From Escherichia coli (GTDB lineage: Bacteria > Pseudomonadota > Gammaproteobacteria > Enterobacterales > Enterobacteriaceae): a DNA stretch of 1,333 nucleotides. Under the pieces are notes generated by a model that was given only the letters and a program-made list of their open reading frames with translations, was not told the origin of the DNA and made no database searches. The number at the start of each line of letters is the position of its first letter. Within the stretch, counting starts at the first letter, position 1. The translations under genes and the position numbers were made by a program. Of this stretch, positions 1 to 1,333 are shown piece after piece. The stretch lies in NCBI RefSeq assembly GCF_003334785.1, contig NZ_QOWV01000062.1; one strand, given 5' to 3'.

Positions 1-138
1 AGGTGTTTGCTGTTGTTCAATGTATTGGCGGATGACGGATATTGGCGCACCTCCGCAGCTACTGGCAAAATAGCCAGGACTCCACAAAACGCCTTTGTAG
101 TAATACCTGACTGCAATATCTGGTCGATCTCGTCGCAG
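1..138 (-). pseudogene. tnpA: C-terminal remainder of tnpA, in the same frame directly downstream of the TGA at 139-141; open to the window edge
   Basis: Minus-strand codons immediately after the TGA, in the same frame, read LRRDRPDIAVRYYYKGVLWSPGYFASSCGGAPISVIRQYIEQQQTP. This resembles the conserved TnpA C-terminus (LWS.SYF...GG...RQYIEQQ), including the helix carrying the catalytic tyrosine (Tyr codon at 22-24, minus strand). There is no stop before position 1. Confidence 0.75.
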
Positions 139-426
139 TCACCTACCCGATACGCCTTTGAGGCTGTTTACCAGACTGGATATCGCCAGTTTGGGAGGAT
201 AGTTAATTAACAAATGGACGTGATCTGGTTCGCCATCCATTTCAACCAGTTCAGCTTCAAAATAAGCACATACATTTGAAAAGTAAGTGCGTAGTTTTTC
301 TGTCGCGTCATGGTCAAAAATCTGACGTCGGTATCTGGTGACAAAGACCAGGTGAACATGCATCAGGAAAACACAATGCCTTCCACGCCGGATATCGGTT
401 TCTTTTTTCACAGACCAAAGTATCAT
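139..426 (-). CDS. tnpA: IS200/IS605-family Y1 (HuH) transposase TnpA, 95-aa N-terminal segment ending at a premature in-frame TGA (139-141)
   Basis: ATG is the reverse complement of 424-426. The translation MILWSVKKETDIRRGRHCVFLMHVHLVFVTRYRRQIFDHD...PDHVHLLINYPPKLAISSLVNSLKGVSGR contains the His-hydrophobic-His motif (H-V-H, minus-strand codons at 214-222) and an upstream HVHLVFVTRYRR strand, both typical of IS200-type TnpA. At 95 aa the ORF is too short for an intact TnpA (about 130-155 aa). Confidence 0.85.
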   Translation of the reverse strand: MILWSVKKETDIRRGRHCVFLMHVHLVFVTRYRRQIFDHDATEKLRTYFSNVCAYFEAELVEMDGEPDHVHLLINYPPKLAISSLVNSLKGVSGR

Positions 427-433
427 TTGGCCT

Positions 434-1189
434 GTGAAACGACTACAAGCATTTAAATTCCAGTTAAGACCCGGTGGTCAACAGGAGCGTGAAATGAGGC
501 GCTTCGCAGGCGCATGTCGTTTCGTTTTCAATCGTGCTCTGGCACGTCAGAATGAGAATCATGAGGTCGGTAATAAATACATCCCTTACGGGAAAATGGC
601 TTCCTGGCTGGTTGAGTGGAAAAATGCCACTGAAACGCAATGGCTTAAAGATGCCCCGTCACAGCCATTGCAACAGTCACTGAAAGACCTTGAGCGGGCT
701 TACAAAAACTTCTTCCGGAAGCGGGCTGCTTTTCCCCGATTCAAAAAGCGGGGACAGAATGATGTATTCCGCTACCCGCAGGGCGTTAAGCTCGATCAGG
801 AAAACAGCCGTATTTTTCTGCCGAAACTGGGCTGGATGCGCTACCGGAACAGCCCTCAGGTCACGGGTGTTGTGAAAAATGTCACTGTCAGCCAGTCCTG
901 CGGTAAGTGGTACATCAGTATTCAGACAGAAAGTGAAGTATCAACTCCGGTTCACCCTTCAGCATCAATGGTCGGGCTGGATGCTGGCGTGGCTAAACTC
1001 GCCACGCTGTCAGATGGCACAGTCTTTGAGCCTGTAAACAGTTTTCAGAAAAACCAGAAGAAGCTGGCGAGACTTCAGCGACAGTTAAGCCGCAAGGTCA
1101 AATTCAGCGACTGCATTCCTGTATCGCAAATATCCGCAGGGACTACCTTCACAAAGTCACAACGACCGTCAGCAAAAACCACGCAATGA
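434..1189 (+). CDS. tnpB: TnpB (IS605 OrfB-type RNA-guided RuvC-like nuclease), N-terminal 251-aa segment in frame 2; the last ~25 residues are out-of-frame read-through ending at TGA 1187-1189
   Basis: GTG start at 434-436 with no ATG or other start upstream in frame. The N-terminus MKRLQAFKFQLRPGGQQEREMRRFAGACRFVFNRALA matches the conserved TnpB N-terminal pattern. Further conserved blocks follow: WLKDAPSQPLQQSLKDLERAYKNFF, FPRFKKRG, FRYPQG, VTVSQSCGKWYISI, the RuvC-I block VGLDAGVAKLATLSDG (Asp codon 980-982) and KLARLQRQLSRKVK. After about codon 1106-1108 the frame-2 translation (DCIPVSQISAGTTFTKSQRPSAKTTQ) loses all resemblance to TnpB. Confidence 0.88.
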   Translation: MKRLQAFKFQLRPGGQQEREMRRFAGACRFVFNRALARQNENHEVGNKYIPYGKMASWLVEWKNATETQWLKDAPSQPLQQSLKDLERAYKNFFRKRAAFPRFKKRGQNDVFRYPQGVKLDQENSRIFLPKLGWMRYRNSPQVTGVVKNVTVSQSCGKWYISIQTESEVSTPVHPSASMVGLDAGVAKLATLSDGTVFEPVNSFQKNQKKLARLQRQLSRKVKFSDCIPVSQISAGTTFTKSQRPSAKTTQ

Positions 1190-1333
1190 TAGTCATTGAG
1201 GATTTGAAGGTCAGCAACATGTCAAAGTCAGCAGCGGGTACGGTCAGCCAGCCGGGGCGCAATGTCCGGGCAAAATCAGGTTTAAACCGTTCGATACTGG
1301 ATCAGGGCTGGTATGAAATGCGCCGCCAGCTTG
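1102..1333 (+). pseudogene. tnpB: TnpB C-terminal continuation in frame 1, carrying the RuvC-II motif; runs off the window end
   Basis: Frame 1 is open from 1030 to the window end. From about 1102 it reads IQRLHSCIANIRRDYLHKVTTTVSKNHAMIVIEDLKVSNMSKSAAGTVSQPGRNVRAKSGLNRSILDQGWYEMRRQL. This matches the conserved TnpB segment (ARLH..IAN.R.DFLHK......N..IVIEDLNV.GM...........GW.EF.RQL as I recall it from ISDra2-type TnpB), with the RuvC-II Glu codon at 1198-1200. The start coordinate is approximate because the frame junction cannot be placed to the base. Confidence 0.78.

Follow-up and report, generated by a model that had tools for sequence, protein, structure and literature searches.

An IS609 copy in decay in the Escherichia coli chromosome, with a widely shared TGA codon in its transposase gene

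The stretch of Escherichia coli DNA analysed here (the window, 1,333 bp in full) is a copy of the insertion sequence IS609 in decay, with ybcM and yedK as its chromosomal neighbours. An in-frame TGA interrupts its transposase gene tnpA at codon 96, downstream of the HuH metal-binding motif and upstream of the codon for the catalytic tyrosine. We put the probability of the account as a whole, namely a decaying IS609 copy whose tnpA was knocked out by an old TGA allele that has spread among paralogous copies, at about 0.9. The TGA knockout as such is already known, being annotated by the NCBI pipeline PGAP and published for the copy carried by K-12. The features of the window are as follows.

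1..426, minus strand: tnpA pseudogene of an IS609 copy (IS200/IS605 family Y1 HuH transposase), codons 1-142; from translation, Pfam, NCBIfam and PGAP
139..141, minus strand: premature stop TGA at codon 96, derived from TTA (Leu); from the sequence and aligned homologues
214..222, minus strand: HuH metal-binding motif H69-V70-H71, kept in the truncated product; from the translation and homologue alignment
22..24, minus strand: codon of the catalytic Tyr135 (IRQYIEQQ), downstream of the stop and absent from the 95-residue product; from the translation and alignment
262..264, minus strand: codon 55, TAT (Tyr), which is GAT (Asp) in homologues; from the alignment
434..1333, plus strand: tnpB (InsQ/TnpB RNA-guided endonuclease gene), a pseudogene here; from the open reading frame list, the PGAP label 'frameshifted' and an alignment gap

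The tnpA reading frame starts with ATG at 426-424 on the minus strand and gives a 95-residue product that ends in LKGVSGR. Codon 6 (GTG) aligns with the start of shorter homologues and may be the true start of the gene. Bases 139-141 of the plus strand read 'tca', which is TGA on the minus strand, and the next base is C (UGA-C). A preliminary description of this DNA had placed an in-frame TGA directly after LKGVSGR, and both the sequence and its translation confirm it as codon 96. The same description held that a conserved TnpA C-terminus continues in this frame to the edge of the window. This is indeed the case, as the TGA is followed by 46 more codons with no further stop, LRRDRPDIAVRYYYKGVLWSPGYFASSCGGAPISVIRQYIEQQQTP, which complete the Y1_Tnp domain. 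Codon 143 and the natural stop TAG occupy the 6 nt beyond the start of the window.

When the stop is masked, the 142 codons match the Pfam model Y1_Tnp (PF01797), with which the preliminary description had proposed to compare them, over its entire length (model positions 1-121 of 121, E = 6.6e-41). The NCBIfam model NF033573, 'IS200/IS605 family transposase', is likewise matched over its full length with 144.6 bits against a cut-off of 55, whether the stop is masked or restored to Leu, whereas the 95-residue product alone reaches only profile positions 2-84 of 126. Conservation of this degree on both sides of the stop far exceeds what chance would give. Both elements of the active site can be recognised in the alignments. 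The window HuH aligns with the PDHIHLF segment of solved TnpA-like transposases, and in the aligned homologues H71 is invariant and H69 nearly so. Y135 is also invariant, and the region around it aligns with KKYIEEQ of PDB entries 2f4f and 2ec2. H69 and H71 are upstream of the stop and the Tyr135 codon is 39 codons past it, in agreement with the earlier statement that the product keeps the HuH motif and is devoid of the tyrosine helix. The window tnpA is a member of the family by descent, but its product is no functional member. PGAP arrives at the same label, calling the gene an 'IS200/IS605 family transposase', a pseudogene with an 'internal stop'. The parts removed by the truncation were judged from profile coverage, from the sequence alignments with PDB entries and from a published description of IS608 TnpA (PMC3597680). 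An AlphaFold2 model of the restored 143-residue TnpA, calculated from a 21-sequence alignment, had a mean pLDDT of 46.7 and was too poor to use.

IS608 TnpA is a dimer, in which the HuH motif of one monomer and the tyrosine borne by helix alpha-D of its partner together make up each active site (PMC3597680). Since the active site is shared in trans, a product devoid of the tyrosine helix should be unable to cleave or join DNA strands. The single change of TTA (Leu96) to TGA would thus inactivate the tnpA gene of a vertically inherited IS609 copy. The 95-residue product keeps the HuH motif, but the C-terminal third of the conserved domain, with the helix carrying the nucleophilic Tyr135, is gone. 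Without this helix the covalent 5'-phosphotyrosine intermediate is not expected to form, strand cleavage and joining would not occur, and the window copy would be unable to move itself. We infer the loss of activity from the mechanism of the family together with published observations on K-12, which agree with a loss caused by the missing helix.

The element can be assigned to IS609 on two grounds, its high nucleotide identity and the divergent arrangement of tnpA and tnpB. The window tnpA is 98.6% identical at the nucleotide level to the O157:H7 copies labelled IS609 by PGAP, and the MG1655 feature 'insertion sequence:IS609' (1503161-1504908) spans the region homologous to the window. The ATG of tnpA and the GTG of tnpB, the latter at 434 on the plus strand, point away from each other and are 7 bp apart, so that the promoter of each gene has to be located within the other one. 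The ends of the element are outside the window itself, but both are present in L001, a genomic copy identical to the window. The left end of L001 starts ~66 nt before window position 1 with TATC directly 5' of it, and the right end finishes with TCAA, which places the junctions of the element at about -66 and +1653 relative to the window. TATC is found immediately 5' of the left end at all insertion sites, and the right end is TCAA where it is present (L001-L005 and L127-L131). With both signatures in every full copy, these are therefore genuine insertions of the type usual for the family. At least ~10 distinct left flanks were found among the genomes and metagenome contigs.

In strain UMNK88, where ybcM and yedK flank the window copy, the site belongs to the fliE-amyA region. 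Of 5,426 complete E. coli genomes, 4,860 have a place that covers 80% or more of the window. The element in the window is about 1 kb from yedF and yedE (8426-9861 of L001), two genes with a selenium-metabolism annotation. Their nearness to an in-frame UGA looks like a coincidence, and no SECIS-like structure was found.

The stop codon arose from a leucine codon. Leu occupies position 96 in proteins that are 95-99% identical over the whole query and in 78-86% identical relatives from Salmonella, Photorhabdus, Morganella, Proteus, Klebsiella, Yersinia, Xenorhabdus and others; it is invariant in the 21-sequence alignment. The codon is TTA in an O157:H7 copy whose PGAP annotation is that of an intact 'IS609 family transposase'. 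Base 140 of the plus strand is A in the copies with a sense codon (L003 and L005) and C in L001, L002, L004 and the window. The same two bases divide 120 metagenome contigs, chosen by exact match to the surrounding 30 bases, into 62 with A and 58 with C, and none has G or T. The protein alignments settle the ancestral state. The leucine in all aligned homologues and the A at 140 in intact copies identify TTA as the origin, and not CGA or TGG, which had been suggested earlier. The lesion is TTA (Leu96) to TGA, which is T to G on the coding strand and A to C at plus-strand position 140. The more general part of that suggestion, that one nonsense substitution struck a gene which had been intact until then, is upheld by the existence of intact copies that are ~98.6% identical (IS609 of O157:H7) and by the internal stop recorded by PGAP.

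About half of the complete E. coli genomes carry the TGA96 allele. An exact 57-mer with TGA was found in 2598 records and its TTA counterpart in 2331, out of ~4995 records with a match. In complete genomes the allele is found at four chromosomal sites: ybcM-yedK (L001 and L002), ydcL-ydcO (L004 and L131), yjfZ-ytfB (L130) and yajI. The last site is represented by L129 (NZ_CP158426.1), the single IS609 copy of its genome, which interrupts a DUF3251 gene between tsx and nrdR that we take to be yajI. TTA is carried by copies at yjfZ-ytfB, beside gltX and at yeaR-yeaQ, and also by a remnant with two deletions at the yedK locus. The more divergent remnant L006 (NZ_CP124341.1, ybcM-yedK; 96%) has Leu96 and two deletions. 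One of them has removed the left end together with the last 18 tnpA codons, and the other most of tnpB, the right end and a part of yedK.

The TGA is older than the other lesions of the window copy. The copy at the same locus in CFSAN061772 has TGA96 and an intact tnpB. Since L002, at ybcM-yedK, combines the TGA with an intact tnpB and with Asp at codon 55, the nonsense mutation must precede both the tnpB deletion and the D55Y substitution. The distribution of the TGA elements over several sites counts against their being simply frozen where the mutation arose. In addition, the SNPs among copies form a mosaic and not a tree; the yjfZ copy of SCU-172, for instance, is typical of its locus at -21, 28 and 35 and then has TGA. 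The simplest account is that gene conversion between paralogous IS609 copies, mobilisation in trans with intact TnpA, or the two together have distributed the TGA, and neither process is unusual for this IS family. The metagenome contigs were rejected as a source for a phylogeny of the copies. Nearly every contig is a unique mosaic haplotype and some have flanks from two loci, and assembly mixing of paralogous copies is likely to be part of the reason. These contigs were used for allele and lesion counts only, and the locus assignments were taken from complete genomes.

The nonsense codon is part of a more general decay of tnpA. A tally of 102 full-length tnpA copies, taken from complete-genome loci and metagenome contigs, showed TGA96 to be the commonest of several independent lesions. 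It is present in 51 copies, whereas indels are found in 13 and an early stop at codon 62 or 76 in 7. The natural stop is lost by a change of TAG to CAG in 84 copies, and only 10 copies are canonical and intact. The independent lesions, comprising the stops at codons 62 and 76 and indels of 1 bp and 5 bp, occur in the metagenome loci L014, L019, L033, L102, L109, L122 and L125, among others. The TAG to CAG change is at position -3, just left of the window, and lets the reading frame run through the left-end hairpin into the flanking DNA. The resulting C-terminal tails are locus-specific (database proteins of 160-224 residues) and are seen in L004 and L131 (ydcL), L005 and L127-L129. The natural TAG is kept at the locus of the window. 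Downstream of the stop, TGA copies contain 7 non-synonymous and 2 synonymous variants. With a site ratio of 3.2 to 1 this gives a pN/pS of ~1.1, a value that is consistent with neutrality, although the counts are too small for significance.

Two further changes belong to the lineage of the window. Codon 55 is TAT only here, against GAT (Asp) in all aligned homologues that include the segment; an A at position 264 is confined to L001 and the window, and L002 at the same locus has C. The tnpB gene has suffered a 34-bp deletion after position 1104 (1104/1105), between two CAGC repeats, as seen by comparison with positions 7108-7141 of L002. The deletion shifts the reading frame, which ends at 1189, and PGAP calls tnpB 'frameshifted' in L001 and intact (WP_000826464.1) in L002. 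The 57-mer of the deletion junction was found in at most 691 records, an upper bound because the band of at least 99% identity includes partial alignments.

Several other explanations of the TGA codon can be considered. The preliminary description had allowed for a sequencing error, in which case the gene would really be intact. The probability of an error in sequencing or assembly is negligible, because 24 or more complete E. coli genomes (chromosomes), obtained independently from various hosts by various laboratories, reproduce the entire window with 100% identity, the 57-mer with TGA is present without mismatch in the 2598 records mentioned above and the TGA in 58 of the 120 metagenome contigs, and the yncK gene of the MG1655 reference has the same TGA. 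The idea that the 95-residue form is a normal short variant, with functional homologues that naturally end at this position, has practically no chance of being correct either. The best 120 relatives listed are all 136-224 residues long, none of them is an intact homologue ending at the stop site, and every one examined includes the C-terminal tyrosine segment. The family models PF01797 and NF033573 also need the full length. A functional HuH-only fragment is a different matter, because TnpA dimers share their active sites in trans (PMC3597680) and a partner without tyrosine could in principle inactivate heterodimers. Such a fragment could have been retained as a dominant-negative restraint on IS609, and the presence of the allele in about half of complete genomes would fit with this. 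However, the truncation removes about one third of the conserved domain (NF033573 positions 85-126) and not only the tyrosine helix, which makes stable folding doubtful. Moreover, the codons upstream of the stop have accumulated 15 non-synonymous and 10 synonymous changes and one extra stop in TGA copies, and the window copy has its private D55Y substitution at a conserved Asp. An inhibitor of this kind is conceivable but unsupported, and we regard it as a remote prospect.

Leaky or programmed readthrough of the UGA, by tRNA-Trp or with selenocysteine, deserves a closer look. A low level of full-length TnpA would keep transposition low but above zero and would explain the presence of the allele at several loci. 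The UGA is followed by C, which is a weak context for termination, reportedly the weakest in E. coli. The junctions typical of the family, TATC and TCAA, accompany the allele at each of its four or more loci, and the 46 codons downstream are free of stops in most TGA copies. On the other hand, the hairpin after the UGA is not significant (81 nt around and after the codon; z = -1.57, with 17 of 200 shuffled sequences folding equally well), and neither the window nor L002, the locus with an intact tnpB, had any Rfam match at the gathering threshold. Codon 96 corresponds to the invariant Leu, never to Cys, Sec or Trp, in 21 aligned relatives; with neither a SECIS hairpin nor a Cys or Sec in these relatives, the position does not qualify as a selenocysteine site. 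Gene conversion, suggested by the mosaic SNPs, would explain the spread over several loci, and mobilisation by TnpA from intact copies elsewhere in the cell would do so just as simply. The K-12 literature reports no movement of IS609 (PMC2891674, PMC5009759). The many independent knockouts of tnpA indicate relaxed selection and not a tuned device, and the pN/pS downstream of the stop is ~1.1. Readthrough as the explanation of the allele is therefore highly improbable. Unprogrammed trace readthrough to a full-length L96W protein is possible, but nothing suggests selection for it. A broader version, in which TGA96 is a natural attenuator and either rare L96W readthrough or trans-complementation keeps TGA elements mobile at a very low rate, can be put forward because of the leaky UGA-C context, the occurrence in about half of the genomes and at four or more sites, and the TGA in the sole copy of the yajI genome. 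We consider it very unlikely, and prefer the account of an element that has lost its transposase and is in decay.

With a nonsense codon in tnpA and a frameshift in tnpB, the IS609 copy in the window is non-autonomous and is better regarded as a relic fixed in the chromosome than as an active mutagen. The significance beyond correct annotation is small. Nevertheless, one nonsense allele at several paralogous sites, set among mosaic SNPs, illustrates concerted evolution by gene conversion, or trans-mobilisation, of IS copies, and the shared allele may be useful for studies of the decay of IS200/IS605 elements and TnpB.

The closest known counterpart of the window tnpA is yncK (b4578) of MG1655, a pseudogene inside the annotated IS609 at the ydcL-ydcO locus. 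When translated, yncK has TGA at codon 96 as well, and its protein differs from that of the window only at V27L, Y55D and V106F. It is the same element with the same stop, but at a different site in the chromosome. The K-12 copy has lost its natural stop (TAG to CAG) and has an intact tnpB (insQ). In contrast, the window copy has kept the natural stop, as seen in L001, but its tnpB is frameshifted and it carries D55Y. Transposition of IS609 was reported to be abolished by the stop codon in yncK in the K-12 derivative MDS42 (Umenhoffer et al., PMC2891674; data not shown), and none of 758 new IS insertions in K-12 mutation-accumulation lines was an IS609 event (Lee et al. 2016, PMC5009759).

The IS609 of O157:H7 at yjfZ-ytfB (tnpA product WP_000604943.1) represents the intact state of the element. 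It has the same divergent layout and the same ends as the window copy, in addition to the 98.6% identity of tnpA. Unlike the window copy, it has TTA (Leu) at codon 96, an uninterrupted TnpA of 143 residues and an intact tnpB.

A more distant comparison is provided by IS608 (ISHp608) of Helicobacter pylori, in which tnpA and tnpB are co-directional and not divergent. Its TnpA (PDB 2a6m and 2vhg) belongs to the same fold family by sequence (E = 1.1e-18, residues 15-141). It shares with the window tnpA the HuH motif and the C-terminal catalytic tyrosine, the latter being encoded past the stop in the window, and the right end of IS609 is TCAA as well. IS608 TnpA is an active enzyme, whereas its distant relative in the window is truncated before the tyrosine helix.

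Follow-up and report, generated by a model that had tools for sequence, protein, structure and literature searches.

The window, a stretch of 1,333 bp that is 100% identical to E. coli chromosomes, is very probably the inner part of a 1714-bp copy of the insertion sequence IS609 that sits at the yedK stop codon as a vertically inherited, decaying relic. Both genes of this copy are truly broken, tnpA by a nonsense codon and tnpB by a frameshift, and the stretch is thus an unremarkable decaying copy of a mobile element that has been annotated before. The two lesions differ greatly in age, the tnpA nonsense codon being widespread and the tnpB deletion confined to 29 genomes.

Results

A copy of IS609 at the yedK stop codon

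The original prediction described an IS200/IS605 copy that is non-autonomous and decaying, and this description was borne out: the copy is IS609, its boundaries coinciding with the IS609 mobile_element feature annotated in K-12 (NC_000913.3). Neither end of the element lies inside the window, the element spanning positions -62 to 1651 in window coordinates. Its insertion site is exactly the yedK stop codon of the E. coli chromosome, and this insertion is carried by about 1102 genomes.

Placement in the IS200/IS605 family is agreed upon by NCBIfam, Pfam and PDB homology. The element encodes a Y1 HUH TnpA, interrupted by a TGA, and a TnpB (OrfB) RNA-guided nuclease recognized by NCBIfam, Pfam and PDB matches, and it has no terminal inverted repeats. 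Insertion occurred 3' of a tetranucleotide, without target duplication and with precise empty sites. At each of four loci, and on one plasmid as well, the LE is preceded by TTAT or TTAC, and the exact empty site, TTAT joined to CAAACAGG, was found in many genomes; the reconstructed empty site aligned with real genomes over all 120 nt as one block without gaps (99.2% identity). A promoter and terminator scan of the element gave matches no more frequent than in shuffled sequences. To the left of the element, an unannotated gap (L001 3042-3937) holds three ORFs of at least 50 aa, the longest of 79 aa. The features of the window are collected in Table 1.

Table 1. Parts of the IS609 copy within the window, ordered by position
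Feature	Positions	Strand	Basis or remark
tnpA 3' remnant past the nonsense codon, codons 97-142	1..138	-	translation; transpos_IS200 profile positions 89-126 of 126
tnpA nonsense codon TGA (plus strand: TCA)	139..141	-	codon comparison with intact copies
tnpA 5' ORF, 95 codons; HUH motif HVHLL at 208-222	142..426	-	ORF list and NCBIfam
Spacer separating the start codons of the divergent genes tnpA and tnpB	427..433	.	7 bp
tnpB native frame, codons 1-225, GTG start at 434; HTH/WED/REC region and RuvC-I Asp183 (980-982)	434..1108	+	
34-bp deletion junction, one CAGC microhomology copy retained	1105..1108	+	alignments
Downstream tnpB remnant, frame 1, reference residues 236-311	1105..1333	+	guided_TnpB profile positions 260-326
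Out-of-frame tnpB tail, 26 codons, then premature TGA at 1187-1189	1109..1189	+	

A nonsense codon divides tnpA

The N-terminal part of tnpA matches the NCBIfam model transpos_IS200 at 100.4 bits (cut-off 55; profile positions 2-84 of 126). Codon 96 is TTA (Leu96) in the intact copies L011, L012 and L003 and TGA in the window, and the change leaves the HUH motif on one side of the stop and the catalytic Tyr119, at 70-72 inside the 3' remnant, on the other. Beyond the TGA the frame stays open as far as the window reaches on the left, just short of the final codon and the natural stop. Selenocysteine insertion or any other programmed recoding at the TGA was rejected, because a search of both strands with Rfam (E ≤ 1) returned no SECIS-like or other recoding RNA there.

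Alleles of codon 96 were counted with 41-mers centred on the SNP, seeding on exact matches only; these replaced an 80-nt plasmid-type probe for intact tnpA, with which an E-value cut-off did not separate the allele classes. Among 5426 complete genomes, 2727 carry the TGA allele, at 3371 places in total; K-12 MG1655 is one of these genomes, and the allele is shared with IS609 copies at another locus, making two loci in all. The number of TTA alleles is not a count of intact tnpA genes, since the yeaQ relic and many ydcO alleles pair TTA with other stops. Further lesions have built up in many tnpA alleles, from frameshifts and additional stop codons to loss of the codon-144 stop. The segregating sites of the gene comprise 13 nonsynonymous and 4 synonymous changes, set against a neutral ratio of 3.37. 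Across E. coli, tnpA is evolving neutrally and has been inactivated in several different ways.

A 34-bp deletion truncates tnpB

When the window was aligned with an allele of the yedK locus whose tnpB is intact (402 aa), the frameshift proved to be a 34-bp deletion between CAGC direct repeats. The remaining N-terminal fragment matches NCBIfam guided_TnpB at 186.9 bits (cut-off 100; profile positions 1-249 of 389), as against 387 bits for the intact allele, in which Pfam recognizes HTH_OrfB_IS605, OrfB_IS605 and the TNB domain. The protein is homologous to ISDra2 TnpB of known structure (8bf8 and 8h1j, E about 1e-54). A functional nuclease would have the RuvC D-E-D triad and the zinc-finger/TNB part in one ORF; the translated product here contains only Asp183 and lacks RuvC-II, RuvC-III and the zinc-finger/TNB part. 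RuvC-II Glu267 lies at 1198-1200 in frame 1, which is not the frame of the truncated TnpB. The translation of the downstream remnant is 100% identical to the intact allele, and the gene runs on past the window. A frame-1 ATG just upstream of RuvC-II had been pointed out earlier as showing no sign of use; at 1186-1188 it is the native Met263, four codons upstream of Glu267, and a direct reading of the sequence 5' of it found nothing resembling a Shine-Dalgarno sequence.

The deletion junction, searched as a 60-mer, is present in 29 of 5426 genomes, UMNK88 among them, at one place in each, and thus marks 29 of the roughly 1102 carriers of the yedK insertion. The only private coding change of this allele is nonsynonymous (R141P). 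In sister alleles the segregating nonsynonymous and synonymous changes of tnpB stand at about 1:1 as opposed to a neutral 3.5:1, and partial purifying selection on the gene persists there. The region of a putative ωRNA, comprising the 3' end of tnpB and the RE, lies outside the window and is untouched by the deletion. Rfam matches on the L001 plus strand at 5481-5664 were all below threshold (RAGATH-18 at 28 bits with a threshold of 44.9, HgcC at 21.9 with 50, and sot0042 at 14.4 with 88).

Both lesions are real, independent and of different age

RefSeq annotation treats both genes as pseudogenes and flags the lesions as "internal stop" and "frameshifted"; together with the population counts, this confirms the tnpA nonsense codon and the tnpB frameshift as real. 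The claim that the two lesions are independent was supported as well. They are not of similar age: the TGA allele is widespread, and the 34-bp deletion is found only in its 29 genomes. The further claim, of an insertion no longer under selection, needs correcting for tnpB, whose partial constraint in sister alleles implies that the element was not fully unselected before the deletion; tnpA is neutral.

The comparison drew on about 20 sampled alleles out of thousands. Other, independent lesions have accumulated at the yedK locus: 434 of the 1102 genomes with the insertion have lost the RE hairpin to a 100-bp deletion (alleles L006-L009), L007 carries the tnpB nonsense mutation Q208*, and L012 has a 390-bp tnpB deletion. 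IS609 haplotypes are mosaic across loci, a pattern suggesting gene conversion between copies at different sites. Transposition of a dead copy was considered as the source of the shared TGA and judged less likely than gene conversion, the haplotype blocks being mosaic between loci.

The ends are present with weakened hairpins

Once the window was extended to both ends of the element, as originally proposed, the subterminal hairpins were found (L001, outside the window): an LE hairpin of the form CCCCGTCC-TTCA-GGGCxGGG and an RE hairpin of the form CCxCGTCC-TTCA-GGGCGTGG. Both occur in all sampled copies except four yedK alleles without the RE hairpin. The TTAT and TCAA cleavage contexts are likewise both present in L001. 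In the window copy, stem pairs are disrupted by G33A and C47T in the LE hairpin and by A1721T in the RE hairpin; predicted stability falls from -14.6 to -8.5 kcal/mol for the LE and from -10.7 to -7.5 kcal/mol for the RE, and the LE now has a minimum-energy fold other than its canonical hairpin. The proposed count of paralogous copies was made in one carrier, WY517-2, which has three IS609 copies on its chromosome, all with a broken tnpA; the inventory covered the chromosome, and within it no intact IS609 tnpA was found.

Discussion

The order of events begins with tnpA, in which the change of Leu96 from TTA to TGA cut off the catalytic tyrosine. Later, within a single small lineage, tnpB lost 34 bp between CAGC repeats, probably by replication slippage or microhomology-mediated deletion, and its frame shifted after codon 225. 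Judged from its sequence, the window copy is probably inactive, with no working transposase or RNA-guided nuclease made from it. It is likely to be effectively immobile and to go on eroding, as in sister alleles that already have RE or tnpB deletions or a premature stop in tnpB. Ectopic gene conversion between IS609 copies, rather than transposition of the dead copy, would account for the presence of one tnpA stop at two loci.

Other accounts of the lesions fare less well. That one or both are sequencing or assembly artefacts is so improbable as to be negligible: we found nothing in its favour, and it is refuted by a deletion junction that is identical in 29 complete assemblies of diverse laboratory and host origin, and by a TGA 41-mer in 2727 genomes, including that of K-12 MG1655. 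It is also possible to regard the tnpA TGA as a leaky stop, at which low-level readthrough would yield an attenuated but functional transposase, leaving the copy defective in tnpB only. In E. coli a stop codon UGA tends to be leaky when the next base is C, a C does directly follow this TGA, and through such readthrough trace amounts of full-length TnpA (L96W) may be made; the allele is moreover common, at two loci, and its frame past the TGA is still open. Against this stand the fully neutral polymorphism of tnpA, the extra lesions accumulated in many alleles and the failure of Rfam to find a recoding RNA, while gene conversion accounts for the sharing of the TGA between loci. We therefore consider a leaky, functional tnpA very unlikely and retain the view that the gene is dead.

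A dead tnpA need not by itself immobilize the element, and the original prediction allowed for mobilization in trans. If an intact IS609 elsewhere on the chromosome, or one on a plasmid, supplied TnpA, the enzyme might act on the ends of this copy, which would then be non-autonomous yet mobile. The trans-mobilization of IS605 elements lacking tnpA is well established (Meers et al., 10.1101/2023.03.14.532601). TTAT 5' of the LE, the TCAA terminus at the RE and both hairpins are in place; intact IS609 exists in E. coli at the O157:H7 ytfB locus and on IncI2 plasmids, and at the yedK locus itself one allele has its tnpA intact. However, G33A, C47T and A1721T all break stem pairs, the WY517-2 chromosome has no intact tnpA, the deletion allele is single in 29 of 29 carriers with no second copy, and mosaic gene conversion better explains the lesions common to several loci. 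Movement in trans, although possible in principle, has left no trace, given the weakened hairpins, the lack of an intact tnpA on one carrier chromosome and the single copy per genome, and we regard mobility of this copy as unlikely. Less probable by far is the suggestion of co-option, in which the truncated TnpB (residues 1-225 and the 26-residue tail) would bind DNA under RNA guidance in the manner of the TldRs, which are natural, nuclease-dead and C-terminally truncated TnpB relatives acting as RNA-guided repressors (PMC10705468). The existence of such proteins, and a putative ωRNA-encoding 3' region and RE unaffected by the deletion, speak for it. Yet TldRs are described as preserving the overall fold and the RNA-binding interface (PMC10705468), whereas here the protein is cut within the RuvC fold, past Asp183 and short of Glu267, in an allele limited to 29 near-identical copies that remains within an insertion sequence with both ends. 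The sole private coding change is the nonsynonymous R141P, the fragment shows no sign of selection, and the unrelated disruptive lesions of sister alleles form a pattern of decay, not domestication. It is equally improbable that the 251-residue product, or a putative ωRNA from downstream loaded on the intact InsQ paralogue of the same genome, keeps RNA-guided binding to the yedK 3' end or the empty site as an early, TldR-like domestication. The decaying relic remains the reading we favour.

The kind of element and its pseudogene state are already known, IS609 relics with a dead tnpA being annotated in K-12 and in thousands of genomes. The window copy is one more allele of a known relic and of little importance in itself. 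A modest wider interest lies in the finding that E. coli IS609 tnpA is repeatedly inactivated and neutral, with the longer tnpB open at ydcO and partly constrained, a pattern that fits the published view of TnpB outliving its transposase. The lineage with the 34-bp deletion offers a natural knockout of tnpB at a single locus, of use for testing whether relic nucleases have any effect. In the literature library searched, IS609 and InsQ function appear only in genome-survey mentions, and we found no functional or biochemical study of them.

Comparison with known elements

The nearest described relative is IS609 of K-12 MG1655 (NC_000913.3 1503161-1504908, 1748 bp), in which tnpA is the pseudogene yncK (b4578) and tnpB is insQ/ydcM (b1432). 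It and the window copy have identical boundaries, TTAT followed by CCGGTGCGCC ... GGATGTCAA, the same divergent tnpA/tnpB layout and the same TGA at tnpA codon 96, and they differ by 27 substitutions over the aligned length. The K-12 element lies at the ydcO stop codon rather than that of yedK, and its insQ is intact (402 aa), whereas the window tnpB has the 34-bp frameshifting deletion; the window copy also has extra stem mismatches in its end hairpins. Intact IS609 is known from the yjfZ-ytfB locus of E. coli O157:H7 (TnpA WP_000604943.1) and from the IncI2 mcr plasmid pEC1266-mcr. These copies share the organization and end sequences of the window copy, the chromosomal ones being roughly 2% different and the plasmid copy 93.5% identical, but both of their ORFs are open, with TTA at codon 96 and without the 34-bp deletion, and their LE hairpins are stronger (-14.2 to -18.5 kcal/mol).

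Like the window fragment, TldRs are derived from TnpB and have lost the nuclease along with RuvC and zinc-finger parts. They belong to conserved families that keep their fold, have guide RNAs dedicated to them and lie beside genes unrelated to transposons; the window fragment, in contrast, is a recent frameshift product in a recognizable insertion sequence and bears no conservation signal. IS608 of H. pylori and ISDra2 of D. radiodurans are the models for peel-and-paste transposition and TnpB/ωRNA homing in the IS200/IS605 family. In common with IS609, they have a Y1 HUH TnpA, imperfect subterminal hairpins and an RE ending in TCAA. Insertion is 3' of the tetranucleotide TTAC for IS608 and of TTAT or TTAC for IS609, and the genes of IS609 are divergent, in the IS605/IS609 layout, rather than in tandem.

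Results

By comparison with the K-12 reference, the element of the window is IS609: the K-12 feature (NC_000913.3 1503161-1504908, 1748 bp) and the window copy have identical boundaries, TTAT followed by CCGGTGCGCC ... GGATGTCAA, and on the K-12 numbering (element 1-1748) window 1-1333 corresponds to element positions 63-1429, with both element ends, the final 318 bp and the entire guide RNA (ωRNA)/right-end (RE) region lying outside. A sequence 100% identical to the window is present on the chromosome of at least 24 complete E. coli genomes (e.g. UMNK88, KSC64 and WY517-2), and 4860 of 5426 complete genomes match over at least 80% of it. In UMNK88 the window occupies positions 4001-5333 of the extracted locus (L001), between a ybcM/ybcL/emrE island adjoining fliE and yedK, and RefSeq already annotates both genes there as pseudogenes, tnpA with an 'internal stop' and the InsQ/TnpB family gene as 'frameshifted'. 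The stretch from fliE to the IS609 copy (L001 1182-3041) contains emrE, ybcL and ybcM, DLP12 prophage genes that have another position on the K-12 map; a gap of ~900 bp (L001 3042-3937) holds no annotated gene and only three ORFs of at least 50 aa (50-79 aa).

Both tnpA fragments match NCBIfam transpos_IS200 (N-terminal part, 100.4 bits; cut-off 55) and both tnpB fragments match guided_TnpB (N-terminal part, 186.9 bits; cut-off 100), and Pfam recognizes HTH_OrfB_IS605, OrfB_IS605 and a Cas12f1-like TNB domain in the intact tnpB allele, which also aligns with the ISDra2 TnpB structures 8bf8 and 8h1j (E ~1e-54). The two start codons are divergent and 7 bp apart (window 424-436), so each promoter must sit within the other gene. 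The tnpB start is GTG in chromosomal IS609 copies and ATG in a plasmid copy, whose tnpA is without the first ATG and begins five codons further on.

Coordinates of IS609 features and of the three chromosomal IS609 copies of strain WY517-2
Feature	Position	Strand	Remark
IS609 element, window copy	L001 3938-5651 = window -62 to 1651		1714 bp = 1748 minus 34
tnpA start codon	window 424-426	minus
tnpA HUH motif	window 208-222	minus	residues 69-73
tnpA codon 96 (L96*)	window 139-141	minus	TGA (plus-strand TCA)
tnpA catalytic Tyr119	window 70-72	minus
tnpB start codon	window 434	plus	GTG
RuvC-I Asp183	window 980-982	plus	within truncated product
RuvC-II Glu267	window 1198-1200	plus	in other frame
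Insertion point in yedK stop	L001 5648-5656 = window ~1648-1656		just right of window
Insertion point in ydcO stop	L004 6906-6909
WY517-2 copy 1	yedK		window copy
WY517-2 copy 2	ydcO locus		tnpA frameshifted + E62*; insQ intact, 402 codons
WY517-2 copy 3	yeaR-yeaQ		tnpA E62*; tnpB Q5*

The original prediction held that tnpA is broken by a nonsense codon and tnpB by a frameshift, and its description of the lesions is right in every detail that can be checked. Codon 96 of tnpA is TTA (Leu) in three copies with an open tnpA, namely the O157:H7 copy at the yjfZ-ytfB locus (L011), the yedK-locus allele of strain L3Cip3 (L012) and an IncI2 plasmid copy (L003). The stop falls between the HUH motif and the catalytic tyrosine; by the established mechanism of Y1 enzymes, the 95-residue product cannot function as a transposase. 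The SNP was counted with a pair of 41-nt probes, centred on it and seeding solely on an exact match: TGA occurs at 3371 places in 2727 of the 5426 complete genomes, TTA at 4481 places in 2532. Because of this distribution, and because TGA is also present in the K-12 copy at ydcL-ydcO, where tnpA is the pseudogene yncK, the nonsense lesion is old, widespread and no artefact.

A comparison allele from the yedK locus of CFSAN061772 (L002) has an intact 402-codon tnpB, from which the window copy differs by four substitutions and the absence of a 34-bp segment. CAGC stands on both sides of this segment in L002 and is kept once in the window (1105-1108), which would be the signature of a microhomology or slippage deletion. 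The resulting reading frame has 225 native and then 26 foreign residues before a TGA at 1187-1189. The ATG at 1186, predicted to lie just before RuvC-II, is indeed native Met263, and reading of the sequence before it revealed no recognizable ribosome-binding site. A 60-nt probe for the deletion junction, used with an E-value limit that excludes half-matches, found it in 29 of the 5426 genomes, at one place each and always chromosomal. As 1102 genomes contain the RE-yedK junction, the deletion marks ~3% of carriers of the yedK insertion, and on this account the frameshift is recent, and likewise no artefact.

Eleven alleles of the yedK locus were sampled, of which three have an intact tnpB and one is the window allele. 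Four others (L006-L009) share a 100-bp deletion between GTGGAG(G/A)GATG repeats (element ~1642-1741) that lies beyond the window and removes the 3' end of tnpB as well as the RE hairpin, so that the tnpB frame runs into yedK; one of the four additionally bears Q208*. By junction counts and coverage, this class comprises 434 of the 1102 genomes with the insertion. The L3Cip3 allele has lost 390 bp of tnpB in frame between GTCAGCCAG repeats (element 950-1339); with its tnpA intact, it decays in the opposite pattern to most alleles. Together these states form the pattern that would be expected of a relic eroding independently across lineages.

Some lesions are common to several loci, L96* to yedK and ydcO and E62* to ydcO and yeaQ. 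When 19 chromosomal copies, drawn from yedK, ydcO, yeaQ and ytfB, were aligned, the haplotypes proved to be mosaics of blocks: one ydcO-locus copy (L017) carries a yedK-type haplotype at element positions 716-1721, and two yedK-locus copies (L007, L008) carry a K-12-type block at 493-721. Ectopic gene conversion between paralogous copies would explain the common lesions. Neither transposition of dead copies nor a functional leaky stop is needed to account for the common TGA, since mosaic haplotypes and gene conversion explain its sharing.

In all eight sampled ydcO-locus alleles (L004, L014-L019 and L021) tnpA is broken, by at least four different lesions (L96*, Y76*, E62*, a 5-bp deletion and a 1-bp deletion), and tnpB (insQ), 2.8-fold longer, is open over 402 codons. 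Segregating nonsynonymous and synonymous sites, small counts from non-random samples in which recombination between copies blurs 'within-locus' polymorphism, stand at 13:4 in tnpA (neutral, 3.37:1) and at 18:18 (ydcO) and 22:20 (yedK) in tnpB (neutral, 3.48:1; one-sided binomial p ~2.5e-4 each), the ydcO ratio being ~1/3 of neutral. Comparing tnpB of chromosomal copies from different loci in pairs gives dN/dS of ~0.2-0.3. As judged from these values, tnpA is unconstrained and tnpB partly constrained. The four coding differences between the window and its closest relative with intact tnpB are all nonsynonymous (tnpA D55Y; tnpB Q95R, N96K and R141P), which would fit relaxation in the window lineage, four being too few for a test.

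Read in L001, beyond the window, the window copy still has its two cleavage contexts and its two subterminal hairpins, and the stems of both hairpins carry substitutions. The left-end (LE) hairpin folds at -14.6 kcal/mol in the consensus of other copies and at -18.5 in the intact O157 copy; G33A and C47T bring the window copy to -8.5 kcal/mol, where the minimum-energy fold is a different one from the canonical hairpin. At the RE, the fold goes from -10.7 to -7.5 kcal/mol with A1721T. The ends are therefore present but, by these predicted folds, probably weakened. Three sub-threshold Rfam hits, RAGATH-18, HgcC and sot0042, pile up at L001 5481-5664 on the plus strand (tnpB 3' end and RE). HgcC and sot0042 are tied to IS605-type elements. 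Guide RNAs derived from RAGATH-18 are reported to pair with IS607 TnpBs (PMC11061315). The hits are consistent with a putative ωRNA scaffold that no dedicated Rfam model covers.

The reconstructed empty yedK site (left flank to TTAT, then CAAACAGG...) gave a single ungapped match to real genomes across its full 120 nt at 99.2% identity; since K-12-like and O157:H7 genomes match across this junction, the site is polymorphic, being occupied in ~20% of genomes. Between the L3Cip3 allele and the others at the yedK locus there are 28-35 substitutions (~2%), and the adjoining 700 bp of yedK diverge to a comparable extent, which would fit long residence and vertical descent. At both fixed loci IS609 lies exactly in the stop codon of a convergent host gene. 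The empty yedK end, ...CCT GTT TG/A TAA (QPV*; slash, insertion point), becomes ...QPVC*, with a TGA stop derived from TCA of the RE terminus, and in ydcO the native TA/A becomes TAT TGA, adding one Tyr. On the opposite strand the target TTAT reads ATAA and includes a stop codon, a circumstance that may favour gene ends among surviving insertions.

Discussion

The prediction of a decaying, non-autonomous IS copy is borne out: both lesions are real, the tnpA stop recurring in 2727 genomes and the tnpB junction in 29; sister alleles are eroding; and in WY517-2, whose genome contains the window sequence unchanged, none of the three chromosomal IS609 copies has an intact tnpA. No trace of movement of the window copy was found. 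Of the two lesions ascribed to an old insertion, that in tnpA is old and that in tnpB young. The claim that the element is no longer under selection for mobility stands for tnpA and needs refining for tnpB, which has been partly constrained. The element and its pseudogene state were already known and annotated, so this copy is of little interest in itself.

It had also been speculated that the truncated TnpB was co-opted as an RNA-guided DNA binder. The idea is not unreasonable in kind, since TldRs, nuclease-dead and C-terminally truncated relatives of TnpB, are RNA-guided repressors (PMC10705468), but the break here comes well before RuvC-II, inside the RuvC fold, only 29 near-identical copies have the allele, and sister alleles bear unrelated disruptive lesions, all of which make co-option extremely improbable. 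Erosion of a relic is the reading that we retain.

The ydcO pattern suggests that the transposase is selected against, that the nuclease is favoured, or both. An unconstrained tnpA beside a partly constrained tnpB agrees with the report that most tnpB genes have no tnpA close by and that elements of the autonomous kind seem to degrade readily (10.1101/2023.03.14.532601).

Follow-up and report, generated by a model that had tools for sequence, protein, structure and literature searches.

The window, that is, the whole stretch of 1333 bases of Escherichia coli DNA analysed here, is occupied by two divergent transposon genes, both of them pseudogenes. A tnpA pseudogene encoding a Y1/HuH transposase lies on the minus strand (1..426), and about the first three quarters of a tnpB pseudogene lie on the plus strand (434..1333). 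The two start codons face each other across a gap of 7 bases, TTGGCCT (427..433), which RefSeq annotates in the same way in three strains. In the chromosome that contains the window exactly, the RefSeq PGAP annotation marks the two genes as 'internal stop' (tnpA) and 'frameshifted' (tnpB).

The tnpA frame is opened by an ATG at position 426 and reaches the left edge of the window; its final two codons and stop fall 6 bases to the left. The translated product covers the whole of the Pfam model Y1_Tnp (E 6.6e-41) and scores 144.8 bits against the NCBIfam model transpos_IS200, for which the cut-off is 55. It can be aligned with the solved TnpA structures 2F4F, 2EC2 and 2A6M (ISHp608) and 2XM3 (ISDra2), with homology starting at residue 11-13. 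The starts adopted for tnpA and tnpB are the most upstream possible in their frames, and the true tnpA start may be a GTG at codon 6, in which case 22 bases would separate the two start codons. The codons of the HuH motif, His69-Val70-His71 (CAC GTC CAT, 214..222, minus strand), align with PDHIHLF of the solved TnpAs. The codon for the catalytic tyrosine, Tyr119, is at 70..72 on the same strand, where LWSPGYFAS aligns with LWTRSYFVA of 2F4F and 2EC2. This codon is 3' of a premature TGA at codon 96 (139..141, minus strand), which is followed by a C; the intact O157 copy has TTA (Leu) at that codon. Beyond the TGA the frame stays open to its normal end. As read from the translation, the TnpA product would end at codon 96, before the catalytic tyrosine. 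At the far end of the gene, the natural stop, TAG, is replaced by CAG (element position 60, 6 bases left of the window) in the copies at loci L002, L005, L006 and L007, which extends the frame. The CAG variant is found alongside either allele of codon 96, TGA or TTA, which suggests recombination between copies.

The tnpB frame is opened by a GTG at 434, and the reading frame extends to window-equivalent position 1608. Its product matches the NCBIfam model guided_TnpB at 263 bits (cut-off 100) and the Pfam models HTH_OrfB_IS605 (3.8e-13) and OrfB_IS605 (6.4e-22), and homology to solved TnpB structures starts at residue 3-5. The intact TnpB of the same element aligns with ISDra2 TnpB (8H1J, 8BF8, 8EXA; E about 1e-53), and its Asp183, the Glu of VIEDL and the Asp of NADVN align with D191, E278 and D361. 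These residue numbers are those of the ISDra2 protein and agree with the alignment count. Only the first two RuvC codons are within the window, the third Asp and the zinc ribbon lying to its right, where they were examined in the matching chromosome. The RuvC-I aspartate codon, Asp183 (GLDAG), is at 980..982 on the plus strand and aligns with D191. The RuvC-II glutamate codon (VIEDL), which aligns with E278, is at 1198..1200 on the same strand and is out of frame with the start.

Between these two codons the gene has suffered a deletion of 34 bases, which shifts the tnpB frame. Alignment with the K-12 and O157 copies shows that CAGCAACAACTGGCAAAAGCAGAAACGCAAAATA is absent, with the junction at about 1104/1105 (1100..1111, plus strand). 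The deletion falls between two CAGC microhomologies, and the junction is ambiguous within the CAGC at 1105-1108. In the original frame the first stop past the deletion is at 1187..1189 (plus strand), and the conserved residues past the deletion (QRLHSCIANIRRDYLHK...VIEDLK...) run on in another frame. The rank order of matches puts the number of records with the 34-base deletion at 24 or more but below about 140-170.

A gap of seven bases is too short for promoters, and the promoter and ribosome-binding site of each gene must therefore sit inside the other gene. A scan of the window for promoter and terminator consensus sequences returned two promoter-like sites, with 1.1 expected by chance, and none of them is near the 7-base junction. 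The scan gives no information on transcription of the divergent pair.

An earlier note on this DNA had assigned it to the IS200/IS605 family from the letters and the open reading frames, and the profile searches bear this out: the best matches are the family models Y1_Tnp, transpos_IS200, guided_TnpB and OrfB_IS605, none of the best matches lies outside the family, and the catalytic motifs align with those of solved TnpA and TnpB proteins. The gene content is that of the family, with a Y1 HuH transposase that has the HuH motif and a single catalytic tyrosine codon (in what is here a pseudogene), and that of the IS605 group, with tnpB beside tnpA, though tnpB is frameshifted in this copy. The same note had described tnpA and tnpB as divergent across a 7-bp spacer, and both frames are where it placed them, tnpA on the minus and tnpB on the plus strand, head to head and without overlap; the coordinates are the same in the RefSeq annotation of the three strains. 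The base composition that it had called near-balanced is 48.8% GC. Of the Pfam domains that it had named, Y1_Tnp and OrfB_IS605 were found, and the OrfB_Zn_ribbon domain falls outside the window. Its contrast between an IS605-group layout and that of IS608 holds in part. IS605, IS606 and IS609 are classed as 'IS605c', with separate genes in opposite directions, and ISHp608 as 'IS605a', with genes in the same direction and overlapping (PMC9956272), so that the comparison of layouts was correct; IS608 itself, however, belongs to the IS605 group.

Several other assignments were considered and set aside. The IS607 family was rejected on its partner gene, which is a Y1 transposase and not a serine recombinase, and on a score of 114 bits for IS607_TnpB against a cut-off of 350. 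A REP-associated tyrosine transposase (RAYT) was rejected on a score of 24.2 bits for REP_Tyr_transpos against a cut-off of 80, and a Cas12-type assignment was rejected on curated cut-offs.

The name of the element, which the earlier note had left blank, is IS609. The window is 98.9% identical in nucleotide sequence to the annotated IS609 of K-12, with the same ends and flanks, and 98.4% identical to an intact IS609 of O157:H7. In K-12 MG1655, RefSeq annotates the homologous stretch as a feature of 1748 bases ('mobile_genetic_element IS609' / 'insertion sequence:IS609') that contains the yncK pseudogene and insQ. The O157:H7 copy, in which both genes are intact, is labelled 'IS200/IS605-like element IS609 family transposase'. 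The name thus rests on the RefSeq K-12 feature, on the PGAP product name 'IS609 family transposase' and on a table in PMC9956272. In that table (Table S1), IS609 is placed in the IS605 group with the sub-layout IS605c and cleavage sites TTAT/TCAA, and its census lists 4145 copies, spread over 2046 genomes and intact in only 1278 cases. Of 5426 complete E. coli genomes, 5015 have matches to the window, at a median of two places per genome; the collection as a whole has roughly 11,000 IS609 places. The window is almost certainly an internal piece of 1333 bases from a degenerate IS609 copy of 1714 bases, a member of the IS605 group of the IS200/IS605 family with divergent tnpA and tnpB.

The limits of the whole element were established in the matching chromosome, where it spans 3938-5651 of the locus (L001), which corresponds to window coordinates -62 to 1651. 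It extends 62 bases to the left and 318 bases to the right of the window, and the end hairpins and the likely guide-RNA region are both outside the window. The earlier note had overlooked that the ends of the element lie beyond this stretch, as well as the inactivation of both genes. Copies at five loci (yedK, ydcL-ydcO, ytfA, yeaR-yeaQ and near yidH) have TTAT directly 5' of the left end and GTCAA at the right end. When the flanks of the ytfA and yedK insertions are joined, they match uninterrupted sites in other strains over 400/400 bases in one piece; the ends are therefore exact to the base, and there is no target duplication. Insertion 3' of TTAT without target-site duplication is as expected for the IS200/IS605 family.

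Subterminal imperfect hairpins, another mark of the family, are seen at both ends in the matching chromosome and in related copies, outside the window. A core of CGTCC-TTCA-GGGCG with a T-G mispair is common to both ends. The left end of the intact O157 copy folds at -18.9 kcal/mol (z -3.85), and the right end of the K-12 copy at -15.0 kcal/mol (z -3.78). In the window's copy, substitutions break the stems at the left end (L001 3938-4000; GGGCAGGG in place of GGGCGGGG) and at the right end (5620-5651; CCTCG in place of CCACG). The left-end fold is reduced by the substitutions in its stem to -8.5 kcal/mol (z -0.28).

This IS609 copy is between ybcM and yedK, 40 bases from the end of yedK. It is at the edge of a small block, emrE-ybcL-ybcM (L001 1182-3041), that is itself located between fliE and yedK. 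A version of the yedK insertion site that is free of the insertion sequence is present in 456 complete genomes. Another strain has a copy at the same ybcM-yedK locus (L004, NZ_CM151356.1) that is without the 34-base deletion and has an independent deletion of 100 bases at element positions of about 1643-1742. The element there is 1648 bases long, having lost its right-end hairpin and the tnpB 3' end to this deletion.

At least 24 independent complete E. coli genomes have chromosomes that contain these 1333 bases with 100% identity, and the two gene lesions are therefore real alleles. Sequencing error was rejected as their source since identical copies recur in many independent assemblies. With an internal stop in tnpA, a 34-base deletion in tnpB and a mispaired left-end hairpin, this copy lacks the features of an autonomous insertion sequence. 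On its sequence it is an immobile relic, for which, unaided, neither TnpA nor TnpB functions would be available.

The premature stop in tnpA has a much wider distribution than a single relic. IS609 copies with TGA at codon 96 are found at four loci with a shared haplotype (element positions 42, 91, 98, 203 and 337); besides the window, they include the copies at L002 (K-12), L004, L006 and L007. The TGA allele occurs at 3377 places in 2729 genomes and the TTA allele at 6323 places in 3891 genomes; about half of complete E. coli genomes have the TGA allele. The simplest reading is a single TTA-to-TGA mutation, which trans-mobilisation or gene conversion then carried to other loci. A tnpA-null IS609 lineage at several loci fits ideas of movement in trans and of TnpB as an aid to persistence.

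It is also conceivable, if very unlikely, that a leaky TGA throttles the transposase and that the IS609 lineage spreads or persists in a self-attenuated state, and not only by borrowing TnpA from intact copies. Such a model would need low-level readthrough, with Trp in place of Leu96, to supply a trickle of active transposase, so that copies with the TGA are attenuated rather than dead, and this we regard as extremely unlikely. In E. coli, UGA followed by C is a weak terminator, and traces of full-length TnpA are possible. In favour of the model are the C after the TGA, which provides this weak termination context, the open frame past the stop, and the recurrence of the TGA on one haplotype at four loci and in 2729 genomes. 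Against it, intact TTA copies exist in 3891 genomes, and trans mobilisation or gene conversion explains the spread without any readthrough. In K-12, whose sole copy has the TGA, IS609 never transposed in mutation-accumulation lines (PMC5009759). The window's copy, moreover, is also damaged in its end hairpins and in tnpB. 

A scan of the element and its flanks against Rfam at a permissive threshold gave nothing inside the window and three matches beyond it, to RAGATH-18 (28.1 bits, cut-off 44.9), HgcC (21.9, cut-off 50) and sot0042 (14.4, cut-off 88). All three are below their gathering scores, and all are on the tnpB strand at L001 5481-5664 (window-equivalent 1481-1664), at the tnpB 3' end and the right end of the element. 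They sit where the scaffold of a TnpB guide RNA would be expected, and are only a hint of one. It could be proposed that the host has co-opted the element, for example to drive or regulate expression of yedK or to supply a non-coding RNA, and has retained it for that reason. Its position close to the end of yedK might be cited in favour, as might these matches, below threshold, to RNA families associated with TnpB genes, but yedK converges on the element, which consequently is downstream and not upstream of that gene; the insertion is polymorphic, as the genomes with an empty site show; and the separate deletions in different strains at the one ybcM-yedK locus are a pattern of neutral decay. 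Co-option therefore has next to no credibility, and decay of an ordinary insertion is the reading adopted here.

The last alternative takes the window's copy for a working, autonomous IS609, with apparent lesions that come from sequencing errors or can be bypassed. It is effectively refuted and has practically no chance of being correct: outside the lesions the window matches intact copies at 98-99% identity and every catalytic codon is present at the DNA level, but both lesions recur unchanged in the independently sequenced genomes described above, ordinary translation cannot bypass a 34-base deletion, and both end hairpins are weakened as well.

How an intact IS609 would work can be proposed from established work on its relatives IS608 and ISDra2. 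A TnpA dimer would bind the imperfect end hairpins on one DNA strand and would cut 3' of TTAT and after TCAA, and the strand would be excised as a circle. The circle would then be reinserted 3' of another TTAT in a single-stranded target, with no duplication, in what is termed single-strand 'peel and paste' transposition. By the same analogy, TnpB would be an RNA-guided RuvC nuclease, with a guide RNA that comes from the tnpB 3' end together with the right end of the element. It would recut the emptied donor site, composed of TTAT and the right-flank sequence, and recombination would restore the element there. On its own, the window's copy would fail at each stage, with TnpA truncated at codon 96, TnpB frameshifted and both end hairpins broken by substitutions.

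IS609 is an already catalogued E. coli insertion sequence, and the window is an ordinary inactive relic of it. Most E. coli genomes carry the element, mobile-element finders pick it up routinely, and the value of the present analysis lies in correct annotation: this copy should be counted neither among active transposases nor among active RNA-guided nucleases.

Among the known relatives, the closest counterparts are IS609 copies in other E. coli strains. The IS609 of K-12 MG1655 (1503161-1504908) resembles the window's copy in its gene order, its 7-base gap, its TTAT left flank, its TCAA right end and its TGA at tnpA codon 96. It is located between ydcL and ydcO and has an intact tnpB (insQ, 402 aa), whereas the copy between ybcM and yedK is frameshifted by the 34-base deletion in tnpB and has substitutions in both end hairpins. 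The IS609 of E. coli O157:H7 SS52 has the same architecture, with TTA (Leu) at codon 96, a TnpA of 143 aa, a TnpB of 402 aa and a strong left-end hairpin, and is likely the autonomous form. That copy (L003 2144-4293) splits ytfA, a regulator gene of the TetR/AcrR family; K-12 and 3283 other genomes have ytfA in one piece. In a plasmid collection, 1572 plasmids match the window, 855 of them at only 80-90% identity, and the plasmids are mostly from Klebsiella (780) and Salmonella (229). These matches point to conjugative plasmids as carriers of IS605-group elements that are related yet distinct.

More distant relatives share the family and the group but differ in layout or in cleavage sites. IS605 and IS606 of Helicobacter pylori have the same divergent, non-overlapping arrangement (IS605c) as IS609, and IS606 likewise uses TTAT (PMC9956272 Table S1). 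They are nevertheless distant in sequence, occur in another host, are cleaved at the right end at TTCA, where IS609 has TCAA, and have a greater length (1.88-1.99 kb). IS608 (ISHp608) and ISDra2 also belong to the IS605 group; their solved TnpA and TnpB proteins align with those of IS609, and they too end in TCAA. In contrast to IS609, their tnpA and tnpB genes are co-directional and overlapping (IS605a), and their target sites are TTAC and TTGAT.

Follow-up and report, generated by a model that had tools for sequence, protein, structure and literature searches.

How two genes that diverge from almost the same point obtain their promoters and ribosome-binding sites is the question raised by the stretch of Escherichia coli DNA analyzed here (the window, 1,333 nucleotides). 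The annotated start codons of its tnpA (minus strand) and tnpB (plus strand) genes stand back to back, and a literature search found no study of the expression of IS609, the element to which they belong. We combined sequence comparison with published K-12 transcription starts, and the features discussed below are collected in Table 1.

Table 1. Features of the window (feature, positions, strand, remarks).
tnpA (Y1/HuH transposase), as annotated in E. coli	1..426	-	ORF list and translation
tnpB/insQ (RNA-guided nuclease)	434..1333	+	ORF stops at 1189 after a frameshift
Promoter (TTGGCG 42-47, CAAAAT 66-71) and mapped start at 78	42..78	+	K-12 data, weight-matrix scan
Ancestral tnpA start codon	409..411	-	ATG in 17/20 relatives; GTG (CAC on the plus strand) in the window
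Conserved 7-nt spacer, TTGGTCT on the minus strand	412..418	-	separates the minus-strand -10 from the ancestral tnpA ATG
Putative tnpA promoter -10	419..424	-	TATACT/TATATT in 15/20 aligned sequences; GATACT in the window; shares TATA (421-424)
tnpB promoter -10	421..426	+	TATCAT here; TATAAT in 15/20 aligned sequences; entropy 0.24 bit
Annotated tnpA ATG	424..426	-	Escherichia-specific; A->C at 424 within the conserved TATAAT; adds 5 residues (MILWS)
Spacer from -10 to tnpB start, 7 nt, unconstrained	427..433	+	mean entropy 1.62 bit, above synonymous sites
tnpB start codon and transcription start	434..436	+	GTG here; Kim et al. 2012, Table S4
Candidate tnpA -35, 18-nt spacer	443..448	-	TTGTAG here; TTGAAG in several relatives; tnpB codons 4-5
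Originally predicted tnpA promoter, rejected	452..481	-	TTGACC 481-476, TTTAAA 457-452
AGGAG, 6-nt spacer, ATG494	483..496	+	in-frame internal start, tnpB codon 21

The window carries a decayed copy of IS609

We identify the window as a decayed IS609 of E. coli, a member of the IS200/IS605 family with the IS605-type arrangement of divergent tnpA and tnpB. It matches positions 64-1430 of the K-12 IS609 at 99% identity, and many E. coli chromosomes match it at 100%. The ends of the element lie outside the window (the K-12 annotation of IS609 is 1503161-1504908). At the IS609 left end, a hairpin-like sequence was seen. Scanning the window against Rfam at E ≤ 1 gave no match.

Both genes are already pseudogenes in this copy. 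The tnpA frame, whose C-terminal end extends beyond the window edge, has the sequence of an intact orthologue plus one in-frame stop (TGA at 139-141; PGAP note 'internal stop'). The intact EDL933 orthologue hits NCBIfam NF033573 (transpos_IS200, 7.9e-43), which identifies the product as a Y1 (HuH) TnpA. Likewise, the intact tnpB orthologue is identified as a TnpB RNA-guided nuclease by its hit to NF040570 (guided_TnpB, 1.1e-115); TnpB aligns with the ISDra2 TnpB structures at 1e-54, and the protein read from 434 aligns with them beginning at residue 3. The K-12 element, where the genes are named yncK and insQ, has the same gene order, the same 7-bp distance between annotated starts and also an internal stop in tnpA. 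Unlike the K-12 copy, that of the window lies between ybcM and yedK, and its tnpB is frameshifted by a 34-bp deletion adjoining a repeat at 1100-1108.

The tnpB transcript begins on its start codon

The original prediction had read the junction correctly: CAT at 424-426 is followed by TTGGCCT at 427-433 and GTG at 434-436. Its remark that neither start has an evident Shine-Dalgarno sequence is also essentially right, with nothing before GTG434 and only an AGG (complement of 431-433), 4 nt off, for the minus-strand ATG. The reason that it gave, a generally weak translation, is not supported: the K-12 tnpB transcript starts on the G of GTG and is instead a leaderless mRNA.

The K-12 starts were mapped from 5′-triphosphate RNA enriched by Terminator exonuclease treatment (Kim et al. 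2012, PMC3415461). Table S4 of that study gives the plus-strand start 1501681 as the gene start of ydcM/insQ, with a 5′-UTR of 0, and lists it under 'Leaderless mRNAs' among 18 genes; the upstream sequence printed for the ydcM start ends in ...AAAGTATCATTTGACCTG. This coordinate corresponds to window 434; a single difference from K-12, at position 430, falls within 421-434 of the window. The support amounts to 14 reads from one growth condition in one study. In K-12, transcription thus begins on the first base of the start codon, and the tnpB mRNA is leaderless. The missing ribosome-binding site of tnpB is explained accordingly, since the transcript starts exactly at the start codon. A 5′-terminal AUG, needed for efficient leaderless initiation, is lacking from the window and from all Escherichia IS609 copies examined, which carry GTG. 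On leaderless mRNA in E. coli, GUG is far less efficient than AUG (reviewed in PMC9031893).

Seven bases separate the K-12 start from the hexamer TATCAT, whose -10 score places it among the best 0.08% of hexamers in the window. A pyrimidine precedes the purine of the start in 18 of the 20 aligned sequences (position 433). In a weight-matrix scan, we recognized neither a -35 element for this promoter (TTTCTT or GTTTCT stands in its place) nor a TG extension. The TTGTCA at 405-410 of the relatives was rejected as a -35, being only 10 nt from the -10, and none at 16-18 nt was convincing. The first 40 nt of both predicted mRNAs, tnpA and tnpB, are essentially unstructured (minimum free energy 0 to -3.3 kcal/mol).

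A second start upstream and an internal ATG of tnpB

The K-12 mapping also gives the plus-strand start 1501325, with 28 reads and a 356-nt 5′-UTR (Kim et al. 2012, PMC3415461), in a region (42-78) where the window is identical to K-12. The transcript that begins at window 78 is antisense to tnpA and runs toward tnpB. Antisense transcription of tnpA therefore exists in K-12, from a promoter separate from the 434 start. The -10 of this antisense promoter falls on a Y-F codon pair and varies synonymously in relatives, where we found no evidence of selection on 42-71 beyond coding. The start at 78, the stronger of the two (28 versus 14 reads), also sends transcripts into tnpB, so that the leaderless mRNA may not be the main one. 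A terminator-like hairpin with a T-run called by scan at 387-409 on the plus strand, GCCGGATATCGGT, was discarded as a conserved terminator, since its stem contains no more than 3 G-C pairs and the palindrome is missing from relatives.

On leadered transcripts, ATG494 is a possible alternative initiation site, judging from the AGGAG (483-487) before it. Could TnpB in E. coli come mainly from this internal codon, GTG434 not being the working start? Near the 5′ end of tnpB, no good ribosome-binding site other than the AGGAG before ATG494 is seen, the pair is kept in relatives (AGGAG in 13 of 20, ATG494 in 19 of 20), and a leaderless GUG is poorly used in E. coli (PMC9031893). Nevertheless, residues 1-20 of TnpB align with the N-terminus of the solved TnpB structures and with NCBIfam profiles and are conserved at the protein level; a protein truncated to ATG494 would lack its first strand. 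The relatives, moreover, carry ATG at 434, and the conservation of AGGAG is accounted for by its Q-E codons. We consider main initiation at ATG494 unlikely.

The 7-bp gap is a derived state of the Escherichia lineage

We aligned 20 sequences, copies from the Enterobacterales and beyond, 16 of them from outside Escherichia. RefSeq/PGAP places the same two starts in identical or near-identical E. coli copies, so the 7-bp gap of the original prediction agrees with annotation; the alignment indicates, however, that this spacing is derived. In 17 of the 20 sequences there is no ATG at 424-426, because position 424 is A. By this comparison, the E. coli ATG came from a TATAAT to TATCAT change. Among complete E. 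coli genomes (5,426 searched), none gave an exact match to the window 70-mer carrying TATAAT; the E. coli copy L063 does have TATAAT, on another background.

The canonical layout, present in 16 of the 20 copies, runs from a minus-strand tnpA ATG at 409-411 through AGACCAAAG, TATAAT at 421-426 and 7 unconstrained bases to a tnpB ATG at 434. All 16 non-Escherichia sequences have ATG at 434, and in Providencia PGAP itself places the tnpA start at the ancestral position (409-411). Canonical copies occur in Serratia plymuthica NBRC 102599 and Pantoea agglomerans HJS002 and on the Providencia plasmid NZ_OU659117. Since the aligned copies show the tnpA ATG at 409-411, the ancestral gap between the genes is read as 22 bp.

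Within this gap, the mean column entropy of 412-420 is 0.25 bit, and both this segment and the hexamer 421-426 match the constraint seen at first and second codon positions (0.19-0.25 bit); third codon positions stand at 0.70-0.77 bit. The distance from -10 to ATG is repeated in independent upstream contexts. We observed TAAAAT, 6 nt and then ATG in tnpB-only elements, TGGTATAAT, 8 nt and then ATG in Serratia marcescens (L020), and TATAAT, 6 nt and then ATG in Polynucleobacter (L024). Copies behind an icd-like gene are without the hexamer and have a Shine-Dalgarno-like TAAGGGA or TAGGTAGGA in its place.

These conserved bases could in principle act in RNA or bind a protein. TATAAT and AGACCAAAG would then serve, within longer leadered transcripts such as those begun at 78, either as a site bound by protein or as an A/U-rich enhancer of translation that works independently of a Shine-Dalgarno sequence, and the 434 end would be minor or processed. 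The upstream start has more reads and its transcript continues into tnpB, the putative tnpB promoter is without a -35, and 412-420 is conserved without an obvious promoter role. Against this, the 434 end derives from exonuclease-treated, 5′-triphosphate-enriched RNA, and its spacing from a -10 hexamer is the expected one. In unrelated upstream contexts, a -10-like hexamer arises anew 6-8 nt from ATG; the -10 of the promoter for the start at 78 varies synonymously in relatives and owes its conservation to the Y-F codons. There is only a small chance, in our view, that the hexamer is something other than a promoter element.

The same base pairs probably form a two-way promoter

We favor the reading that IS609 has a compact two-way sigma-70 promoter with its core at 409-436, from which both genes are made as leaderless mRNAs; on the evidence assembled here it is probable, though by no means certain. 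On the minus strand, TATACT or TATATT stands 7-8 nt before the tnpA ATG in 15 of the 20 aligned sequences, and in Serratia (L010) and Pantoea (L022) the consensus scan reports TTGAAG-18-TATACT at that site. Ancestrally, then, the tnpA mRNA too was probably leaderless. We infer the tnpA half of the promoter from this symmetry of the sequence. For K-12, a copy whose minus-strand -10 is degraded, the start table has no minus-strand entry at window 411 or nearby; it assigns a single start to tnpA (yncK), which maps to window 908 and is backed by 2 reads.

The proposed promoter would work as follows. In the ancestral gap, -10 elements on opposite strands, TATAAT at 421-426 (plus) and TATACT at 419-424 (minus), would have the palindromic TATA in common. 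Each hexamer stands 7 nt from the ATG of the gene that it faces, and transcription would therefore begin on the start codon itself. Both tnpB and tnpA would lack a Shine-Dalgarno sequence because they are made from leaderless mRNAs. As RNA polymerase could take only one orientation at a time, tnpA and tnpB would compete for initiation, and their mRNAs would not overlap. In E. coli IS609, including the window, the module has drifted to TATCAT (plus) and GATACT (minus) and both start codons to GTG, for which poor translation on leaderless mRNA is expected. The drift also created the new in-frame ATG at 424-426 that annotation pipelines pick, giving the apparent 7-bp gap. The K-12 tnpB start at G434 and the pattern of conservation are observed directly; the tnpA start at 411, the competition between orientations and the poor translation of GUG we infer.

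The original prediction had instead driven tnpA from TTGACC-18-TTTAAA inside tnpB, with a leader of about 20 nt to the ATG ending at 426, antisense coupling of the genes and a weak Shine-Dalgarno sequence taken as weak translation. The hexamers are where it had placed them (TTTAAA at 452-457; GGTCAA at 476-481, that is, minus-strand TTGACC, with an 18-nt spacer), and TTGACC is a good -35 (7.1 bits). An alternative register, TTGACC-19-TTAAAT, ranks 8th in the window, and AGG precedes the ATG at 424-426 by 4 nt. As TTGACC and that ATG are both novelties of the Escherichia lineage, E. coli may conceivably have moved to a tnpA mRNA with a leader. However, the second base of TTTAAA is T and its sixth is A, so the A2 and T6 that a sigma-70 -10 needs are absent. 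It scores -3.3 bits; the full site is 63rd in the window in a simple weight-matrix scan, and a consensus scan passes over it, finding no sigma-70-like site in 360-500. Neither hexamer is conserved, the -35 differing from TTGACC in 15 of 20 relatives and the -10 reading TTTGAA in 7 of 20. Start mapping, proposed as a check, answers in part: the K-12 table has plus-strand starts at 434 and 78 and no minus-strand start near window 445. We therefore regard this promoter as very improbable.

The two-way promoter also alters what follows for the coupling of the genes. The idea that promoters lie within the partner gene survives for the -35 halves, which fall there (for tnpA, the best is the complement of 443-448); the -10 elements would lie in the ancestral 22-bp gap. 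Antisense coupling does not follow from back-to-back starts, which leave two mRNAs without overlap, the tnpB mRNA beginning at 434 and not reaching tnpA; polymerase competition at overlapping -10 elements is expected in its stead. Against the proposed reading, the EDL933 copy of IS609 splits a TetR-family gene, indicating past transposition with the derived sequence. It may thus be that the ATG at 424-426 does function as a start, on transcripts from a different promoter.

Discussion

On this analysis, a lineage-specific mutation in a -10 box, not the gene structure of the family, accounts for the 7-bp gap and for the 143-residue IS609 TnpA that carries the MILWS extension. Expression of enterobacterial TnpB/InsQ from its native context has to consider that the native mRNA is leaderless and, in E. 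coli, begins with GUG. The same few base pairs probably drive tnpA as well as tnpB. If the two-way arrangement is true, it offers a simple, testable mechanism for balancing the transposase against the RNA-guided nuclease. We extend this tentatively, as a speculation less likely than the promoter itself: in IS609-type elements, the 22-bp symmetric promoter might be an orientation switch, each binding of RNA polymerase yielding one of two leaderless mRNAs, that of tnpA (transposition) or that of tnpB, from whose 3′ end the guide omega-RNA presumably derives (element retention). Promoter symmetry, together with conditions favorable to leaderless translation, would set the TnpA:TnpB ratio, and Escherichia would have silenced both arms by the AUG to GUG changes.

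Related systems are known. In the same transposase family, Salmonella IS200 controls tnpA by the antisense RNA art200 and by a 5′-UTR hairpin that hides the Shine-Dalgarno sequence; its tnpA mRNA is leadered, with a Shine-Dalgarno sequence, and expression is very low. K-12 IS609 likewise has an antisense transcript across tnpA, from window 78, although its promoter is without constraint beyond coding, and the ancestral IS609 tnpA appears, from its sequence, to be leaderless. The classic leaderless mRNAs are those of lambda cI and Tn1721 tetR. The tnpB of IS609 resembles E. coli leaderless mRNAs in starting with the first base of the start codon, having no Shine-Dalgarno sequence and an unstructured 5′ end; it differs in that E. 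coli IS609 tnpB starts with GUG, inefficient for leaderless initiation, where the relatives have AUG.

Bidirectional promoters whose -10 elements overlap and whose divergent starts stand 7-25 bp apart have been described in E. coli, a 23-bp separation being among the enriched classes (Warman, Forrest, Wade and Grainger; bioRxiv 10.1101/2020.01.31.928960). IS609 resembles these promoters in its overlapping opposite-strand -10 elements; with starts predicted at 411 and 434, its divergent initiation on either side of them would have the same 23-bp separation. The overlap is found in most relatives (TATAAT 421-426, TATACT 424-419) and is degraded in the window. One start of the two is mapped in IS609 (434, plus strand); that at 411 is predicted. 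The IS609 -10 elements have 4 bp (TATA) in common, and transcription would start at the 8th base, unlike the geometry of the commonest (18-bp) bidirectional class, and in IS609 both starts fall on start codons, so that both products would be leaderless. In summary, the IS609 promoter combines known mechanisms neatly and is otherwise a fairly ordinary case.

Identity and decay of the IS609 copy

The element in the window is IS609. Many E. coli chromosomes carry a segment 100% identical to its 1333 bases, lying between ybcM and yedK, where annotation gives the IS200/IS605 tnpA as a pseudogene with an internal stop and the InsQ/TnpB gene as frameshifted. The annotated K-12 MG1655 IS609 copy (yncK/insQ) shows 99% identity over its positions 64-1430. 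Intact orthologues match curated models of the IS200-type transposase and RNA-guided TnpB, and the alignment of InsQ with solved ISDra2 TnpB structures begins at its third residue. Two copies of the repeat AAAT(T/A)CAGC flank the 34 bp lost from tnpB, which looks like a slippage deletion. As both genes are broken, promoter activity here would be without protein output.

Features of the IS609 copy (window coordinates; entropies are column means over 20 aligned sequences)
Feature	Position	Strand	Remark
Antisense promoter TTGGCG-18-CAAAAT	42-78	+	start at 78 mapped in K-12
In-frame TGA	139-141	-	tnpA lesion versus intact copies
Ancestral tnpA start codon	409-411	-	CAT in 17/20; CAC (GTG on the minus strand) in window
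Conserved block	412-420		0.25 bit
Hexamer TATAAT (relatives)	421-426	+	0.24 bit
Spacer	427-433		1.62 bit
Rare codons TTA AGA (Leu-Arg)	464-469	+	
AGGAG, 6 nt, ATG (codon 21)	483-496	+	in frame with tnpB
Promoter-like TTGATA-16-AATACT	908-944	-	inside tnpB
9-nt repeat at 34-bp deletion	1100-1108	+	tnpB frameshifted versus intact copies

The tnpB transcript begins at its start codon

All coordinates of the original prediction were correct when checked against the sequence. The start codons it placed 7 bp apart (tnpA ATG, complement of 424-426; tnpB GTG434) are the two used by PGAP in UMNK88, CFSAN061772, K-12, and EDL933. Its remark on missing Shine-Dalgarno sequences also holds: none lies upstream of GTG434, and the minus-strand ATG has only AGG, 4 nt before it. 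Kim et al. 2012 (PLoS Genet, PMC3415461) mapped 5′-triphosphate ends in exponentially growing K-12 after terminator-exonuclease treatment. Their Table S4, 'Leaderless mRNAs', lists b1432 ydcM (tnpB) with both transcript and gene start at 1501681 (+), 14 reads, a 5′-UTR of 0, and an upstream sequence ending ...AAAGTATCATTTGACCTG. This position is window G434, separated by 7 bases from TATCAT. The mapping thus shows a leaderless tnpB mRNA, which explains why a Shine-Dalgarno sequence is missing.

In the same dataset, 28 reads, double the number at the leaderless start, support a plus-strand start at window 78. Its transcript has a 356-nt leader, is antisense to all of tnpA, and runs into tnpB. 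The -10 element of its promoter coincides with the two codons for Y-F in the catalytic-tyrosine motif and varies synonymously among relatives. tnpA (yncK) is assigned a single start, on the minus strand at window 908, with 2 reads. Outside the window, an RNA-seq compendium shows a short assembled transcript over the last 20 nt of insQ and the IS609 right end (NC_000913.3, 1504845-1504904), which may relate to a guide (omega) RNA or the ydcO 3′ end.

Relatives have a 22-bp gap with a conserved hexamer

Scanning one genome per species, our survey returned 51 loci. Performing a plasmid search, we found many tnpB-only elements whose homology to the window begins at about 435, beside the tnpB start codon; therefore, we compared upstream sequences across different contexts. 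Twenty sequences, all with tnpA divergent from tnpB, were aligned (Escherichia, Serratia, Erwinia, Xenorhabdus, Morganella, Klebsiella indica, Pantoea, Providencia, insect symbionts, and one Methylococcaceae genome), giving the layout ...TTTCTTTTGT-CAT-AGACCAAAG-TATAAT-NNNNNNN-ATG-AAACGA.... PGAP sets the Providencia tnpA start at the 409-411 equivalent, yielding the protein MKNETNIRRGRHC versus MILWS-VKKETDIRRGRHC of the window. With tnpA starting there in 17 of the 20, the family intergenic gap is 22 bp. Position 424, within TATAAT, is A in 17 of the 20; without its change to C, E. coli would have no ATG at 424-426. The four Escherichia sequences start tnpB with GTG, the other 16 with ATG. 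Intermediate Escherichia alleles (loci L038, L008, and L063) suggest the order tnpB ATG to GTG, tnpA ATG to GTG, and TATAAT to TATCAT.

The hexamer and the block beside it are as constrained as first and second codon positions (0.19-0.25 bit) and lie well under third positions (0.70-0.77 bit), while the entropy of the 7-nt spacer marks it as unconstrained. Position 433 is a pyrimidine in 18/20, followed by the start-codon purine. In 19/20 relatives, the rare codons within tnpB are almost unchanged in nucleotide sequence, beyond coding need.

A -10-like hexamer at a similar distance before the tnpB ATG recurs in unrelated upstream sequences: TATAAT at 6 nt in a Polynucleobacter copy, TGGTATAAT at 8 nt in Serratia marcescens, and TAAAAT at 6 nt in tnpB-only derivatives, where about 23 nt join the retained 57-nt left end to tnpB. 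These tnpB-only elements (L006, L007, L009, L064, L066, L069-L086) are widespread on plasmids and P1-like phage-plasmids. Compared with K-12 (L003, 3162-3225), they share the IS609 left end, carry the 23 nt in place of the entire tnpA, and resume homology near the tnpB start codon. Directly behind an icd-like gene (L065, L087-L093), tnpB has a Shine-Dalgarno-like TAAGGGA or TAGGTAGGA 5-8 nt before its ATG, and the -10 hexamer is absent upstream; this is a second expression mode of tnpB.

A probable two-way promoter and the predicted tnpA start

Seen from the minus strand, the conserved block runs TATACT (complement of 419-424), TTGGTCT, and the tnpA ATG, mirroring the tnpB side with TATA common to both hexamers. 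Independently, a consensus scan making only one or two calls per kilobase called TTGAAG-18-TATACT here in Serratia and Pantoea, its -35 falling on tnpB codons 4-5. Starts are predicted at 411 and 434, 23 bp apart, which is one of the separations that Warman et al. (bioRxiv 10.1101/2020.01.31.928960) list as enriched where divergent E. coli starts surround overlapping -10 elements. Both predicted mRNAs have essentially no structure in their first 40 nt, a requirement for leaderless initiation (PMC9031893). For the tnpB half of this promoter the evidence is experimental; the tnpA half, and competition of the two genes for RNA polymerase, we infer.

The K-12 table has no minus-strand start near 445, 426, or 411. 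Silence at 411 is uninformative on the canonical form because the minus hexamer in the window is GATACT and the codon GTG. For tnpA, the original prediction proposed TTGACC (complement of 476-481)-18-TTTAAA (452-457), of which the K-12 mapping gives no trace near 445. TTTAAA is missing the two -10 bases that matter most, the consensus scan of 360-500 made no call, and the pair ranked 63rd in the window in a simple weight-matrix scan (-10 score -3.3 bits). The register TTGACC-19-TTAAAT ranked 8. An EDL933 copy whose genes are intact (L059, 1145-3294) carries the derived TATCAT/CAC/GTG and interrupts a gene of the TetR/AcrR family. This form has therefore moved at some time in the past of E. coli, which gives some substance to the idea of a leadered tnpA mRNA. 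Neither conservation nor the K-12 table supports either register, and transcription of E. coli tnpA from one of them has a slight chance; we favor the two-way promoter as the family form.

In E. coli, leaderless mRNAs are initiated much less efficiently at GUG than at a 5′-terminal AUG, which is strongly preferred (PMC9031893); thus, in the Escherichia form, low yields are expected both of TnpB from the mapped transcript and of TnpA from its ancestral start codon. The new ATG could serve as start codon of a leadered tnpA mRNA. The AGGAG-ATG within tnpB would be a strong ribosome-binding site inside the gene and is largely conserved among relatives. From this putative start, leadered transcripts might give an N-terminally truncated TnpB.

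Comparison with known systems

In the literature searched, we found no IS609 paper linking a leaderless mRNA with a bidirectional promoter. Two points appear unreported there: the reading of the 22-bp family gap as a symmetric core promoter that works both ways and whose predicted starts coincide with the two start codons, and the origin of the MILWS extension and 7-bp gap of E. coli by mutation within the -10 box. A published supplementary table (PMC3415461) already records ydcM as leaderless, and bidirectional promoters and leaderless mRNAs are both established.

Follow-up and report, generated by a model that had tools for sequence, protein, structure and literature searches.

Among described systems, the closest to the locus analysed here are the E. 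coli element IS609 with its tnpB gene insQ, the TnpB protein of ISDra2, which is the reference RNA-guided nuclease, and the TldR proteins. Cleavage by TnpB needs an Asp-Glu-Asp triad, represented in ISDra2 TnpB by D191/E278/D361. TldRs are conserved, selected genes that exhibit in-frame losses and have dedicated guide RNAs; these nuclease-dead TnpB derivatives are reportedly used as RNA-guided repressors, a role that Wiegand and colleagues are said to have described in 2024. A search of the literature on IS609/insQ and TnpB found nothing on the deletion allele described here, and one paper (PMC12781874) names IS609 TnpB only in a list of purified orthologues.

The window, by which we mean the whole 1,333-base stretch of DNA that was analysed, is an IS609-type IS200/IS605 element of E. 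coli with tnpA on the minus strand and tnpB/insQ on the plus strand (Table 1). Relative to IS609/insQ, represented by the K-12 protein WP_000826416.1 and the yedK-locus protein WP_000826464.1, it is the same element, with the same gene order, divergent gene starts and tnpA nonsense codon, but the window allele lacks 34 bp of tnpB and encodes a 251-aa truncated product only. The RuvC triad, zinc finger and linker length of ISDra2 TnpB (PDB 8bf8, 8exa, 8h1j) match those of the intact allele, although the latter is only a moderately diverged homologue (E=1e-54), and the window copy is broken between RuvC-I and RuvC-II. Like TldR, the window product has no complete RuvC active site; unlike TldR, the window allele is rare and carries a recent frameshift that ends in a nonsense tail.

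Table 1. Features of the IS609-type element in the window
Feature	Coordinates	Strand	Remarks
5' part of tnpB/insQ, native frame (frame 2)	434..1104	plus	residues 1-224 of the 402-aa protein; HTH_OrfB_IS605, RuvC-I Asp183
Out-of-frame tail of the 251-aa product, DCIPVSQISAGTTFTKSQRPSAKTTQ	1109..1189	plus	ends at TGA 1187-1189
3' part of tnpB, frame 1, IQRLHSCIANIRRDYLHK...IVIEDL	1102..1333	plus	RuvC-II Glu 1198-1200, equivalent to Glu267 of the intact protein
34-bp deletion junction	1104..1109	plus	alignment with the intact orthologous allele L002
tnpA (Y1 HUH transposase, IS200/IS605) pseudogene	1..426	minus	PGAP and translation; last 2 codons beyond the window start
In-frame TGA nonsense codon in tnpA	139..141	minus	related copies with an open frame have TTA (Leu)

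The window displays the arrangement that marks IS200/IS605 members, a Y1 HUH transposase gene, tnpA, adjoining tnpB, with tnpA interrupted. On the matched genes, RefSeq/PGAP annotates tnpA as an ‘IS200/IS605 family transposase’ on the minus strand with an ‘internal stop’, and plus-strand tnpB, starting at window position 434, as ‘frameshifted’ and encoding an ‘RNA-guided endonuclease InsQ/TnpB family protein’. The starts of tnpA (ATG, minus strand, 424–426) and tnpB (GTG 434) are divergent and 7 bp apart, so that each gene's promoter must sit within the coding sequence of the other. Motifs CCGTCCTTCAGGGC are visible at the element ends on both sides and are also conserved in the K-12 copy of the IS609-type element, which carries insQ. 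The chromosomal site reads emrE-ybcL-ybcM, the IS, then yedK-yedF-yedE(-yedD), with flanks at positions 183–2042 and 4648–7333 of locus L001, and only 39 bp lie between the tnpB and yedK stop codons. The genes emrE, ybcL and ybcM are presumably those of the DLP12 prophage region in K-12; with DLP12 genes on the ybcM side, the IS would mark the edge of a prophage remnant inserted beside yedK. At least 24 complete E. coli chromosomes, those of KSC64, UMNK88 and FDAARGOS_1248 among them, match the window with 100% identity. Of 5,426 complete E. coli genomes, 5,015 contain related sequence, at a median of 2 places each.

The tnpB open reading frame that begins at the GTG start codon encodes 251 aa in frame 2 and contains the GLDAG Asp codon (GAT 980–982, residue 183). 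The IVIEDL Glu codon, GAG, lies in frame 1, and the frame-1 part of the gene extends outside the window, where it encodes the zinc finger and RuvC-III Asp363. The frame-2 sequence RKVKFS occupies 1091–1108 and the frame-1 sequence IQRLH occupies 1102–1116. Frame 1 has its last upstream stop at 1027–1029 and is open from 1030, reading IQRLHSCIANIRRDYLHKVTTTVSKNHAMIVIEDL, and the two frames are open together over 1030–1186. Every position given in the sequence-only reading is confirmed, as is its view that, between RuvC-I and RuvC-II, the gene leaves frame 2 and continues in frame 1. Its identification of the gene as tnpB is corroborated by the ISDra2 TnpB alignment and the Pfam domains of the intact orthologous allele (HTH_OrfB_IS605 PF12323, 1e-13; OrfB_IS605 PF01385, 1e-34; Cas12f1-like_TNB PF07282, 6e-24), domains that place the intact protein in the TnpB/InsQ family and that are split over two frames in the window. 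No single open reading frame in the window holds the Asp-Glu-Asp triad, as Asp183 lies in frame 2 and the Glu and everything downstream lie in frame 1. Only the ancestral allele has the triad intact. Because the RuvC triad is split in this way, the window gene is a TnpB pseudogene and not a functional member of the family.

The origin of the switch was traced through an intact allele at the orthologous position. Two high-ranking matches to the window spanned 1,367 rather than 1,333 bases, in two pieces each; one of these, CFSAN061772 (L002), carries an intact 402-aa tnpB (WP_000826464.1) at the same site between ybcM and yedK. Alignment with this allele exhibits a single gap, where the window is without 34 bases, CAGCAACAACTGGCAGAAGCAGAAACGCAAAATA, that code for (S)NNWQKQKRKI; besides this gap, the two sequences differ by four substitutions across the window. 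As 34 = 3 × 11 + 1, 11 codons plus 1 base have been lost, in agreement with the net loss of 3n+1 bases that had been deduced from the reading frames, and because exactly this number is missing relative to the orthologous intact allele, the frame change is no chance pattern. When the 34 bp are restored in silico, a full-length open frame results. The frame switch is a 34-bp deletion between short repeats, neither a 1-bp indel nor programmed frameshifting. A multi-codon deletion had been considered plausible from the window alone, but the size suggested, ~25–28 bp, was close and too small. The other option, in which the linker was naturally shorter and a single base had been lost, had been rated equally possible and does not hold, since the intact linker is the same length as that of ISDra2 TnpB and aligns with it ungapped.

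In the intact allele, the deleted segment is bounded by AAATTCAGC and AAATACAGC, a direct repeat matching at 8 of 9 positions with a spacing of 34 bp. The repeat is an imperfect 9-bp sequence, AAAT(T/A)CAGC, with an exact 4-bp microhomology, CAGC (window 1105–1108), owing to which the junction can be placed only to within 1104–1109. This flanking repeat points to slipped-strand mispairing (replication slippage), or another short-homology deletion, as the most likely mechanism.

Sequence comparison identifies the 34-bp form as the ancestral one, since it has an open frame, its linker aligns ungapped with that of ISDra2 TnpB, and it is common to the K-12 paralogue and a plasmid relative. The alignment of the intact protein with ISDra2 TnpB (8bf8/8exa) covers residues 3–376, with no gap from RuvC-I to RuvC-II, and pairs Asp183 with the GVDVG Asp, Glu267 with the GTEHL Glu, and Asp363 with the RDENA Asp; the CxxC...CxxC zinc finger is also in register. 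No gap was seen in the linker relative to an AI-designed TnpB, and the plasmid relative (~92% DNA identity in the tnpA region) also encodes SNNWQKQKRKIQRLH. Once the 34 bp are put back, the window encodes a protein that is distinguished by 4 of 402 residues from WP_000826464.1 and by 9 of 402 from K-12 InsQ, WP_000826416.1. Two differences set the restored deletion allele apart from both K-12 and CFSAN061772, namely R141P (window 855) and E382G (in the region of L001 4578, outside the window), while R95Q and K96N are private to CFSAN061772. R141P and E382G would fit relaxed constraint, with numbers that are tiny and too small for a test. A further change, C336Y in K-12 InsQ, was considered as a zinc-finger break and rejected, as the two cysteines of this CxxC motif, C334 and C337, are kept.

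The deletion allele is rare. Among the 5,426 complete E. coli genomes, 29 match a 44-mer that spans the junction (window 1085–1128), each at a single, chromosomal place. The search for this 44-mer needs a 28-base seed, which undeleted copies cannot supply, so that the junction alone can match. In the same set, 4,867 genomes match a 58-mer centred on the undeleted segment, at 9,165 places in all. The sequence-only reading would have been contradicted by a frame-2 tail conserved among homologues; with 29 junction copies and 9,165 undeleted ones, these searches of the 5,426 E. coli genomes gave no indication that the truncated tnpB form is conserved. In all four carriers sampled, KSC64, UPEC85, LR-64-2 and JKHS016, which come from differing hosts and countries, the deletion lies at the same site between ybcM and yedK, and their flanks exhibit ~99.8% identity over 7.2 kb (blastn), with a 1–2 bp indel upstream. 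The context of these 4 of the 29 carriers, together with the single place per genome, indicates that the deletion probably arose once and marks a minority lineage; homologous recombination may also have spread the allele laterally. Carrier genomes contain 2–4 places per record that match the window. No IS609 was found in the first 50 kb of the deletion carrier E14, a region guessed from the coordinates of other strains. GenBank also contains the exact 251-aa product of two other strains, TA007 and 1-176-05_S1_C3 (EGB67968.1 and EZK08188.1).

The cluster formed at 90% identity that contains the 251-aa product has 5,340 members, and the 15 that are listed, at 114–251 aa, all fall short of the intact protein, come from E. 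coli or Shigella, and are mostly labelled partial. One 129-aa form in the cluster is found on 191 Shigella sonnei contigs. The tnpB gene appears to be often truncated, in many different ways and throughout the species.

The product translated from the native start consists of 224 native residues, followed by Ser 225, whose chimeric codon bridges the junction, and by the 26-residue out-of-frame tail. As had been foreseen from the position of the stop codon ahead of the RuvC-II Glu, the 251-aa product is without this Glu, the zinc finger and the RuvC-III Asp. With these catalytic residues missing, it is predicted to be nuclease-dead and should be unable to cleave DNA. Such a product might nevertheless be functional, either as a nuclease-dead RNA-guided binder or dominant-negative regulator of 251 aa, or as a split protein re-initiated at ATG 1186–1188, but we regard this as very improbable. 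The frame-2 stop and this ATG overlap as ATGA (1186–1189), and the overlap does open a 140-aa frame-1 open reading frame containing the RuvC-II Glu, zinc finger and RuvC-III Asp; however, no Shine-Dalgarno sequence precedes ATG 1186, which makes the overlap probably a coincidence, and 34 residues (226–259 of the intact protein) are absent from both pieces. Nuclease-dead TnpB derivatives exist in the form of TldR, whereas the allele considered here is confined to 29 of 5,426 genomes and one locus, bears no sign of selection and ends in out-of-frame residues; the few substitutions that separate it from K-12 and CFSAN061772 likewise fit relaxed constraint.

A candidate omega RNA region at the 3' end of the gene has been spared, which would favour a retained function. 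Rfam searches there (L001 4481–4664, equivalent to window 1481–1664 and beyond the window end) gave sub-threshold matches only, to RAGATH-18 (28 bits), HgcC (22 bits) and sot0042 (14 bits), and there is no curated model for the omega RNA of this element. In archaea, the families sot0042 and HgcC lie over the 3' ends of tnpB genes. From these sub-threshold matches, the tnpB 3' end, at the right end of the element, is most likely the candidate omega RNA site, untouched by the deletion. It is still less probable that the 251-aa fragment (HTH through RuvC-I), alone or with the 140-aa fragment, binds omega RNA and acts as a nuclease-dead DNA binder or as a dominant-negative on other IS609 TnpB copies. 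If it did so, the allele would capture the domestication of TnpB at an early stage.

Programmed ribosomal frameshifting (−1 or +2), which would fuse the frame-2 and frame-1 parts into a functional TnpB in the manner of the IS1 and IS3 transposases, can be given almost no weight. The overlap of the open frames at 1030–1186 makes a shift geometrically possible, but there is no slippery heptamer of the X-XXY-YYZ type within 1025–1190, as had already been noted for the junction, and no runs other than AAAAA (at 1049 and 1174) occur there. Nor is a two-frame arrangement kept in homologues, as expected of a programmed −1 frameshift: the intact orthologous allele and ~9,000 other copies use one frame, and the existence of a single-frame ancestral allele makes programmed frameshifting untenable. 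Even the product of a perfect shift would miss 11 residues of a linker that is ungapped relative to ISDra2 TnpB.

There is also hardly any prospect that the switch is a sequencing or assembly artefact that conceals a single frame in the true genome. Homopolymer errors often account for frameshifts in draft assemblies, but the change here is a 34-bp loss in non-homopolymeric sequence, and 29 complete genomes from varied laboratories, hosts and countries share an identical junction, with the exact 251-aa product reported from TA007 and 1-176-05_S1_C3 as well. As the same junction occurs in 29 independent complete assemblies, it is no error of assembly in a single record. The reverse polarity, in which the window is the ancestral state and the 34 bp are an insertion or duplication elsewhere, has nothing in its favour but the formal symmetry of the alignment and is dismissed as barely credible, given that the 34-bp form has the open frame, is ungapped to ISDra2 TnpB and without a linker gap relative to the AI-designed TnpB, and is the one found at the 9,165 places, among which are those of the K-12 paralogue and of plasmid relatives (~92%, tnpA region).

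The deletion lies in an element whose transposase gene is also disrupted. The HUH motif of tnpA reads HVHLL and its C-terminal Tyr lies in RQYIEQQ; the TGA codon interrupts the frame upstream of this presumed catalytic Tyr. Plasmid relatives that are 92–97% identical have TTA (Leu) in its place. The TGA is identical in the yedK-locus copy, whether its tnpB carries the deletion or is intact (as in L002), and in the paralogous K-12 copy between ydcL and ydcO (L007). The copies on the chromosome either spread once tnpA had already been inactivated, through mobilisation in trans or another copying route, or have been homogenised by gene conversion. The base after the stop on the coding strand is C (UGA-C), a stop context that is leaky in E. 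coli. With a nonsense codon in tnpA, the element is taken to be already immobile.

Considered together, these observations make it very probable that a single neutral event, a 34-bp deletion between short repeats, turned the tnpB of a decayed IS609 copy into a pseudogene. The copy occupies one fixed chromosomal site, with the ybcM-containing prophage remnant on one side and yedK on the other. There, 34 bp have been lost between the imperfect direct repeats, most likely by replication slippage or another short-homology process. The loss has removed the (S)NNWQKQKRKI codons and put everything downstream out of register by one base, giving the predicted nuclease-dead 251-aa product. Directly observed are the repeats, the deletion with its size, its rarity and its confinement to one locus; slippage, loss of nuclease activity and neutrality are deduced. 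From one origin, the deletion would then have been inherited vertically in a minority lineage. It would have been tolerated because the element was already immobile through the tnpA nonsense codon, and possibly also because the same genomes contain other tnpB copies.

PGAP already flags the gene as ‘frameshifted’, and the 251-aa product is in GenBank; the locus is an ordinary pseudogene that reflects routine IS decay. For annotation, it should be treated as a pseudogene, as in RefSeq, and the 251-aa ‘hypothetical protein’ entries in GenBank as truncation products. Frame switches in tnpB are best resolved through comparison with an orthologous allele. The locus provides a clean, fully resolved example of the decay of an IS cargo gene, through what would be a short-homology deletion in an element whose transposase was already dead, and as such it matters little.

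Follow-up and report, generated by a model that had tools for sequence, protein, structure and literature searches.

The end architecture of IS608, from Helicobacter pylori, comprises a TTAC target, a TCAA right end and subterminal hairpins. In six species including E. coli, the cleavage motifs reported most often for TnpB elements are TTAT and TCAA (PMC9956272), and a published guide table lists TTAT as the TAM of the IS609 TnpB (PMC12781874, Table S2). In homologous TnpB systems the 3′ end of tnpB together with the right end has been shown experimentally to be the omega RNA (PMC10055086, PMC10097598), and a donor-joint model has been proposed for TnpB (PMC10055086). In the ISDra2 TnpB structure, a pseudoknot arises from pairing between a 5′ segment and the nucleotides just ahead of the guide, and positions -20 to -17 form a UUUA tetraloop (PMC10097598). 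Gomes-Filho et al. (PMC4615843) describe sense transcripts over tnpB 3′ ends, including E. coli K-12 RNA-seq data as a bacterial example of such sotRNA-type transcripts, and tie a UUCA tetraloop motif of these transcripts to the HgcC family. A literature search on IS609 or insQ in connection with TnpB turned up no study devoted to the E. coli omega RNA.

The stretch of DNA analyzed here, 1,333 nucleotides long and called the window, holds the left ~78% (about three quarters) of an E. coli chromosomal insertion sequence, an IS609-like member of the IS200/IS605 family. The layout past its end is the standard, already described IS609-type arrangement and brings no new biology to the picture of TnpB and its omega RNA. 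For a very common E. coli element, the exact ends, the TTAT target motif, the donor joint and the guide are now fixed. The comparison also yields a secondary structure backed by covariation and, with it, a covariance model of the IS609-type omega RNA, an RNA that escapes Rfam 15 at its thresholds. This model could aid annotation of omega RNAs and of protein-less remnants in Enterobacterales.

The element and its chromosomal site

Many complete E. coli chromosomes match the window exactly, and a related copy is present in 5015 of 5426 complete genomes; the exact-match genomes listed have 2-4 element-matching places each. Sequence past the window was taken from exact-match E. coli genomes. Coordinates follow locus L001 of one of these, FDAARGOS_1248, in which the window position equals the L001 position minus 4000. 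The whole element spans window-equivalent -62 to 1651, with a prophage remnant (emrE-ybcL-ybcM) on one side and yedK on the other in the RefSeq annotation. RefSeq annotates a minus-strand IS200/IS605 tnpA with an 'internal stop' and a plus-strand 'RNA-guided endonuclease InsQ/TnpB family protein' that is 'frameshifted'. The element has the features of the IS605 group (IS609-like), namely tnpA, the tnpB domains, subterminal hairpins, a tetranucleotide target and a right-end cleavage motif. Its last 322 bases share 97.5% DNA identity with a K-12-type insQ copy (TOP10), and between the E. coli TnpB and the IS609 TnpB sequence given in PMC12781874 the identity is 85%.

Both reading frames are broken. 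Translation of tnpA gives the HUH-type motifs HVHLV and HVHLLI and a C-terminal RQYIEQQ, with a TGA stop (139-141) upstream of this catalytic-Tyr region; tnpA of the K-12 copy is likewise a nonsense pseudogene with its stop before the catalytic-Tyr region. An earlier note, made from the window alone, had described tnpB as broken, and alignment bears this out: a 34-bp deletion shifts the frame, and the shifted frame stops at 1187-1189 (ORF 434..1189). Beyond the deletion, positions 1105-1332 read in one frame as QRLHSCIANIRRDYLHKVTTTVSKNHAMIVIEDLKVSNMSK...DQGWYEMRRQL, corresponding to residues ~236-311 of the 402-aa TnpB that is intact in the allele at the same chromosomal site in CFSAN061772 (L002). 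As the note had it, the window ends within tnpB soon after RuvC-II (E267 in IEDLK at 1198-1200; end at codon ~311 of 402), and RuvC-III and the zinc finger lie outside, since cysteines C334/C337/C353/C356 and D363 map to window-equivalent ~1399-1488. Residue mapping shows that the intact allele keeps D183, E267, D363 and all four cysteines. Its Pfam matches (PF01385, 1.3e-34; PF07282, 5.8e-24; PF12323, 1.2e-13) comprise HTH_OrfB_IS605, OrfB_IS605 (residues 162-277) and Cas12f1-like TNB/zinc-ribbon (304-370).

Intact and deleted tnpB alleles both occur at the yedK site, in different strains, and from the deletion to past the stop codon they differ by one base, which is also the single scaffold difference. 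About 659 genomes have the element at yedK, and UMNK88 and FDAARGOS_1248 are examples of strains with the deleted allele. A 71-nt query across the deletion junction gave 4011 matches, a count that takes in both alleles because the two half-matches of intact copies were joined. Between the two genes, a 14-nt inverted repeat at 406-439 (TTTCACAGACCAAA and TTTGGCCTGTGAAA, 93% complementary, 6-nt loop) spans the divergent start codons of tnpA (426, minus) and tnpB (434, plus) and could be an operator or a translation-control hairpin. A link to flagellar genes was considered, given fliE and fliF 3-4 kb away and the TnpB-derived TldR regulators that occur near flagellin genes. It was dropped, as the prophage remnant lies between and no RuvC residue has been lost from the protein.

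The ends of the element are set by two kinds of comparison. On the left, other copies start at L001 3934, and the flank match of IS-free genomes ends at 3938; on the right, copies elsewhere cease matching at 5651 and genomes with yedK only begin at 5652. The 3′ tip reads ...GGATGTCAA, and the right end lies past the window, as the earlier note had anticipated, 318 bases downstream of it. The suggested extension of about 1 kb recovers the remaining tnpB, followed by the subterminal hairpin and the TCAA terminus, so that both the right-end hairpin and the cleavage motif can be named (Table 1). Truncation by another insertion, raised in the same note, does not apply, because tnpB runs uninterrupted to 1608 and the right end is present at 1651. 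Insertion is 3′ of TTAT, which stands at the left in both E. coli sites compared, and no target duplication is present, empty and occupied sites differing by exactly the element. The ends have no terminal inverted repeats. Each carries a related imperfect hairpin with a TTCA loop, and the hairpin cores form direct repeat D2.

Table 1. Features of the yedK-site element. Numbers are window positions or, outside 1-1,333, window equivalents; a slash within a sequence marks the insertion point or an element boundary.
Feature	Position or strain	Strand	Basis
Left end: TTAT target, then CCGGTGCGCC..., hairpin CCCCGTCC-TTCA-GGGCAGGG	27-66 bases upstream of window position 1 (L001 3934-3973)		
tnpA (Y1 HUH transposase) pseudogene	1..426	-	RefSeq 'internal stop', translation
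tnpB 5′ part to deletion junction, residues 1-~223, with RuvC-I D183 at ~980	434..1104	+	ORF list, intact-allele translation, residue mapping
34-bp deletion junction (CAGCAACAACTGGCAGAAGCAGAAACGCAAAATA), 4-bp CAGC microhomology	1104..1105	+	alignment of broken and intact alleles, same locus
tnpB past deletion, out of frame with the start codon, residues ~236-311; no guide-RNA sequence	1105..1333	+	
Rest of tnpB: CxxC...CxxC zinc finger, RuvC-III D363 (1486-1488), stop TGA (1606-1608)	1334-1608	+	
Predicted omega-RNA scaffold, seven helices	1497-1651	+	RNAalifold and manual extension, covariation
P1	1505-1510/1643-1648	+	
P2	1513-1518/1524-1529	+	
P3	1535-1539/1572-1576	+	
P4	1543-1550/1559-1565	+	
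P5	1583-1584/1617-1618	+	
P6	1592-1598/1603-1609	+	
P7	1621-1629/1634-1642	+	
Right-end hairpin CCTCGTCC-TTCA-GGGCGTGG, T·T mismatch 1624/1639, then AGGATG and terminal TCAA (1648-1651)	1621-1651	+	
Predicted guide CAAACAGGTTGAATTAACTC, antisense to the yedK 3′ end	1652-~1671	+	flank comparison
Empty site: GGCTTAT/CAAACAGGTTGAATTAACTCC (flank CAAACAGG...)	strains 04-00955, UTI89		
Occupied yedK site: GGCTTAT/CCGGTGCGCC...GGAGGATGTCAA/CAAACAGG			
K-12-type copy adjoining ydcO: TTTTTAT/CCGGTG...GGATGTCAA/TATCGG			

The TTAT target overlaps the stop codon of yedK, a convergent, SOS-associated gene. In the occupied allele, the TCA at the element's right tip serves as the yedK stop codon (L001 5648-5653, window-equivalent 1648-1653), and the gene gains one Cys codon (672 nt, against 669 nt in IS-free strains). 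The ydcO stop codon in K-12 likewise comes from the right tip of an element (L004 2819-2824). Since TTAT is the reverse complement of ATAA, which contains TAA, insertions at the stop codons of convergent genes may be favored or simply tolerated. The right-end tip and predicted guide can also pair with yedK coding sequence 25-40 nt downstream (L001 5640-5700, window-equivalent 1640-1700; -17 kcal/mol, z = -2.6, reached by 2 of 200 shuffles). Where empty sites read TTTTTAACAT, the occupied allele reads TTTTTGACAT, a difference that improves this pairing. The predicted pairing may sequester the guide in a read-through RNA, or it may be a product of chance.

Structure and covariation of the predicted guide-RNA scaffold

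The TnpB guide-RNA scaffold was expected by the earlier note to lie just beyond the window, with a covariance-model search as the means of finding it. Such a search places it at L001 5497-5651 with 181.3 bits, in a block that starts 164-172 nt after the window end; within the window, with filters off, no match exceeds 7 bits. Within the ~150-nt plus-strand block are the final 34 tnpB codons, the 43-nt tail between the tnpB stop and the element end, and the right-end hairpin, so that about 100 nt of it is coding. P2 and P4 are inside coding sequence, P6 runs across the stop codon into the non-coding tail, and P7 is the right-end hairpin. P1 joins a 5′-proximal segment to a six-nucleotide stretch at -9 to -4 relative to the guide.

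Evidence for this structure comes from relatives. A scan of one genome per species gave 51 loci encoding relatives of the TnpB, 29 of which align to the same terminus. These 29, from Enterobacterales to Zetaproteobacteria, all end in GGATGTCAA or a near variant, with TCAA at the right tip in nearly all (TTAA in L056), and their flanks are unrelated. When the final 260 nt are aligned, nucleotide conservation climbs steeply ~150 nt before the element end. Across 28 sequences, standard pairs fill 94.8% of cells, compared with 43-49% after sliding the partners by 1-3 columns. Two-sided changes affect 17 of 42 pairs (4-9 in the slid controls), and no shuffle out of 500 attained any of the observed values. 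The covariance model built on this alignment also matches ~17 more divergent copies absent from the building set, from Photorhabdus, K. pneumoniae, Cupriavidus, Conchiformibius and Methylococcaceae. With these added, compensatory changes appear in 27 of the 42 pairs and 93.8% of cells are paired (43-52% in slid controls), in an alignment that is model-fitted and so biased towards the structure. P1, P3 and P5 hardly vary among the closer relatives, and the few compensatory changes they gain come from that model-fitted alignment. P7 is also the DNA hairpin recognized by TnpA, so its covariation cannot tell an RNA role from a DNA role. The comparative structure was relied on because the single-sequence minimum-free-energy fold departs from it in the 5′ half.

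Rfam searches of the window alone returned chance-level matches. The extended locus gave three sub-threshold matches, all on the scaffold stretch, to HgcC (RF00062; 21.9 bits against a gathering threshold of 50), sot0042 (RF02656; 14.4 against 88) and RAGATH-18 (RF03064; 28.1 against 44.9). Membership in these families was rejected on the scores, and the resemblance served as a lead. A simple sigma-70 scan predicted no plus-strand promoter in the element, and a terminator scan predicted no terminator near the right end, results that carry no information on expression.

It is highly likely that the last ~150 nt of the element encode an omega RNA (reRNA) scaffold, with the DNA to the right of TCAA as the guide. 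The guide would derive from element-flanking DNA, as the earlier note proposed: TTAT followed by the predicted guide (CAAACAGGTTGAATT...) is exactly the sequence of the empty yedK site. A guide length of 16-20 nt and the 5′ end of the RNA are assumptions. If the block is transcribed and processed and the RNA is bound by TnpB, the donor-joint model would apply as follows. Excision by TnpA would rejoin the flanks as TTAT/CAAACAGG..., a scar-less donor joint at yedK, which TnpB with its omega RNA would recognize and cut at TTAT-CAAACAGGTTGAATT.... Repair of the cut joint from a sister copy would then re-copy the element, in line with a homing or retention model. At the occupied site the guide match is preceded by TCAA in place of TTAT, which would protect that site from cleavage. 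The predicted target of such TTAT-dependent interference is TTAT-CAAACAGGTTGAATTAAC.

State of the yedK-site copy

The scaffold and right end of this copy look structurally intact in sequence, the one exception being a T·T mismatch in the terminal hairpin (alignment pair 150/167), which among the 28 sequences occurs only in yedK-site copies. The mismatch changes the predicted stability of the right-end DNA hairpin from -7.7 to -4.6 kcal/mol, and the left-end hairpin is also weak by predicted DNA stability. The guide RNA is apparently still encoded and looks usable, only with TnpB from another copy, because tnpB is frameshifted, tnpA carries a nonsense codon and the hairpin is mismatched. With no active TnpA, it would also be a guide RNA without a substrate. 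That the scaffold persists as a dead relic, its RNA unmade or unusable, is judged a little more probable than its opposite. The 34-bp tnpB deletion, the tnpA stop ahead of the catalytic Tyr and the site-specific weakening of the terminal hairpin all point this way. So does the report in PMC10278001 that TnpB processes its own mRNA into omega RNA, from which it follows that the truncated TnpB encoded in cis could not make the RNA. Against this, every helix other than P7 is fully paired, with one pair better than in K-12, and the scaffold is one base away from the one in the intact yedK-site allele. Each of the exact-match genomes listed has 2-4 element places, and the K-12-type insQ is annotated as intact; its scaffold and that of this copy are ~97.5% identical, which makes loading in trans plausible, as proposed for PATE-encoded omega RNAs (PMC10055086). 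On balance of the sequence features, the yedK-site copy is most likely a structurally preserved relic rather than an element active in vivo.

Three further readings carry much less weight. The guide-RNA module might outlive its element, either as a trans-loaded RNP directed against IS-free yedK alleles or as an antisense or roadblock regulator of yedK; this is very improbable, and if true, an intact paralogous InsQ/TnpB and the yedK-copy RNA would bias inheritance of the locus after recombination or transfer. It is very improbable that the 150-nt block is conserved as DNA only, for the TnpB C terminus and the single-stranded right-end hairpin of TnpA, with no functional RNA. P7 is indeed the canonical right-end DNA hairpin, with a similar one at the left end, much of the block is coding and no promoter was predicted by the sigma-70 scan. 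Yet compensatory changes occur in P2, P4 and P6, 40-140 nt inside the end, where TnpA would have no call for them, as the IS608 enzyme requires just the subterminal hairpin and the cleavage tetranucleotide. P6 moreover crosses the stop codon into the non-coding tail, remnants that lack the ORF retain the whole block, and many of its pairs are G·U, possible on the plus strand only. Homologous TnpB systems experimentally use exactly this region as omega RNA (PMC10055086, PMC10097598). Least probable of all is co-option of the right end and a read-through transcript to affect yedK, by supplying its stop codon and an RNA antisense to its 3′ end. The tip-derived stop, the added Cys codon and the predicted tip-guide pairing would fit such a role, but the geometry follows automatically from insertion at TTAT within a stop codon, ydcO in K-12 shows the same arrangement, and inverted repeats of this size are common by chance in the region. 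A structurally preserved relic of an IS609-type element remains the preferred reading.

Relatives and described systems

Variation among relatives affects both the scaffold and the rest of the element. In L023-L030, L037, L038, L040 and L049 (Photorhabdus, K. pneumoniae and Pantoea), P1-P4 and the GGATGTCAA tip are kept, the P5/P6 region is replaced and the terminal hairpin is enlarged (loop ...GAGTCACGAAGTGCGAA...); this subgroup represents a variant scaffold in the same clade of TnpB. In Citrobacter amalonaticus, a second match to the scaffold model (L046 1870-2003, minus strand, 49 bits) lies 20 nt past a full copy, which suggests two elements or remnants arranged tail to tail. Two loci, L052 and L055, have kept the scaffold and lost most of tnpB. 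A miniature derivative of ~320 bp in the Arsenophonus endosymbiont of Aphis craccivora (L056 1425-1748) consists of a left end with hairpin and a tnpA 3′ stub, joined directly to a segment with the final ~200 nt of tnpB and the scaffold; its right tip is degenerate (GGATTTTAA). These three loci, with scaffold and right end but no intact tnpB, resemble PATE-like miniature IS200/IS605 derivatives, whereas the window's element is nearly full length and only its reading frames are broken.

The sotRNAs and HgcC (RF02656, RF00062) likewise overlap the tnpB 3′ end and have a terminal hairpin with a UUCA tetraloop. A weak full-length alignment to HgcC covers P3-P7, and the bit scores place the present scaffold outside both the curated HgcC and sot0042 families. 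The omega RNA of ISDra2 (Deinococcus radiodurans) also overlaps the tnpB 3′ end and the right end and takes its guide from the adjoining flank. Its pseudoknot resembles P1, and both RNAs have a UUYA tetraloop ~20 nt before the guide (the P7 UUCA is at -22 to -19), a helix correspondence by analogy only. The two differ in having no detectable sequence similarity, in TAM (TTAT here, TTGAT in ISDra2) and in scaffold length (~147-155 nt here, 116 nt resolved in ISDra2).

IS608 and the yedK copy share insertion 3′ of a tetranucleotide (TTAC and TTAT, respectively), a TCAA right end ~10 nt past an imperfect hairpin, and the lack of both terminal inverted repeats and target duplication. They differ in the target tetranucleotide and in the hairpin sequences. 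Closer still, IS609 (PMC12781874) has the same TTAT TAM and the similar TnpB noted above. The K-12 insQ copy next to ydcO has the same ends, TTAT/CCGGTG...GGATGTCAA/, and a nonsense tnpA; the present copy is set apart from it by its location at yedK, the 34-bp tnpB deletion and the T·T mismatch in the right-end hairpin.
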